Below are positions 1 through 64,000 of a DNA stretch of 64,000 nt, one piece after another. How positions within the stretch are numbered: position 1 is the first letter of the stretch; each line of letters starts with the position of its first letter. This DNA is from Escherichia coli (GTDB lineage Bacteria; Pseudomonadota; Gammaproteobacteria; Enterobacterales; Enterobacteriaceae): the NCBI RefSeq assembly GCF_003790525.1, contig NZ_CP033635.1, one strand, 5' to 3'. The notes beneath the pieces were generated by a model. It was not told the DNA's origin. It ran no database searches and saw nothing but the letters and a program-made list of their open reading frames with translations. The translations under genes were made by a program, and so were the position numbers.

Positions 1-590
<590 letters not shown>

Positions 591-601
591 AAGGAATAGT
601 A

Positions 602-2509
602 ATGTCATTAATCAGTATGCATGGCGCATGGCTGTCGTTCAGCGACGCGCCGCTTCTCGATAACGCAGAACTGCATATCGAAGATAACGAACGTGTTTGT
701 CTGGTAGGTCGTAACGGCGCAGGCAAATCGACGTTAATGAAGATCCTCAACCGTGAACAGGGGCTGGATGACGGTCGCATTATTTATGAGCAAGATTTGA
801 TTGTAGCTCGTCTGCAACAGGATCCGCCGCGTAACGTTGAGGGTAGCGTTTATGATTTCGTTGCCGAAGGCATTGAAGAACAAGCGGAATATCTGAAACG
901 CTATCACGATCTTTCGCGCCTGGTGATGAACGACCCGAGCGAGAAAAATCTCAACGAACTGGCGAAGGTTCAGGAACAGCTGGATCACCACAACCTGTGG
1001 CAGCTGGAAAACCGCATCAACGAAGTGCTGGCGCAACTGGGATTAGATCCTAATGTTGCGCTGTCGTCGCTTTCCGGCGGCTGGTTGCGTAAAGCGGCAT
1101 TAGGACGCGCGCTGGTGAGCAATCCGCGTGTATTGCTGCTCGACGAACCGACTAACCACCTGGATATTGAAACCATCGACTGGCTGGAAGGGTTCCTCAA
1201 AACCTTCAATGGGACAATTATTTTCATTTCCCACGACCGTTCGTTTATCCGCAATATGGCGACGCGCATTGTTGATCTCGATCGCGGCAAGCTGGTGACC
1301 TATCCAGGGAATTACGACCAGTACCTGCTGGAAAAAGAAGAAGCCCTGCGCGTGGAAGAATTACAAAATGCCGAGTTCGATCGCAAACTGGCGCAGGAAG
1401 AGGTGTGGATCCGCCAGGGGATCAAAGCGCGCCGTACCCGTAATGAAGGCCGCGTACGCGCCCTGAAAGCAATGCGCCGTGAACGTAGCCAGCGCCGTGA
1501 GGTCATGGGGACGGCAAAGATGCAGGTGGAAGAAGCCAGCCGCTCCGGAAAGATCGTTTTCGAAATGGAAGACGTTTGCTACCAGGTTGACGGTAAGCAA
1601 CTGGTGAAAGATTTTTCTGCCCAGGTTCTACGTGGCGACAAAATTGCCCTGATTGGCCCGAATGGGTGCGGCAAAACCACGCTGCTGAAACTGATGCTCG
1701 GTCAGCTTCAGGCGGACAGCGGGCGTATTCACGTTGGCACCAAACTGGAAGTGGCTTATTTCGATCAGCACCGTGCGGAACTGGATCCCGATAAAACGGT
1801 GATGGATAACCTTGCCGAAGGTAAGCAAGAGGTGATGGTTAACGGCAAGCCACGCCACGTATTGGGCTATTTGCAGGACTTCCTGTTCCATCCGAAACGG
1901 GCGATGACGCCGGTACGTGCGCTTTCTGGCGGTGAGCGGAACCGCTTGCTGCTGGCGCGTTTGTTCCTCAAACCAAGCAACTTATTGATTCTTGACGAAC
2001 CGACCAACGATCTTGATGTCGAAACGCTGGAACTGCTGGAAGAACTGATCGACAGCTACCAGGGCACGGTATTGCTGGTAAGCCACGATCGTCAGTTTGT
2101 CGATAACACCGTTACAGAATGCTGGATCTTCGAAGGCGGCGGTAAAATTGGTCGTTATGTCGGCGGTTATCATGATGCCCGTGGTCAGCAAGAGCAGTAT
2201 GTGGCGCTCAAACAGCCTGCGGTGAAAAAAACCGAAGAAGCCGCCGCGGCAAAAGCAGAAACTGTAAAACGCAGCAGTAGCAAACTAAGCTATAAATTGC
2301 AGCGCGAACTGGAGCAGCTACCGCAATTGCTTGAAGATCTGGAGGCGAAGCTGGAAGCCCTACAGACGCAGGTGGCGGATGCTTCCTTCTTCAGTCAGCC
2401 CCATGAGCAGACACAAAAAGTGCTCGCTGATATGGCTGCTGCAGAGCAGGAGCTGGAGCAAGCCTTTGAACGCTGGGAGTATCTTGAAGCGTTAAAAAAT
2501 GGTGGCTGA
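602..2509 (+). CDS. uup: ABC-F family ATPase Uup
   Basis: 635-aa ORF with two ABC ATPase cassettes (GRNGAGKST and GPNGCGKTT Walker A, two LSGG signatures) and a C-terminal coiled-coil tail; length matches Uup. Confidence 0.95.
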   Translation: MSLISMHGAWLSFSDAPLLDNAELHIEDNERVCLVGRNGAGKSTLMKILNREQGLDDGRIIYEQDLIVARLQQDPPRNVEGSVYDFVAEGIEEQAEYLKRYHDLSRLVMNDPSEKNLNELAKVQEQLDHHNLWQLENRINEVLAQLGLDPNVALSSLSGGWLRKAALGRALVSNPRVLLLDEPTNHLDIETIDWLEGFLKTFNGTIIFISHDRSFIRNMATRIVDLDRGKLVTYPGNYDQYLLEKEEALRVEELQNAEFDRKLAQEEVWIRQGIKARRTRNEGRVRALKAMRRERSQRREVMGTAKMQVEEASRSGKIVFEMEDVCYQVDGKQLVKDFSAQVLRGDKIALIGPNGCGKTTLLKLMLGQLQADSGRIHVGTKLEVAYFDQHRAELDPDKTVMDNLAEGKQEVMVNGKPRHVLGYLQDFLFHPKRAMTPVRALSGGERNRLLLARLFLKPSNLLILDEPTNDLDVETLELLEELIDSYQGTVLLVSHDRQFVDNTVTECWIFEGGGKIGRYVGGYHDARGQQEQYVALKQPAVKKTEEAAAAKAETVKRSSSKLSYKLQRELEQLPQLLEDLEAKLEALQTQVADASFFSQPHEQTQKVLADMAAAEQELEQAFERWEYLEALKNGG

Positions 2510-2638
2510 TCGCAAAATAGTCGATTTAAACAGAGACAGCTGACAACGGTAAAATTGCCTGATGAACTGGGTTTATCAGGCATGAAAACCAACACTTTGT
2601 TCGTCATCTGTAAAATAGCGCATCATTAAGGAGTACCA

Positions 2639-3892
2639 ATGTGCGAACATCATCATGCCGCGAAGCACATCCTGTGCTCGCAGTGTGACATGCTGGTGGC
2701 GTTACCGCGCCTTGAGCATGGTCAGAAAGCGGCATGTCCCCGGTGTGGCACAACGTTAACCGTGGCGTGGGATGCCCCTCGGCAGCGTCCCACCGCCTAT
2801 GCGTTGGCTGCACTGTTCATGCTGTTGCTGTCCAACTTGTTTCCTTTTGTGAATATGAACGTTGCGGGAGTCACCAGTGAAATTACATTACTGGAAATTC
2901 CCGGCGTGCTTTTTTCTGAGGACTACGCCAGCCTCGGCACCTTTTTCCTGTTGTTTGTGCAACTGGTTCCCGCGTTTTGTCTGATAACCATTCTGTTACT
3001 GGTGAATCGCGCGGAATTACCGGTCCGTTTAAAAGAGCAACTGGCACGGGTGCTTTTTCAACTCAAAACCTGGGGAATGGCGGAAATTTTCCTCGCGGGA
3101 GTGCTGGTCAGTTTCGTTAAACTGATGGCCTACGGCAGCATTGGTGTCGGCAGTAGCTTTCTCCCCTGGTGTTTATTTTGTGTCCTGCAACTGCGCGCCT
3201 TTCAGTGCGTTGATCGTCGCTGGTTATGGGACGATATCGCCCCGATGCCAGAACTGCGCCAGCCGCTAAAACCTGGCGTCACGGGGATACGTCAGGGGCT
3301 GCGTTCTTGCTCCTGTTGTACGGCAATCCTTCCTGCTGATGAACCCGTATGCCCGCGCTGTGGTACTAAAGGGTACGTTCGGCGTAGAAACAGCCTGCAG
3401 TGGACACTCGCGCTGCTTGTAACGTCCATCATGCTGTACCTTCCGGCTAATATTTTGCCCATCATGGTGACGGATTTATTAGGCTCGAAGATGCCATCGA
3501 CGATTCTCGCTGGGGTCATCCTGTTATGGAGCGAAGGATCTTATCCCGTCGCTGCGGTTATCTTTCTGGCCAGTATTATGGTGCCAACGTTAAAGATGAT
3601 CGCCATAGCGTGGTTGTGTTGGGATGCCAAAGGGCATGGCAAGCGCGACAGTGAAAGAATGCATTTGATTTATGAAGTTGTTGAGTTTGTAGGCCGCTGG
3701 TCGATGATTGACGTTTTCGTTATCGCGGTGCTCTCGGCGCTGGTGCGTATGGGAGGTTTAATGAGTATTTATCCGGCAATGGGTGCATTAATGTTTGCTT
3801 TAGTCGTCATAATGACAATGTTTTCTGCTATGACGTTTGACCCGCGTTTGTCGTGGGATCGTCAACCTGAATCAGAGCATGAGGAGTCCTGA
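2639..3892 (+). CDS. pqiA: Paraquat-inducible inner-membrane protein PqiA
   Basis: 417-aa ORF with two CxxC...CxxC zinc-ribbon segments and hydrophobic helices; first gene of pqiABC. Confidence 0.93.
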   Translation: MCEHHHAAKHILCSQCDMLVALPRLEHGQKAACPRCGTTLTVAWDAPRQRPTAYALAALFMLLLSNLFPFVNMNVAGVTSEITLLEIPGVLFSEDYASLGTFFLLFVQLVPAFCLITILLLVNRAELPVRLKEQLARVLFQLKTWGMAEIFLAGVLVSFVKLMAYGSIGVGSSFLPWCLFCVLQLRAFQCVDRRWLWDDIAPMPELRQPLKPGVTGIRQGLRSCSCCTAILPADEPVCPRCGTKGYVRRRNSLQWTLALLVTSIMLYLPANILPIMVTDLLGSKMPSTILAGVILLWSEGSYPVAAVIFLASIMVPTLKMIAIAWLCWDAKGHGKRDSERMHLIYEVVEFVGRWSMIDVFVIAVLSALVRMGGLMSIYPAMGALMFALVVIMTMFSAMTFDPRLSWDRQPESEHEES

Positions 3893-3896
3893 CAGT

Positions 3897-5537
3897 ATGG
3901 AATCTAATAATGGGGAAGCCAAAATCCAGAAAGTGAAGAACTGGTCTCCCGTGTGGATATTTCCTATCGTCACGGCGCTCATTGGGGCCTGGGTTCTTTT
4001 TTATCATTACAGCCATCAGGGGCCGGAAGTGACCCTGATCACCGCGAATGCGGAAGGAATAGAAGGTGGTAAAACCACCATTAAAAGCCGTAGCGTTGAC
4101 GTCGGCGTGGTTGAAAGCGCCACACTGGCTGATGATTTGACGCACGTTGAAATCAAAGCGCGGCTGAATTCCGGTATGGAAAAATTGCTGCATAAAGATA
4201 CCGTCTTTTGGGTGGTGAAACCGCAGATTGGTCGAGAAGGGATTAGCGGCCTGGGAACGCTGCTGTCTGGGGTTTATATCGAACTGCAGCCAGGCGCAAA
4301 AGGCAGCAAAATGGATAAATACGATTTGCTGGACTCGCCACCGTTGGCCCCGCCTGATGCGAAAGGTATCCGTGTGATTCTCGATAGCAAAAAAGCCGGG
4401 CAGCTCTCGCCAGGAGATCCCGTGCTGTTCCGTGGCTATCGGGTAGGTTCGGTTGAAACCAGCACCTTCGATACGCAAAAACGCAATATCAGCTATCAAC
4501 TGTTCATCAATGCACCTTATGACCGACTGGTGACCAGCAATGTTCGCTTCTGGAAAGATAGTGGCATTGCGGTTGATTTGACGTCAGCGGGAATGCGTGT
4601 GGAGATGGGCTCATTGACAACGCTGCTTAGTGGCGGTGTCAGCTTTGATGTGCCGGAAGGTCTGGATTTAGGGCAGCCAGTGGCACCGAAAACAGCTTTC
4701 GTTTTGTATGATGATCAGAAGAGCATTCAGGATTCGTTGTACACCGATCACATTGATTATCTGATGTTCTTTAAAGATTCGGTACGCGGTCTGCAACCGG
4801 GAGCTCCGGTAGAATTCCGGGGTATTCGCCTGGGTACCGTAAGCAAAGTGCCATTCTTTGCGCCGAATATGCGTCAGACATTTAACGATGATTACCGTAT
4901 TCCGGTACTGATTCGTATCGAGCCAGAGCGGCTGAAAATGCAGCTTGGAGAAAATGCGGATGTTGTTGAGCACCTTGGCGAATTGTTGAAACGTGGTTTA
5001 CGCGGATCGCTGAAAACCGGAAACCTGGTCACTGGCGCACTGTATGTTGATCTCGATTTCTATCCAAATACGCCTGCAATAACCGGTATTCGTGAATTTA
5101 ATGGTTATCAGATTATCCCGACCGTTAGCGGCGGTCTGGCGCAAATCCAGCAACGACTGATGGAAGCGTTGGATAAGATCAACAAACTGCCATTGAATCC
5201 GATGATTGAACAGGCAACCAGTACGCTTTCTGAAAGTCAGCGCACAATGAAAAACCTGCAAACGACGCTGGATAGCATGAACAAGATCCTCGCCAGCCAG
5301 TCGATGCAGCAGTTACCGACGGATATGCAGTCAACGTTGCGTGAATTGAATCGCAGTATGCAGGGCTTCCAGCCTGGCTCCGCAGCCTACAACAAGATGG
5401 TGGCGGATATGCAGCGACTTGATCAGGTGTTGCGAGAACTGCAACCGGTGCTGAAAACGCTCAACGAGAAGAGTAACGCGCTGGTATTTGAAGCGAAGGA
5501 CAAAAAAGATCCAGAGCCGAAGAGGGCGAAACAATGA
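3897..5537 (+). CDS. pqiB: MCE-domain envelope-spanning protein PqiB
   Basis: In-frame ATG at 3897 (MESNNGEAKIQ...) gives 546 aa, the PqiB length; the start overlaps the pqiA stop region. Confidence 0.93.
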   Translation: MESNNGEAKIQKVKNWSPVWIFPIVTALIGAWVLFYHYSHQGPEVTLITANAEGIEGGKTTIKSRSVDVGVVESATLADDLTHVEIKARLNSGMEKLLHKDTVFWVVKPQIGREGISGLGTLLSGVYIELQPGAKGSKMDKYDLLDSPPLAPPDAKGIRVILDSKKAGQLSPGDPVLFRGYRVGSVETSTFDTQKRNISYQLFINAPYDRLVTSNVRFWKDSGIAVDLTSAGMRVEMGSLTTLLSGGVSFDVPEGLDLGQPVAPKTAFVLYDDQKSIQDSLYTDHIDYLMFFKDSVRGLQPGAPVEFRGIRLGTVSKVPFFAPNMRQTFNDDYRIPVLIRIEPERLKMQLGENADVVEHLGELLKRGLRGSLKTGNLVTGALYVDLDFYPNTPAITGIREFNGYQIIPTVSGGLAQIQQRLMEALDKINKLPLNPMIEQATSTLSESQRTMKNLQTTLDSMNKILASQSMQQLPTDMQSTLRELNRSMQGFQPGSAAYNKMVADMQRLDQVLRELQPVLKTLNEKSNALVFEAKDKKDPEPKRAKQ

Positions 5538-6097
5538 AAAAGTGGCTAGTGACGATTGCAGCACTGTGGCTGGCCGGATGCAGCTCCGGCGAAATTAATA
5601 AAAACTATTACCAGTTACCTGTGGTGCAGGGCGGTACACAAAGTACCGCCAGCCAGGGTAATCGCCTGTTATGGGTAGAGCAGGTCGCTGTTCCTGACTA
5701 TCTGGCGGGAAATGGTGTGGTTTATCAAACCAGTGATGTGAAGTATGTGATTGCCAACAACAACTTGTGGGCCAGCCCGTTGGATCAACAGTTGCGCAAC
5801 ACTCTGGTTGCCAACCTGAGCACGCAACTGCCCGGCTGGGTGGTTGCCTCCCAGCCTCTGGGAAGCGCCCAGGATACGCTCAATGTTACCGTAACGGAGT
5901 TTAACGGGCGATATGATGGCAAGGTCATTGTCAGTGGTGAATGGCTGTTGAACCACCAGGGACAACTGATCAAACGTCCGTTCCGTCTGGAAGGGGTGCA
6001 AACTCAGGATGGTTACGATGAGATGGTTAAAGTACTGGCCAGTGTCTGGAGTCAGGAAGCCGCTTCTATTGCGCAAGAGATAAAGCGTCTACCTTAA
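5534..6097 (+). CDS. pqiC: Outer-membrane lipoprotein PqiC (YmbA)
   Basis: 187-aa ORF with lipoprotein signal (LAGCSS lipobox); start overlaps the pqiB stop (ATGA). Confidence 0.92.
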   Translation: MKKWLVTIAALWLAGCSSGEINKNYYQLPVVQGGTQSTASQGNRLLWVEQVAVPDYLAGNGVVYQTSDVKYVIANNNLWASPLDQQLRNTLVANLSTQLPGWVVASQPLGSAQDTLNVTVTEFNGRYDGKVIVSGEWLLNHQGQLIKRPFRLEGVQTQDGYDEMVKVLASVWSQEAASIAQEIKRLP

Positions 6098-6117
6098 TTA
6101 TAAAGATTTGTAAATAT

Positions 6118-6153
6118 AACCGCCTCCGGTATGTTGCCTGAGGCGGTTTTTTT
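6118..6153 (+). terminator. Rho-independent terminator after pqiABC
   Basis: GC-rich inverted repeat ccgcctc...gaggcgg followed by a T7 run. Confidence 0.7.
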
Positions 6154-6352
6154 GTCTCTAACGTGCGGAAAAAGTTGTTCCTCTTCACATTTTTTGTACA
6201 ACTGACATGCCCGTGTAGCTCACAAATATGACAGTGGCGTGAATTTTGCGCATTGACGGCAGTTATGATTCGCGGTATTGCTTAACTGTGATTGCACATT
6301 TAGTAATCACTGTTTTCTTTTCCACCAGAAACCAGTATGAGGGAAACGAGGC

Positions 6353-6520
6353 ATGAAGAGACAAAAACGAGATCGCCTGGAACGGGCACATCAACGTGGT
6401 TATCAGGCCGGCATCGCCGGACGCTCAAAAGAAATGTGTCCCTATCAGACGCTGAATCAAAGGTCACAATGGCTGGGAGGCTGGCGAGAAGCCATGGCGG
6501 ACAGGGTAGTAATGGCCTGA
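6353..6520 (+). CDS. rmf: Ribosome modulation factor
   Basis: 55-aa ORF MKRQKRDRLERAHQRGYQAGIAGRSKEMCPYQTLNQRSQWLGGWREAMADRVVMA; below the 60-aa cutoff of the ORF track, read directly from the sequence. Confidence 0.95.
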   Translation: MKRQKRDRLERAHQRGYQAGIAGRSKEMCPYQTLNQRSQWLGGWREAMADRVVMA

Positions 6521-6537
6521 TTCTGTCTCTTTAAAAA

Positions 6538-6571
6538 GAAACCTCCGCATTGCGGAGGTTTCGCCTTTTTA
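6538..6571. terminator. Bidirectional intrinsic terminator between rmf and fabA
   Basis: Hairpin cctccgcattgcggagg flanked by A-run upstream and T-run downstream. Confidence 0.75.
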
Positions 6572-6589
6572 TACTCTGTCTGATTATTA

Positions 6590-7108
6590 TCAGAAGGCAG
6601 ACGTATCCTGGAACAGACCGACTTTCAGGTCGCTGGCGGTATAGATCAGACGACCATCAACCAGCACTTCGCCATCTGCCAGACCCATAATCAGACGACG
6701 ATTAACAATGCGTTTAAAGTGAATACGGTAGGTTACTTTTTTCGCTGTCGGCAGTACCTGACCAGTGAATTTCACTTCGCCAACGCCCAGCGCGCGGCCT
6801 TTACCTTCGCCGCCCAGCCAGCCGAGGTAGAACCCTACCAGCTGCCACATTGCGTCCAGGCCCAGGCATCCCGGCATAACCGGATCGCCAATGAAGTGGC
6901 ATCCGAAGAACCACAGATCCGGATTGATATCCAGCTCTGCTTCAACATACCCTTTGTCGAAGTTACCACCCGTTTCGGTCATTTTGACCACACGGTCCAT
7001 CATCAGCATGTTCGGTGCTGGCAATTGCGGGCCTTTAGCGCCAAACAGTTCACCGCGACCAGAGGCAAGAAGGTCTTCTTTTGTATAGGATTCGCGTTTA
7101 TCTACCAT
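6590..7108 (-). CDS. fabA: 3-hydroxydecanoyl-ACP dehydratase/isomerase FabA
   Basis: 172 aa from [14 protein letters not shown]...; hot-dog fold dehydratase; the ORF-track entry extends upstream of the true ATG. Confidence 0.95.
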
Positions 7109-7176
7109 GTTCTCTGTAAGCCTTATTTTATTGAAGCACGCAGGATAGCTAACACGTGTACGCTGAACAAGTCCGA

Positions 7177-8937
7177 TCAGTTCGGAATAAACCAGTTCAG
7201 CCAACGTAATGGCCATGGAAAACGGTGACGTCCTTCCTGTTGCGATGCTTGTGCGATACGTTCCTGGATGGTTTGCATCAGCGTCGTTTGGCCTTCGCCA
7301 TCCCACACCAGATTTAATAATAACGGCAGTGCGTCAGTCACATCGTCTACTGCCCAGATGGTGAATTTGCCTTCTTCTACCGCTTTCACCAGTTCACTGT
7401 GAAGACTTAAATGGCGAACGTTAGCAGTGGGGATAATGACACCTTGTTTCCCCGTTAACTCACGTTGCTGGCAAATAGCAAAGAAGCCTTCGATTTTCTC
7501 ATTTAAACCACCGACTGGCTGGGCGCGACCGAACTGATCGACTGAACCTGTGATAGCGATACTCTGATTCACCGGCACATCGGCGAGGGCGCTGATCAGG
7601 GCGCAGAGTTCAGCCATCGAGGCACTATCGCCATCCACTTCACTGTATGACTGCTCAAATGTCAGCGATGCTGAGAAGGGGATCTGTTGCTCAAGCTGTA
7701 GTTCCGACATCAGGAACGCTTGCATGATCATCATCCCTTTCGCATGGATATTGCCGCCAAGCTCCGCTTTGCGTTCGATGTCGGTGAATTCACCATCGCC
7801 AATATGCACAACGCAGCTAATGCGAGAAGGTTCGCCAAAAGCGCGTGGATGACCCGGAAATTCAATGACCGAAAGGGCGTTAATTTGCCCGATGCGTTCG
7901 CCTTCGGTTTCAATCAGGATTTGCTCCTGAAGGATCTCATCCTGCATGCGTTCAGCGAGGAAACCTTCACGCCATTCACGCTGCTGCAGCATTAAGTTTA
8001 GCTGCTCGCCGGAGAAGGTGTCGCCATCGCACAGGGAGGCGACCTCTTTACACTGGCGGAGGATCCACTGCGGGCTAAGCGGAAGTGTTTCTTGTTCACC
8101 GGTGTAGCGGGCTGCTTCGCGGATAAGTACTGGCCAGGCATCCGCTCCCGGTGCAGGTAAGTGATTATGTCTTGCGGTCAATGTTACCCAGCGACACCAC
8201 TGGCTTACTGACTCCGCATCGACAATCTGCAGAGTATCTTCAAATTCGCTATAAATAGCCTGCTCTGAAAGCTCTGGTTCCATCTCCTGGAAATCAGCCA
8301 ATGATTCACGTTCGCCTACCAGAATGACTTTCAGCTTCAATGGCATCGAAGGCACAGAGACGGGGAGAGGGCGCGACTCATCAAACGCAACCCAGTCAAA
8401 ACGCTCGCGGTTAACGATATTTTTCAGCCGCATCCACAGCAGAGGTTGCGCCAGCAGTGTACGCAAAGAGATGATGAGAATACCGCCATTTGCCTGATGC
8501 ACCAGACCAGGCTGCAGGGTAATGTCGCCATTAAACTGGCGCAGGCAGCCAAAGAGTTGTTCCGCTTCTACCCAGTCGGCAGCGACAACTTGCGTTAAAG
8601 TCGCAAAATTATCATCTGCACTCACTGCGTTACGTAAGCGGATGGTGTGCCCGGAAACCTCATAGTGACAGCCCACCAGTTGGCCTGCATCGCTTTGTAG
8701 CGCACGCGCGGCATCGGCAATAAGATTCAGATACTCAGACTCTTCCGGGGCCTTCGCCAGCATAAAAGAGGAGGATGCTCGCGTATGCAGCAACTGCTCC
8801 AGCGCAAATTGCAGTCGCGGTTGAGTATCACTGAATAAAGGATCGTTTTCGTCAATCAAATGTGGCTGAGCAAATATTTCCTGATAGCTATCGGTATCAG
8901 GAACCAGGTCACGCCATGCAAGTTTCGTAATGGTCAA
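7177..8937 (-). CDS. ycbZ: Lon-like protease YcbZ
   Basis: 586-aa ORF, length and position match YcbZ; C-terminal region resembles the Lon S16 protease domain. Confidence 0.9.
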
Positions 8938-9122
8938 AGTTGATGTTTTTTAGTCTGTTGTCAAAGCCGCGATTATACCGTAACCGGCACTGCAGCACAC
9001 GTAGAAAGCACCGACAATACTCCTGGCATGGGCGTTAAAGCTCACAGGATGGAGATTCTTTTCTTCACTGGCCCAAAAAGCTGATATTCTGTAAAGAGTT
9101 ACACGGTAACATTGAGATCGCT

Positions 9123-9575
9123 ATGAAATATCAACAACTTGAAAATCTTGAAAGCGGTTGGAAATGGAAGTATCTGGTGAAGAAGCATCGCGAAGGGGAG
9201 TTAATCACCCGTTACATAGAAGCCAGTGCCGCCCAGGAAGCCGTCGATGTGTTGCTCTCGCTGGAAAATGAACCCGTGCTGGTAAATAACTGGATTGATA
9301 AGCATATGAATCCGGAACTGGTCAATCGCATGAAGCAGACCATTCGGGCCAGACGGAAGCGCCATTTTAATGCGGAACACCAGCATACGCGCAAAAAATC
9401 GATCGATCTGGAATTTATTGTCTGGCAACGTCTGGCTGGTCTTGCGCAGCGTCGCGGTAAAACGCTTTCTGAAACGATTGTTCAGCTGATTGAAGATGCG
9501 GAAAACAAAGAGAAATACGCGAATAAAATGTCTTCTCTGAAGCAGGATCTGCAGGCATTGCTGGGTAAGGAATAA
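9123..9575 (+). CDS. matP: Ter macrodomain organiser MatP
   Basis: 150-aa [29 protein letters not shown]..., recognised as MatP. Confidence 0.93.
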
Positions 9576-9607
9576 CTGTCAAAAGTCACTTCAATTTACT
9601 AAAGGCG

Positions 9608-9637
9608 AAAAAAAACCCCGCAGCTGCGGGGTTTTTT
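9608..9637. terminator. Bidirectional intrinsic terminator between matP and ompA
   Basis: A-run, hairpin ccccgcagctgcgggg, T-run. Confidence 0.8.
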
Positions 9638-9650
9638 ACCAGACGAGAAC

Positions 9651-10703
9651 TTAAGCCTGCGGCTGAGTTACAACGTCTTTGATACCTTTAACTTCGATCT
9701 CTACGCGACGATCCGGAGCCAGGCAGTCGATCAGTGCAGCACGCTGTTTCACGTTGTCACAGGTGTTGCCAGTAACCGGGTTGGATTCGCCCATACCACG
9801 TGCGGAGATTTTGTCTGCCGGGATACCTTTAGAGATCAGGTAATCAACAACGGACTGAGCACGACGCTCGGACAGAGCCTGGTTGTAAGCGTCAGAACCG
9901 ATGCGGTCGGTGTAACCCAGAACAACTACGGAACCGTCTTTCGGATCCAGGTTGCTCAGCTGGCTGTACAGCTGATCCAGAGCAGCCTGACCTTCCGGTT
10001 TCAGGGTTGCTTTGTTGAAGTTGAACAGAACGTCAGACTTCAGAGTGAAGTGCTTGGTCTGTACTTCCGGTGCCGGAGCTGGAGCCGGAGCAACTACTGG
10101 AGCTGCTTCGCCCTGACCGAAACGGTAGGAAACACCCAGGCTCAGCATGCCGTTGTCCGGACGAGTACCGATGGTGTGTGCGTCACCGATGTTGTTGGTC
10201 CACTGGTATTCCAGACGGGTAGCGATTTCAGGAGTGATCGCGTACTCAACACCGCCAGCGAAGACCGGAGAAACGCCGGTGTCGTGGTCTTTAGTGGATG
10301 CGCCACCAGGTACGTTAGACTTGGTGTCTGCACGCCATACCATACCACCCAGACGAGTGTAAACGTCCAGATCGTCAGTGATTGGGTAACCCAGTTTAGC
10401 GGTCAGCTGAACGCCCTGAGCTTTGTATGCGCCGTTGATGTTGTCGCCTTTGTACGGCATACGACCTAACCAGTCGTAACCCATTTCAAAGCCAACATAC
10501 GGGTTAACCTGGTAACCACCAAAAGCACCTGCACCCAGTTGGTTTTCGTGGGTCGGACCATTGTTAGGAATAAAACCAGTGTCATGGTACTGGGACCAGC
10601 CCAGTTTAGCACCAGTGTACCAGGTGTTATCTTTCGGAGCGGCCTGCGCTACGGTAGCGAAACCAGCCAGTGCCACTGCAATCGCGATAGCTGTCTTTTT
10701 CAT
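9651..10703 (-). CDS. ompA: Outer membrane protein A (variant loop allele)
   Basis: [21 protein letters not shown] signal peptide, beta-barrel, APAPAPAPE hinge and C-terminal OmpA domain; 350 aa from the MKKT start, 4 aa longer than the K-12 protein because of a loop insertion ([14 protein letters not shown]). Confidence 0.95.
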
Positions 10704-11058
10704 TTTTTGCGCCTCGTTATCATCCAAAATACGCCATGAATATCTCCAACGAGATAACACGGTTAAATCCTTCACCGGGGATCTGCTCAATATTAACTCT
10801 ACCGATATCTTCGGCTTATGCCGAGCACCCCTGGCGATGTAAAGTCTACAACGTAGTTGAAAACTTACAAGTGTGAACTCCGTCAGGCATATGAAAAAAA
10901 AGTCTTGTATAAGGTACGTTTAATCTTTTTTGTCAGCGACAATTTACAGAAGAAAATCGCGGAAACCGCTTCAGACAAGCCTCTGCAAGGAAAATTAGTC
11001 ACGACTGAAAGCATTGGCTGGGCGACAAAAAAAGTTCCAGGATTAATCCTAAATTTAC

Positions 11059-11568
11059 TTAATGATACAAATTAGAGTGAATTTTTAGCCCGGAAAGTTG
11101 TCTCGTTGCGTGAGAGGAAGCGCTTACCGGACGCATAATAAACCCCATAGCGTTACCTTCATTTGCCGCATCAACAAGTTCAGCATGCTCTTCTTCAGTC
11201 AAATCATCTGCCAACCAACCGATCACCACACTGTAATTGCCCGTGCGTAAAGCGCGAACCATTGACTCCACGGTGTGGCAAGGGGAGAGCTGGCTAATCT
11301 GCATTACTTTCGTTAAGGGTAGCCCAGATGCCTGAACCCATTCGCGACTCAGTTTTTGTTGCGGTGTTAACCAGAGTTGCCAGCGCGATTGCTGACCGAG
11401 TTGCTGTAACAATGGCAACAGTAGAAGTTGCGTCATCATGGGCTGATCTTCGCGATAGACAACTTCACTGATAAGCCCGGCTGTAGTGTTTTCCGTAGAG
11501 ACACGCGCAATTTTACTTGCTGCGGATGAGAACGACGAAGAACGATGTGCATAGCCTGAAGTGTACAT
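11059..11568 (-). CDS. sulA: SOS cell-division inhibitor SulA
   Basis: 169 aa from [38 protein letters not shown]...; LexA box immediately upstream. Confidence 0.95.
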
Positions 11569-11590
11569 AATCAATCCAGCCCCTGTGAGT

Positions 11591-11610
11591 TACTGTATGA
11601 ATGTACAGTA
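11591..11610 (-). promoter_or_regulatory. LexA (SOS) box in the sulA promoter
   Basis: tactgtatgaatgtacagta fits the CTGT-N8-ACAG palindrome, about 25 bp upstream of the sulA start. Confidence 0.85.
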
Positions 11611-11786
11611 CATCCAGTGACAACAAAGATCAACCCTATTTTCGGAAAGAGCCTCGCAAATTTTGTCGTTGGTGACGGGAAAACATAAATTAATCTTGCC
11701 CCTTAAGAATAAGTTGCCTATTTTCGTAGTTAACGGATCCGTTAATGTGAATCATTCTTTTATGTTATGATTTTAAAAGGAATTTT

Positions 11787-12416
11787 ATGAAAAGCCTCTC
11801 CTATAAGCGGATCTATAAATCACAAGAATACCTGGCAACGTTGGGCACAATTGAATACCGATCATTGTTTGGTAGTTACAGCCTGACTGTTGACGACACG
11901 GTGTTTGCGATGGTTTCTGATGGTGAGTTGTATCTTCGGGCTTGTGAGCAAAGTGCACAGTACTGTGTAAAACATCCGCCTGTCTGGCTGACATATAAAA
12001 AGTGTGGCCGATCCGTTACCCTCAATTACTATCGAGTTGATGAAAGTCTATGGCGAAATCAACTGAAGCTGGTGCGTCTGTCGAAATATTCTCTCGATGC
12101 AGCGCTGAAAGAGAAAAGCACGCGCAATACCCGGGAAAGACTGAAAGATTTGCCCAATATGTCTTTTCATCTGGAAGCGATTCTCGGGGAGGTGGGGATT
12201 AAGGATGTACGGGCGTTACGTATACTTGGGGCAAAAATGTGTTGGTTGCGACTGCGGCAGCAAAACAGTCTGGTGACAGAAAAGATTCTGTTTATGCTTG
12301 AAGGGGCCATTATCGGCATTCATGAAGCTGCGCTCCCGGTGGCTCGCCGCCAGGAGCTTGCAGAATGGGCTGACTCTCTTACGCCGAAACAGGAGTTTCC
12401 TGCGGAACTTGAGTAA
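11787..12416 (+). CDS. sxy: Competence regulator Sxy/TfoX
   Basis: 209-aa ORF MKSLSYKRIYKSQEYLATLGTIEYRSLFGSYSL...; length and position match. Confidence 0.92.
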   Translation: MKSLSYKRIYKSQEYLATLGTIEYRSLFGSYSLTVDDTVFAMVSDGELYLRACEQSAQYCVKHPPVWLTYKKCGRSVTLNYYRVDESLWRNQLKLVRLSKYSLDAALKEKSTRNTRERLKDLPNMSFHLEAILGEVGIKDVRALRILGAKMCWLRLRQQNSLVTEKILFMLEGAIIGIHEAALPVARRQELAEWADSLTPKQEFPAELE

Positions 12417-14532
12417 TCTGGCGTTGCAGACGACCAATCTCTGGCAGTAATGCAATCAATAACCCAACTTGTTGTACGACCAGAGGTTCTTTGCTGTCTG
12501 CCCGTGGTTCAAGTTGCTGCATCCGCTGTTTCAGGCCAGCTAATGCCTGATTGACGCGTTCTTCATCAGCAGGTTGATGATGTAACGCGTCATCAACATA
12601 GCAAACTGCGTCATCAAGAAACGCCAGAATTTCAGGATTAGTTAACTGCTCCCGGTGAGCACCGAGGGCTGAGATATAGCTGGTAAACGTATGGTTAAGG
12701 CACAGCAACCGAAACGCGGCCTCGCGAATTTGCGGGGTAACGTTCGGCTCGCTGGACATATTTGATACCACCGACGCCAGTTCAGCATCACGGTTGTGTG
12801 CATCGCGGCGGGCAATACGATACGCCAGACGGTTATCACGCCCCTGATGGTATTGCTCCAGTATGGCATCGAGATAGCGACAGTTGGCCTCGGTGGCACG
12901 TTCGAGCATGCGCGGCAGATTGCGAAACTTCCAGTCAGGCCAGATGTAGCTCACCGCCGCCCACGCAATGGCACAACCAATCAGCGTATCGATTACGCGA
13001 GGTAACGCCACTTCAAAACCTTCACCCAGCAAGTTAAAACAAAGTAGCACCAAAAGTGTGATGAACATCGTTGCATGGGCATATTGCACGTTACGGAAGG
13101 CAAAAAAGAGCACGCCGGTAATAACCAGCAGCACCAGCTGCCCTTCCAGTGACGGCACAAACCACAGCACAGGAATGCCAATCGCGATACCTACCAGCGT
13201 ACCAATAATCCTTAATTTCAGGCGGTGGCGCGTGGCGTTATAGTTTGGCTGGCAGACAAACAAACTTGTCAGCAAGATCCAATACCCGTGATGCAGTCCG
13301 GTTATCTGAATGATGGCGTAGCCGAAGCACAACACCAGCGACATTCTTACCGCATGACGGAAGAGGGCGGATTCCGGCGTGAAGTGACGGCTAAGACGCA
13401 GCCAGATATCACTCAATCCGTGCGGGCTGTCATCAGCGAGCTCATTTTCGTCATCATTATGGGGCAGTGCCTGGGCCTGTTCTGATTCAATTGTTGCCAG
13501 TTGGGCATCAATGGCACGTAAATTGTTCAGTAAAAATCCCAGTGTTTTGAGTAAATCAGCAGGCGCGCCGTTATCGCGCATCCGCTCCAGCGCAGCATCA
13601 ATATGCGTAAAAGCGCGCTCAAAATGCGGATCATGTTGATAAGGCTGACGCAGCAAAATACAGCGTGACAGTTGCTGGCACGCCTGGCCCTGCATCGACA
13701 TCAGCCGCTGAAAACGGAACAGCACGTCGCTGTGGCGAAAATGTTCACGCAATGTTTGATACTGAATATGAGAAGAGCTGGCACGCTCGTGAATATCCTG
13801 CGCGACAAAGTAATAATGCAGTGTGCGACGCGTTCCCCGTTGACCACGATCGCCACGTAAGCGGGTCAGCAGCGAGAGTTTCGTCTGATTCAATGTCGCC
13901 ATCAGCTGACCGTTGGCGAGAGCCAAATCGTACAGCGGTGCCTGGCTTTCATCTTCAATATCAGGATCAAACATGCGCGACTTGAGCTCAAGATAACGCG
14001 CCAGTTGTTCATAGCAACGCGCCAGGTTGTCCTGCAGCGGGCGGACCGGGAACAGTAGATGACCAATAAGTGTCAGGACGTTGTACCAGACGGCACCGGC
14101 CAGCAGATACATCGGCTGCTGATACCAGTGCTCATACAGTGACGTCCCCAACATAGTGTAAATGGCGATCAGTAACGCACCGAAGGCAATTGTTGCATAG
14201 CGTTGACCCAGACCGCCGAGCAAAATGAAGCCGCTGGTTGAGAGCGTTAAGCCAATCGCAAATAGCCAGGGCCAGGGAAACAGCAGTTCTACTGAGGCCG
14301 AGGCGATAAAAAAGCAGAACAGCGTAATGATGAGGTTACGCAAACGTCCCGCCAGTCGGTCATCGAGATCGGTCAGCGCCGCTGCCACCATCCCCAGCGT
14401 CAGCGGAATCGTCAGTTTTACATCACCCAGCCACCACGGAAACGCTGTGGTTCCACAAAGCGCAATAAAAATACGCGCGTAATACAGCCAGGCGCTGTTC
14501 CAGGTATAGCGTTTGAGCAAAGGACTTAGCAT
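12379..14532 (-). CDS. yccS: Inner-membrane protein YccS (FUSC-like family)
   Basis: 717 aa from the MLSPLLKRYTWNSAWLYY start, multi-pass membrane protein; 3' end overlaps the sxy 3' end. Confidence 0.88.
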   Translation of the reverse strand: MLSPLLKRYTWNSAWLYYARIFIALCGTTAFPWWLGDVKLTIPLTLGMVAAALTDLDDRLAGRLRNLIITLFCFFIASASVELLFPWPWLFAIGLTLSTSGFILLGGLGQRYATIAFGALLIAIYTMLGTSLYEHWYQQPMYLLAGAVWYNVLTLIGHLLFPVRPLQDNLARCYEQLARYLELKSRMFDPDIEDESQAPLYDLALANGQLMATLNQTKLSLLTRLRGDRGQRGTRRTLHYYFVAQDIHERASSSHIQYQTLREHFRHSDVLFRFQRLMSMQGQACQQLSRCILLRQPYQHDPHFERAFTHIDAALERMRDNGAPADLLKTLGFLLNNLRAIDAQLATIESEQAQALPHNDDENELADDSPHGLSDIWLRLSRHFTPESALFRHAVRMSLVLCFGYAIIQITGLHHGYWILLTSLFVCQPNYNATRHRLKLRIIGTLVGIAIGIPVLWFVPSLEGQLVLLVITGVLFFAFRNVQYAHATMFITLLVLLCFNLLGEGFEVALPRVIDTLIGCAIAWAAVSYIWPDWKFRNLPRMLERATEANCRYLDAILEQYHQGRDNRLAYRIARRDAHNRDAELASVVSNMSSEPNVTPQIREAAFRLLCLNHTFTSYISALGAHREQLTNPEILAFLDDAVCYVDDALHHQPADEERVNQALAGLKQRMQQLEPRADSKEPLVVQQVGLLIALLPEIGRLQRQITQVPQETPVSA

Positions 14533-14550
14533 AAAGGCCATATTAGTGGA

Positions 14551-14997
14551 TTATTCAAAACGACGACGTGCATTGGCTTCACGCGCAGCTTGCGCTGTTT
14601 CTACCGATACCACGCGACGACCGACCGGCCATAGTGCAATAGCGGCAATTTTAAAGTTCGCAATGCCGACAGGAATGCCAATGATGGAAATACATTGTGC
14701 GATGCCCGTTGCAATGTGCATCAGGCATAACCACCAGCCAAAGAAAATCAGCCAGAAAATATTCAATACCGTACCGCCAGTATTTAGCAGCACATTTTTG
14801 CCAGCCGGGTTCAGTTCATCGACATGAATAGCTTCATTGCCATAAGGCACCAGAGACAGTTTAGTGATCTCCCAGCAGGATCGTGTCAGCGGTAAGGTAA
14901 AAATCAGCACAATACTGACCAGAGTCGCCAACAGCCAGCCCAGAGTGGTGGCAAATCCGCCAAGCACAAAGTTCAGAATGTTCAAAACGGTACGCAT
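14551..14997 (-). CDS. yccF: Inner-membrane protein YccF
   Basis: 148-aa hydrophobic ORF directly downstream of yccS. Confidence 0.9.
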   Translation of the reverse strand: MRTVLNILNFVLGGFATTLGWLLATLVSIVLIFTLPLTRSCWEITKLSLVPYGNEAIHVDELNPAGKNVLLNTGGTVLNIFWLIFFGWWLCLMHIATGIAQCISIIGIPVGIANFKIAAIALWPVGRRVVSVETAQAAREANARRRFE

Positions 14998-15119
14998 AAA
15001 ACCTCGCTTTACTGTGGTTTTCAGTAATGGGCGGCAATTGTAACGTTTTTTTGGGCTGGAGCACGTTTTCTCTGACGGTTACACTGATAAGAAATCATTT
15101 CGTGTGGATCTACAGAGTC

Positions 15120-17174
15120 ATGGAACTGAAAGCGACAACGCTTGGAAAACGTCTGGCACAGCACCCTTACGATCGGGCGGTGATCCTCAATGCCGGGATT
15201 AAAGTCTCCGGCGATCGCCACGAATACCTTATTCCTTTTAATCAATTACTGGCGATTCACTGTAAGCGCGGTCTGGTATGGGGCGAGCTGGAATTTGTAC
15301 TGCCGGACGAAAAAGTGGTGCGTCTGCACGGCACCGAATGGGGCGAGACGCAGCGTTTTTACCATCATCTTGATACTCACTGGCGGCGGTGGAGTGGGGA
15401 GATGAGCGAAATTGCGTCTGGCGTTTTACGTCAGCAACTGGATTTGATTGCCACGCGCACCGGAGAAAATAAATGGCTGACGCGTGAGCAAACCTCTGGT
15501 GTGCAGCAACAAATCCGCCAGGCTTTGTCGGCGTTGCCGTTGCCGGTTAACCGACTGGAAGAATTCGATAACTGCCGTGAGGCGTGGCGTAAATGTCAGG
15601 CCTGGTTGAAGGACATTGAAGGCGCTCGGTTGCAGCATAATCAGGCGTATACCGAAGCCATGCTTACCGAGTATGCGGATTTTTTCCGCCAGGTCGAGTC
15701 TTCACCGCTGAATCCGGCGCAGGCCCGGGCAGTCGTTAATGGCGAGCATTCTTTGTTAGTGCTGGCTGGTGCAGGAAGCGGAAAAACGTCGGTGCTGGTG
15801 GCCCGTGCAGGCTGGTTGCTGGCACGTGGTGAAGCGTCCCCTGAGCAAATTTTATTGCTGGCGTTTGGTCGCAAAGCCGCTGAAGAGATGGACGAGCGTA
15901 TTCGCGAACGGCTACATACCGAAGACATTACCGCACGCACATTTCATGCGCTGGCGCTGCATATTATTCAGCAGGGCAGCAAAAAAGTTCCGATAGTCAG
16001 CAAACTGGAAAATGATACCGCTGCCCGTCATGAACTTTTTATTGCTGAGTGGCGCAAGCAATGCAGCGAAAAGAAAGCGCAGGCGAAGGGCTGGCGGCAA
16101 TGGCTGACGGAAGAAATGCAGTGGTCAGTGCCAGAAGGTAACTTCTGGGATGATGAAAAATTACAGCGTCGTCTTGCCTCACGCCTCGATCGTTGGGTAA
16201 GTCTGATGCGGATGCACGGTGGTGCACAGGCAGAAATGATTGCCAGTGCACCCGAAGAGATTCGCGATCTGTTCAGTAAACGTATCAAGTTGATGGCTCC
16301 GTTATTAAAAGCCTGGAAAGGTGCGCTGAAGGCAGAAAACGCTGTCGATTTTTCGGGCCTTATTCACCAGGCGATTGTGATTCTGGAGAAAGGTCGCTTT
16401 ATCAGCCCGTGGAAGCATATTCTGGTTGATGAATTTCAGGATATCTCGCCGCAGCGCGCAGCGTTGTTAGCGGCATTACGCAAGCAAAACAGTCAGACGA
16501 CGTTGTTCGCCGTTGGTGATGACTGGCAGGCGATTTATCGCTTCAGCGGTGCGCAAATGTCGCTCACCACCGCTTTCCATGAAAACTTTGGTGAAGGTGA
16601 TCGCTGCGATTTAGACACGACTTACCGTTTTAACAGTCGTATCGGTGAGGTGGCAAACCGGTTTATTCAGCAGAACCCAGGCCAGCTGAAAAAGCCGCTA
16701 AACAGCTTAACCAATGGAGACAAAAAAGCCGTCACGTTATTGGATGAGAGTCAACTTGACGCTTTGCTGGATAAGCTCTCTGGTTATGCCAAACCGGAAG
16801 AGCGCATTCTGATCCTGGCGCGTTACCATCACATGAGGCCTGCCAGCCTGGAAAAAGCGGCAACACGCTGGCCGAAGTTGCAAATCGACTTTATGACCAT
16901 TCATGCCAGCAAAGGGCAACAGGCGGATTACGTCATCATCGTTGGCTTGCAGGAGGGGAGTGATGGTTTTCCGGCTGCGGCGCGGGAGTCGATTATGGAA
17001 GAGGCGCTACTGCCACCGGTTGAGGATTTCCCGGACGCTGAAGAACGGCGGTTAATGTACGTGGCGCTGACCCGGGCACGCCATCGGGTATGGGCACTGT
17101 TTAACAAAGAGAATCCCTCTCCCTTTGTGGAAATACTGAAAAATCTGGATGTGCCGGTGGCGAGAAAACCGTAA
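15120..17174 (+). CDS. helD: DNA helicase IV
   Basis: 684 aa from MELKATTLGKRLAQHPYDRAV...; UvrD-like helicase with Walker A AGAGSGKTS. Confidence 0.95.
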   Translation: MELKATTLGKRLAQHPYDRAVILNAGIKVSGDRHEYLIPFNQLLAIHCKRGLVWGELEFVLPDEKVVRLHGTEWGETQRFYHHLDTHWRRWSGEMSEIASGVLRQQLDLIATRTGENKWLTREQTSGVQQQIRQALSALPLPVNRLEEFDNCREAWRKCQAWLKDIEGARLQHNQAYTEAMLTEYADFFRQVESSPLNPAQARAVVNGEHSLLVLAGAGSGKTSVLVARAGWLLARGEASPEQILLLAFGRKAAEEMDERIRERLHTEDITARTFHALALHIIQQGSKKVPIVSKLENDTAARHELFIAEWRKQCSEKKAQAKGWRQWLTEEMQWSVPEGNFWDDEKLQRRLASRLDRWVSLMRMHGGAQAEMIASAPEEIRDLFSKRIKLMAPLLKAWKGALKAENAVDFSGLIHQAIVILEKGRFISPWKHILVDEFQDISPQRAALLAALRKQNSQTTLFAVGDDWQAIYRFSGAQMSLTTAFHENFGEGDRCDLDTTYRFNSRIGEVANRFIQQNPGQLKKPLNSLTNGDKKAVTLLDESQLDALLDKLSGYAKPEERILILARYHHMRPASLEKAATRWPKLQIDFMTIHASKGQQADYVIIVGLQEGSDGFPAAARESIMEEALLPPVEDFPDAEERRLMYVALTRARHRVWALFNKENPSPFVEILKNLDVPVARKP

Positions 17175-17178
17175 GAAA

Positions 17179-17198
17179 CAGGTGGCGTTTGCCACCTG
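17179..17198. terminator. Hairpin between convergent helD and mgsA
   Basis: Inverted repeat caggtggc-gttt-gccacctg; no strong T-run. Confidence 0.5.
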
Positions 17199-17205
17199 TG
17201 CAATA

Positions 17206-17664
17206 TTACTTCAGACGGTCCGCGAGATAACGCTGATAATCGGGGATCAGAATATCGACCGCGTCGTTGAAATGCGGCGACTGGATAATGAAGTCTGCCG
17301 TTGCCACGTTGGTGGCAACCGGAATGTTCCATACCGTCGCCAGACGCAGCAAGGCTTTCACGTCAGGATCGTGCGGAACGGCATTTAGTGGGTCCCAGAA
17401 GAAAATCAATACATCAATTTTCCCTTCTGAGATCAATGCGCCAACCTGCTGGTCACCCCCCATTGGGCCACTCAACATCGCGTTGACGTTCATGCCGGTT
17501 GCACGGGAAATCAAGTTACCGGTAGTGCCTGTTGCATACAGTACGTGTTGTTCCAGTAACGGTTGATGTCGTTCCACCCAGCTCATCAGCATTTGTTTGC
17601 AGTGATCGTGTGCCACCAGCGCAATATGTTTCCGCGCAGGTAAAGTGCGTGTCGTCAGTTCCAT
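17206..17664 (-). CDS. mgsA: Methylglyoxal synthase
   Basis: 152 aa from [24 protein letters not shown]... Confidence 0.95.
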
Positions 17665-17760
17665 AATGTTACATCCGTAGTTAACTTTCCTACAGATTAC
17701 TGTAAGCACTTATCGCTGCAAGATAAAGACCGAAAAAGCCTGCGCACAGGCACAAAAATC

Positions 17761-18423
17761 TCAGGAAGATGGTTGTTTTTCCGCCCATTGCAGGAAAGTA
17801 TTTCGCGTTTGTGGGTCAGCCAGTTTAAACCAATACTTCAGCCGTTGTTCTGTGAGCACCTGAGACTGCGGTGGAATAGCATCCAGCTCGGAAACACCCG
17901 AAAGCAGCGTACTGTCATCTGCCATCATCGTGGCAAATTGCGGTAGTGAAGCGCGTTTCGCGGATTTGTTATAGCGTTCAACCTCGACCTCATAATCAAT
18001 CGTTTTTGCCGTTGAGGTAATGGCGAGAATATCCAGCTTTACCGGAATCGGCGTCGCATCGCCATCCAACAATTCAAGGCGCGGCGCGGCATCAAAATGG
18101 TTAGCTTCCCGCTCATTCTCCAGACGAGGCAGGCGAAAATTGACCTGGTTGATGAGCTGGGTATTAAAACTGACCACCAGCGGTGGGGAGATATACAGCC
18201 GTTCTTCACTATTGGAAAGATGAATCGTCTTCTCAACGCGAAACACTAACTGATGCGGTCCGTTATCCAGTTCAATGCTGTCCGCACCGCGCAGCAGAGA
18301 GCTGGAAACCTTTTTACCGTCGAGTACCAGAAGATCGACATCGGTTGAAAGCCGCAGCGTGGTGGCAAAAACGGATACCGGCAAACATAATGCAATCAAG
18401 GTGGTCACGATGCCGGTTTTCAT
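17761..18423 (-). CDS. yccT: Periplasmic protein YccT
   Basis: 220-aa ORF with N-terminal signal peptide [20 protein letters not shown]. Confidence 0.9.
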
Positions 18424-18595
18424 AGGTAGCTCCTGTCAAAAGACCGCCCGAATAATAATGTGTCAAAATTTTTCTTTAATCATACTTACTAACATATAGA
18501 CATATTTCCCGCTTTTGCTCTCATTCATTCGTATTAGCTGCATGGTTGGCATGTCGGCTTTGTCGTACACTTTGTTAAACAGTCTGGAGGAAATA

Positions 18596-19009
18596 ATGAA
18601 AGAAACCGATATTGCAGGCATTTTAACGTCCACTCACACCATTGCGCTGGTGGGGGCAAGCGACAAACCCGATCGTCCCAGCTATCGCGTGATGAAATAT
18701 CTACTCGACCAGGGGTATCACGTCATTCCGGTTTCGCCAAAAGTTGCCGGCAAAACACTGCTGGGCCAGCAGGGGTATGGCACGCTGGCAGAAGTTCCTG
18801 AAAAAGTCGATATGGTCGATGTTTTCCGGAATTCAGAAGCGGCGTGGGGCGTAGCGCAGGAAGCTATTGCCATTGGCGCGAAAACCCTCTGGATGCAACT
18901 GGGGGTGATTAATGAGCAAGCGGCAGTACTGGCACGGGATGCCGGGTTAAATGTAGTGATGGATCGCTGCCCGGCTATTGAGATCCCTCGCCTGGGCCTG
19001 GCCAAATAA
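18596..19009 (+). CDS. yccU: CoA-binding protein YccU
   Basis: 137 aa from [30 protein letters not shown]... Confidence 0.9.
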
Positions 19010-19044
19010 AAAATCCCCGGAAGGCAAAAACCTTCCGGGGATTT
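19009..19044. terminator. Bidirectional intrinsic terminator between yccU and hspQ
   Basis: Hairpin ccccggaagg...ccttccgggg flanked by A/T runs. Confidence 0.8.
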
Positions 19045-19053
19045 GTTCAGGGA

Positions 19054-19428
<375 letters not shown>

Positions 19429-20619
19429 TTACATGACGCGACAGGCAAACCCTTTCAGATATAGCCCTTCCGGATAGGTAGCGATCACCGGATGATCGGC
19501 TGCCTGACGGAACTGCTCTATAAATTGTACATCACGACCGGCATCAATTGCGGCATCTGCGATGATTTTCTGAAATAAATCGCTGGTCATCAGGCCAGAA
19601 CAGGAGAAAGTCAGGAGAACTCCGCCTTCATTCAGCAACTGAATCGCCAGCATGTTGATGTCTTTATAGCCACGACACGCGCCCATCAACTGGCTTTTAT
19701 TCTCAACAAACTTCGGCGGGTCCATCACGATAACGTCAAATTTTTCACCGCGATCGCGATAGGTACGCAGCAATTTAAAGACATCATCACGGACAAACTC
19801 AGCCTTGCTCAGATCCAGTTTGTTCAGCTCAACGTTCTGCCGTGCAATATCCAGGGCTTCCTGGGAGGTATCAACGCTGACAACCTGGCTGCAACCGCCC
19901 ATCAGTGCCGATACGGCGAAACCACCGGTATAGGAGAAACAGTTCAGTACGCGTTTATTTTCAACGTAGCGGCGGGTAGCCAGGCGGCTATCACGCTGAT
20001 CCAGGTAGTAGCCCGTTTTGTGTCCGTGCTGTATGTCCACCAGCAGCTTCATGCCGTGTTCTTCAATCGGCAGCAGGGCAGGCGGCAACTCGCCGGTGAC
20101 GGGGCCCTGGGTCAGCTCCATCCCTTCTTTTTTACGTACCGCAACATCGCTGCGATCGTAAATCGCACATTCCGGGTACAGCGTTTGCAGGGCACTAATT
20201 AATGCCGCGCGCTGATACTCTGCGCCAGCACTCAGCAGTTGCAGCACCAGAAAATTACCGAAACGATCGATAGTAATACCCGGCAGGCCATCAGATTCTC
20301 CGGCGATTAAACGATAGCTGTTGAGGCCATCTTTTTGCGCCAGCCAGTCACGCCATTTTTGTGCTTGTTGTAAACGTCGGGTAAAAAAAGCAATGTCGAT
20401 AGACTCAGACGGGTCAAACGTCCAGACGCGCGCCCGGATTTGCGAAGCTGGCGAATAAGCGCCGCGTGCTAACCATTTTCCCTGATGATCAACAATATCG
20501 ATGGTTTCACCGAGGCTGGCTTTACCTTCCATGCGGGCAACGGCCCCGGAAAAGATCCACGGATGGCGACGAAGTAATGATTTTTCGCGCCCTTTGGCTA
20601 ACACTAAACGTACACTCAT
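19429..20619 (-). CDS. rlmI: 23S rRNA m5C1962 methyltransferase RlmI
   Basis: 396-aa ORF, SAM-dependent methyltransferase, length and context match RlmI (YccW). Confidence 0.92.
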
Positions 20620-20713
20620 AATTTACTTTTCTGTCGATGCAAAGAAATGGGCGTCATTGTCCGGAGTTTTCCATGGATTTGCAACGCGTCCATTAAGGAT
20701 AAGGAGAGCAGCA

Positions 20714-20992
20714 ATGTCGAAAGTCTGCATAATTGCCTGGGTTTACGGGCGAGTTCAGGGCGTAGGATTCCGCTACACCACGCAGTACGAAGCGAAAAAA
20801 CTGGGACTAACCGGGTACGCCAAAAATCTTGACGATGGCAGCGTGGAAGTGGTTGCCTGCGGTGAAGAAGGGCAGGTAGAAAAATTAATGCAGTGGTTAA
20901 AAAGTGGCGGCCCGCGTTCTGCGCGTGTAGAACGGGTGCTCAGCGAGCCGCATCATCCCTCGGGGGAATTAACCGATTTTCGTATCCATTAA
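20714..20992 (+). CDS. yccX: Acylphosphatase
   Basis: 92 aa from [38 protein letters not shown]..., the acylphosphatase fold signature. Confidence 0.92.
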
Positions 20993-21318
20993 ATACATTT
21001 TACCGGTTTTGGCAGGCCAGCAATTTTGGTGGCTTGCTTAGCCGGACCTTTCGGAAACAGTCGGTATAAATAGCGGCTGTTACCTTTTTCTTCGCCAAAT
21101 TTATTCGCCATCGCTTTTACCAGCATACGAATCGCCGGAGAAGTATTGAATTCCAGATAGAAATCACGCACAAAACGCACCACTTCCCAGTGTTCTGGCG
21201 ACAGCGCAATCCCTTCGTTCTCTGCAATCACCACCGCCAGTGGCTCACTCCACTGGCTGCTTTCTTTGAGATAGCCTTCGGTATCCGTTTCTATCTCTTT
21301 ACCTTCGAAGATCAGCAT
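20989..21318 (-). CDS. tusE: Sulfur-relay protein TusE
   Basis: 109-aa DsrC-like ORF ending ...KPVKCI. Confidence 0.92.
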
Positions 21319-21409
21319 AATTCTTTACTACCTTAATCAGACTGGCGGCAGTGTAACAAAAAACAAAGCCCCGCATAAAGCGAGGCTATGAAAGTGTTAG
21401 CGGGTGAGA

Positions 21410-22069
21410 TTAATCGCGGCTGGCGAAGCCCAGAATGCTCAGCAGGCTGACGAAGATGTTGTACAGCGAAACATACAGGCTAACCGTGGCACGAATATAG
21501 TTCGTTTCACCGCCATGAATGATGTTGCTGGTTTCAAACAAAATAGCGCCAGAGGAGATCAGAATGAAGACCGCGCTGATCGCCAGATGCAGGGCAGGCA
21601 GCTGCAGGAAGATATTAGCAACCATACCAATCAGCACCACCACAATACCCGCCATCAGCATACCGCCAAGGAACGACATATCTTTGCGGGTGGTCAGCAC
21701 ATACGCAGAGCAGCAGAAGAACACTAACGCCGTTCCGCCCAGTGCCATAGCGATTACGTCACCCATTCCGGCAGACAGGTAGGTGTTCAGAATTGGTCCG
21801 AGGATATATCCCAGAAAACCGGTAAAGGCGAATGCGGAGATAATCCCGGTCGGCTTATTCGCCGTTTTATAGGTCAGGAACATCAAACCATACATACCCA
21901 CCAGCGTCAGAATCAGACCCGGAGATGGCAGCATCAGCACCGTACTGGCAGTTGCGGTAATCGCCGAAAAGGCCAGCGTCAGGCTCAGCAGAAAATAGGT
22001 ATTACGCAGCACCTTATGGGTGCTAAGCAGTGATGTACGGTCATGTGAAGAACTAACAATACGATCCAT
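21410..22069 (-). CDS. yccA: Inner-membrane protein YccA (BAX inhibitor-1 family)
   Basis: 219-aa seven-helix membrane ORF. Confidence 0.92.
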
Positions 22070-22237
22070 TGAGTCACTCTCTATGACAGATGTAATTAAT
22101 TAAGCAGCATAATGATAATGCGTAAGGGCACCCAGAAGTTTTACCCATCTTTACGCATTTGATCTGGAACAGGTTTAACAGCGGATTATCAGGTCATTAA
22201 GCAAATATAACGCCCTGAGAATTTCGACAGGCAAAAG

Positions 22238-22267
22238 AAAAAGGGGTTAGCATTTAGCTAACCCCTT
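22238..22267 (-). terminator. Intrinsic terminator of serT
   Basis: Hairpin ggggttagc-attt-gctaacccc with a T-run on the minus strand just 3' of the tRNA. Confidence 0.8.
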
Positions 22268-22275
22268 ATCTTATT

Positions 22276-22363
22276 TGGCGGAAGCGCAGAGATTCGAACT
22301 CTGGAACCCTTTCGGGTCGCCGGTTTTCAAGACCGGTGCCTTCAACCGCTCGGCCACACTTCC
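22276..22363 (-). tRNA. serT: tRNA-Ser (UGA anticodon)
   Basis: The minus strand reads GGAAGTGTGGCCGAGCGGTTGAAGGCACCGGTCTTGAAAACCGGCGACCCGAAAGGGTTCCAGAGTTCGAATCTCTGCGCTTCCGCCA: long variable arm, TGA anticodon loop, encoded CCA. Confidence 0.95.
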
Positions 22364-22789
22364 GGAATGACGCGCACTATAAACATCCCGATGCGGCGTG
22401 TAAACCCCTAATTTGTTTGTTTGCCTGAAAAACAGCCAAAAGTGCATTGATAGCGTGAAATAACAGCAGATTGATCATTTCATCACCATGAATTCCTTCT
22501 CTTTTACTCGTTTGGCAACCGGCTAAACATCCCCACTGCCCGGCAAAAAGAAAAATAGGTCCATTTTTATCGCTAAAAGATAAATCCACACAGTTTGTAT
22601 TGTTTCGTGCAAAAGTTTCACTACGCTTTATTAACAATACTTTCTGGCGACGTGCGCCAGTGCAGAAGGATGAGCTTTCGTTTTCAGCATCTCACGTGAA
22701 GCGATGGTTTGCCTTGCTACAGGGACGTCGCTTGCCGACCATAAGCGCCCGGTGTCCTGCCGGTGTCGCAAGGAGAAGAGACGTGCGAT

Positions 22790-23908
22790 ATGAATAACGA
22801 GGAAACATTTTACCAGGCCATGCGGCGTCAGGGCGTTACCCGGCGCAGCTTTCTCAAATATTGCAGTCTGGCTGCCACGTCGCTGGGATTAGGCGCGGGA
22901 ATGGCACCAAAGATTGCCTGGGCGCTGGAGAACAAACCGCGCATTCCGGTGGTATGGATCCACGGTCTGGAATGCACCTGCTGTACCGAATCTTTTATCC
23001 GCTCCGCTCACCCGCTGGCAAAGGACGTCATCCTTTCCCTGATTTCCCTCGATTACGACGATACTTTGATGGCTGCCGCCGGAACCCAGGCGGAAGAAGT
23101 CTTTGAAGACATCATCACGCAATACAATGGCAAATATATCCTCGCAGTAGAAGGTAATCCGCCGCTGGGCGAGCAGGGGATGTTCTGTATCAGCAGCGGA
23201 CGACCGTTTATTGAGAAACTCAAACGTGCCGCTGCCGGAGCCAGTGCGATTATCGCCTGGGGAACCTGCGCGTCCTGGGGCTGCGTGCAGGCCGCGCGAC
23301 CCAATCCGACGCAGGCAACGCCTATCGACAAAGTCATCACCGACAAACCTATTATCAAAGTACCTGGCTGCCCGCCGATCCCGGATGTGATGAGCGCCAT
23401 CATTACTTACATGGTGACCTTTGATCGCTTGCCAGATGTCGACAGAATGGGCCGTCCGTTGATGTTCTATGGTCAGCGAATCCACGATAAATGCTATCGC
23501 CGCGCCCACTTCGACGCCGGAGAGTTCGTCCAGAGTTGGGACGATGACGCTGCCCGCAAAGGTTACTGCCTGTACAAAATGGGCTGCAAAGGGCCTACCA
23601 CCTATAACGCCTGTTCCTCCACACGCTGGAATGATGGCGTTTCTTTCCCAATCCAGTCTGGTCACGGCTGCCTGGGCTGTGCGGAAAATGGTTTCTGGGA
23701 TCGCGGTTCGTTCTACAGCCGCGTGGTCGATATTCCGCAAATGGGTACTCATTCCACCGCCGATACCGTCGGCTTAACCGCGCTTGGCGTGGTGGCAGCG
23801 GCTGTTGGTGTGCACGCAGTCGCCAGCGCCGTTGACCAGCGCAGACGTCATAACCAGCAACCTACAGAAACCGAACATCAGCCAGGCAATGAGGATAAAC
23901 AGGCATGA
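22790..23908 (+). CDS. hyaA: Hydrogenase-1 small subunit
   Basis: 372 aa from [29 protein letters not shown] (Tat signal); NiFe hydrogenase small-subunit Cys clusters. Confidence 0.95.
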
Positions 23909-25698
23909 GCACTCAGTACGAAACTCAGGGATACACCATCAATAATGCCGGACGCCGCCTGGTGGTCGACCCGATTACGCGCATTGAAGGCCACATGCGC
24001 TGCGAAGTGAATATTAACGATCAGAATGTGATCACCAATGCCGTCTCCTGCGGCACCATGTTTCGCGGGCTGGAGATCATCCTGCAAGGGCGTGACCCGC
24101 GCGATGCGTGGGCGTTCGTTGAACGTATCTGCGGCGTCTGTACTGGCGTACACGCCCTGGCTTCGGTTTACGCCATCGAAGATGCCATCGGTATTAAAGT
24201 GCCGGACAACGCCAATATCATCCGCAACATTATGCTGGCAACGCTCTGGTGCCACGATCATCTGGTGCACTTCTATCAGCTTGCCGGGATGGATTGGATC
24301 GATGTGTTAGATGCGCTGAAAGCCGACCCGCGGAAAACCTCCGAACTGGCGCAAAGCCTCTCCTCATGGCCGAAATCATCCCCTGGCTATTTCTTCGACG
24401 TACAAAACCGCCTGAAGAAATTCGTTGAAGGCGGGCAGTTGGGGATCTTCCGCAATGGCTACTGGGGGCACCCGCAGTACAAACTGCCGCCAGAAGCCAA
24501 CCTGATGGGCTTTGCCCACTATCTCGAAGCTCTCGATTTCCAGCGTGAAATTGTCAAAATCCACGCGGTCTTTGGCGGTAAAAACCCACATCCAAACTGG
24601 ATTGTCGGCGGGATGCCTTGTGCCATTAACATTGACGAAAGCGGCGCGGTCGGGGCGGTCAATATGGAACGCCTGAACCTGGTGCAGTCAATCATTACCC
24701 GTACGGCGGATTTCATTAACAACGTGATGATCCCCGACGCCTTAGCCATCGGTCAGTTCAACAAGCCGTGGAGCGAAATCGGCACTGGCCTTTCGGATAA
24801 ATGCGTTCTCAGTTACGGCGCGTTCCCGGATATCGCCAACGACTTTGGCGAGAAAAGTCTGCTGATGCCTGGCGGCGCGGTGATTAACGGCGACTTCAAC
24901 AATGTGCTGCCAGTGGATTTGGTTGATCCGCAGCAGGTGCAGGAGTTTGTCGATCACGCCTGGTATCGTTATCCCAACGATCAGGTCGGGCGTCATCCGT
25001 TCGATGGTATTACCGACCCGTGGTACAACCCCGGCGATGTCAAAGGCAGCGATACCAACATTCAGCAGCTGAATGAACAGGAACGCTACTCGTGGATCAA
25101 AGCGCCACGCTGGCGCGGTAACGCGATGGAAGTGGGGCCGCTGGCACGCACGTTAATCGCTTATCACAAAGGCGATGCGGCGACCGTTGAGTCGGTCGAT
25201 CGCATGATGTCGGCGTTGAACCTACCGCTTTCCGGCATCCAGTCAACGTTAGGCCGCATTTTGTGTCGCGCGCACGAAGCGCAGTGGGCCGCAGGCAAGT
25301 TGCAATATTTCTTCGACAAGCTGATGACCAATCTCAAAAACGGCAATCTCGCCACCGCCTCCACTGAGAAGTGGGAACCAGCAACCTGGCCGACAGAGTG
25401 CCGTGGTGTCGGCTTTACCGAAGCGCCGCGCGGAGCGTTAGGCCACTGGGCCGCCATTCGCGATGGCAAGATTGATCTCTACCAGTGCGTGGTGCCGACC
25501 ACCTGGAACGCCAGCCCGCGCGATCCTAAAGGGCAAATTGGCGCTTATGAAGCGGCGCTGATGAACACCAAAATGGCGATCCCCGAGCAACCGCTGGAGA
25601 TCCTGCGTACTCTGCACAGCTTTGATCCGTGCCTCGCCTGTTCAACACACGTGCTGGGCGACGACGGTAGCGAGCTGATCTCCGTGCAGGTGCGTTAA
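23905..25698 (+). CDS. hyaB: Hydrogenase-1 large subunit
   Basis: 597-aa ORF with N-terminal RICGVC and C-terminal DPCLAC Ni-binding motifs. Confidence 0.95.
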
Positions 25699-25716
25699 CA
25701 GCGAAGGAGAATCATC

Positions 25717-26424
25717 ATGCAACAGAAAAGCGACAACGTTGTCAGCCACTATGTCTTTGAAGCGCCAGTGCGTATCTGGCACTGGCTGACGGTGTTATGC
25801 ATGGCGGTGTTGATGGTCACCGGTTACTTCATCGGCAAACCGCTGCCTTCGGTCAGCGGTGAGGCGACGTATCTGTTTTACATGGGCTATATCAGGTTGA
25901 TTCACTTCAGCGCCGGGATGATTTTTACCGTGGTCTTGCTGATGCGGATCTACTGGGCTTTTGTCGGCAATCGCTACTCACGCGAGCTTTTCATCGTGCC
26001 AGTATGGCGTAAAAGCTGGTGGCAGGGCGTGTGGTATGAAATCCGCTGGTATCTGTTTCTGGCAAAACGTCCAAGTGCCGATATAGGCCATAACCCCATC
26101 GCCCAGGCGGCGATGTTCGGCTATTTCCTGATGTCAGTTTTTATGATCATCACCGGCTTTGCGCTGTACAGCGAACACAGCCAGTACGCTATTTTTGCGC
26201 CGTTCCGTTATGTGGTGGAATTTTTCTACTGGACGGGTGGCAACTCAATGGACATTCACAGCTGGCATCGGCTGGGGATGTGGCTGATTGGCGCGTTTGT
26301 GATCGGTCATGTCTACATGGCGCTGCGTGAAGACATCATGTCCGACGACACGGTGATCTCCACTATGGTCAACGGCTACCGTAGCCACAAATTTGGCAAA
26401 ATAAGTAACAAGGAGCGTTCATGA
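25717..26424 (+). CDS. hyaC: Hydrogenase-1 cytochrome b subunit
   Basis: 235-aa membrane ORF. Confidence 0.93.
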
Positions 26425-27008
26425 GCGAGCAACGCGTGGTGGTAATGGGGCTGGGCAACCTGCTGTGGGCCGATGAAGGTTTCGGCGTGCGGGTGGCGGA
26501 ACGGTTGTATGCCCATTACCACTGGCCCGAGTATGTGGAGATTGTCGATGGCGGTATTCAGGGACTGAACTTGCTGGGGTATGTCGAAAGCGCCAGCCAT
26601 CTGTTGATTCTCGATGCCATTGACTACGGGCTGGAACCTGGAACGCTGCGAACCTATGCCGGAGAACGTATTCCGGCTTATCTCAGCGCGAAGAAAATGA
26701 GCCTGCACCAGAACAGTTTCTCCGAAGTGCTGGCGCTGGCAGATATCCGCGGACATCTGCCAGCACATATTGCCCTCGTCGGTCTGCAACCCGCAATGCT
26801 CGACGACTACGGCGGCAGCCTGAGCGAACTGGCACGGGAGCAACTGCCCGCAGCGGAACAGGCGGCGCTGGCGCAGTTGGCTGCGTGGGGAATTGTGCCG
26901 CAACCGGCTAATGAATCGCGCTGTCTCAATTATGACTGTCTGTCGATGGAAAATTACGAAGGCGTTCGCTTGCGCCAGTACAGGATGACGCTGGAGGAGC
27001 AGGAATGA
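26421..27008 (+). CDS. hyaD: Hydrogenase-1 maturation protease
   Basis: 195-aa [25 protein letters not shown], HybD-like endopeptidase. Confidence 0.93.
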
Positions 27009-27403
27009 GCAACGACACGCCATTTGATGCGTTGTGGCAACGTATGCTGGCGCGCGGCTGGACGCCGATCAGTGAATCCCGTCTTGACGACTGGCTTACG
27101 CAAGCGCCAGACGGCGTGGTGTTATTAAGTAGTGACCCGAAACGCACGCCAGAAGTCAGCGATAACCCGGTCATGATTGGCGAATTACTGCGCGAGTTTC
27201 CCGACTATACATGGCAGGTAGCGATTGCTGATCTTGAGCAGAGCGAAGCCATCGGCGATCGCTTTGGCGTCTTTCGCTTTCCCGCCACATTAGTGTTTAC
27301 CGGCGGAAACTATCGCGGCGTGCTGAATGGTATTCACCCGTGGGCGGAACTGATAAACCTGATGCGTGGGCTTGTCGAACCACAACAGGAGCGTGCCTCA
27401 TGA
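27005..27403 (+). CDS. hyaE: Hydrogenase-1 operon chaperone HyaE
   Basis: 132-aa ORF, translationally coupled to hyaD. Confidence 0.92.
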
Positions 27404-28257
27404 GCGAAACTTTTTTCCATCTGCTGGGGCCAGGAACGCAACCGAACGATGACAGTTTCAGCATGAATCCACTGCCGATCACCTGTCAGGTGAATGATGA
27501 ACCGAGTATGGCGGCCCTGGAGCAATGTGCTCACAGCCCGCAGGTGATTGCGCTGTTAAACGAGTTACAACATCAACTAAGCGAACGCCAGCCGCCGTTG
27601 GGCGAGGTGCTGGCAGTCGATCTGTTAAATCTCAACGCCGACGATCGTCACTTTATCAATACGCTTCTCGGGGAAGGGGAAGTGTCAGTGCGCATACAGC
27701 AGGCTGACGACAGTGAAAGTGAAATACAGGAGGCGATCTTCTGCGGATTATGGCGGGTGCGCAGACGTCGCGGCGACAAGTTGCTGGAGGACAAACTGGA
27801 GGCTGGCTGCGCGCCGCTGGCATTGTGGCAGGCGGCAACGCAAAACGTCTTGCCGACAGATTCGCTGTTACCGCCGCCCATTGATGGCCTGATGAATGGC
27901 CTACCGTTGGCGCATGAGTTACTGGCGCATGTACGTAACCCCGACGCGCAGCCGCACAGCATTAATCTGACGCAATTACCCATCAGCGAGGCTGATCGGC
28001 TTTTTCTCTCACGTCTCTGTGGGCCGGGAAATATTCAGATTCGTACCATTGGCTATGGCGAGAGCTATATCAACGCCACGGGGTTACGCCATGTCTGGCA
28101 TTTACGCTGTACGGACACCTTAAAAGGCCCGTTACTGGAAAGTTATGAAATCTGCCCAATACCGGAAGTGGTGCTGGCAGCGCCAGAAGATTTGGTCGAC
28201 TCTGCGCAGCGGCTTAGCGAGGTATGTCAGTGGCTGGCGGAAGGTGCACCGACATAA
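27400..28257 (+). CDS. hyaF: Hydrogenase-1 operon protein HyaF
   Basis: 285 aa from [21 protein letters not shown]... Confidence 0.92.
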
Positions 28258-28390
28258 AAAGACGGTAAGTATCGCTTTCAGTCTTATGAATATCGCAATC
28301 GGCGAATACCTCTGGTCGTAGAGTTTCAGGATAAAGAGGGAGATCTACCATTATCGGGTTATTTTTCTCTCTTCGCCTACAGGAGTGCGC

Positions 28391-29935
28391 ATGTGGGATG
28401 TCATTGATTTATCGCGCTGGCAGTTTGCACTGACCGCGCTGTATCACTTTTTATTTGTACCCCTTACCCTGGGGCTGATTTTTTTGCTGGCTATCATGGA
28501 AACCATTTACGTGGTCACCGGCAAAACAATCTACCGCGATATGACGCGCTTCTGGGGTAAGCTCTTCGGTATCAACTTTGCTCTTGGCGTGGCTACCGGC
28601 CTGACCATGGAGTTTCAGTTTGGTACTAACTGGTCATTCTATTCCAACTATGTGGGCGATATTTTTGGCGCACCGCTGGCAATGGAAGCATTAATGGCCT
28701 TCTTCCTCGAATCCACCTTTGTCGGGCTGTTCTTCTTCGGCTGGCAGCGGCTGAATAAATACCAGCACCTGCTGGTGACGTGGCTGGTGGCGTTCGGTTC
28801 AAATCTCTCTGCATTGTGGATATTGAATGCCAACGGTTGGATGCAATACCCGACCGGTGCGCATTTTGATATCGACACCCTGCGTATGGAGATGACCAGT
28901 TTCAGCGAGTTGGTCTTTAACCCGGTCAGCCAGGTGAAATTTGTGCACACCGTAATGGCGGGATACGTGACCGGGGCCATGTTTATTATGGCGATCAGCG
29001 CCTGGTATTTACTGCGCGGACGGGAGCGCGATGTCGCATTACGCTCGTTTGCCATCGGTTCCGTCTTCGGTACTCTGGCGATTATCGGTACGCTGCAACT
29101 CGGAGACAGTTCTGCGTATGAAGTCGCGCAAGTACAACCGGTAAAACTGGCGGCGATGGAAGGGGAGTGGCAAACAGAACCTGCACCTGCACCGTTCCAT
29201 GTGGTTGCCTGGCCGGAACAGGATCAAGAGCGTAACGCCTTTGCCATCAAAATTCCCGCGCTGCTAGGGATCCTCGCCACTCACTCATTAGATAAACCCG
29301 TGCCGGGTCTGAAGAATTTGATGGCTGAAACCTACCCACGCTTGCAACGCGGACGTATGGCCTGGCTGTTAATGCAGGAAATATCGCAAGGCAATCGTGA
29401 GCCGCATGTGTTGCAGGCATTCCGGGAGCTGGAAGGCGACCTGGGTTACGGCATGTTGCTCTCCCGCTATGCGCCGGATATGAATCATGTCACAGCCACA
29501 CAGTACCAGGCGGCGATGCGTGGCGCGATACCTCAGGTTGCGCCGGTATTCTGGAGTTTCCGCATCATGGTAGGCTGTGGTTCCCTGCTGTTACTGGTGA
29601 TGCTGATTGCGCTTGTCCAGACGCTGCGTGGCAAAATCGACCAGCATCGCTGGGTGCTGAAAATGGCGCTCTGGAGTTTGCCGCTTCCGTGGATTGCGAT
29701 TGAAGCCGGATGGTTTATGACCGAGTTTGGTCGTCAGCCGTGGGCGATACAGGACATCTTACCGACATACTCCGCGCACTCCGCCTTAACCACAGGACAA
29801 CTGGCTTTCTCACTGATCATGATCGTAGGGCTTTACACCCTGTTCTTAATCGCCGAAGTCTACCTGATGCAGAAATATGCCCGTCTGGGGCCGAGCGCGA
29901 TGCAGAGTGAACAACCGACGCAGCAACAGGGGTAA
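28391..29935 (+). CDS. appC: Cytochrome bd-II oxidase subunit I
   Basis: 514 aa from [28 protein letters not shown]... Confidence 0.95.
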
Positions 29936-29946
29936 AGGAGAAAATC

Positions 29947-31083
29947 ATGTTTGATTATGAAACATTGCGCTTCATCTGGTGGCTGCTGATTGGCGTGATC
30001 CTGGTGGTCTTTATGATCTCCGACGGATTTGACATGGGGATTGGCTGTTTGCTGCCGCTGGTGGCGCGTAATGATGATGAACGCCGGATAGTGATAAACA
30101 GCGTTGGCGCGCACTGGGAAGGCAATCAGGTCTGGTTGATCCTCGCAGGTGGGGCATTATTTGCCGCCTGGCCCAGAGTGTATGCAGCGGCGTTTTCCGG
30201 CTTTTATGTGGCGATGATTCTGGTGCTGTGCTCGCTGTTCTTCCGCCCGCTGGCCTTTGATTATCGCGGAAAAATTGCCGATGCACGCTGGCGTAAAATG
30301 TGGGATGCCGGTCTGGTCATCGGCAGTCTGGTGCCGCCGGTAGTCTTCGGTATCGCCTTCGGCAACTTGTTGCTCGGCGTGCCGTTTGCCTTTACACCGC
30401 AATTACGCGTGGAGTATCTCGGCAGCTTCTGGCAACTGCTGACGCCATTCCCTTTATTGTGCGGATTGCTCAGCCTTGGGATGGTGATTTTGCAAGGTGG
30501 CGTCTGGTTACAACTGAAAACTGTTGGTGTGATTCATCTGCGTTCACAGCTGGCGACCAAACGCGCCGCACTACTGGTGATGCTGTGCTTTTTGCTGGCG
30601 GGTTACTGGCTGTGGGTCGGTATTGATGGCTTTGTACTGCTCGCCCAGGATGCTAACGGTCCTTCCAATCCGTTAATGAAACTGGTGGCAGTGCTACCTG
30701 GTGCCTGGATGAATAATTTCGTCGAATCGCCCGTTTTGTGGATCTTCCCGCTGCTGGGGTTCTTCTGCCCATTGCTGACGGTGATGGCGATTTATCGTGG
30801 TCGCCCGGGTTGGGGATTTTTGATGGCATCATTGATGCAATTTGGCGTGATTTTCACGGCAGGCATCACGCTGTTCCCCTTTGTCATGCCGTCAAGCGTG
30901 AGTCCAATCTCCAGCCTGACGTTGTGGGACAGCACTTCCAGCCAGTTGACGCTGAGTATTATGTTGGTAATCGTGCTGATATTTTTGCCCATTGTGTTGC
31001 TCTACACTCTCTGGAGCTACTACAAAATGTGGGGGCGCATCACGACAGAAACTCTCCGCCGTAACAAAAACGAGCTGTACTAA
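29947..31083 (+). CDS. appB: Cytochrome bd-II oxidase subunit II
   Basis: 378-aa membrane [20 protein letters not shown]... Confidence 0.95.
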
Positions 31084-31095
31084 GGAGCAGGAACA

Positions 31096-31188
31096 ATGTG
31101 GTATTTACTTTGGTTCGTTGGCATTTTGTTGATGTGTTCGCTCTCCACCCTTGTGTTGGTATGGCTGGACCCGCGATTGAAAAGTTAA
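31096..31188 (+). CDS. appX: Cytochrome bd-II small subunit AppX
   Basis: 30-aa hydrophobic ORF MWYLLWFVGILLMCSLSTLVLVWLDPRLKS with a GGAG RBS; below the ORF-track cutoff, read from the sequence. Confidence 0.85.
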   Translation: MWYLLWFVGILLMCSLSTLVLVWLDPRLKS

Positions 31189-31267
31189 CGAACGTAAGTC
31201 TGATGCGGCGCATTAGCGTCGTATCAGGCAATCAATAATGTCGGATATGAAAAGCGGAAACATATCG

Positions 31268-32578
31268 ATGAAAGCGATCTTGATCCCATTTTTATCTCTT
31301 CTGATTCCGTTAACCCCGCAATCTGCATTCGCTAAGAGTGAGCCGGAGCTGAAGCTGGAAAGTGTGGTGATTGTCAGTCGTCATGGTGTGCGTGCCCCAA
31401 CCAAGGCCACGCAACTGATGCAGGATGTCACCCCAGACGCATGGCCAACATGGCCGGTAAAACTGGGGTGGCTGACACCGCGCGGTGGTGAGCTAATCGC
31501 TTATCTCGGACATTACCAACGCCAGCGTCTGGTGGCTGACGGATTGCTGGCGAAAAAGGGCTGCCCGCAGCCTGGTCAGGTCGCGATTATTGCTGATGTC
31601 GACGAGCGTACCCGTAAAACAGGCGAAGCCTTCGCCGCCGGGCTGGCACCTGACTGTGCAATAACCGTACATACCCAGGCAGATACGTCCAGTCCCGATC
31701 CGTTATTTAATCCTCTAAAAACTGGCGTTTGCCAACTGGATAACGCGAATGTGACTGACGCGATCCTCAGCAGGGCAGGAGGGTCAATTGCTGACTTTAC
31801 CGGGCATCGGCAAACGGCGTTTCGCGAACTGGAACAGGTACTTAATTTCCCACAATCAAACTTGTGCCTTAACCGTGAGAAACAGGACAAAAGTTGTTCA
31901 TTAACGCAGGCATTACCATCGGAACTCAAGGTGAGCGCCGACAATGTCTCATTAACCGGTGCGGTAAGCCTCGCATCAATGCTGACGGAGATATTTCTCC
32001 TGCAACAAGCACAGGGAATGCCGGAGCCGGGGTGGGGAAGGATCACCGATTCACACCAGTGGAACACCTTGCTAAGTTTGCATAACGCGCAATTTTATTT
32101 GCTACAACGCACGCCAGAGGTTGCCCGCAGCCGCGCCACCCCGTTATTAGATTTGATCAAGACAGCGTTGACGCCCCATCCACCGCAAAAACAGGCGTAT
32201 GGTGTGACATTACCCACTTCAGTGCTGTTTATCGCCGGACATGATACTAATCTGGCAAATCTCGGCGGCGCACTGGAGCTCAACTGGACGCTTCCAGCTC
32301 AGCCGGATAACACGCCGCCAGGGGGTGAACTGGTGTTTGAACGCTGGCGTCGGCTAAGCGATAACAGCCAGTGGATTCAGGTTTCGCTGGTCTTTCAGAC
32401 TTTACAGCAGATGCGTGATAAAACGCCGCTATCATTAAATACGCCGCCCGGAGAGGTGAAACTGACCCTGGCTGGATGTGAAGAGCGAAATGCGCAGGGC
32501 ATGTGTTCGTTGGCCAGTTTTACGCAAATCGTGAATGAAGCACGCATACCGGCGTGCGCTCTCCATCAAGACAAATAA
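31268..32578 (+). CDS. appA: Periplasmic acid phosphatase / phytase AppA
   Basis: Signal peptide [22 protein letters not shown] and histidine acid phosphatase motif RHGVRAP. C-terminus here is ...[10 protein letters not shown], longer than and different from the K-12 ending as I recall it (...IPACSL); the stop overlaps the cspH stop on the other strand. Confidence 0.93.
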
Positions 32579-32778
32579 ACATTTGCCGCTGTTGGTCCTC
32601 GCAGGCCATTTACGCGGCAAAATTCCACGCGTAATCCTGGTATAAGCACTTCCGCGTCGCGGGGAGTGAATGCGGAAATATGGACCTGGACTTCTTTACG
32701 ACCGTCGGAGGGGATAATGAATCCTTTGCCGCTTTTGCGATCAAAGGTTTTGACAATTCCTGTCATTTTACGGGACAA
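32566..32778 (-). CDS. cspH: Cold-shock-like protein CspH
   Basis: 70-aa [40 protein letters not shown]... Confidence 0.93.
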
Positions 32779-33063
32779 ACAAATTCCTTACTGAAAATAC
32801 TGCGCTGCACTATACGGGGTTAATAAAATAAAGCCAGCGATATTTAAGACCGCCGGACGGCTAAAATAAAAATTGCTTAATCTCAATTATCATGCGTTAA
32901 TAGCTGCGTCGGTTTGAAAGACAGACAGCATACAAAGTAGTTTACTAAAGCAGTTCTCATTATCAGGCATTATCCCCTTCTTTTGAGTCTCTCTCCTGAA
33001 CACTAAGTAGTTTCTGTATTAAAGCCCTGTTTGCCGAAAGGCCCAAAATGAAGGAAGTAAAAT

Positions 33064-33276
33064 ATGTCTAATAAAATGACTGGTTTAGTAAAATGGTTTA
33101 ACGCAGATAAAGGTTTTGGCTTTATCACTCCTGATGATGGCAGCAAAGACGTTTTCGTCCATTTCACCGCCATCCAGAGCAATGAATTCCGCACGCTGAA
33201 CGAAAATCAGAAAGTTGAATTTTCTATTGAGCAGGGGCAACGTGGTCCCGCGGCAGCGAACGTTGTTACGCTCTAA
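33064..33276 (+). CDS. cspG: Cold-shock protein CspG
   Basis: 70-aa [45 protein letters not shown]... Confidence 0.95.
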
Positions 33277-33475
33277 GGTTGCCGTTATTACTCAACATCT
33301 CCATTTCCGCTGTCCATGTTGTCATGGTTCACAGTACCGCACATCGGCATTCGATGTGACGGAGCGAAATCCTTTAGGGGCAAAGTGTATTTTTTGTAAA
33401 TCGACGATGATCACCTTTGATAACGTCGCGCTGCAAATACGCACTGAGCATGCGCCGCTGGATTTCACAAAATAA
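33215..33475 (+). CDS. Hypothetical small Cys-rich protein (CPCC...C..C zinc-ribbon-like), possibly ymcF; true start unresolved
   Basis: ORF in this frame ends at 33475, directly before a hairpin+T-run terminator (33481..33504), and contains CPCCHGS...CIFCKS. The first ATG at 33215 lies inside cspG, so the real start, if the gene is real, is probably downstream. Confidence 0.3.
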
Positions 33476-33680
33476 TATCAGGCTCCCTCGTGGAGCCTTT
33501 TTTATATCTGCCTTATTTTTCTTCAACGCTGTATGTATAGTAAGCGATAACCTGTTGATTATTGAATCTTTCGGGGAGATGGCTTATAACATTTCTTACC
33601 TGACCAGGGTACCGGGAACCAACACCTTACTGGCGTGTTGCTGTCTTTCAAGACCAGACGAGGTTAACAGTGAATATTGA
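33450..33680 (+). CDS. ymcE: Small protein YmcE
   Basis: 76-aa [34 protein letters not shown]... at the K-12 position; coding status is uncertain because a terminator lies within it. Confidence 0.6.
   Translation: MRRWISQNNIRLPRGAFFISALFFFNAVCIVSDNLLIIESFGEMAYNISYLTRVPGTNTLLACCCLSRPDEVNSEY
33481..33504 (+). terminator. Intrinsic terminator downstream of cspG and the small Cys-rich ORF
   Basis: ggctccctcgtggagcc followed by a T6 run; it lies inside the 5' part of the annotated ymcE frame. Confidence 0.7.
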
Positions 33681-33843
33681 AGAGTTAAAAAAACAAGCCG
33701 AAACGGAAATCGCCGACTTTATCGCGCAAAAAATCGCCGAGCTGAACAAGAATACAGGGAAAGAAGTCTCTGAAATTCGCTTCACCGCACGGGAAAAAAT
33801 GACCGGGCTTGAAAGTTATGATGTCAAAATCAAAATAATGTGA
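33670..33843 (+). CDS. gnsA: GnsA (suppressor of secG null, fatty-acid-related small protein)
   Basis: 57 aa from a GTG start: VNIEELKKQAETEIADFIAQKIAELNKNTGKEVSEIRFTAREKMTGLESYDVKIKIM. Confidence 0.85.
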   Translation: MNIEELKKQAETEIADFIAQKIAELNKNTGKEVSEIRFTAREKMTGLESYDVKIKIM

Positions 33844-33849
33844 TTTTGT

Positions 33850-33877
33850 GAACATCACCCCGTGCGAGGTGATGTTC
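33850..33877. terminator. Hairpin between gnsA and yccM (convergent)
   Basis: Inverted repeat gaacatcacc...ggtgatgttc. Confidence 0.6.
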
Positions 33878-33891
33878 CGCTTGTTGCTAAT

Positions 33892-34965
33892 TTAGTGACC
33901 AATCATTGGCGCTTGTGGAATTATGCGTCGGTACAATTCCTGCGGTACCGGGCTTTGCCATACTCCCGCATACATTGCGTAACCAATCACCGCAAACATA
34001 ATCCCCAGAACCAGTAGTGTCATTAACCAGCCAGACAACGCAAAAGCTTTTTTATTTGCCGCAGGTTTTTGCAGTGAAAAGGTCAATGTTGAGGCTACCG
34101 GACATGACTCTACGCAAGTCATACAGCCGGTACATTCCACTGTTCGTACCTGAATTAATTTATCGACCGGGATCCGCGATGGGCAATTTTTTGCGCATTT
34201 GCCACAGTCGATACAACTTTCGGCATTGCGACGAATCTTAAACGGTGATAATAGCGAAACCACGCCCATCAGCGCGCCATATGGGCAAAGATAACGACAC
34301 CAGGCATGGCGAATAAACAGGCTGGCAATCAGCAAAACGGTCACGCTGATTAATGTCGCGGTCCCCATATGGCGAAAGAAATCGAGCATTTTAACGTCCA
34401 TCACCACGCTGTAGGGCGACAACATAAAATAGTGAATCGCCTGAGCGGGCATCAATAACGCGATATAGAGAAAAAAACTCAACAGCAAATACTTCACGCC
34501 ACGCAGAGGAATATCCAGACAGCGGGGAAGGACACATTGCCGACCAAACAGTTTGTTACCGAGATCGCCGATTAATTCAGAAAGCGTACCAACCGGGCAT
34601 AACCATGAGCAAAAGGCCTTTTTGAGTAATAGACTGATGACGATAAAAGCGACCAATAACAGCATCGCGGCGGCGTGGACGGACGGTAACTGGCCTGTTG
34701 CAAGGCTATATTTCAGATTCATCAGACCGGCAATCGGTAGCCAGCCTTCGATGCCTCCTGGCCTGGCGACAAATGTCGTACTACCTGCCGTTTCGTAATA
34801 GCGCACCCAATACCAGAACGTGATGGCAATATAAATATTCATTGCCAACAGTAATAATTGCGTCGCTTTACGCCAGGTCGTGGCATTGCGCCAGTCATTC
34901 CACGGTAATTTGCCGCCCGTCGTGCCTGGCCGCCGCTGCCAGCGGGTTCTTTTTTTCTCTGCCAT
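33892..34965 (-). CDS. yccM: Membrane ferredoxin-type protein YccM (NapH/MauN-like, 4Fe-4S)
   Basis: 357-aa ORF with multiple CxxCxxCxxxCP motifs and transmembrane helices. Confidence 0.9.
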   Translation of the reverse strand: MAEKKRTRWQRRPGTTGGKLPWNDWRNATTWRKATQLLLLAMNIYIAITFWYWVRYYETAGSTTFVARPGGIEGWLPIAGLMNLKYSLATGQLPSVHAAAMLLLVAFIVISLLLKKAFCSWLCPVGTLSELIGDLGNKLFGRQCVLPRCLDIPLRGVKYLLLSFFLYIALLMPAQAIHYFMLSPYSVVMDVKMLDFFRHMGTATLISVTVLLIASLFIRHAWCRYLCPYGALMGVVSLLSPFKIRRNAESCIDCGKCAKNCPSRIPVDKLIQVRTVECTGCMTCVESCPVASTLTFSLQKPAANKKAFALSGWLMTLLVLGIMFAVIGYAMYAGVWQSPVPQELYRRIIPQAPMIGH

Positions 34966-35047
34966 GATTTTGACAGTCCGTTAAGTTGCATACCAAATGC
35001 CACTATTCTAGTTGTTCTTAACTGGCTGATATTGATTCAAATCGCGT

Positions 35048-47185: not shown

Positions 47186-48427
47186 ATGAACAAAACGCTA
47201 ATCGCCGCAACTGTGGCAGGGATAGTTTTACTCGCTTCAAATGCTCAGGCACAAACCGTACCGGAAGGCTATCAGCTACAGCAAGTGCTCATGATGAGCC
47301 GCCATAACTTACGTGCGCCGCTGGCGAACAATGGCAGTGTGCTGGAGCAGTCGACGCCGAATAAATGGCCTGAATGGGACGTCCCCGGTGGGCAACTCAC
47401 CACCAAAGGTGGCGTGCTCGAAGTGTATATGGGCCATTACATGCGTGAATGGCTGGCAGAGCAGGGGATGGTAAAATCGGGGGAATGCCCGCCGCCGGAC
47501 ACCGTTTATGCCTATGCCAATAGTCTGCAACGTACCGTTGCGACTGCACAGTTCTTTATTACCGGCGCATTCCCGGGGTGCGATATTCCTGTGCATCACC
47601 AGGAAAAAATGGGCACTATGGACCCAACCTTTAATCCGGTGATCACCGATGATTCCGCCGCATTCAGTGAACAGGCGGTGGCGGCAATGGAGAAAGAGCT
47701 CAGCAAACTCCAGCTTACCGACAGCTACCAGCTACTGGAAAAAATCGTTAACTATAAAGATTCCCCTGCGTGTAAAGAGAAACAACAATGTTCGCTGGTG
47801 GATGGCAAAAATACCTTTAGCGCGAAGTATCAACAAGAACCGGGCGTTTCCGGGCCGCTGAAAGTCGGCAACTCGCTGGTAGATGCGTTTACTTTGCAAT
47901 ACTACGAAGGTTTTCCGATGGATCAGGTGGCCTGGGGAGAAATCAAATCTGACCAGCAGTGGAGGGGGTTGTCGAAGCTGAAAAACGGTTACCAGGACAG
48001 CCTGTTTACCTCACCGGAAGTGGCGCGCAATGTTGCGAAACCGCTGGTCAGTTATATCGACAAAGCCCTGGTCACCGATCGCACCAGCGCTCCGAAAATC
48101 ACGGTGTTAGTTGGGCATGACTCCAACATTGCCTCTCTGTTAACGGCGCTGGATTTCAAACCGTATCAGTTGCATGACCAGAACGAACGCACGCCGATTG
48201 GCGGCAAAATCGTTTTCCAGCGTTGGCATGACAGCAAAACCAATCGCGACCTGATGAAAATCGAGTATGTGTACCAGAGTGCAGAACAGTTACGTAATGC
48301 TGACGCGTTAACCCTTCAGGCACCTGCGCAGCGCGTGACGCTGGAATTAAGCGGTTGCCCGATAGATGCCAACGGTTTCTGCCCAATGGATAAGTTTGAT
48401 AGCGTGTTGAATGAAGCGGTGAAATAA
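47186..48427 (+). CDS. agp: Periplasmic glucose-1-phosphatase
   Basis: 413 aa from [22 protein letters not shown]; histidine acid phosphatase motif RHNLRAP. Confidence 0.95.
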
Positions 48428-48430
48428 CAG

Positions 48431-48458
48431 AAAACTCCCCCGTTCGCTACGGGGGAGT
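48431..48458. terminator. Bidirectional intrinsic terminator between agp and yccJ
   Basis: Hairpin ctcccccg...cgggggag with flanking A/T runs. Confidence 0.75.
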
Positions 48459-48464
48459 CGCTGG

Positions 48465-48692
48465 TTAAACGTTTTTACGTTCGATGGTCTGTTCGCCCCA
48501 AAAAAGCGAATCTTTGTCGGTCTTAGCAAAGGCTTTGACTAACACTTCATCGCTACCTTCTTCCCAAATCTTTTCCGCCATTTTTTCGTCGTACCCGGCG
48601 ACTTCGAAAATGGCCTCGGCTATTTCCGGCGACGTATTGCGCAGAGATGCCCATTCACCGACGTGATGAGCTTTCGCTTCTTGAGTTGGCAT
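48465..48692 (-). CDS. yccJ: Small protein YccJ
   Basis: 75-aa [44 protein letters not shown]... Confidence 0.9.
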
Positions 48693-48712
48693 GCGTATCC
48701 TCCTGTTGAAGA

Positions 48713-49327
<615 letters not shown>

Positions 49328-49681
49328 TTATCTCTATTCCGTAGCGATTCGCTACCACTTATTTAAAGATAAGACGTCCTTTTCAGAGTGCAAATTTCAC
49401 AACCACTTATTTGATTTATAACAACTTTCACAAGCACGTAATTTTGTCGCAAAATGACACATTTTTATCTCATCGCGTTTTTTTAATCATAAGAGCGGCT
49501 TATGGATAATTATTGGAGATGATATCTATTCTCGCTAAGAAGCTGTTGCAGGATATTACCAAACGCAGGTCTGCCCACGTCAGTTCACTAAGCTTAGTCC
49601 CACGTAGCGAAAATATGGCAGCCGCCATACGCCGCGTTAATTCTATGCAATATGATGTCTATACCCAGACGGAGGTCAGTA

Positions 49682-49855
49682 ATGGCAAACCATCGAGGCG
49701 GTTCCGGCAATTTTGCAGAAGACCGCGAAAGAGCATCAGAAGCAGGTAAAAAAGGTGGACAGCACAGCGGGGGTAATTTCAAGAATGACCCGCAGCGCGC
49801 ATCTGAAGCAGGTAAAAAAGGTGGCAAGAGCAGTCACGGCAAAAGCGACAACTAG
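49682..49855 (+). CDS. ymdF: Stress-induced KGG-repeat protein YmdF
   Basis: 57 aa from MANHRGGSGNFAEDRERASEAGKKGG..., with duplicated SEAGKKGG motif. Confidence 0.88.
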   Translation: MANHRGGSGNFAEDRERASEAGKKGGQHSGGNFKNDPQRASEAGKKGGKSSHGKSDN

Positions 49856-49908
49856 CCGGGCTAATCAATGACGAATGCATTTTTTTCTTAAGCTCGTCAA
49901 AAAGCCAT

Positions 49909-49938
49909 CACCGCCGGTAACCCCGGCGGTTTTCTGTT
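49909..49938 (+). terminator. Intrinsic terminator after ymdF
   Basis: Hairpin ccgccggtaaccccggcgg followed by a T-run. Confidence 0.7.
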
Positions 49939-51266
49939 TATGGCTCCTGATGAATAACTTCTGGCGGTGGAACGTCAACCAACCTTCTGCTTAATAACGC
50001 ATTGAGTAAAATCGCGCCAAAGGTTGCTGTACCGATCCCTCCCAACGTAAAACCGCCCAGCGTGAGAGCAAAATCACCCGCGCCCAGCACTAAGGTTACT
50101 GCGACCATAATCAAATTACCGTTCTGGCTTAAATCGATACGGTTTTGTACCCAGATCCTTGCGCCTGCGACGGCAATCAGCCCGAACACAACAATTGATG
50201 CACCACCAATCACCGCGGCCGGAATGGTATGGATCAGCGCGCCAAATTTCGGCGAAAAGCCCAACAGCATGGCGATGACGGCAGCAGCAACAAACACCAG
50301 CGTCGAGTAGACTTTGGTCACGGCCATCACACCGATATTTTCAGCATAGGTGGTGACGCCGCTACCGCCGACAGAGCCGGAAAGCATCGTTGCCAGACCA
50401 TCACCGACGAATGCCCGTCCCATATACGGATCCATATTGCGTCCGGTCATCCCGGCGACCGCCTTGAGATGACCTAAGTTTTCCGCCACCAGAATCACCG
50501 CCACGGGCGCAATCAACATCATCGCCTGGCTATTAAAACCAGGAGTGGAAAAATGCGGCAGACCGAACCAGGCAGCATGGCTGACGAGAGTAAAATCGAC
50601 GGCTTTTCCCAGCCCTAAAACGTTGGTCATCACGCCATACAGCAGACAGGCGACAATTAATCCTACGAGAATCAATAACCGCTGGATCATGCCACGGGTA
50701 AATACCGCTACCAGCCCAATACACAGCACCGTCATTACCGCCATCCAGCTATCAAAGGCCGAAGCCGATACACTTTTCACTGCGATAGGCGCTAAGTTCA
50801 GGCCAATCGCCATCACCACCGCACCCGTCACCACCGGCGGCATTAGCCGTTCAATCCAGCGCGTACCGATTTTCATCACCACCAGGCCAATGACGGTATA
50901 AACCAGCCCACAGGCGATAATCCCGCCCAGCGCAATGCTGATATTCGGGTTAATGCCCTGACCGTTAAAGCCCGTCGCGGCAATCACCACGCCGACAAAA
51001 GCCGCGCTGGAGCCGAGATAACTGGGGACGCGCCCGCCGGTAATAAAGAAAAACAGTAACGTGCCGATCCCCGACATCAAAATGGAAAGATTGGGATCCA
51101 GCCCCATCAGAATAGGCATTAACACCGTCGCGCCAAACATCGCCACCGCGTGTTGAACGCCCATTATTGCCGTCTGAGCAAACGGCAATCGTTCATCCGG
51201 CGCGACCACGCCGCTCTCTGTAGAGGTCGATTTTAACTGCCAGTGAGGAAAACCGAACATTGCCAT
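49938..51266 (-). CDS. rutG: Pyrimidine permease RutG
   Basis: 442 aa from MAMFGFPHWQLKSTST..., NCS2-family transporter. Confidence 0.93.
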   Translation of the reverse strand: MAMFGFPHWQLKSTSTESGVVAPDERLPFAQTAIMGVQHAVAMFGATVLMPILMGLDPNLSILMSGIGTLLFFFITGGRVPSYLGSSAAFVGVVIAATGFNGQGINPNISIALGGIIACGLVYTVIGLVVMKIGTRWIERLMPPVVTGAVVMAIGLNLAPIAVKSVSASAFDSWMAVMTVLCIGLVAVFTRGMIQRLLILVGLIVACLLYGVMTNVLGLGKAVDFTLVSHAAWFGLPHFSTPGFNSQAMMLIAPVAVILVAENLGHLKAVAGMTGRNMDPYMGRAFVGDGLATMLSGSVGGSGVTTYAENIGVMAVTKVYSTLVFVAAAVIAMLLGFSPKFGALIHTIPAAVIGGASIVVFGLIAVAGARIWVQNRIDLSQNGNLIMVAVTLVLGAGDFALTLGGFTLGGIGTATFGAILLNALLSRRLVDVPPPEVIHQEP

Positions 51267-51286
51267 CAGCTGTCTCCTTAAGGAGG

Positions 51287-51781
51287 TTAACAAGCAGGGC
51301 GCATCAGCGCGTGATAACTGCGATCAAACCACACCAGCCCGTAGGGGGTGGCGTGACGATGAATCGCTTCGATGGCGCAAAACAGAATGTCGTGGGTGCC
51401 GACGCTCACCACCTGGCTGATACGGCAGTCAAACGAAACCAGTGCTTCTTCCAGTTGCGGGCATCCGGTCACACCCGTCTGCCAGCGGGCGGCGGCAAAG
51501 CGGTGTTCCATGGGCGTTTTGCCGCCAAAAAGGTTTGAAAGCGGCTCCTGCCCGGCGCTAAGTGTATTTACACACAGCGTTCGATTTTCATTGAATACCG
51601 GCCAGACGGACGCCCCACGATTCAGGCACACCAGTAATGTGGGCGGCGTATCGGTCACGCTGCAGACGGCGCTGGCGGTGAACCCGGCGCGCCCGGCTGG
51701 ACCGTCCGTGGTGATGATATTGACCGCCGCGCCCATGCAGGACATCGCATCGCGAAAAGTTTGTTGATCGACAATGTTCAT
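51287..51781 (-). CDS. rutF: Flavin reductase RutF
   Basis: 164 aa from [28 protein letters not shown]... Confidence 0.93.
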
Positions 51782-51791
51782 AGTTTGCTCC

Positions 51792-52382
51792 TTACAACAG
51801 CCCGCAGGCTTCCTCAAAGGACAGACGTGGCAGGCGCGCATAAAGCTTGCTGCTATCGCCATAGCCGATATTAATCAGCAGATTGCTCTTCAGCGTGCTG
51901 CCTGCAAAAAAAGCGTCGTCTACGTGTTGACGGTCAAAACCCGACATCGGGCCGGTATCCAGCCCCAGCGCACGGCAGGCGACGATCAGATAGGCCGCCT
52001 GCATGGAACTGTTGCGAAACGCTGTTTCTTCGGCAAGTTGTGGGCTGGAGGTAAACCAACTGCGGGCATCGCCGTGAGGAAACAGCTGTGGTAACCGTTC
52101 ATAAAATTCACTGTCCCAGGCGACGATAGCGGTGACGGGCGCGGTCAGGGTTTTTTGCAGATTGCCGCTGGAAAGCGCCGGGCGCAGACGTTCTTTTCCT
52201 TCTGCAGTGCGGATAAACACGAACCGTGCCGGAGAACAGTTAGCTGATGTCGGCCCCCATTTCATCAGGGCATAAAGCTCCCGTAACGTCTCATCGCTGA
52301 CGGGTGTCTCCCGCCAGCCGTTGTGAGTGCGGGCATCGGTGAACAGGGTGCTAAGCGCACCAGGGCTAACGGCTTCGTTCAT
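51792..52382 (-). CDS. rutE: Malonic semialdehyde reductase RutE
   Basis: 196-aa nitroreductase-like ORF. Confidence 0.92.
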
Positions 52383-53191
52383 AGCAATTCCTTACAGGCG
52401 GCTTCACGGTGATGTAACAGGCTGGCAAGCCCGTTGAGTAACAGAGCATTAAACGTTTCGGGATCGGTCACGTTGCAGGCGTGTCCGCCATAGCGCATCA
52501 CCATTTTCTGGCTATCGGGCAGGGCGGCATGAAGTTCACTGGAACATGCTGTTGGCACCAGAAGATCATCACTGGCGCAGATGATTTGCACCGGGCAGCG
52601 GATGCGATCCGCATGGCGACTAAAGTCAGCGCGTTTGAGGGCGTTAAGTCGACGCAGTAAATTATTTTTGCCCTGAAAATGCGCCAGTGCCAGCGCGTCT
52701 TCAGCTTCCAGGCGAGGTGCGCGGGCCGCCATCCAGTCGGCGGGATAGAGGAACAATGGCTGCGCTTCCACCCATGCCTGCGCGCCGCCGCTATGTAGTA
52801 ACTGCTCGCGAACCTGAAAACAGCGGCGCGTATGGGCGTTTATTCGTAGCCAGCCGTTAACGCTGACCAGCACAGTTACCGACGCGGGATAATCCAGCGC
52901 CAGCTGCATTCCCACCAGCGCACCGAGCGCATGGCCGACCACCGCGTAACGCTCAATCCCTGCGGCTACCAGCGCCTGATGCAGTTCCGCTGCCATCTGG
53001 GCGATACTGTAATCTTCTGCCAGCGTGTCGGGATTATTGCCGGTGCCGCGCTGGTCGTAACAGACTACCTGATACTCCTGCTCCAGCACCGCCAGTTGCG
53101 GTAACCAGTAACTGCCGCTACCGCCAAGACCCGAAATCAACACCACTACGGGCGCATCAGCATAAGGGGGAGGTGAGAGTGAAAGTTTCAT
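52379..53191 (-). CDS. rutD: Alpha/beta hydrolase RutD
   Basis: ORF from [26 protein letters not shown]...; exact start uncertain within a few codons. Confidence 0.9.
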
Positions 53192-53198
53192 CGCGGCC

Positions 53199-53585
53199 TC
53201 ACTTGGCGATATGCGCAATTGTGGCGATTTCCACCAGTGCGTCAGGTTTTACCAGTCCGCACTGAATGCAGAATCGCGCCGGTTTATCACCCGGAAAAAA
53301 CTCGGCGTAGATTTCGTTAATCGCGGCGTAATTTTTCCAGTCGGTAATAAAGATGCTGTTGAAGGTCACATCCGCCATTGTGCCACCCGCCGTCTCGATC
53401 ACCTTGCGGATGGTTTCCAGAACGTGGCGGGTTTGCGCCTTTGGGTCATCGGCAAACAGCACGTTATTATGTTGATCAAAAGCCAGCGTACCGGAGACAT
53501 ACACCACGCCATCAGCCAGCGTGCCGGGAACGAAGGGGGCCAGCGGTGCGCTGCTGCCAGCGGGAATAATTACGGATTTTGGCAT
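53199..53585 (-). CDS. rutC: Aminoacrylate peracid reductase RutC
   Basis: 128-aa RidA-family ORF. Confidence 0.93.
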
Positions 53586-53596
53586 CGTTAAACTCC

Positions 53597-55436
<1,840 letters not shown>

Positions 55437-55464
55437 ATCCTTTTCAGCCGCGTAATGGCTTGTT

Positions 55465-55480
55465 TGCAAAGCGGATGCCA
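55465..55480 (-). promoter_or_regulatory. Sigma-54 (-24/-12) promoter of the rut operon
   Basis: Minus strand reads TGGCAT-ccgct-TTGCA, matching TGGCAC-N5-TTGCW, about 30 nt upstream of the rutA ATG. Confidence 0.75.
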
Positions 55481-55544
55481 GTTTTTAAAAAGCGAATGTT
55501 ATTAATGTGTTAATGTTTGGTTGTCTGAAATATCTGGAAAAAAG

Positions 55545-55560
55545 TGGACTAAACGGTCAA
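55545..55560. promoter_or_regulatory. Candidate RutR operator
   Basis: TTGACCGTTTAGTCCA (read on the minus strand) resembles the RutR palindrome TTGACCAnnTGGTCAA; sits in the rutA-rutR intergenic region. Confidence 0.55.
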
Positions 55561-55666
55561 AACAGTTGCACATAAAACATGCATCCGTGCGCGATGAGAG
55601 TGCAGAAGGTCGAGGCCGGGCGGGGGTTTTGCTATCCTGTTGCCAATCTACAAGAGGGGAGAGCGC

Positions 55667-56305
55667 ATGACGCAAGGCGCAGTGAAAATAACGGGTAAAC
55701 GTTCGCGCGCAGTAAGCGCGAAGAAAAAAGCGATTCTTAGCGCAGCACTGGACACTTTTTCACAATTCGGTTTTCACGGCACAAGGCTGGAGCAGATCGC
55801 AGAGTTGGCAGGCGTTTCAAAAACCAATCTGCTGTATTACTTCCCGTCAAAAGAGGCGCTGTATATAGCCGTACTGCGGCAGATTCTCGATATCTGGCTG
55901 GCACCGTTAAAAGCGTTTCGTGAAGATTTCGCCCCGCTGGCGGCGATCAAAGAGTACATCCGTCTGAAGCTGGAAGTCTCACGCGATTATCCGCAGGCTT
56001 CACGTCTGTTTTGTATGGAGATGCTGGCAGGCGCGCCGTTGTTAATGGATGAACTGACGGGCGATTTGAAGGCATTAATTGATGAGAAATCGGCGCTGAT
56101 TGCCGGTTGGGTAAAAAGCGGCAAACTCGCGCCGATTGATCCGCAGCATTTGATTTTTATGATTTGGGCTTCCACTCAACATTACGCCGATTTCGCCCCT
56201 CAGGTGGAGGCGGTGACAGGCGCGACGTTGCGCGATGAGGTATTTTTCAATCAAACGGTTGAAAACGTGCAGCGGATTATTATTGAGGGGATTCGACCAC
56301 GTTAA
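55667..56305 (+). CDS. rutR: TetR-family pyrimidine-utilisation regulator RutR
   Basis: 212 aa from MTQGAVKITGKRSRAVSAKKKAILSAALDTFSQFGFHGTRLEQIAELAGVSKTNLLYYF. Confidence 0.93.
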   Translation: MTQGAVKITGKRSRAVSAKKKAILSAALDTFSQFGFHGTRLEQIAELAGVSKTNLLYYFPSKEALYIAVLRQILDIWLAPLKAFREDFAPLAAIKEYIRLKLEVSRDYPQASRLFCMEMLAGAPLLMDELTGDLKALIDEKSALIAGWVKSGKLAPIDPQHLIFMIWASTQHYADFAPQVEAVTGATLRDEVFFNQTVENVQRIIIEGIRPR

Positions 56306-56309
56306 AGAT

Positions 56310-56337
56310 GCCGGAGGAGGTTGTAACATCCTCCGGC
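56310..56337. terminator. Bidirectional hairpin between rutR and putA
   Basis: Inverted repeat gccggaggagg...cctcctccggc. Confidence 0.65.
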
Positions 56338-56344
56338 TACCTGT

Positions 56345-59300
56345 TTAACCGATCGTCATTAAACTGGCGTTACCGCCAGCGGCAGCGGTATTCACACTCA
56401 GCGAACGCTCGATATACAGCCGTTCCAGAAGGATATTGCTTTCGCCACGGGCAAAACCCTGCACCGAAACAATTGCACCATCCCGCGCGGCAACGGCTTC
56501 ACACAATGCGCGAAGCTGATCCGAATCACCGTGGAAGATCACCGCATCAAAGGGTTGAGCGGTTATATTTTCCGCTTTCGCCAGTTGAATACGTTCGCTG
56601 ACTGCCGATGGCAATGCCTTCACTAACTGATGATGCAGCGTGTCATCCGGCCACAGTACCTGGCTGCCCACCGCCAGCACGGCGGCGAGCTGAGTCAGCG
56701 CATCCTGTTCATCATCCGCGATACACAATACGCGCTCACGCGGCAGCAGCGTCCAGGTGTTGCGTTCACCCGTCGGCCCTGGCAGCAATCGTTGTGTTCC
56801 TGCCTGCGCCAGCTCGCCATATTGCGTACATAACGCCTGCAATTCTGGACGGTTTGCCGCCCATTCCCGCAGTGCATTTAGCGGCTGAGTCAATGCGGCT
56901 TTCAACTGCGCATCGACCGGATACTCTGCGTCCTGACGCGCGAGCGTCACTGCCAGCGCACTTTCTGGGCGATTCGCCAGCAGACGGTAGAGATAGAGCG
57001 GACCGCCTGCTTTCGGCCCGGTGCCGGACAACCCTTCGCCGCCGAATGGTTGCACCCCAACCACTGCGCCCACCATATTACGGTTAACGTACAGATTACC
57101 GACATGCGCCGAGCCAGTGACCTGGGCGATGGTTTCATCAATGCGCGTATGGACGCCAAGCGTCAGACCATAACCGGAAGCGTTAATCTGCTCGATCAGC
57201 GCCGGCAGCTGGTTACGGTTGTAACGCACCACATGCAGCACCGGACCAAAGACCTCTTTTTGTAATTCGGCAAAGTCATCCAGTTCGATCAGCGTCGGAG
57301 CGACAAAGGTGCCGCTTTGCCATTCACGGGTATCTTCGCTGTTTTCCCGCACCGCCTGGAACACCTGACGGCCTTTACTACGCATGGTCTGAATATGACG
57401 CTCGATATTGGCTTTCGCTTCGCTATCAATCACCGGACCGATATCGGTGGTCAGGCGACCCGGATTACCCATCCGGCATTCGGCCATTGCGCCGCGCAGC
57501 ATTTTCAGCGTGTGGTCGGCAATCTCATCTTGCAGGCACAGCACGCGCAGTGCCGAACAACGCTGACCTGCACTGTCGAACGCCGAGGCCAGCACATCTA
57601 TTACGACTTGTTCGGTCAGTGCTGAAGAATCGACAATCATCGCGTTCATGCCGCCGGTTTCAGCGATGAGCGGAATAGGGCGACCCTGAGCGTCCAGGCG
57701 GCTGGCGATATTGCGCTGCAGTAACGTAGCGACTTCGGTTGAACCGGTAAACATCACCCCGCGCACGCGATCATCACCCGTCAGTTGCGCGCCCACGGTT
57801 TCACCCCGACCGGGCAGCAATTGCACCACGCCTGGCGGTACACCCGCTTCCAGCAAAATGGCGATCCCTTGCGCGGCAATCAGCGGCGTTTGTTCTGCCG
57901 GTTTTGCCAGCACGCTGTTACCTGCCGCCAGTGCGGCAGCGATCTGTCCGGTGAAAATCGCCAGCGGGAAGTTCCACGGACTGATACATACCACAGGCCC
58001 TAATGGACGGTGGGTTTCGTTAGCGAAATCATCCCGCACCTGTCCGGCATAGTAGTGGAGAAAATCGACCGCTTCGCGCACTTCGGCAATGGCGTTACTG
58101 AAGGTTTTTCCGGCTTCACGCACCAGAATACCAATCAGTTGCTGCATCTGGCTTTCCATTAGCACGGCAGCGCGATGCAAAATTGCCGCGCGTTCAGCCG
58201 GAGGCGTGGCAAACCAGATTGGCGCGTTATTAACCGCACTTTCCAGCGCCTGTTCTACTTCACGCGGCGTGGCTTCACGCACATAGCCCACAATATCTTT
58301 CGGTTCCGCAGGGTTAATAACGGGCGACATCTCACCTGCCGCTACCGGTTGTTCCAGCATTGGCAAGGACTGCCATTTTTGCAGTGCACTATTGAGCAGG
58401 GCTGAAGAGAGCGAGGCCAGACGGTGTTCGTTAGCGAGATCCAGCCCTGCCGAGTTGTCGCGCCCGTGACCGTAAAGATCGCGCGGCAGGGGAATTTTCG
58501 GATGCGGTAATCCAGTTTGCCCTTCCTGTTGTGCCAGTTTTTCTACAGCAGTGACTGGATCGGCGACCAGTTCATCCAGTGGCAAAGAGGTGTCGGCAAT
58601 ACGGTTAACAAACGAGGTGTTAGCACCGTTTTCCAGCAGGCGGCGCACCAGATACGCCAGCAGCGTTTCATGTGTACCGACCGGAGCATAAATACGACAC
58701 GGACGGTTAAGTTTGCCGTCGGCAACTTTCCCGGTGACCTGCTCATACAGTGGTTCGCCCATACCATGCAGGCACTGGAACTCGTACTGACCCGGGTAGT
58801 AGTTTTGACCCGCCAGTTGATAAATCGCTGCCAGCGTATGGGCGTTGTGCGTCGCGAACTGCGGGTAGATTAAATTCGGCACCGCCAGCAGTTTTTTCGC
58901 ACAGGCAAGATAAGAAACGTCGGTATACACCTTGCGGGTATAAACCGGATAACCTTCAAGGCCGTCCATCTGTGCACGCTTGATTTCACTATCCCAGTAC
59001 GCGCCTTTCACCAGGCGAATCATCAGACGGCGACGGCTGCGGGTGGCGAGATCAATCAGGTAATCGATCACCAACGGGCAGCGTTTTTGATAAGCCTGAA
59101 TAACAAAACCGATGCCGTTCCAGCCTGCCAGTTCCGGCTCGAAACAGAGTTTTTCCAGCAGATCGAGGGAGATCTCCAGACGATCGGCCTCTTCGGCATC
59201 GATGTTAATACCAATATCGTACTGACGCGCCAGCAGGGTGAGTGATTTCAGACGTGGGTAAAGCTCTTCCATTACCCGGTCATACTGGGCGCGGCTGTAA

Positions 59301-60307
59301 CGCGGATGCAGCGCCGACAGCTTGATTGAAATGCCTGGACCTTCATAGATGCCACGACCATTGGACGCTTTACCAATGGCGTGAATCGCCTGTTGATAGG
59401 AAACCATATACGCCTGTGCATCTGCGGCAGTCAGCGCGGCTTCGCCCAGCATATCGTAAGAGTAACGGAAACCTTTCTCTTCCAGCTTGCGGGCATTGGC
59501 TAACGCTTCCGCGATGGTTTCGCCAGTGACGAACTGCTCTCCCATCAGGCGCATCGCCATATCCACACCTTTGCGGATCAGCGGTTCACCGCTCTTACCG
59601 ATAATGCGGTTCAGCGAGCGGGAGAGACTGGCTTCGTTATGGGTGGAAACCAGTTTGCCGGTAAACAGCAGCCCCCAGGTGGCGGCATTAACAAACAAAG
59701 ACGGGCTACGACCAATGTGTGACTGCCAGTTACCGTTGCTGATTTTGTCGCGAATTAACGCGTCCCGGGTGGCTTTGTCGGGAATACGCAACAACGCTTC
59801 TGCCAGACACATCAGCGCCACGCCTTCCTGCGATGACAGCGAAAACTCCTGCAATAACCCCTGGACCATACCTGCGCGACCACTGGCATTTTTTTGATTA
59901 CGCAGTTTATCGGCCAGTTGATACGCCAGTTTATGCGCCTGTTCAGCAACTGGTTGCGGCAGGCGGGCTTGTTCCAGCAGCATCGAAACCGCTTCGGTTT
60001 CCGGGCGGCGATAGGCCGCGGTGATCGCGGCGCGGGAAACCGACTGGGGCAAAATTTGCTCGGCAAAGTCGAGGAATGGCTGGTGTGGTTCCTCTGCCGG
60101 AGTCGGTGCTTCATCGCTCTCATTGGCCGCGCCAGAAAGCAGCGCAGGTAGCTCCGGCAGAGTATCGCTGTTTTCCAGTTGTTCAAGATAAGAAAAAATC
60201 GCCTGCTTAATTAACCAGTGTGGCGTGCGATCGATACGTGTCGCGGCAGACTTAATACGCTCACGCGTCGCGTCGTCCAGCTTAACCCCCATGGTGGTGG
60301 TTCCCAT
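56345..60307 (-). CDS. putA: Bifunctional proline dehydrogenase / P5C dehydrogenase and repressor PutA
   Basis: 1320 aa from MGTTTMGVKLDDATRERIKSAATRIDRTPHWLIKQAIFSYL (ribbon-helix-helix N-terminus). Confidence 0.95.
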   Translation of the reverse strand: MGTTTMGVKLDDATRERIKSAATRIDRTPHWLIKQAIFSYLEQLENSDTLPELPALLSGAANESDEAPTPAEEPHQPFLDFAEQILPQSVSRAAITAAYRRPETEAVSMLLEQARLPQPVAEQAHKLAYQLADKLRNQKNASGRAGMVQGLLQEFSLSSQEGVALMCLAEALLRIPDKATRDALIRDKISNGNWQSHIGRSPSLFVNAATWGLLFTGKLVSTHNEASLSRSLNRIIGKSGEPLIRKGVDMAMRLMGEQFVTGETIAEALANARKLEEKGFRYSYDMLGEAALTAADAQAYMVSYQQAIHAIGKASNGRGIYEGPGISIKLSALHPRYSRAQYDRVMEELYPRLKSLTLLARQYDIGINIDAEEADRLEISLDLLEKLCFEPELAGWNGIGFVIQAYQKRCPLVIDYLIDLATRSRRRLMIRLVKGAYWDSEIKRAQMDGLEGYPVYTRKVYTDVSYLACAKKLLAVPNLIYPQFATHNAHTLAAIYQLAGQNYYPGQYEFQCLHGMGEPLYEQVTGKVADGKLNRPCRIYAPVGTHETLLAYLVRRLLENGANTSFVNRIADTSLPLDELVADPVTAVEKLAQQEGQTGLPHPKIPLPRDLYGHGRDNSAGLDLANEHRLASLSSALLNSALQKWQSLPMLEQPVAAGEMSPVINPAEPKDIVGYVREATPREVEQALESAVNNAPIWFATPPAERAAILHRAAVLMESQMQQLIGILVREAGKTFSNAIAEVREAVDFLHYYAGQVRDDFANETHRPLGPVVCISPWNFPLAIFTGQIAAALAAGNSVLAKPAEQTPLIAAQGIAILLEAGVPPGVVQLLPGRGETVGAQLTGDDRVRGVMFTGSTEVATLLQRNIASRLDAQGRPIPLIAETGGMNAMIVDSSALTEQVVIDVLASAFDSAGQRCSALRVLCLQDEIADHTLKMLRGAMAECRMGNPGRLTTDIGPVIDSEAKANIERHIQTMRSKGRQVFQAVRENSEDTREWQSGTFVAPTLIELDDFAELQKEVFGPVLHVVRYNRNQLPALIEQINASGYGLTLGVHTRIDETIAQVTGSAHVGNLYVNRNMVGAVVGVQPFGGEGLSGTGPKAGGPLYLYRLLANRPESALAVTLARQDAEYPVDAQLKAALTQPLNALREWAANRPELQALCTQYGELAQAGTQRLLPGPTGERNTWTLLPRERVLCIADDEQDALTQLAAVLAVGSQVLWPDDTLHHQLVKALPSAVSERIQLAKAENITAQPFDAVIFHGDSDQLRALCEAVAARDGAIVSVQGFARGESNILLERLYIERSLSVNTAAAGGNASLMTIG

Positions 60308-60331
60308 GCCATTACTCCTGTTGTTCTGAAA

Positions 60332-60543
60332 GGTGCAACTTAACGTTATCGTGAAATATCCATGATGTTGCAACTTTGTGCAACCATGTTAAATGTGACC
60401 TGCGTAGCAAGCTTAAAAATGAATGAAATGTTAATAAAAGAAATCGATATGACAGGGATTAAAAAAATAACTCAGACTTTTTCTCTGCGGCAGTTAACAT
60501 TTTTGAAAGGTGCAACCGCAAAAAATGTGAGAGAGTGCAACCT
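60332..60543. promoter_or_regulatory. put control region with PutA operator motifs
   Basis: Five GTTGCA-type motifs (ggtgcaac, gttgcaac, gtgcaacc, ggtgcaacc, agtgcaacc) in the divergent putA-putP intergenic region. Confidence 0.75.
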
Positions 60544-60729
60544 GATGAAAAATAGTGTCGCTGAGCACTAAAATTTAATGTAAATGGTGTGTTAAATCGA
60601 TTGTGAATAACCAGCGCTTCCGGCAGGATACGGTCGCCCTGGTAAAACATAAACTCTGTTACCCCGTTCCGGTGGCAGATATAACGGCAAGTTTCGACAT
60701 TGCCGATAATAATTTTTTGGAGACTTTAG

Positions 60730-62238
<1,509 letters not shown>

Positions 62239-62282
62239 GAGAAGGCGTTTTACCGAAAATTTCACGTCATAACAGGAAGCAG

Positions 62283-62319
62283 GCAGAGGGCAATCAGTGA
62301 TTGCCCTCTGCGTTTTTTC
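62283..62319 (+). terminator. Intrinsic terminator after putP
   Basis: Hairpin gcagagggcaatcagtgattgccctctgc followed by gttttttct. Confidence 0.8.
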
Positions 62320-62340
62320 TCAAAATATTTTTACATCTTC

Positions 62341-62400
62341 TCATCATTATCACTACATTCCACTTGTATTTTTCTTCATCGTAATGATAATCGATATCAC
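62341..62400 (+). promoter_or_regulatory. Candidate Fur-box region upstream of efeU
   Basis: tcatcattatcac and taatgataatcgatatcac resemble the Fur consensus GATAATGATAATCATTATC. Confidence 0.5.
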
Positions 62401-62457
62401 TGCGATTTACTTTTCTTTGCATAGATTGACTCAGAAAAACGTTTAAGGGTGGGTGGC

Positions 62458-64000: not shown

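Follow-up and report, generated by a model that had tools for sequence, protein, structure and literature searches.

The ompA locus

The window, by which we mean the whole stretch of 64,000 nucleotides of Escherichia coli DNA that was analysed, contains on its minus strand an open reading frame that is ompA and encodes an enterobacterial two-domain OmpA (Table 1). The precursor of 350 amino acids, as compared with 346 in K-12, begins with a signal peptide (codons 1-21), continues with the eight-stranded barrel (approximately codons 22-196), and ends, after a Pro-rich linker (APAPAPAP), with the periplasmic OmpA_C domain. The protein matches full-length E. coli OmpA (3nb3, E = 1.4e-226) and also the barrel structures 1BXW, 1QJP, 9FZC and 9FZD. 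Residues 205-350 were matched by phmmer to the E. coli OmpA C-terminal domain (2mqe) with E = 1.9e-91, while an AlphaFold2 model shows the eight strands of the enterobacterial OmpA barrel. The gene lies in the orthologous position, the order matP-ompA-sulA being shared with MG1655 and six further E. coli genomes. The ompA DNA of strain 2D is 100% identical to that of the window, and its product is annotated there as 'porin OmpA' (WP_024175778.1).

Between the convergent genes matP and ompA, a GC-rich palindrome, CCCCGCAGCTGCGGGG, can be read directly from the sequence, with a run of A before it and a run of T after it. Judged by this reading, the palindrome is likely to be a bidirectional intrinsic terminator. 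A promoter and terminator scan of positions 9500-11100 returned nothing above shuffled expectation and did not call the palindrome, and a search of Rfam returned no RNA family in or near ompA.

Table 1. Coordinates of ompA and of the sites compared with K-12 (mature K-12 numbering).
Feature	Position in window	Strand	Basis and remarks
ompA CDS	9651..10703	minus	350 codons plus stop; open reading frame and translation
Putative bidirectional intrinsic terminator	9616..9637	.	GC-rich palindrome with A run before and T run after
Divergent block, codons 44-139 (288 bp)	10287..10574	minus	Codon comparison and variable-site table
Loop 1, N25P	10566..10568	minus	CCT vs AAC in K-12, 3/3 bases differ; beta1-beta2 connection
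Loop 1 motif FIPNNGP	10554-10574	minus	K-12 has FINNNGP
Loop 2, S66D-V67N-E68I	10437..10445	minus	GAC AAC ATC vs AGC GTT GAA in K-12, 8/9 bases differ
Loop 2 motif, 11 residues	10425-10457	minus	K-12 counterpart KGSVENGAY
I93V	10362..10364	minus	Strand beta5; not surface-exposed; travels with the loop-3 cassette
Loop 3 cassette, 11 residues	10287..10319	minus	K-12 has SNVYGKN; Y111P, 12 extra nt, N114D; beta5-beta6 tip
Loop 3 motif, 14 residues	10275-10316	minus	K-12 counterpart NVYGKNHDTG
Loop 4	10149..10199	minus	Protein unchanged from K-12; has G154 and, at the loop-4 H/N polymorphism, H
G251A	9876..9878	minus	Periplasmic C-terminal domain

Differences from the K-12 allele

The ompA gene of MG1655 was used as the comparator in a codon-by-codon alignment, and all residues are given in mature K-12 numbering. 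Relative to this sequence, the window protein carries N25P, S66D, V67N, E68I, I93V, Y111P, four extra residues, N114D and G251A; the length difference amounts to four codons (12 nt), and a further 20 codons differ synonymously. The alignment places the 12 extra nucleotides of loop 3 at 10293-10304, although their exact placement is ambiguous. The two proteins nevertheless share their gene, locus and synteny, the signal peptide, strands beta6-beta8 and loop 4, so that K-12 OmpA (pattern I, alpha; 'OmpA-short'; 1BXW, 1QJP, 9FZC) is set apart by eight substitutions and the four-residue length difference, with G251A as the only difference in the C-terminal domain. When scored for the features of the K-12 or OmpA-short allele (N25, SVE at 66-68, SNVYGKN and a 346-residue precursor), the window allele is not a member.

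These differences are strongly clustered. The divergent block of Table 1 contains all of the barrel amino-acid differences from K-12 and almost all of the synonymous ones. In a 16-kb alignment of the window with K-12, 43 of the 268 differing columns fall within 10138-10637, where 8.4 would be expected (Poisson P = 2e-17), and when the 12 gap columns are left out, 31 remain against 8.0 expected (P = 5e-10).

The earlier note on this DNA had quoted three loop motifs as departures from K-12. All three are found exactly as they were written, in the minus-strand frame of ompA, and the K-12 counterparts that it gave (FINNNGP, KGSVENGAY and NVYGKNHDTG) all agree with MG1655. The interval of 10150-10420 to which the changes had been assigned is right for loop 3, for I93V and for the unchanged loop 4, but loops 1 and 2 lie outside it, at 10437-10574. 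Its inference that the strain is not K-12 is borne out by the flanks of the gene, which are 1.6-2.0% diverged from MG1655. Both I93V and G251A were absent from its list of changes.

Structural location of the changes

The window allele was modelled with AlphaFold2 on the basis of 85 aligned Enterobacterales OmpA sequences, and the eight strands of the model span mature residues 6-19, 33-44, 49-64, 69-86, 91-109, 115-134, 139-148 and 162-173. In the established topology of OmpA, whose C-terminal domain is the one that binds peptidoglycan, both ends of the barrel are periplasmic, which makes the odd-numbered connections extracellular loops (L1-L4). By the same topology and the model, the four-residue connections at 45-48, 87-90 and 135-138 correspond to periplasmic turns.

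When the changes are placed on this predicted strand map, P25 lies in the long beta1-beta2 connection (residues 20-32) and D66-N67-I68 occupies the tip of the beta3-beta4 hairpin (residues 65-68). The beta5-beta6 tip is made up of residues V110-A114, S115-D118 belong to the start of beta6, which protrudes, and V93 is located in beta5 near its periplasmic end. I93V, in a strand, and G251A, in the periplasmic domain, are the only changes without surface exposure. Five of the seven barrel substitutions fall in extracellular connections, which make up 20% of the barrel residues (P = 0.005).

The modelled fold agrees closely with experimental structures. Foldseek aligned the model barrel to 9fzd with a TM score of 0.94 (rmsd 1.5 Å, 98% identity), to 9fzc with 0.93 and to 1bxw with 0.88. 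The same positions were placed in loops 1-3 of the Pautsch-Schulz structure by Liao 2017 (PMC5413513). Both column entropy and indels reach their maxima, across the 85 Enterobacterales sequences, at residues 22-28, 66-69 and 106-118, and loop 3 is hypervariable in both length and sequence across at least 120 Enterobacterales species.

Together, the model and these comparisons show that, apart from G251A and one conservative change in a strand, only the exposed tips of L1-L3 are altered, while the barrel strands, loop 4, the linker and the peptidoglycan-binding domain are conserved. The assignment of the substitutions to extracellular loops in the earlier note is upheld by the predicted strand map, by the superposition on 9FZD and by the loop 1-3 mapping of Liao 2017; the residues do not fall in periplasmic turns, nor is the sequence identical in K-12.

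Classification and frequency of the allele

Loop 3 of the window protein is four residues longer than that of K-12 and carries the NVPGG-S-KD motif, which places the protein in the OmpA-long class described in PMC12259851 and represented by 9FZD ('OmpA-long in complex with nanobody Nb39'). The 350-residue precursor, the longer loop 3, P25 and DNI are common to both, and the barrels are 98% identical. The reference OmpA-long (CS#11), however, has I93, A108, F116 (ANVPGGASFKD) and T203, where the window has V93, S108, T116 and N203. The immunogen used for Nb39 likewise has A108/F116 in place of S108/T116, in loop 3, a main nanobody contact (PMC12259851). The same 2025 study solved crystal structures for both isoforms and lists a clinical strain, #17 (urine, O153, 'long'), with the OmpA sequence of the window, allowing for machine-reading errors.

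Within the typing scheme of Liao 2017 (PMC5413513), the window agrees at all four outer-loop positions with isolate 256, an isolate of unnamed pattern in Table 3A. The C-terminal pattern of that isolate is delta (A175, T203, A251), whereas the window has A175, N203 and A251. Scored at positions 25, 66-68 and 108-114 and at the loop-4 H/N site, the window fits none of the N-terminal patterns I-VII; scored at 175/203/251 (A, N, A), it fits none of the C-terminal patterns alpha-delta (ANG, ATG, VTA and ATA; Table 3B). A related allele is ompA2 (Power 2006, AEM 72:7930), which, in the account of PMC5413513, corresponds to Liao pattern II and was detected by PCR in about 43% of 524 isolates. As far as it is defined there, the ompA2 class shares P25, DNI and a long NVPGGAS- loop 3 with the class of the window, while a strict definition (P25, DNI, ANVPGGASF, loop-4 N) is departed from by S108, T116 and the loop-4 H of the window. 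Further diversity has been catalogued by Nielsen 2020, with 25 polymorphism patterns among 399 ExPEC isolates. A 2025 study (PMC12032242) mentions a variant with 'T137 in loop 3', and counted along the precursor this residue fits only a loop ending in ...GGAST. On this sequence match, loop 3 of the window may tentatively be equated with 'variant 7' of that study, in which the residue numbering is not fully consistent.

The frequency of the long class was determined by blastn with 11-nt words, using a 70-nt loop-3 segment as the query against 5426 complete E. coli genomes. A full-length match to the long loop-3 class was obtained in 2129 of these (39%), and the remainder are mostly short. Megablast, which requires a 28-nt exact word, undercounts the long class (908 genomes), and 2129 is the figure to use. 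The published estimate of Liao 2017, who also summarise Gophna 2004, is a long loop 3 in about 40% of isolates.

The exact loop-3 segment of the window is far rarer than its class: at an identity of at least 98.6%, it occurs in 38 of the 5426 genomes. Even so, at least 24 complete genomes, which come from several hosts and countries, carry ompA DNA that is 100% identical to that of the window, and the exact 350-residue protein (RefSeq WP_024175778.1) is found on at least 1000 public contigs under the name porin OmpA. Over its first 25 kb, the window shows 100.0% identity (as printed) to approximately 20 complete genomes, SMS-3-5 among them, and the whole 64 kb is 99.995% identical to strain 2D, from which it differs by two mismatches and one indel.

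The allele is thus already known, as a catalogued natural 'OmpA-long' variant, and its original observation was correct but ordinary. Alignment with known allele classes, which the earlier note had put forward as a check, leads to the OmpA-long class and to the loop pattern of isolate 256. The allele types the strain as a non-K-12 carrier of OmpA-long, a result of little weight for the window itself. Of wider relevance is that the atypical short form is carried by K-12, the strain that almost all structure-function work on OmpA takes as its reference.

Implications for phage, colicin and antibody recognition

Outside the cell, OmpA would expose no protein surface other than its four loops. Changed loop tips would be expected to re-shape the docking site for phage receptor-binding proteins, such as the Gp38 adhesins of T-even-like phages, and the same re-shaping would touch OmpA-dependent colicins as well as antibodies and nanobodies, while the membrane barrel and the periplasmic peptidoglycan-binding domain would stay unaltered.

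Several published observations bear on this proposal. Mutations in ompA that confer resistance to phages and colicins map mostly to loops 2 and 3. When eight ECOR OmpA variants were cloned in MG1655 delta-ompA, phages with narrow-host-range Gp38 infected variants 1, 3 and 4 only, whereas those with broad-host-range Gp38 infected all eight (PMC12032242). Nanobodies contact all four OmpA loops and are strictly isoform-specific (PMC12259851), and according to the title of Power 2006 (compare PMC5413513), phage sensitivity is reduced by the ompA2 allele. Conversely, Liao 2022 reports that loop sequence corresponds poorly with several surface phenotypes. O-antigen can mask OmpA (PMC12259851), and in wild strains O-antigen and capsule can shield it; the allele may therefore have little real-world effect on susceptibility.

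By analogy with these experiments, which support the point for allele classes, we infer that the window allele should alter which phages, colicins and antibodies bind. The different phage, bacteriocin and epitope profile foreseen in the earlier note accordingly stands at the level of the allele class, from published experiments. At that level, OmpA loop alleles bear on the adsorption of OmpA-dependent phages, and so on the design of phage cocktails, and on recognition by OmpA-directed nanobodies, antibodies and vaccines; they possibly bear on colicin sensitivity as well.

Origin of the divergent block

The barrel DNA of the window is 8.2% diverged from that of K-12, as opposed to 1.1-2.0% in the flanks and the C-terminal domain. 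In comparisons with other long alleles, the barrel is 1.3-1.7% diverged and the flanks 0.8-1.6%. Nei-Gojobori dS relative to K-12 is 0.173 for the barrel and 0.035 for the C-terminal domain, values that are based on 3-18 synonymous changes. The window barrel is closer to that of E. albertii (dS 0.094, no indel) than to that of K-12, and the divergence of the C-terminal domain, unlike that of the barrel, tracks species relationships. The short K-12 class is approximately equidistant in the barrel from every other allele compared, at 24-35 nucleotide differences. The barrel allele moves independently of the genomic background, as in strain VE-V11-M, which combines K-12-like flanks (0.3%) with a barrel that is 6.7% diverged from K-12.

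Outgroup proteins bear on which of the two forms of loop 3 is unusual. Salmonella enterica OmpA, taken from a 90% protein cluster, shares P25, DNI, V93 and a loop 3 of the SNVPGGxSTKD type (SNVPGGPSTKD) with the window; it differs in having P, E or Y in place of A114 and N for H in loop 4, as well as in strand residues and in the C-terminal domain, with an overall identity of approximately 95%. The E. albertii protein also has a long loop 3 (ANVPGGASFKD), and the loop 3 of a genome titled E. coli strain SCPM-O-B-8794 reads SNVPGGVSTKD. Because the long form resembles the OmpA of both S. enterica and E. albertii, the short and atypical loop of K-12 would be better described as the outlier than the loop of the window as an insertion, a polarity that rests on few outgroups, the genome scan of at least 120 loci being without Salmonella, E. 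fergusonii and most cryptic Escherichia clades. The terms 'substitutions' and 'longer loop', under which the allele was originally recorded, thus describe real differences from K-12 within a misleading frame, in which the divergent form serves as the standard.

The window allele can also be resolved into segments of different affinity. In codons 44-58 (loop 1), the variable sites show no difference from the common OmpA-long allele (JJ1887/ST131, MS 69-1 and AR Bank #0349), and loops 1 and 2 are identical to it in DNA. Codons 114-137, which include V93, S108 and T116, match TR01 and SCPM-O-B-8794 at variable sites, and the segment from beta5 to loop 3 is nearly identical to the rarer SNVPGG[A/V]ST group. 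Downstream of codon 139, hardly any difference remains even from K-12. Judged by these matches, the window allele is a mosaic of loop cassettes that are found separately in other E. coli alleles. The divergent block represents one of two deeply separated allele classes, both present in E. coli, which homologous recombination moves and reshuffles between lineages. Taken as a whole, we hold it to be very probable that the locus is a non-K-12 chromosomal ompA with a known mosaic OmpA-long allele, drawn from recombining deep classes among which the K-12 loop is the outlier.

It is conceivable, though unlikely, that the variation is neutral, so that unconstrained loop tips simply drift and recombine, and the dimorphism is a historical accident without predictive value. 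The hypervariability of loop 3 and the entropy peaks exactly at the loop tips would fit such drift, as would the poor alignment of sequence variation with surface phenotypes in Liao 2022 and the attribution by Nielsen 2020 of most pattern differences to chromosomal history. Neutral drift does not, however, account for published work in which phage plating, nanobody binding and attachment changed with the natural variant that was cloned into an isogenic background. Furthermore, two deep classes persist at intermediate frequency, and a block of high dS within a region of low divergence is the signature expected of long-maintained alleles.

Horizontal transfer of the barrel into an E. coli backbone from another species, such as Salmonella or a member of a cryptic Escherichia clade, would explain why the loop residues match those of S. 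enterica, why the loop-3 cassette (V93, S108, T116) matches SCPM-O-B-8794 and TR01 in DNA, and why the barrel is nearer to E. albertii than to K-12. Yet when the window is compared with the other long alleles of E. coli, divergence in the barrel does not exceed that in the flanks, and the long class is present in 39% of E. coli genomes, from many strains and sources. Since the short class is approximately equidistant from all others, any import would more plausibly concern the short class, or be very old. The mosaic is explained by loop cassettes being exchanged within E. coli, and we consider a foreign origin of the window barrel improbable.

Considerably less probable still is a recent, lineage-specific escape under phage or immune pressure, by point changes and a small duplication or insertion. 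The affected sites do coincide with those of laboratory mutants resistant to phages and colicins, and the substitutions are concentrated in loops, as described above. However, the loop codons differ from those of K-12 at two to three bases each (CCT for AAC; GAC AAC ATC for AGC GTT GAA), synonymous divergence in the block is raised five-fold as well, Salmonella, E. albertii and 39% of E. coli genomes have the same residues, and identical ompA DNA is spread over several hosts and countries. Recent escape by point mutation is ruled out by the multi-base codon differences together with the high dS of the barrel.

Lastly, the chance is negligible that the signal is a sequencing or assembly artefact, or that it stems from one of the several antisense frames of 66-139 residues in 10050-10842 that overlap the interval of the earlier note: the ompA frame is intact and gives a full-length OmpA match, the loop-tip differences are not an assembly artefact because the ompA DNA is 100% identical in the independent complete assemblies counted above, and the antisense frames, none of which is annotated in the RefSeq records, were rejected as the chance open reading frames expected in a long, GC-balanced and highly expressed gene.

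A possible link to conjugation

OmpA also serves as the recipient receptor for TraN-gamma of the F plasmid, which has been reported to discriminate E. coli OmpA from that of Klebsiella, and the loop-4 mutation G154D abolishes F conjugation. Residue G154, the only known determinant of conjugation, is identical in the window and K-12 proteins. The long/short dimorphism, and the rarer SNVPGGAST loop especially, might, beyond recognition by phages and antibodies, alter mating-pair stabilisation by TraN-gamma, in which case the ompA allele would shape the flow of plasmids and resistance genes into the lineage. In a weaker version, the two barrel classes would be a trans-species polymorphism that predates the split of E. 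coli and E. albertii and is maintained through frequency-dependent selection by phages. We offer this reading as a speculation with a slim chance of being correct. As regards the weaker version, the pattern of dS in the barrel is compatible with an old polymorphism.

OmpA C-terminal domain

In the C-terminal domain of the window OmpA, N203 and A251 occur together (window 9867..9884, ompA codons 224 and 276). The former matches the alpha pattern of Liao 2017 (PMC5413513), and the latter is shared with delta and gamma. The resulting combination at residues 175, 203 and 251, (A, N, A), is absent from the list given in that study, and this C-terminal domain is possibly another intragenic recombinant.

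ompA alleles in other E. coli strains

A mosaic allele of 346 amino acids was found in E. coli VE-V11-M (NZ_AP027978.1; ompA at 2388..3428 of the fetched locus). Its product carries P25, DNI, V93, A108 and P111, yet possesses the short form of loop 3 (ANVPG-KD). The flanks of this gene are K-12-like, with 0.3% divergence, and its barrel is 6.7% diverged from that of K-12. This mosaic allele shows that the change in loop-3 length occurred, or was recombined, more than once.

The OmpA of strain TR01, which is labelled O157:H7 (NZ_CP033605.1; ompA at 2390..3442 of the fetched locus), is a long-loop allele with D25, DNI and SNVPGGVSTKD. The OmpA of O157:H7 EDL933 has been assigned to the K-12-like pattern I (Liao 2017, citing Gophna 2004; PMC5413513). 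A single OmpA accession, WP_001346420.1, is common to JJ1887 (ST131) and AR Bank #0349. The ompA DNA of these two strains nonetheless differs at several synonymous positions and their flanks are 1.4-1.6% apart; the same protein allele is therefore present on different nucleotide backgrounds.

Loop 3 across Enterobacterales

Among 120 Enterobacterales species, the length of OmpA loop 3 ranges from ~7 to >25 residues. This variable stretch immediately follows [12 protein letters not shown], a motif that is invariant, and from there up to the [HN]DTG motif, which is replaced by NDSG in one species, there are almost no conserved positions. The short 'NN-GFKD' form is retained in Citrobacter, Kosakonia and Pseudocitrobacter.

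Other features of the window

RNA features were taken as Rfam matches at the gathering score, and are listed below together with the genes discussed in this section.

Coordinates of RNA features and selected genes in the window
Feature	Position	Strand	Remark
tRNA-Ser (serT)	22279..22363	-	Rfam; adjoins hyaA
appA	31268..32578	+	13-nt overlap with cspH
cspH	32566..32778	-	13-nt overlap with appA
cspA-type thermoregulator	32908..33330	+	Rfam; spans cspG leader and gene
torS	~35037..37780	-	
naRNA4 (REP-derived nucleoid-associated RNA)	44012..44090	-	Rfam
rutA	~54289..55379	-	two ORFs, 54289..54867 and 54747..55469

At the appA/cspH junction (32566..32578), the ~9-kb etk-etp-gfcEDCBA group 4 capsule operon and IS1D are missing, whereas in K-12 both sit between these two genes. 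The window appA is also 12 nt longer than its K-12 counterpart.

The torS region, which encodes the TMAO sensor kinase, is identical to that of strain 2D, a near-identical E. coli relative in which PGAP labels the gene 'frameshifted' (pseudogene). In the window, its longest ORF stops at 35048 instead of 35037, pointing to a frameshift close to the 3' end.

In comparison with strain 2D, from which the window otherwise barely differs, rutA has a 1-nt deletion at 54775, by which it is broken into two ORFs. Either this gene of the pyrimidine-utilisation operon is a true pseudogene, or the deletion is a sequencing error.

Follow-up and report, generated by a model that had tools for sequence, protein, structure and literature searches.

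An apparently old and common capsule-operon-free allele at the appA-cspH junction of Escherichia coli, and a proposed history of its three-state locus

Introduction

The group 4 capsule (G4C) genes of Escherichia coli occur mostly in intestinal pathotypes and are present in 8% (15/195) of B2 strains, mostly LEE+ EPEC, while the group 2 capsule is carried by B2, D and F strains and some G and B2 strains have been suggested to have 'exchanged' capsule types (PMC8281228, Infect Immun 2021). The presence/absence pattern of the G4C operon among the E. coli phylogroups is therefore not new and is already documented, and the G4C cluster of Shigella sonnei has been drawn between cspH and appA (PMC4368438). 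In E. coli K-12, the 9,047 nt between the stops of appA and cspH comprise etk, etp, gfcE, gfcD, gfcC, gfcB, gfcA and IS1D.

Here, we analyse this site in a 64-kb stretch of E. coli DNA (the window, a term used throughout for that whole stretch), which shares 100% identity with E. coli SMS-3-5 (NC_010498.1) and in which, as in the RefSeq annotation of SMS-3-5, appA and cspH overlap. Three states of the locus are distinguished, namely a short spacer (S0), the 13-bp gene overlap of the window (S1) and the capsule cassette (S2). We propose that S1 is an old and common capsule-operon-free allele of this three-state locus, with a history running from S0 through S2 to S1, a reading to which we give about even chances.

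Results

In the window, the gene for the periplasmic acid phosphatase/phytase AppA occupies 31268..32578 on the plus strand (436 aa in its S1 form, according to the ORF list and the SMS-3-5 RefSeq annotation) and ends with a TAA stop at 32576..32578; an alternative upstream in-frame ATG at 31238 would extend the protein to 446 aa. The gene for the 70-aa CspA-family protein CspH lies at 32566..32778 on the minus strand (ORF list and RefSeq annotation), its TGA stop at 32566..32568 appearing as 'tca' on the plus strand. From the ORF coordinates, the 3' ends of these convergent genes overlap by 13 bp (32566..32578), the final four AppA codons and the stop being antisense of the cspH end. The last appA codons read TGC GCT CTC CAT CAA GAC AAA (C-A-L-H-Q-D-K), giving the tail ALHQDK, while AppA of K-12 ends ...IPACSL; over 432 aa the two proteins are 98% identical, the C-terminal tail alone being different (ALHQDK vs SL). 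AppA is a full-length orthologue within the histidine acid phosphatase/phytase family, with appC, appB and appX upstream and with PF00328 precomputed on its closest homologues, and the CspA-family protein CspH is 100% identical to K-12 CspH.

The allele-specific part of the junction is a 17-nt segment, GCTCTCCATCAAGACAA (32558..32574), which was delimited by junction comparison and is placed between the appA Cys codon TGC (32555..32557) and the common ATAAAC. This slot measures 17 nt in S1, 26-30 nt in S0 and 8,217-9,065 nt in S2. When all seven K-12 proteins were used as tblastn queries, gfc, etp and etk gave 0 matches in the 64-kb window, and appA and cspH abut where the seven genes of the G4C export locus would otherwise lie. 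No IS, integrase or repeat was found at the junction in the window. The initial annotation had described the junction without database searches, and its description holds up: the ORF coordinates agree with its 13-bp overlap and its two stops, the ending ...IPACSL that it gave for K-12 is correct, its statement that the whole gfc-etp-etk operon and promoter are missing accords with the tblastn result, and its claims of a breakpoint in the last codons of appA and of no mobile-element remnant are borne out by a difference from K-12 that starts right after the Cys codon and by the absence of IS and integrase at the junction. The same overlap geometry is repeated in loci L006-L009, L026 and L011-L014.

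No intrinsic terminator was predicted between or within the gene ends in a plus-strand scan of 32000..33300. The sole candidate structure beyond the appA stop was a weak hairpin, UUUGCCGC...GCGGCAAA, in the 3' part of cspH (32582..32621), with a non-significant fold z of -1.3. Since no predicted terminator separates the genes, the appA and cspH transcripts would have to overlap in antisense at their 3' ends. In S2 genomes, appA is directly followed by the cassette hairpin.

Beyond cspH, the window continues with cspG, from which cspH is divergent and which carries a cspA-type thermoregulator. The Rfam match to this element (RF01766, 157 bits; 32908..33330, plus strand) spans the cspG 5' UTR and coding region, as expected for a cold-shock gene. 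Further along, torS (35037..37780, minus strand) is annotated in SMS-3-5 as a frameshifted pseudogene. Its annotated span of 2,744 nt is not divisible by 3, and the open frame stops at 35048 rather than 35037, which places the shift near the 3' end. RefSeq flags torS as frameshifted also in ST131 strain 4224, 500010, 729_270514_x_12 and GF130, and leaves it unflagged in ST70, JNE120442 and O157 AR-0428.

The contiguous appA-cspH junction was detected in 1,675 of 5,426 complete E. coli genomes (31%) and is therefore no assembly artefact. A further 3,745 of these genomes contain gfc/etk DNA, making the two classes almost complementary (5,420/5,426). With all complete genomes pooled, this near-complementarity argues against a second gfc location, and from these counts the operon does not appear to reside elsewhere in the gfc-less genomes, SMS-3-5 included. 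One S1-type genome carries an IS1 inside the 601-nt junction query region (NZ_OZ546911.1, 4259479..4260856).

When the flanks of nine E. coli loci, five without gfc and four with it, were aligned, zero fixed class differences emerged in 2.6 kb on each side, and flank divergence between the classes equalled the divergence within them. The raised flank divergence that would mark linked old haplotypes was thus looked for and not found, with no fixed differences beyond the 17 nt. Genomes with and without gfc are interspersed in the flank trees, with gfc-bearing GF130 lying 0.4-0.9% from gfc-less ST131 and gfc-bearing O157 pairing with gfc-less ST70 in the left-flank tree. Class-specific DNA is confined to the interval between the appA Cys codon and ATAAAC (17 nt vs 8,287-8,293 nt, or 9,065 nt in K-12 with its IS1), and ST131, ST70 and other backgrounds all have an identical junction.

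Two individual loci show mosaic structure. In L033 (GCA_012763115.1, 4290..4311), whose B2-like background shows 99.4% identity to the ST131 locus, the S1 junction reads ...CA TCA AGA GAG and the AppA tail is ALHQER, one base from the E. coli S2 end. With a left side of S1 type and the Leu codon of S2, this locus is apparently an S1/S2 recombinant, whose crossover would lie within 3-6 nt of the indel. In the gfc-bearing GF130 (L015, 5615..11530), which has B2-like flanks, etk and gfcD are ~96% identical to K-12 and the adjoining gfc genes 98-99%, a contrast from which it follows that the cassette itself is mosaic.

An AppA scan of one genome per bacterial species led to four species representatives, SCPM-O-B-8794, E69, E. 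whittamii and Escherichia sp. E1V33, and the DNA-level reading covered one genome per cryptic clade. These four representatives, diverged from all E. coli by 10-15% in the left flank and 5-9% in the right, each have the 13-bp appA/cspH overlap, an AppA tail of the form (S/T)L(H/Y)QDK and no gfc; flanks so diverged contradict a recent import of E. coli DNA at their junctions. Together with E. marmotae (L026), S1 was thus found in five non-E. coli Escherichia lineages, whose junctions carry species-specific substitutions (AGTTTATATCAGGATAA, AGTTTACATCAGGATAA, AGCTTACATCAGGACAA, TCTCTCCATCAGGACAA and ACTCTCTATCAGGACAA, compared with GCTCTCCATCAAGACAA in E. coli). S2 is carried by K-12, O157, E. 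albertii and one E. marmotae. The E. albertii locus has the order appA-etk-etp-gfcEDCBA-cspH-cspG with AppA ending ...IPACSL, and 14/14 of the full-length E. albertii AppA variants listed are of the 432-aa S2 type. E. marmotae has both alleles, the cassette in L025 and the overlap junction in L026. Over 11.3 kb, the flanks of these two loci share 99.75% identity, and the 4 mismatches on the right (536 nt) correspond to the four differences in their last three cspH codons. Judged from these sequences, both S1 and S2 predate E. coli.

S0 was observed in two lineages represented by SRA assemblies that were placed by one or two genes, L027/L028 (SRR26188688/SRR26188687; AppA 77% identical) and L029 (SRR33454298; AppA 79% identical). 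Both are without gfc, and their genes do not overlap: the L027 junction reads TGC GGC TTG TAA CGCTCTCTTCAT TCA GGA AAG ATAAAC and the L029 junction TGC AGT TTG TAA TGCACTCT TTA AGA TAG ATAAAC, a layout of natural appA stop, spacer of 8-12 nt and cspH stop. With the E. fergusonii copy as root, the appA tree places L027 and L029 outside E. albertii, the clades and E. coli. Distant AppA homologues (E. fergusonii, Kosakonia) stop directly after ..AC(A/G)L, and those of other genera overall after ..AC(S/G/A)L. Neither E. coli (5,426 genomes) nor the listed E. albertii variants nor the cryptic-clade representatives showed S0. Additional S0 junctions were also sought in metagenomes, where a first scan yielded 0 matches and a second 24, none with appA, cspH or gfc homology. 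The E. fergusonii-type appA (L030, 10001..11287; AppA 65% identical, ending ..NPACAL) lies apart from appCB and cspH, after an AraC-type regulator and with hdeA-like and RND efflux genes nearby. Being at another locus, it is uninformative on the junction except for the AppA C-terminus.

S2 is probably an insertion of an ~8.2 kb gfc cassette into the S0 spacer, which would account for the natural ends of both genes in K-12. L029 reads AGTTTGTAATGCAC, TCT and TTAAGATAG in succession, and the E. albertii S2 has AGTTTGTAATGCAC followed by AAAAAAGAGC at its left end and TTAAGAAAG at its right end, matching L029 over the 14 nt of AGTTTGTAATGCAC, which include the stop codon and five spacer bases. 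On the other side, the S2 right ends TTA AGA AAG and TTA AGA GAG resemble TTA AGA TAG of L029. The left end of the cassette forms a strong hairpin (z = -3.9) followed on the minus strand by the U-tract UUUUUUAU, and is therefore taken as the etk terminator. From a ~440-nt region upstream of gfcA, the cassette extends through gfcABCDE-etp-etk to this terminator; as a block from promoter region to terminator, it constitutes a complete transcription unit.

The IS, integrase, att-like direct repeats or target-site duplication by which insertion or excision of a mobile element would be recognized are missing from the junction in the window, and the K-12 cassette has no flanking direct repeats, target-site duplication or GC anomaly (GC ~50%, like the flanks). 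IS1D of K-12 is a later insertion upstream of gfcA. Nucleotide identity between K-12 and E. albertii is 81-93% for the gfc genes and 82-92% for the flanking genes, and between K-12 and E. marmotae (L025) mostly 92-94% for gfc (84% for gfcA) and 83-95% for the flanking genes; given that gfc divergence matches flank divergence, the cassette diverged with the genomes. We also considered cspF of the Qin prophage as a source of the S2 cspH 3' end and discarded it, cspF ending TAC CTT TCA TGA; the gfcA-cspH spacer had no match in the Qin prophage.

Among the Etk homologues, no cassette donor with appA/cspH flanks was found, the closest non-Escherichia operon being that of Scandinavium (76%), in an unrelated context. 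Two further loci, L019 and L020, encode Etk-like kinases (87% and 82% identity to Etk of K-12) together with wza/wzb-like genes. One of them lies beside YagK/YfjJ-type island genes and the other beside IS91/IS66 transposases, contexts indicating that related export modules also travel on mobile DNA.

Recent losses of the operon were identified in two genomes, both of which, like the window, are without most or all of it. GPEC617 (L003, 3382..3807) has undergone an independent recent 8.4-kb gfc loss that retained a 426-nt 3' etk stub, the two aligned pieces overlapping by 8 nt at the breakpoint. LC-1302-2020 (L018, 5062..10061) has 61 nt of cassette DNA after appA, followed by an IS3-family element and foreign genes. 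Unlike the window, both retain ...IPACSL, TAA and the etk terminator. The foreign genes of LC-1302-2020 (a PIN-domain protein and an Arc-family regulator) replace gfc and apparently cspH too.

Discussion

The initial annotation had viewed the junction as a clean deletion scar or an ancestral absence. Recent loss of a K-12-like gfc region by the SMS-3-5 ancestor, specific to the strain or phylogroup, would account for the ~9 kb that K-12 holds at the site, and losses of this kind do occur, as in GPEC617 and LC-1302-2020. We nevertheless consider it scarcely credible, because the junction is identical across ST131, ST70 and other backgrounds and common to other species, and because the window is without the S2-type appA stop, the terminator and the cspH-proximal bases that a recent loss retains. 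Where such a scar would show, as that of GPEC617 does, the appA TAA after SL, remnants of the etk terminator or cassette and cspH TTA AGA GAG, the window reads GCT CTC CAT CAA GAC AA. A lineage-specific deletion from a K-12-like chromosome is therefore contradicted by the occurrence of the exact junction and extended AppA C-terminus in 31% of E. coli and in other Escherichia, and what may survive of the deletion scar is an ancient, pre-E. coli deletion of the cassette. Nor does the opposite reading fare much better, in which S1 is ancestral in Escherichia and the K-12 type arose by insertion of the operon directly into the 13-bp overlap. All four of the species representatives from the AppA scan are S1, as that reading would have it, but the deeper lineages L027 and L029 have S0, the S2 of E. 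albertii contains gfc genes that have diverged as far as the flanks, distant AppA homologues end ..ACxL, and the S2 left end matches L029 over 14 nt, stop included, which insertion into S1 would not recreate. With E. albertii and the two S0 lineages overturning it, we regard this reading as very unlikely. The initial annotation had held that a junction common to many lineages would make K-12 the insertion state; the junction is indeed common in many lineages, and K-12 would carry an insertion relative to the older short-spacer state, not to the junction of the window.

S1 is a deletion product lacking the appA stop, derived from S2 or from S0, and predates E. coli either way. That the deletion that formed S1 also took the cassette has, in our view, about even chances. 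On the S2 side, a deletion between two (A)TA repeats of S2 gives the exact 17-nt S1 register, with microhomology of 2-3 nt that E. albertii lacks. Read on the plus strand, the three final cspH codons are TCA GGA YAA in S1, with the TGA stop and TCC Ser of L027, and TTA AGA RAG in S2, and 3-4 of these 9 nt differ between S1 and S2 even within one species; an origin from S2 would therefore take several additional substitutions, or else the split must be very old. It is these same bases that lend some weight to a parallel origin, in which S1 never held the cassette, a 9-13 nt microdeletion in S0 took the appA stop and spacer alongside the S2 insertion, and the operon is ancestrally absent from the allelic lineage of the window. 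Cryptic-clade S1 shares cspH TGA and Ser TCC with L027, as against TAA and TCT in S2; S1 and S2 differ at 3-4/9 adjacent sites, compared with 0-2 between species within an allele class; E. coli, clade I and E1V33 read (G/A/T)CTCTC, matching the L027 spacer CGCTCTCTT; and removal of 9 nt from an L029-type spacer likewise yields the 17-nt register. The shared states nevertheless amount to two transition sites and a hexamer, for which homoplasy is possible, and under the microdeletion S0 must have survived next to S2 in the ancestor of the ingroup and later disappeared everywhere, there being no S0 in E. coli (5,426 genomes), E. albertii (14/14 listed variants of S2 length) or the clades. We thus hold derivation directly from S0 to be a serious possibility, clearly short of an even chance.

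Under our preferred history, S0 to S2 to S1, the primordial state would have been S0, with appA ending ...AC(S/G)L-TAA, a spacer of 8-12 nt and the cspH stop. Entry of the complete ~8.2 kb transcription unit into this spacer would have produced S2, with the natural ends of both genes kept. S1 would have had a single origin prior to the split of E. coli and the cryptic Escherichia clades, through a deletion starting inside the appA stop (after TA) and ending right beside the cspH stop. From then on, appA would read through HQDK, four extra codons antisense of the cspH end, to the TAA supplied by ATAAAC. The lost stretch comprised, with slightly better than even probability, the whole gfc cassette, removed via 2-3 nt of 'TA/ATA' microhomology. 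S1 and S2 would since have existed side by side in both E. coli and E. marmotae, moving from one background to another through homologous recombination in the flanks. The data show the three states, where they occur, the age of S1 and S2 and the homogenisation of the flanks, while the order of events and the functional consequences are inferred.

A broader interpretation, which we put forward tentatively and rate somewhat below even, is that of a trans-species polymorphism, in which several Escherichia species have retained two alleles older than E. coli, with opposing selection on O-antigen capsule production as the presumed cause and with the operon-free allele stemming from a single microhomology deletion that fused appA to cspH antisense. 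Both alleles are present in E. coli and E. marmotae, S2 divergence tracks that of the flanks and S1 differs between species, a pattern read from one or two genomes per species and to which old interspecies transfer with flank erosion could have contributed.

In terms of function, SMS-3-5 would be without the machinery exporting O-antigen as a group 4 capsule, and its AppA would be four residues longer. K-12 does not represent a default state, the 'missing 9 kb' being one of two old alleles. The junction allele is ordinary natural variation and carries small weight for annotation, SMS-3-5 having already been published. Our addition is modest and consists of the three-state reconstruction (a short spacer, a promoter-to-terminator cassette insertion and an overlap allele without the appA stop) and of the finding that E. 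coli and E. marmotae each contain both alleles between homogenised flanks. The locus would suit as a marker and as a small test case of a long-lived presence/absence polymorphism of a surface-polysaccharide export system.

Compared with known systems, the window junction occupies the identical chromosomal site to that of the G4C operon gfcABCDE-etp-etk (ymcDCBA-yccZ-etp-etk) of K-12, EPEC O127, O157 and Shigella sonnei. It shares with G4C-bearing K-12 the flanks appCBXA on one side and cspH-cspG-ymcF-ymcE-gnsA-yccM-torS on the other, and differs in having 17 nt in place of the operon, its ~440-nt promoter region and its terminator. Scandinavium sp. has a gfc-type operon with the same order from the gfcA-like gene to etk (Etk 76% identical), which shows that the cassette is a self-contained unit, in a context that, unlike the window, includes neither appA nor cspH. 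The published survey of capsule types works on gene presence/absence and does not describe the junction, the three states or other Escherichia species, and SMS-3-5 without G4C, like the ~31% of complete genomes without it, fits the distribution reported there (PMC8281228).

Follow-up and report, generated by a model that had tools for sequence, protein, structure and literature searches.

The Escherichia coli cspG–ymcF–ymcE–gnsA locus: a probable cold-shock operon end, a putative separate gnsA control region, and a ymcE frame that is probably not a protein gene

The Qin prophage of E. coli K-12 carries a paralog of the small gene ymcF, named ynfQ (b4724), between the cold-shock gene cspI and the gene gnsB. 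A 2026 review models YnfQ as rubredoxin-like, and cspG, cspH, cspI, ymcF and ynfQ change together in RNA-seq experiments (PMC11728337). A second small ORF of the prophage, ynfR (MKAPSGAFLL...), starts 2 nt past the ynfQ stop and runs through a hairpin and its T-run. The tagged protein YnfR-SPA has been detected and is strongly cold-induced (VanOrsdel et al. 2018, PMC6001520); ribosomes can thus cross such terminators on read-through transcripts. Lambdoid phages, too, carry the csp-ymcF-(ynfN)-gns cassette, which in their case follows the lysis genes.

Other described systems bear on individual parts of the chromosomal locus. Only two genes of E. coli, infC and pcnB, have been reported to start with AUU, and the discrimination of IF3 against AUU is reportedly weaker in the cold (PMC5499595). 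The infC junction reads UAA GGU AUU (PMC3592434). A Salmonella sRNA candidate, STnc220, shows homology to the terminal ~40 nt of ymcF together with the terminator that follows. Finally, ymcE-gnsA has been classed in the literature among the type II toxin–antitoxin (TA) pairs, YmcE being the proposed antitoxin of GnsA.

The window analyzed here is a 64,000-nt stretch of E. coli DNA (contig NZ_CP033635.1). Its positions 33000-33900 (901 nt) match E. coli SMS-3-5, among many other genomes, with 100% identity; the locus is present in 5,393 of 5,426 complete E. coli genomes. At the matched stretch, the RefSeq gene order is cspG, ymcF, ymcE, gnsA and yccM: this part of the window is the E. coli cspG–ymcF–ymcE–gnsA locus. 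For comparison, 80 ymcF loci were fetched, one genome per species, of which 39 are csp-linked and 41 have no adjacent csp gene; the selection tests rely on an alignment of eight Escherichia lineages. The features of the locus are the following.

32908 to 33330, plus strand: cspA-type cold-shock 5' UTR/mRNA element (Rfam RF01766), over the cspG leader and CDS
33064 to 33276, plus strand: cspG CDS, 70 amino acids (ORF list, RefSeq annotation)
33274 to 33289, plus strand: cspG stop/ymcF start junction, TAAGGTTGCCGTTATT (sequence)
33287 to 33475, plus strand: ymcF CDS, 62 amino acids, ATT start, four-Cys CPxC...CxxC small protein (RefSeq/K-12 b4723)
33450 to 33680, plus strand: annotated ymcE ORF, 76 amino acids, judged a non-conserved reading frame
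33480 to 33504, plus strand: intrinsic terminator of the cspG-ymcF transcript (stem-loop 33480-33498, T-run 33499-33504)
33505 to 33550, plus strand: variable spacer 3' of the terminator, with 37.8% variable sites among Escherichia lineages
33551 to 33669, plus strand: conserved gnsA upstream block, aligning with the upstream regions of Citrobacter gnsA and Qin gnsB
33670 to 33843, plus strand: gnsA CDS, 57 amino acids, GTG start (annotation; Pfam PF08178)
33892 to 34965, convergent: yccM (ORF list)

We are confident that this layout represents the end of a two-gene cold-shock operon (cspG-ymcF and its terminator) followed by a separate control region for gnsA, and that ymcE is most likely not a functional protein gene. 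The analysis and the literature provide the identity of the genes, their conservation and patterns of selection, and the RNA 3' end observed in vivo, while the functioning of the locus is proposed as follows. The cspG gene is transcribed with its cspA-type leader, and ribosomes ending cspG would halt at a UAA lying within an AAGG Shine-Dalgarno-like (SD-like) motif. Initiation or re-initiation 10 nt further on, at a weak AUU, would then yield the 62-residue YmcF. Transcription ends 4 nt past the ymcF stop, at the hairpin 33480-33498 with a U-run to 33504, and gnsA would be served by its own upstream block (33551-33669, with promoter-like -35 and -10 elements and an SD) together with terminator read-through. 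The ymcE ORF would be a frame left open by chance across the 3' end of ymcF, the terminator, the spacer and the gnsA upstream block.

The cold-shock element RF01766 at 32908-33330 scores 157.1 bits for a gathering score of 78 (E = 1e-42), hence above threshold, and cspG exhibits a pN/pS of 0.083 in the Escherichia lineage alignment. The second gene was the object of an earlier note on this DNA, which had described a Cys-rich ORF at 33215-33475 and suggested that it might be ymcF. It is indeed ymcF, which the curated K-12 record lists as b4723 (“cold shock small protein YmcF”) and with an equal length of 189 nt. The protein matches Pfam PF23641 (“YmcF-like”) over residues 1-62 of 62 (164.4 bits, gathering 27; 6.5e-49); the Cys-rich ORF thus already has a gene name. 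The frame and the stop at 33475 proposed in that note are those of the gene, whereas its start is not: the TTG at 33215 is a mechanical ORF boundary inside cspG, and the start is the ATT at 33287. The gene model that the note called unresolved has long been settled for ymcF in curated annotation, and the remark holds for ymcE only. The window YmcF shares 97% protein identity with that of K-12, with few substitutions. NCBIfam contains no YmcF model, the sole match being a weak one to the ECs_2282 CxxC family (17.6 bits, cut-off 37).

A search of 5.8 billion proteins returned 137 clusters of YmcF homologues from ~25 enterobacterial genera (among them Escherichia, Citrobacter, Salmonella, Kosakonia, Klebsiella, Enterobacter, Leclercia, Raoultella and Kluyvera), with 58-80% identity. 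An exhaustive profile search yielded only 41 representative clusters at 50% identity, and the family is therefore narrow, though real. In an alignment of 50 sequences, there is no variation at residues C9, P10, C12, Q16, R18, S20, F36, C37, K38 and M41, and very little at C34 (kept in at least 90% of them). The core G-S-Q-Y-R / N-P-x-G-A-K-C-I-F-C-K is present in the window protein, together with the cysteines of the CPxC...CxxC motif. Among the eight Escherichia lineages, ymcF displays a pN/pS of 0.056, and its variable sites fall 3, 2 and 21 times at codon positions 1, 2 and 3 (chi-square p = 2e-6). Judged by this pattern of sequence conservation, ymcF is a genuine gene, conserved across Enterobacteriaceae. 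A literature search returned no direct translation evidence for either YmcF or the ymcE frame, and the locus is not mentioned in Nakahigashi 2016 or PIRT-Seq.

The AlphaFold2 model of YmcF, built with the 50-sequence alignment, has an overall pLDDT of 75, rising to ~90 for residues 11-40; an earlier run with 33 sequences (pLDDT 58) was set aside. In this model, short strands flank two Cys knuckles and the chain terminates with a C-terminal helix. Fold searches against solved structures gave no significant match, and a profile search of the PDB returned marginal CxxC motif matches only. YmcF is a putative zinc-ribbon protein, and its four cysteines may bind zinc. The most that can be said is that YmcF is a putative metal-binding small protein made alongside the Csp RNA chaperones.

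The first codon of ymcF is an ATT at 33287, 10 nt past the cspG stop, and the TAA of cspG overlaps the AAGG motif. All 39 csp-linked loci share this arrangement: the aligned first codon is ATT (36 loci) or ATC (3 loci), and the csp stop is held in a TAAGG/TGAGG junction with a gap of 9-10 nt to ymcF. In twelve of these 39 loci, the frame from its closest preceding stop to the conserved core holds no ATG, GTG or TTG, and hence ATT must be the start there. The same junction is found in K-12 cspI-ynfQ (10 nt, ATT) and in phage Tritos. In the unlinked loci, an ATG preceded by a strong AGGAG occupies exactly the aligned start codon in 31 cases out of 41; Fisher's test on start codon and csp linkage gives p = 8e-14 (counting loci without phylogenetic correction). 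An Rfam scan at the gathering threshold of 12 unlinked loci found no cspA-type leader adjoining ymcF; the single Rfam match among them (L079) belongs to a csp gene located ~750 nt upstream. These observations suggest that the translation of ymcF may be coupled to that of csp via a deliberately weak start.

The start codon data also bear on whether the Cys-rich ORF could be a chance open frame, leaving ymcE as the sole real gene here. Such a reading could draw on a conserved N-terminus that lacks a canonical start codon, but stand-alone copies carry an ATG at the very same codon, and the strong purifying selection, the family-wide conservation and the invariant Cys ligands all speak against it. 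The comparative data refute it, and we give it practically no credence. Of the two frames, it is thus the Cys-rich one that the comparative data favor as the real product, as the earlier note had envisaged, and the same data argue against ymcE as a protein gene.

Immediately downstream of ymcF, a consensus scan identified a stem of 7 bp, including five G-C pairs, closed by a 5-nt loop (33480-33498) and followed by TTTTTT (33499-33504). The hairpin begins 4 nt past the ymcF stop. Its folding energy of -12 kcal/mol (z = -3.4) was not reached by any of 200 shuffled sequences. Term-seq in K-12 mapped 3' ends at 1051901 and 1051900 on the plus strand, labelled “internal, ymcE” (Adams et al. 2021, PMC7815308 supplement). 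With an offset of -1,018,397, these ends fall on the final bases of the T-run, window positions 33504 and 33503, and both are flagged “No” in a column that we read as the Rho-dependence call (PMC7815308). In other genera, 29 of the 39 csp-linked loci exhibit a hairpin and T-run starting -1 to 8 nt past the ymcF stop, built from at least six distinct stems (for example AGGCTCC, AGGCCCCC, AGCTCC, AAGGCCAG, CAGGTCAG and GCCTCGCA). The hairpin with its U-tract, the 3' end observed in vivo and the conserved position together establish this element as the working intrinsic terminator of the cspG-ymcF transcript.

The terminator had been placed in the earlier note at 33481..33504, directly 3' of the stop and within the 5' part of the ymcE frame. 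The hairpin and T-run are real and do lie inside the annotated ymcE CDS (~codons 11-19 of 33450..33680), the stem starting at 33480 and not at 33481, and the transcript 3' end that the note considered near 33505 is the one mapped by Term-seq. The Cys-rich ORF does not lie within ymcE: they share only 26 nt (33450..33475), read in different frames.

The presence of a mapped RNA 3' end raises the possibility, compatible with the two-gene operon model, that the ymcF 3' end and the terminator are released as a stable 3'-derived regulatory sRNA, a counterpart of Salmonella STnc220. The STnc220 family (Rfam RF02077) matches the homologous segment of two Salmonella loci (L014 and L024) with 102 bits, above the gathering score of 60, and that of Citrobacter with 49 bits. 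In the window, the match at 33433-33513 reaches 29.9 bits (E = 0.001-0.009), below the gathering score, and is explained by the plain homology of coding sequence plus terminator; moreover, no 5' processing site or Hfq data were found for E. coli. Such an sRNA appears improbable here.

Beyond the terminator, the spacer 33505..33550 displays 37.8% variable sites, as compared to 10-11% on either side, the value for the block 33551..33669 being 10.9%. This block contains a promoter-like TTGAAT (33562-33567), a 17-nt spacer and TATAAC (33585-33590), and the gnsA SD, GAGG, is located at 33660-33663. The sequence shared upstream of gnsA and gnsB consists of TTGATTATTGAAT, 17 nt, TATAAC/TATAAAT, and then CTGGCG...CAGACCAGAAGAGGT followed by the start codon. 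Based on the consensus and the conservation, 33551-33669 probably carries the gnsA promoter; a standard promoter scan did not report it, owing to the C at the end of the -10 hexamer, and no mapped gnsA TSS was found in the literature searched. RNAalifold analysis of the gnsA 5' UTR in nine loci did not reveal any conserved RNA structure (three pairs, no covariation), so the conservation is one of primary sequence. The gnsA gene itself has a pN/pS of 0.081. Suppression of fabA6 is the phenotype for which the locus was named sfa. The title of Sugai et al. 2001 ascribes this suppression to yccL (gnsA).

The annotated ymcE ORF extends over the ymcF 3' end, the terminator, the spacer and this block, and it exhibits none of the coding signs of its neighbors. 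Among the eight Escherichia lineages (33 variable sites), its pN/pS is 0.83, and its variable sites are distributed 13, 9 and 11 over the three codon positions (p = 0.70), without codon periodicity. Frame-breaking indels are present in three of the eight lineages (L003, -2 and -1 nt; L005 and L036, -1 nt each), and the ATG is replaced in four (L004, L006, L007 and L036). No SD is found at a usable spacing from this ATG. The “synonymous” divergence of ymcE is 0.047, versus 0.20-0.24 in the flanking genes: this DNA is therefore constrained irrespective of codon position, since the C-terminal two-thirds of the ORF coincide with the conserved gnsA upstream block. The segment RLPRGAFF of the product is simply the translated hairpin.

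The ymcE homologues form 28 clusters, all from Escherichia/Shigella except one partial “Salmonella” entry that is 100% identical to the query, and many of these clusters are odd fusions or truncations; tblastn detects ymcE in Escherichia loci only. The frame corresponding to ymcE meets a stop after 18-84 nt in eight of ten Citrobacter loci and in Qin, and gnsA/gnsB of Citrobacter, the Qin prophage and phage Tritos are not accompanied by any ymcE-like ORF. Taken together, these features make it most likely that ymcE is an Escherichia-only chance frame and probably no functional protein gene. This lack of coding signs weakens, in turn, the “YmcE antitoxin” label.

An alternative would be that ymcE is a genuine young protein, specific to Escherichia and acting as the GnsA antitoxin, produced from terminator read-through transcripts, its stop overlapping the gnsA start and thereby coupling both genes. 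In E. coli sensu stricto the ORF is uninterrupted, as it is in E. albertii 3' of the lost ATG; its stop falls 8 nt into gnsA; the TA literature cites it as one partner of the pair; and dedicated models exist, which it matches well (Pfam PF15939, YmcE_antitoxin, full length, 184 bits; NCBIfam NF007379, 186 bits), although the PF15939 family amounts essentially to this one Escherichia ORF. In addition, the analogous terminator-spanning ORF ynfR has been detected as a tagged protein. Against this stand the pN/pS, the missing periodicity, the frameshifts and the loss of the ATG described above; a usable SD is absent, the mapped terminator lies in codons 11-19, and gns genes occur without such an ORF in Citrobacter, Qin and Tritos. 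We consider a young antitoxin gene unlikely.

In view of the YnfR precedent, some translation of ymcE or a role in cis is conceivable. In the latter case, the frame would be translated as a cis device only: ribosomes crossing the hairpin would prevent termination, so that both transcription and translation reach gnsA, whatever the peptide. The geometry lends itself to such a device, as the hairpin begins so close to the ymcF stop, within the ymcE frame, the end of which overlaps the gnsA start, and as the cold-induced ynfR crosses its own terminator in Qin. However, neither the ATG nor the frame of ymcE is conserved even within the genus, gnsA possesses its own conserved promoter-like block, and the window has no ATG after the ymcF stop equivalent to that of ynfR. 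This mechanism seems slightly less probable still than a young protein, and a non-coding ymcE is retained as the preferred reading.

Two elements of this picture were already known, the ymcF gene, which has been in curated annotation for years, and the mapped RNA 3' end. The present additions are the comparative case against a ymcE protein and the strict conservation of the AUU/AUC start at the csp stop. Their relevance lies mainly in annotation hygiene: ymcF encodes a bona fide, family-wide small protein of the cold-shock operon, while ymcE, which HMM-based annotation has spread to thousands of genomes and which is cited as an antitoxin, lacks any sign of coding constraint. Where ymcE-gnsA is taken for a TA module, or the 33504 end for an “ORF-internal” one, an ordinary operon terminator may have been misread.

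A broader proposal combines two statements: ymcE and the YmcE-GnsA TA pair would be an annotation artefact laid over a terminator and the gnsA promoter/5' UTR, and the csp-UAAGG-N7-AUU junction would be a selected device that uses a deliberately weak AUU/AUC start to make the synthesis of YmcF depend on the translation of Csp; the fidelity of IF3, which is temperature-sensitive, might tune it. We advance this combination tentatively, as less likely than not. If true, ymcF and ynfQ would raise the number of AUU-initiated E. coli genes from two to four and would be the first example in a cold-shock operon. With its link to the csp stop, the conserved AUU start offers a small, testable lead on the dosing of minor cold-shock proteins.

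Compared with the described systems, the locus shares with infC and pcnB a conserved AUU (or AUC) start and, with infC, the UAA GGU ... AUU junction after the stop of the upstream gene. The gap is 3 nt in infC and 10 nt in ymcF, and IF3 autoregulation is the established reason for the AUU of infC, whereas no regulator is known for ymcF. As to the type II GnsA/YmcE TA pair, the window ORFs match PF08178 and PF15939 over their full length, and the order is that of an antitoxin-like ORF followed by a toxin with overlapping ends; the “antitoxin”, however, is not under purifying selection, is frameshifted in congeners and is missing beside most gnsA/gnsB genes. STnc220 is an sRNA candidate of Salmonella, whereas no E. 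coli sRNA has been described at this locus. The Qin cassette cspI-ynfQ-ynfR-ynfN-gnsB differs by the presence of ynfR (21 amino acids, through the terminator) and ynfN between the terminator and gnsB, and by the lack of a ymcE-like ORF. The two have in common a csp gene, a 10-nt gap, an ATT-initiated four-Cys protein of 62 amino acids, a hairpin and T-run adjoining the stop of its gene, and, further downstream, a gns gene whose upstream block is homologous; the same cassette as in Qin is found in lambdoid phages such as Tritos.

The junction between csp and ymcF, the latter encoding a small four-cysteine protein, follows one pattern in the linked loci compared. The first ymcF codon is ATT or ATC in 39 of 39 csp-linked copies in the locus comparison, and the start lies 9-10 nt downstream of a csp stop that is itself embedded in TAAGG or TGAGG. 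In stand-alone ymcF, the same codon is ATG with AGGAG in 31 of 41 copies. In the literature, E. coli AUU starts are cited for infC and pcnB only (PMC5499595).

Csp/ymcF junctions
33274-33289, the window
about 2488-2503, loci L003-L064
6445-6458 (-), K-12 Qin prophage cassette (L083)
1488-1503, phage Tritos (L084)

At the other end of the gene, the Rfam sRNA candidate STnc220 (102 bits) corresponds in Salmonella to the ymcF homolog's 3' end together with the terminator, and it may be a 3'-derived RNA instead of an independent sRNA gene. Published K-12 Term-seq data also place a 3' end within cspG, at 1051591 (window 33194), in one condition.

STnc220 matches and corresponding segment
L014 2647-2726, Salmonella, Rfam match
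L024 2647-2725, Salmonella, Rfam match
window 33433-33513, corresponding E. coli segment

In the Qin cassette, ynfR starts 2 nt past the stop of the ymcF paralog ynfQ, and its frame runs on through the hairpin and T-run; its tagged product is cold-induced (PMC6001520). 'APSGAFLL' in this product and 'LPRGAFFI' in YmcE are parallel, since each is a terminator read as protein.

L083 6189-6254 (-), ynfR, 21 aa

Upstream of gnsA, window 33551-33669 forms a conserved block common to Citrobacter gnsA and prophage gnsB. It comprises a promoter-like TTGAAT, 17 nt, TATAAC, then a conserved leader CTGGCG...CAGACCAGAAGAGG; no conserved RNA structure was found in this block. On the 3' side, a hairpin GAACATCACC...GGTGATGTTC lies within window 33850-33882, between the convergent gnsA and yccM, and a gnsA Term-seq 3' end maps to window 33882, without a clean T-run after the hairpin.

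The annotation of these genes is inconsistent. RefSeq names ymcF products both 'cold-shock protein' and 'cold shock small protein YmcF', the former label also being carried by several YmcE clusters, and the gnsA product 'addiction module toxin'. Among nine phage records carrying a ymcF-like ORF, six leave it without annotation. In lambdoid phages, the csp-ymcF-ynfN-gnsB cassette is located directly downstream of endolysin and Rz.

L084 1-2337, cassette region of phage Tritos

In Enterobacter hormaechei (L076 713-4196), a stand-alone ymcF with an ATG start is flanked on one side by a gene for an appC-like subunit of cytochrome bd and on the other by one for a regulator of the GntR/aminotransferase type. 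These surroundings are similar to the app region of E. coli, except that cspG, cspH and gnsA are missing.

Follow-up and report, generated by a model that had tools for sequence, protein, structure and literature searches.

The yccM locus

The window analysed here is a stretch of 64,000 nucleotides from Escherichia coli, and the open reading frame at 33892-34965 within it is a genuine gene, E. coli yccM. Its DNA is 100% identical to yccM of E. coli SMS-3-5, where the product is annotated as '4Fe-4S binding protein'. The gene is present in 5416 of 5426 complete genomes, and its start codon is backed by an N-terminus that has been kept in orthologues. yccM and its immediate surroundings comprise the following features.

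33892-34965, minus strand: yccM coding sequence, from the list of open reading frames (ATG start, 357 aa plus stop)
33670-33843, plus strand: gnsA, convergent with yccM
33850-33877, no strand assigned: GC-rich hairpin of 12 bp in the interval that separates the convergent gnsA and yccM, terminator-like on both strands

The RNA fold of the hairpin has a predicted energy of -20.2 kcal/mol (z = -6.1), and none of 200 shuffled sequences was equally stable. Upstream, on the same strand as yccM, lies torS. No NapG-like or other periplasmic partner gene is found next door to yccM in E. coli, no nap or mau genes flank it within the 64-kb window, and we found no established function for yccM in the literature.

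An NsrR operator is conserved upstream of yccM

Three elements were recognised between torS and yccM or at the edge of this gap.

34983-35005, minus strand: NsrR operator, an 11-1-11 inverted repeat TAGTGGCATTTGGTATGCAACTT that ends 17 nt upstream of the yccM ATG
35005-35010, minus strand: candidate -10 hexamer TAGAAT, as read from the sequence, overlapping the first base of the operator
35027-35039, minus strand: conserved upstream element TGAATCAATATCA, overlapping the torS stop position of other strains

NsrR is known to occupy the yccM promoter in vivo, as seen by ChIP-seq in CFT073 and by ChIP-chip in K-12 (PMC5320621), and the operator exactly matches the site under the published ChIP-seq peak (PMC5320621), with one match to this site in the window against zero expected. 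It is also the top match to the NsrR consensus in the whole 64-kb window. The supplement for CFT073 does not mention yccM.

The position of the operator is conserved in Escherichia, E. albertii included. Citrobacter, Providencia, Pragia and the enterobacterial contig L005, in which yccM stands alone amid unrelated genes, also have an NsrR-like site ahead of the gene, with scores of 15-16 of 22. The operator has stayed with the gene there, among neighbours that differ. Fourteen further Enterobacterales loci carry an NsrR-like site (14-18 of 22) upstream of yccM, and 10 of these 14 upstream gaps score at least 15, a value that no other intergenic gap of the loci reached (0 of 96). With this intergenic control, yccM has the 11-1-11 repeat of the NsrR regulon in its promoter region, and the control element that accompanies the gene belongs to NsrR and not to tor or TorR. 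Upstream sites of Burkholderiales-like homologues score only 12-14 of 22, and the top site in Aeromonas scores 13 of 22. Once NO inactivates NsrR, yccM would be expected to be derepressed, although ChIP binding alone is not proof of regulation.

The TAGAAT hexamer is invariant in four Escherichia sequences in which neighbouring torS codons vary, and TGAATCAATATCA is invariant across Escherichia, again including E. albertii. A scan of positions 33600-35400 for sigma-70 promoters and terminators returned no full sigma-70 promoter in the torS-yccM gap, which suggests that the yccM promoter is weak or activator-dependent.

Tor genes flank yccM in Escherichia only

The arrangement that a preliminary description of this DNA had given, with yccM convergent to gnsA and adjoining torS, is correct; the gap to torS is 82 nt in the present strain. 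What that description drew from the arrangement has fared less well. TorS, TorT, TorC and TorA flank yccM in Escherichia only (TorS in 3/3 loci), and homologues of the four were found at 0 of 15 other Enterobacterales yccM loci and at none of the Burkholderiales-like, Pelobacter or Aeromonas loci. Just 2 of 63 acidobacterial loci gave a TorS-like (sensor-kinase) match, and the TorR-like matches in 3 of the 15 other Enterobacterales loci have 28-42% identity and are 5.9-8 kb away from yccM. The position of yccM beside the tor genes therefore looks accidental, and the functional inference drawn from it finds no support. The further suggestion, from position, that YccM might be an electron conduit to a periplasmic reductase likewise finds no periplasmic partner gene adjoining E. 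coli yccM.

YccM has five predicted membrane helices and two conserved faces

Hydropathy and the AF2 model, which is confident (pLDDT 90.5), predict five TM helices at about residues 28-58, 98-114, 148-171, 202-217 and 312-333. The principal features of the protein, all encoded on the minus strand, are listed from the N-terminus.

34732-34764, minus strand: periplasmic loop-1 signature RPGGIEGWLPI (R68, P69, G74, L76, P77 and I78 invariant)
34594-34611, minus strand: first CxxxCP (C119, C123), at the cytoplasmic end of TM2
34375-34413, minus strand: periplasmic loop-2 signature YSVVMDVKMLDFF (M193 and F197 invariant; Y185, D190 and K192 nearly so)
34282-34299, minus strand: second CxxxCP (C223, C227), at the cytoplasmic end of TM4, from the 43-sequence and 24-representative alignments
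34099-34215, minus strand: cytoplasmic 2x[4Fe-4S] ferredoxin domain, with CxxCxxCxxxCP at aa 251-262 and 278-289
33895-34032, minus strand: fifth TM helix (aa 312-333) with the periplasmic tail at the C-terminus (aa 334-357), from hydropathy and AF2

Pfam recognises Fer4_5 (PF12801) in two stretches, at 80.5 bits against a cut-off of 22, as well as Fer4, so that YccM has PF12801 domains inside a multi-TM protein, as expected of this superfamily. All CxxxCP and CxxCxxCxxxCP motifs are predicted to lie on the cytoplasmic side. The first CxxxCP does not vary among 43 sequences, drawn from three phyla, and is retained in 24 diverse representatives; in the 43 sequences twelve Cys are invariant, and C144 and C149 of YccM are not conserved.

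Conservation extends to the opposite side of the membrane. The loop-1 signature lies outside the segment that can be aligned to E. coli NapH, and at the position of the loop-2 signature the NapH sequence differs. In the C-terminal region, where AF2 places helices at 312-333 and 342-354, W336 and the near-terminal His, H357, are invariant in the 43 sequences, and the His is present in 24/24 diverse representatives. This conserved periplasmic face (the loop motifs, H97, M193, W336 and the terminal His) is probably a second functional site, for quinone, metal or a partner. Clustered at 50% identity, the YccM subfamily falls into several hundred groups, roughly 760 in all, and we found no solved structure for the NapH/NosR membrane module.

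Relationship to NapH, NosR and CcoG

YccM aligns to E. coli NapH with 30% identity by BLASTP (aa 81-288, E 2e-18) and over 239 columns by hhalign (probability 99.1%, E 6e-19). The two proteins are homologous throughout the core, in which four TM helices and a pair of cytoplasmic CxxxCP motifs are combined with a C-terminal 2x[4Fe-4S] domain; the four TM helices, two CX3CP and two C-terminal 4Fe-4S motifs of the NapH/MauN type are all present. Unlike E. coli NapH, which at 287 aa ends soon after the ferredoxin domain, YccM continues into one more TM helix and a tail of 24 aa with the near-terminal His, has periplasmic loop motifs of its own, and is encoded by a stand-alone gene under NsrR, with neither napG nor a nap operon. 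It also scores below the cut-offs of the curated NapH model NF007013 (92.8 bits vs 234) and NapH/MauN model TIGR02163 (88.2 vs 213.05), and no nap or mau genes occur near its homologues in annotated neighbourhoods or among annotated recurrent neighbour clusters. The NapH/MauN architecture of the preliminary description thus stands for the homologous core and not for the protein as a whole. Similarly, the membrane helices described there are upheld, and its "several" CxxCxxCxxxCP motifs number exactly two, accompanied by two CxxxCP half-motifs at aa 119-124 and 223-228.

NosR/NirI and RdhC/PceC, which are flavo-iron-sulfur proteins of the membrane, take part in the respiration of N2O, nitrite and organohalides. 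YccM shares the membrane module of these proteins, which are likewise linked to nitrogen-oxide metabolism, and proteins of this type were the best annotated tblastn matches in a plasmid collection (E about 1e-13, 30-34% identity, aa 76-290). The FMN-binding domain that NosR/NirI have in the periplasm at their N-terminus was not detected in YccM by Pfam, and against the NosR model NF046105 YccM scored 75.9 bits (cut-off 1000), with the C-terminal module alone matched. No FMN-binding or nos genes were found in annotated neighbourhoods or among annotated recurrent neighbour families. With neither the FMN-binding domain nor such neighbour genes detected, YccM falls outside the 'flavinylated NapH-like system' (PMC8238504).

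YccM and CcoG/FixG/RdxA are both members of the broad Fer4_5 superfamily. In CcoG, which has five TM helices and cytoplasmic Fe-S motifs, the ferredoxin domain is likewise followed by a TM helix, and the topology resembles that of YccM. Unlike CcoG/FixG, YccM has no cbb3 oxidase or copper genes near its gene. It gave no match to a FixG_C or Ig-like domain in the Pfam scan, scored 33.9 bits against the CcoG model TIGR02745 (cut-off 316.7), and aligned with verified FixG/CcoG over 72 columns, versus 239 for NapH. Within the NapH/NosR membrane module, YccM defines a subfamily of its own, marked by the fifth TM helix, the conserved periplasmic face and the near-terminal His.

In its regulation, yccM resembles the known NsrR regulon (hmp, ytfE, hcp-hcr, ygbA, yeaR-yoaG and nrf): NsrR is bound in vivo, an 11-1-11 operator lies near the start codon, and homologues elsewhere adjoin ytfE/ric, hcp, norV, yeaR-like genes and nrfA. 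To our knowledge, YccM would be the sole integral-membrane Fe-S protein among the listed E. coli NsrR targets.

Homologues in other lineages keep company with NO genes

In other phyla, genes for NO/nitrite detoxification and repair surround the YccM homologues or are preceded by the same regulator box. On Pelobacter pPRO1 the order, on one strand, is nrfH, nrfA, YccM, HPP, hcp, PAS, ric, norV, and on the Oryzomonas chromosome it is hcp, PAS, nrfH, nrfA, YccM, HPP, followed by hemerythrin. RIC is encoded 1.4 kb from the homologue in another Geobacterales genome. The Aeromonas order is norV, norW, DUF1971 (YeaR family), YccM, and in a Providencia metagenome-assembled genome ytfE and a NorV-like fragment adjoin the YccM gene. 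A YecH-family metal-binding protein adjoins the homologue in 6/6 Burkholderiales-like loci; no NsrR-like site was found for E. coli yecH (top score 11 of 22), so this link is not extended to E. coli. The neighbours of homologues in Peptoclostridium and Leptolinea (about 28% identity) are uninformative, and no Salmonella orthologue is among the top matches listed.

For Acidobacteriota, neighbour families were clustered without bias over 63 loci. The top recurrent neighbours were a CRP/FNR regulator (16), a radical-SAM protein (11) and NnrS (10), followed by hemerythrin (7), the qNOR NorB (7) and Hcp (5), and recurrent neighbours also include CysK and a hexapeptide acyltransferase that may be CysE. 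RIC ranks among the top families too, with 13 loci in the clustering and 11 counted within Acidobacteriota. At least one NO gene occurs inside 6 kb in 20 of the 63 loci, in several different arrangements, and two thirds of the loci have no recognised NO gene inside this distance. Of 62 loci, 32 have a perfect GTGA-N6-TCAC palindrome ahead of the homologue, where 0.011 would be expected per 300 nt (P about 1e-45). In acidobacterial loci this box is also found in front of cytochrome bd, the radical-SAM gene and the operon of NnrS. It fits the CRP-like HcpR consensus wTGTGAnnnnnnTCACAw (PMC1274295). The palindrome came to light in a scan for the canonical FNR/Dnr box (TTGAT-N4-ATCAA), which itself was not enriched upstream of the acidobacterial homologues.

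Phenotypes of yccM mutants

A survey of Keio mutants reported that yccM has a growth defect of 31 +/- 15% when exposed to nitroprusside, an NO donor, and is strongly impaired by paraquat and by Cu/H2O2, with 97 +/- 5% sensitivity to CuCl2 + H2O2 (PMC11673782). The nitroprusside response was common to 36 of 64 mutants on the panel and the yccM defect was modest; 45 of the 64 were sensitive to Cu/H2O2 (PMC11673782), which makes the copper phenotype of yccM unspecific. A yccM knockout has also been found to be heat-sensitive and complemented by plasmid (PMC5828445). The yccM mutant phenotypes are pleiotropic and were recorded aerobically.

A possible role in the nitric-oxide stress response

On balance, we slightly favour the view that YccM is a stand-alone five-TM Fe-S electron-transfer protein of the NapH/NosR type that belongs to the NO/nitrosative-stress response and not to the tor system. 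NO would inactivate NsrR and thereby derepress yccM, and YccM could then shuttle electrons between the membrane quinone pool and the Fe-S chain on the cytoplasmic face, by analogy with the quinol oxidation proposed for the NapH module. This electron flow might serve reductive NO detoxification or the repair of NO damage. The likeliest client would be the di-iron repair protein RIC/YtfE, because it is the most frequent neighbour, and then Hcp. We know of no physiological reductant of RIC/YtfE, and YccM is a candidate answer to the question of who reduces it, as well as a candidate link between membrane redox pools and cytoplasmic NO repair. E. coli Hcp has a dedicated reductase, Hcr, and Salmonella has YtfE. 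Since Hcr serves Hcp, and Salmonella has YtfE with no YccM among the top matches, YccM would not be an obligate partner of either. Several observations count against the NO role: the electron path from the periplasmic face to the cytoplasmic clusters is without explanation, the quinone site is drawn from analogy with NapH only, and one Geobacterales homologue follows thioredoxin and DsbD-type genes instead.

A bolder and rather doubtful extension is that YccM-type proteins are a widespread, unrecognised component of NO defence, acting as a membrane-bound, quinone-linked reductase for RIC/YtfE and/or for Hcp where Hcr is missing, or consuming NO, or a species derived from it, at the periplasmic His/Met site, and that they were recruited independently by NsrR and by a CRP/HcpR-type factor. 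Whatever its client, this conserved E. coli gene without an assigned function would move from being 'next to tor' to being a member of an NO-stress regulon, with counterparts in several phyla.

Other readings have to be weighed against the NO-stress role. It is improbable, in our judgement, that YccM is a NapH-type quinol dehydrogenase feeding a periplasmic reductase, as its adjacency to the genes of the TMAO reductase system (tor) might suggest. TorA receives its electrons from the quinol-oxidising cytochrome TorC, and tor adjacency is confined to Escherichia (0/15 other Enterobacterales), the gene has no NapG-like partner, its product scores far under the NapH and NapH/MauN cut-offs, and the conserved control element is of NsrR and not TorR. 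The homology to NapH over 239 profile columns is nevertheless real, and the membrane module is regarded as quinol-oxidising in the literature (PMC5928378; PMC8238504). A periplasmic reductase does adjoin the homologue in one lineage only, that of Pelobacter and Oryzomonas, where it lies directly 3' of nrfHA, which encodes the periplasmic nitrite reductase; wherever nrfA adjoins, however, it is accompanied by nrfH, its own quinol dehydrogenase. Also unlikely is a cupric reductase of the CcoG type, reducing Cu(II) to Cu(I) through its Fe-S clusters in copper handling. The fivefold membrane topology and cytoplasmic Fe-S motifs shared with CcoG, the His and Met conserved on the periplasmic face, and the CuCl2 + H2O2 sensitivity of the mutant would suit such an activity. 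NnrS is a haem-copper protein, and its presence in 10 acidobacterial loci, like that of the YecH-family protein in 6/6 Burkholderiales-like loci, points the same way. A review indeed names YccM as a CcoG homologue without the periplasmic Ig-like domain (PMC7558416). Against this stand the low TIGR02745 score, the short alignment and the lack of a FixG_C/Ig domain; moreover, FixG/CcoG is absent among the tblastn matches listed for the plasmid collection, copper-homeostasis genes are not recurrent among annotated neighbour families, the regulators are of the NO type and not the copper type, and sensitivity to Cu/H2O2 was shared by most of the mutant panel.

The assignment of yccM to a 'sulfur relay system' appears highly improbable. 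It goes back to a paper that lists yccM under this heading and in which the knockout is heat-sensitive like tus mutants (PMC5828445), but the label has no experiment behind it there, and heat sensitivity is common to many membrane and energy mutants. Profile searches with YccM returned no sulfur-relay or tRNA-thiolation family or domain, and such genes are not recurrent among annotated neighbour families. With neither homology nor gene context in its support, we rejected the label. A quite unlikely reading, compatible with the NO-stress role and not exclusive of it, is that the two CxxxCP pairs are redox-active dithiols rather than cluster ligands, and that the protein works in the membrane as an oxidoreductase of thiols and disulfides, or as a de-nitrosylating one. 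The iron content of NosR covers just two 4Fe-4S clusters, which left the part played by CX3CP open (PMC5928378). One Geobacterales locus has the order thioredoxin, thioredoxin, DsbD_TM, YccM on the same strand with a 33-nt gap, but this is the one locus with a thiol-redox context; CysK and the possible CysE of the acidobacterial loci and the paraquat and peroxide sensitivity of the mutant (PMC11673782) would also be in keeping with dithiol chemistry.

An operator that travels with yccM

The yccM reading frame is a real gene that was annotated before now. The region 33600-35300, which has matches in 5416 of the 5426 complete E. coli genomes, is 100% identical to DNA of E. coli SMS-3-5, where the ORF is annotated as yccM, '4Fe-4S binding protein'. 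Two genome-wide studies have placed NsrR, an NO-sensing repressor, at the yccM promoter in vivo, and a site of the 11-1-11 type has been given for the gene (PMC5320621). This site is present in the window as an exact match, which is also the top NsrR-consensus match of the whole window.

33892-34965, minus strand: yccM, ATG start, 357 aa (ORF list)
34983-35005, minus strand: NsrR operator TAGTGGCATTTGGTATGCAACTT, its end 17 nt upstream of the ATG
35027-35039, minus strand: element TGAATCAATATCA, upstream of the operator; similar to FNR half-sites in its arrangement, though unusually spaced

Within Escherichia, E. albertii included, the operator is largely conserved, and both the upstream element and a TAGAAT hexamer that shares the operator's first base are invariant. 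Adjacent torS codons vary while these two stay fixed, even though the element overlaps the end of torS. The element could serve a weak yccM promoter as an activator site.

Beyond Escherichia, yccM orthologues (56-77% identical) occur as single genes amid unrelated neighbours in Citrobacter, Providencia, Pragia and an enterobacterial contig (L005), with NsrR-like sites that score 15-16 of 22. Another 14 Enterobacterales loci carry upstream sites of 14-18 of 22. To control for AT-rich intergenic DNA, we scored 96 other intergenic gaps from the same loci; none reached 15, versus 10 of the 14 yccM upstream gaps. Since NsrR-like sites precede yccM in foreign contexts, unlike the control gaps, the operator goes with the gene, and the conserved trait is NO-responsive control rather than the tor neighbourhood.

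The preliminary description had noted that yccM is convergent with gnsA and beside torS, which is borne out in the window (torS lies upstream on the same strand), but the role it drew from this position was wrong, as tor genes flank yccM only in Escherichia. By tblastn across all fetched loci, TorS, TorT, TorC and TorA adjoin yccM in that genus alone; they were found in none of 15 other Enterobacterales loci, nor in the Burkholderiales-like, Pelobacter or Aeromonas loci. TorR matches occur in three of the 15: in L005 at 42% identity, about 5 kb downstream of yccM, where an OmpR-type regulator occupies the position, and at 28-31% identity 6-8 kb from yccM in two Pectobacterium loci (L021, L023). 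These are taken to be response-regulator paralogues because those loci hold no further tor gene.

Anatomy and family of YccM

The structural part of the preliminary description was broadly right. An ORF with transmembrane helices and ferredoxin motifs is confirmed by the ORF list, motifs, hydropathy and an AlphaFold2 model of high confidence (pLDDT 90.5, pTM 0.87), although the 'several' CxxCxxCxxxCP motifs number exactly two (aa 251 and 278), accompanied by a pair of CxxxCP motifs (aa 119 and 223). The NapH architecture holds for the core, and the last of five helices (28-58, 98-114, 148-171, 202-217 and 312-333, from hydropathy and AlphaFold2) extends YccM beyond NapH. The N-terminal segment carries 10 Lys/Arg and is therefore predicted to be cytoplasmic by the positive-inside rule, which would place all 14 Cys in segments on the cytoplasmic side and the final 24 residues in the periplasm. 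Two of these Cys are unlikely to be cofactor ligands because relatives do not conserve them; position 149 is Trp in nearly all.

34519-34536 (aa 144-149): C144 and C149 (CVLPRC), found in the window's YccM alone among 12 aligned sequences

A Pfam scan returned Fer4_5 (two stretches) and Fer4. Four curated NCBIfam models match, each far under its cut-off: NapH NF007013 (92.8 bits, cut-off 234), NapH/MauN TIGR02163 (88.2, 213), NosR NF046105 (75.9, 1000) and CcoG TIGR02745 (33.9, 316.7). E. coli NapH is 30% identical over YccM aa 81-288 (BLASTP, E 2e-18) and aligns with a 43-sequence YccM profile over 239 columns (probability 99.1%, E 6e-19), but it lacks the fifth helix and tail, has a different sequence in loop 2 and leaves loop 1 unaligned. 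A verified CcoG, S. meliloti FixG (545 bits on TIGR02745), aligns with the profile over 72 columns only, which take in the second CxxxCP plus the ferredoxin domain (E 7e-8). In a plasmid collection, the closest annotated relatives are NosR/NirI and NapH. From these sub-cut-off scores, long NapH and short CcoG alignments, and plasmid relatives, YccM is, by sequence, related to the NapH/NosR membrane module and lies outside every named family, and its description as a short CcoG homologue (PMC7558416) is valid at the superfamily level only.

The 43 sequences span Pseudomonadota, Thermodesulfobacteriota and Acidobacteriota and define a distinct NapH/NosR-type subfamily. Invariant or nearly so are the 12 motif Cys; R68, P69, G74, L76, P77 and I78 of loop 1 and Y185, D190, K192, M193, F196 and F197 of loop 2, both predicted periplasmic; H97, where TM2 begins, and W336, after TM5, which are likewise predicted to face the periplasm; and a His at the last or second-to-last position (H357). 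A set of 24 far more diverse representatives retains RP..VE.(F/W)LPI, HPA, AD.KM, both CxxxCP pairs and, in 24 of 24, the C-terminal His, with an extension beyond it in some. A profile search gathered 764 clusters (50% identity) at E <= 1e-30.

NO and nitrite genes beside homologues

On Pelobacter propionicus plasmid pPRO1, a homologue 43% identical to YccM starts 24 nt past nrfA in a one-strand cluster (nrfH, an IS, nrfA, the homologue, an HPP family protein, hcp, PAS, ric, flavorubredoxin), and the Oryzomonas rubra chromosome has hcp, PAS, nrfH, nrfA, YccM, HPP and then hemerythrin. In both, the HPP-family membrane protein (L009 7006-7572; L097 8024-8590) follows 18 nt after the homologue in nrfH-nrfA-YccM-HPP. 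The HPP family includes nitrite transporters, and the two proteins may act together. RIC lies 1.4 kb from the homologue in a further Geobacterales genome, Aeromonas caviae has norV, norW, a DUF1971 (YeaR family) gene and the homologue, and in a Providencia MAG yccM adjoins ytfE and a NorV-like fragment.

Scanning one genome per species turned up at least 571 relatives, and about 65 of the best 80 are Acidobacteriota loci (45-53% identity). We clustered all ORFs within 6 kb of a homologue, labelling families only afterwards. The families that recurred most often were CRP/FNR regulators (16 loci; genes with a GTGAC-N4-GTCAC box in the acidobacterial loci L030-L093 are often accompanied by one), RIC/YtfE with ScdA_N and hemerythrin domains (13, of which 11 within Acidobacteriota), a TIGR04053 radical-SAM/SPASM protein (11), NnrS (10), hemerythrin (7), qNOR NorB (7), Hcp (5), and cytochrome bd subunit I and CysK (a few each). 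In 20 of 63 loci there is at least one gene for NO detoxification or repair, in several distinct arrangements; a rough estimate from typical copy numbers, rather than a computed control, is a few per cent of random 12-kb windows.

In 32 of 62 acidobacterial loci, many with no NO gene close by, the 300 nt upstream of the homologue contain an exact GTGA-N6-TCAC palindrome (P about 1e-45 against a background of 0.011 per 300 nt in these loci). This box stands in front of the NnrS(-NorB) operon, the TIGR04053 gene and cytochrome bd as well, and extends to about TGTGAC-N4-GTCACA. Because it matches the consensus of CRP-like HcpR, wTGTGAnnnnnnTCACAw (PMC1274295), we infer a CRP/HcpR-like regulator, and the box genes of L030-L093 look like an undescribed acidobacterial NO-responsive regulon.

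Proposed role of YccM

Our analysis shows the anatomy of YccM, the operator and its conservation, and an association with NO and nitrite genes that spans phyla. This evidence re-assigns yccM to NO-stress regulons, and a function in the NO/nitrosative-stress response is, in our judgement, highly probable. In the literature, the NapH/NosR/RdhC membrane module counts as an electron-transfer unit linked to quinol (PMC5928378; PMC8238504). We propose that NO inactivates NsrR and so derepresses yccM, and that YccM would then connect the quinone pool to its own cytoplasmic Fe-S chain, an electron link that would support reductive NO detoxification or repair; the NO role with this mechanism included is somewhat favoured. 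The conserved periplasmic face is probably a second functional site. RIC/YtfE and Hcp would be the most plausible clients and give testable partner candidates, yet a specific donor role towards them is doubtful. For an hmp norVW nrfA triple mutant, the NsrR ChIP-seq paper (PMC5320621) reports NO scavenging that is anaerobic and inducible.

The yccM mutant of the Keio collection is sensitive at the critical high temperature, a trait complemented by a plasmid copy (PMC5828445), and shows growth defects with paraquat (80 +/- 2%), CuCl2 + H2O2 (97 +/- 5%), H2O2 (63 +/- 70%) and the NO donor nitroprusside (31 +/- 15%; PMC11673782); it is also hypersensitive to blue light (PMC10782963). These pleiotropic, aerobic phenotypes show that the gene matters and do not pin down its role.

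The Cu/H2O2 sensitivity, the conserved His/Met residues and the NnrS and YecH neighbours of homologues would suit a CcoG-like cupric reductase, but homology to CcoG is weak and there is no copper context, making this improbable. The YecH-family protein (DUF2492, TIGR03853), His/Cys-rich and metal-binding, immediately precedes the homologue in six of six Burkholderiales-like loci (L006-L008, about 5513-5875; L026-L028), the pair lying between parB and the atp operon; being syntenic, the six are probably one lineage. E. coli yecH is located elsewhere, and no NsrR-like site was found there. A conduit for Tor or Nap, in line with the preliminary description's suggestion of a periplasmic reductase, is contradicted by both genomic context and regulation and seems most unlikely. 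Similarly hard to credit is a dithiol oxidoreductase working via CxxxCP, for which a single Geobacterales contig (L098 5678-8002: thioredoxin_3, thioredoxin, CcdA-like DsbD_TM, the homologue last) offers a thiol-redox context at odds with the NO pattern; the activity itself would be compatible with an NO role. A sulfur relay, a label without evidence, is very remote indeed.

Other features of the locus

33850-33877: GC-rich 12-bp hairpin between gnsA and yccM (-20.2 kcal/mol, z = -6.1)
35048-35067, minus strand: torS deletion region, GGTT-AATAAG here versus GGTTGAATAAG elsewhere
opposite yccM (33892-34965), plus strand: yccM-as, its antisense transcript

The hairpin is probably a bidirectional terminator, with a clear U-tract on neither side. 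Relative to other Escherichia, torS has a 1-nt deletion close to its 3' end (between 35063 and 35064), which alters the last approximately eight codons and moves the stop to 35048; RefSeq treats the SMS-3-5 torS as a frameshifted pseudogene. As the change is limited to the extreme C-terminus, the product may still work. A TadA-dependent A-to-I RNA editing event has been described in yccM-as (PMC13170351, 2026).
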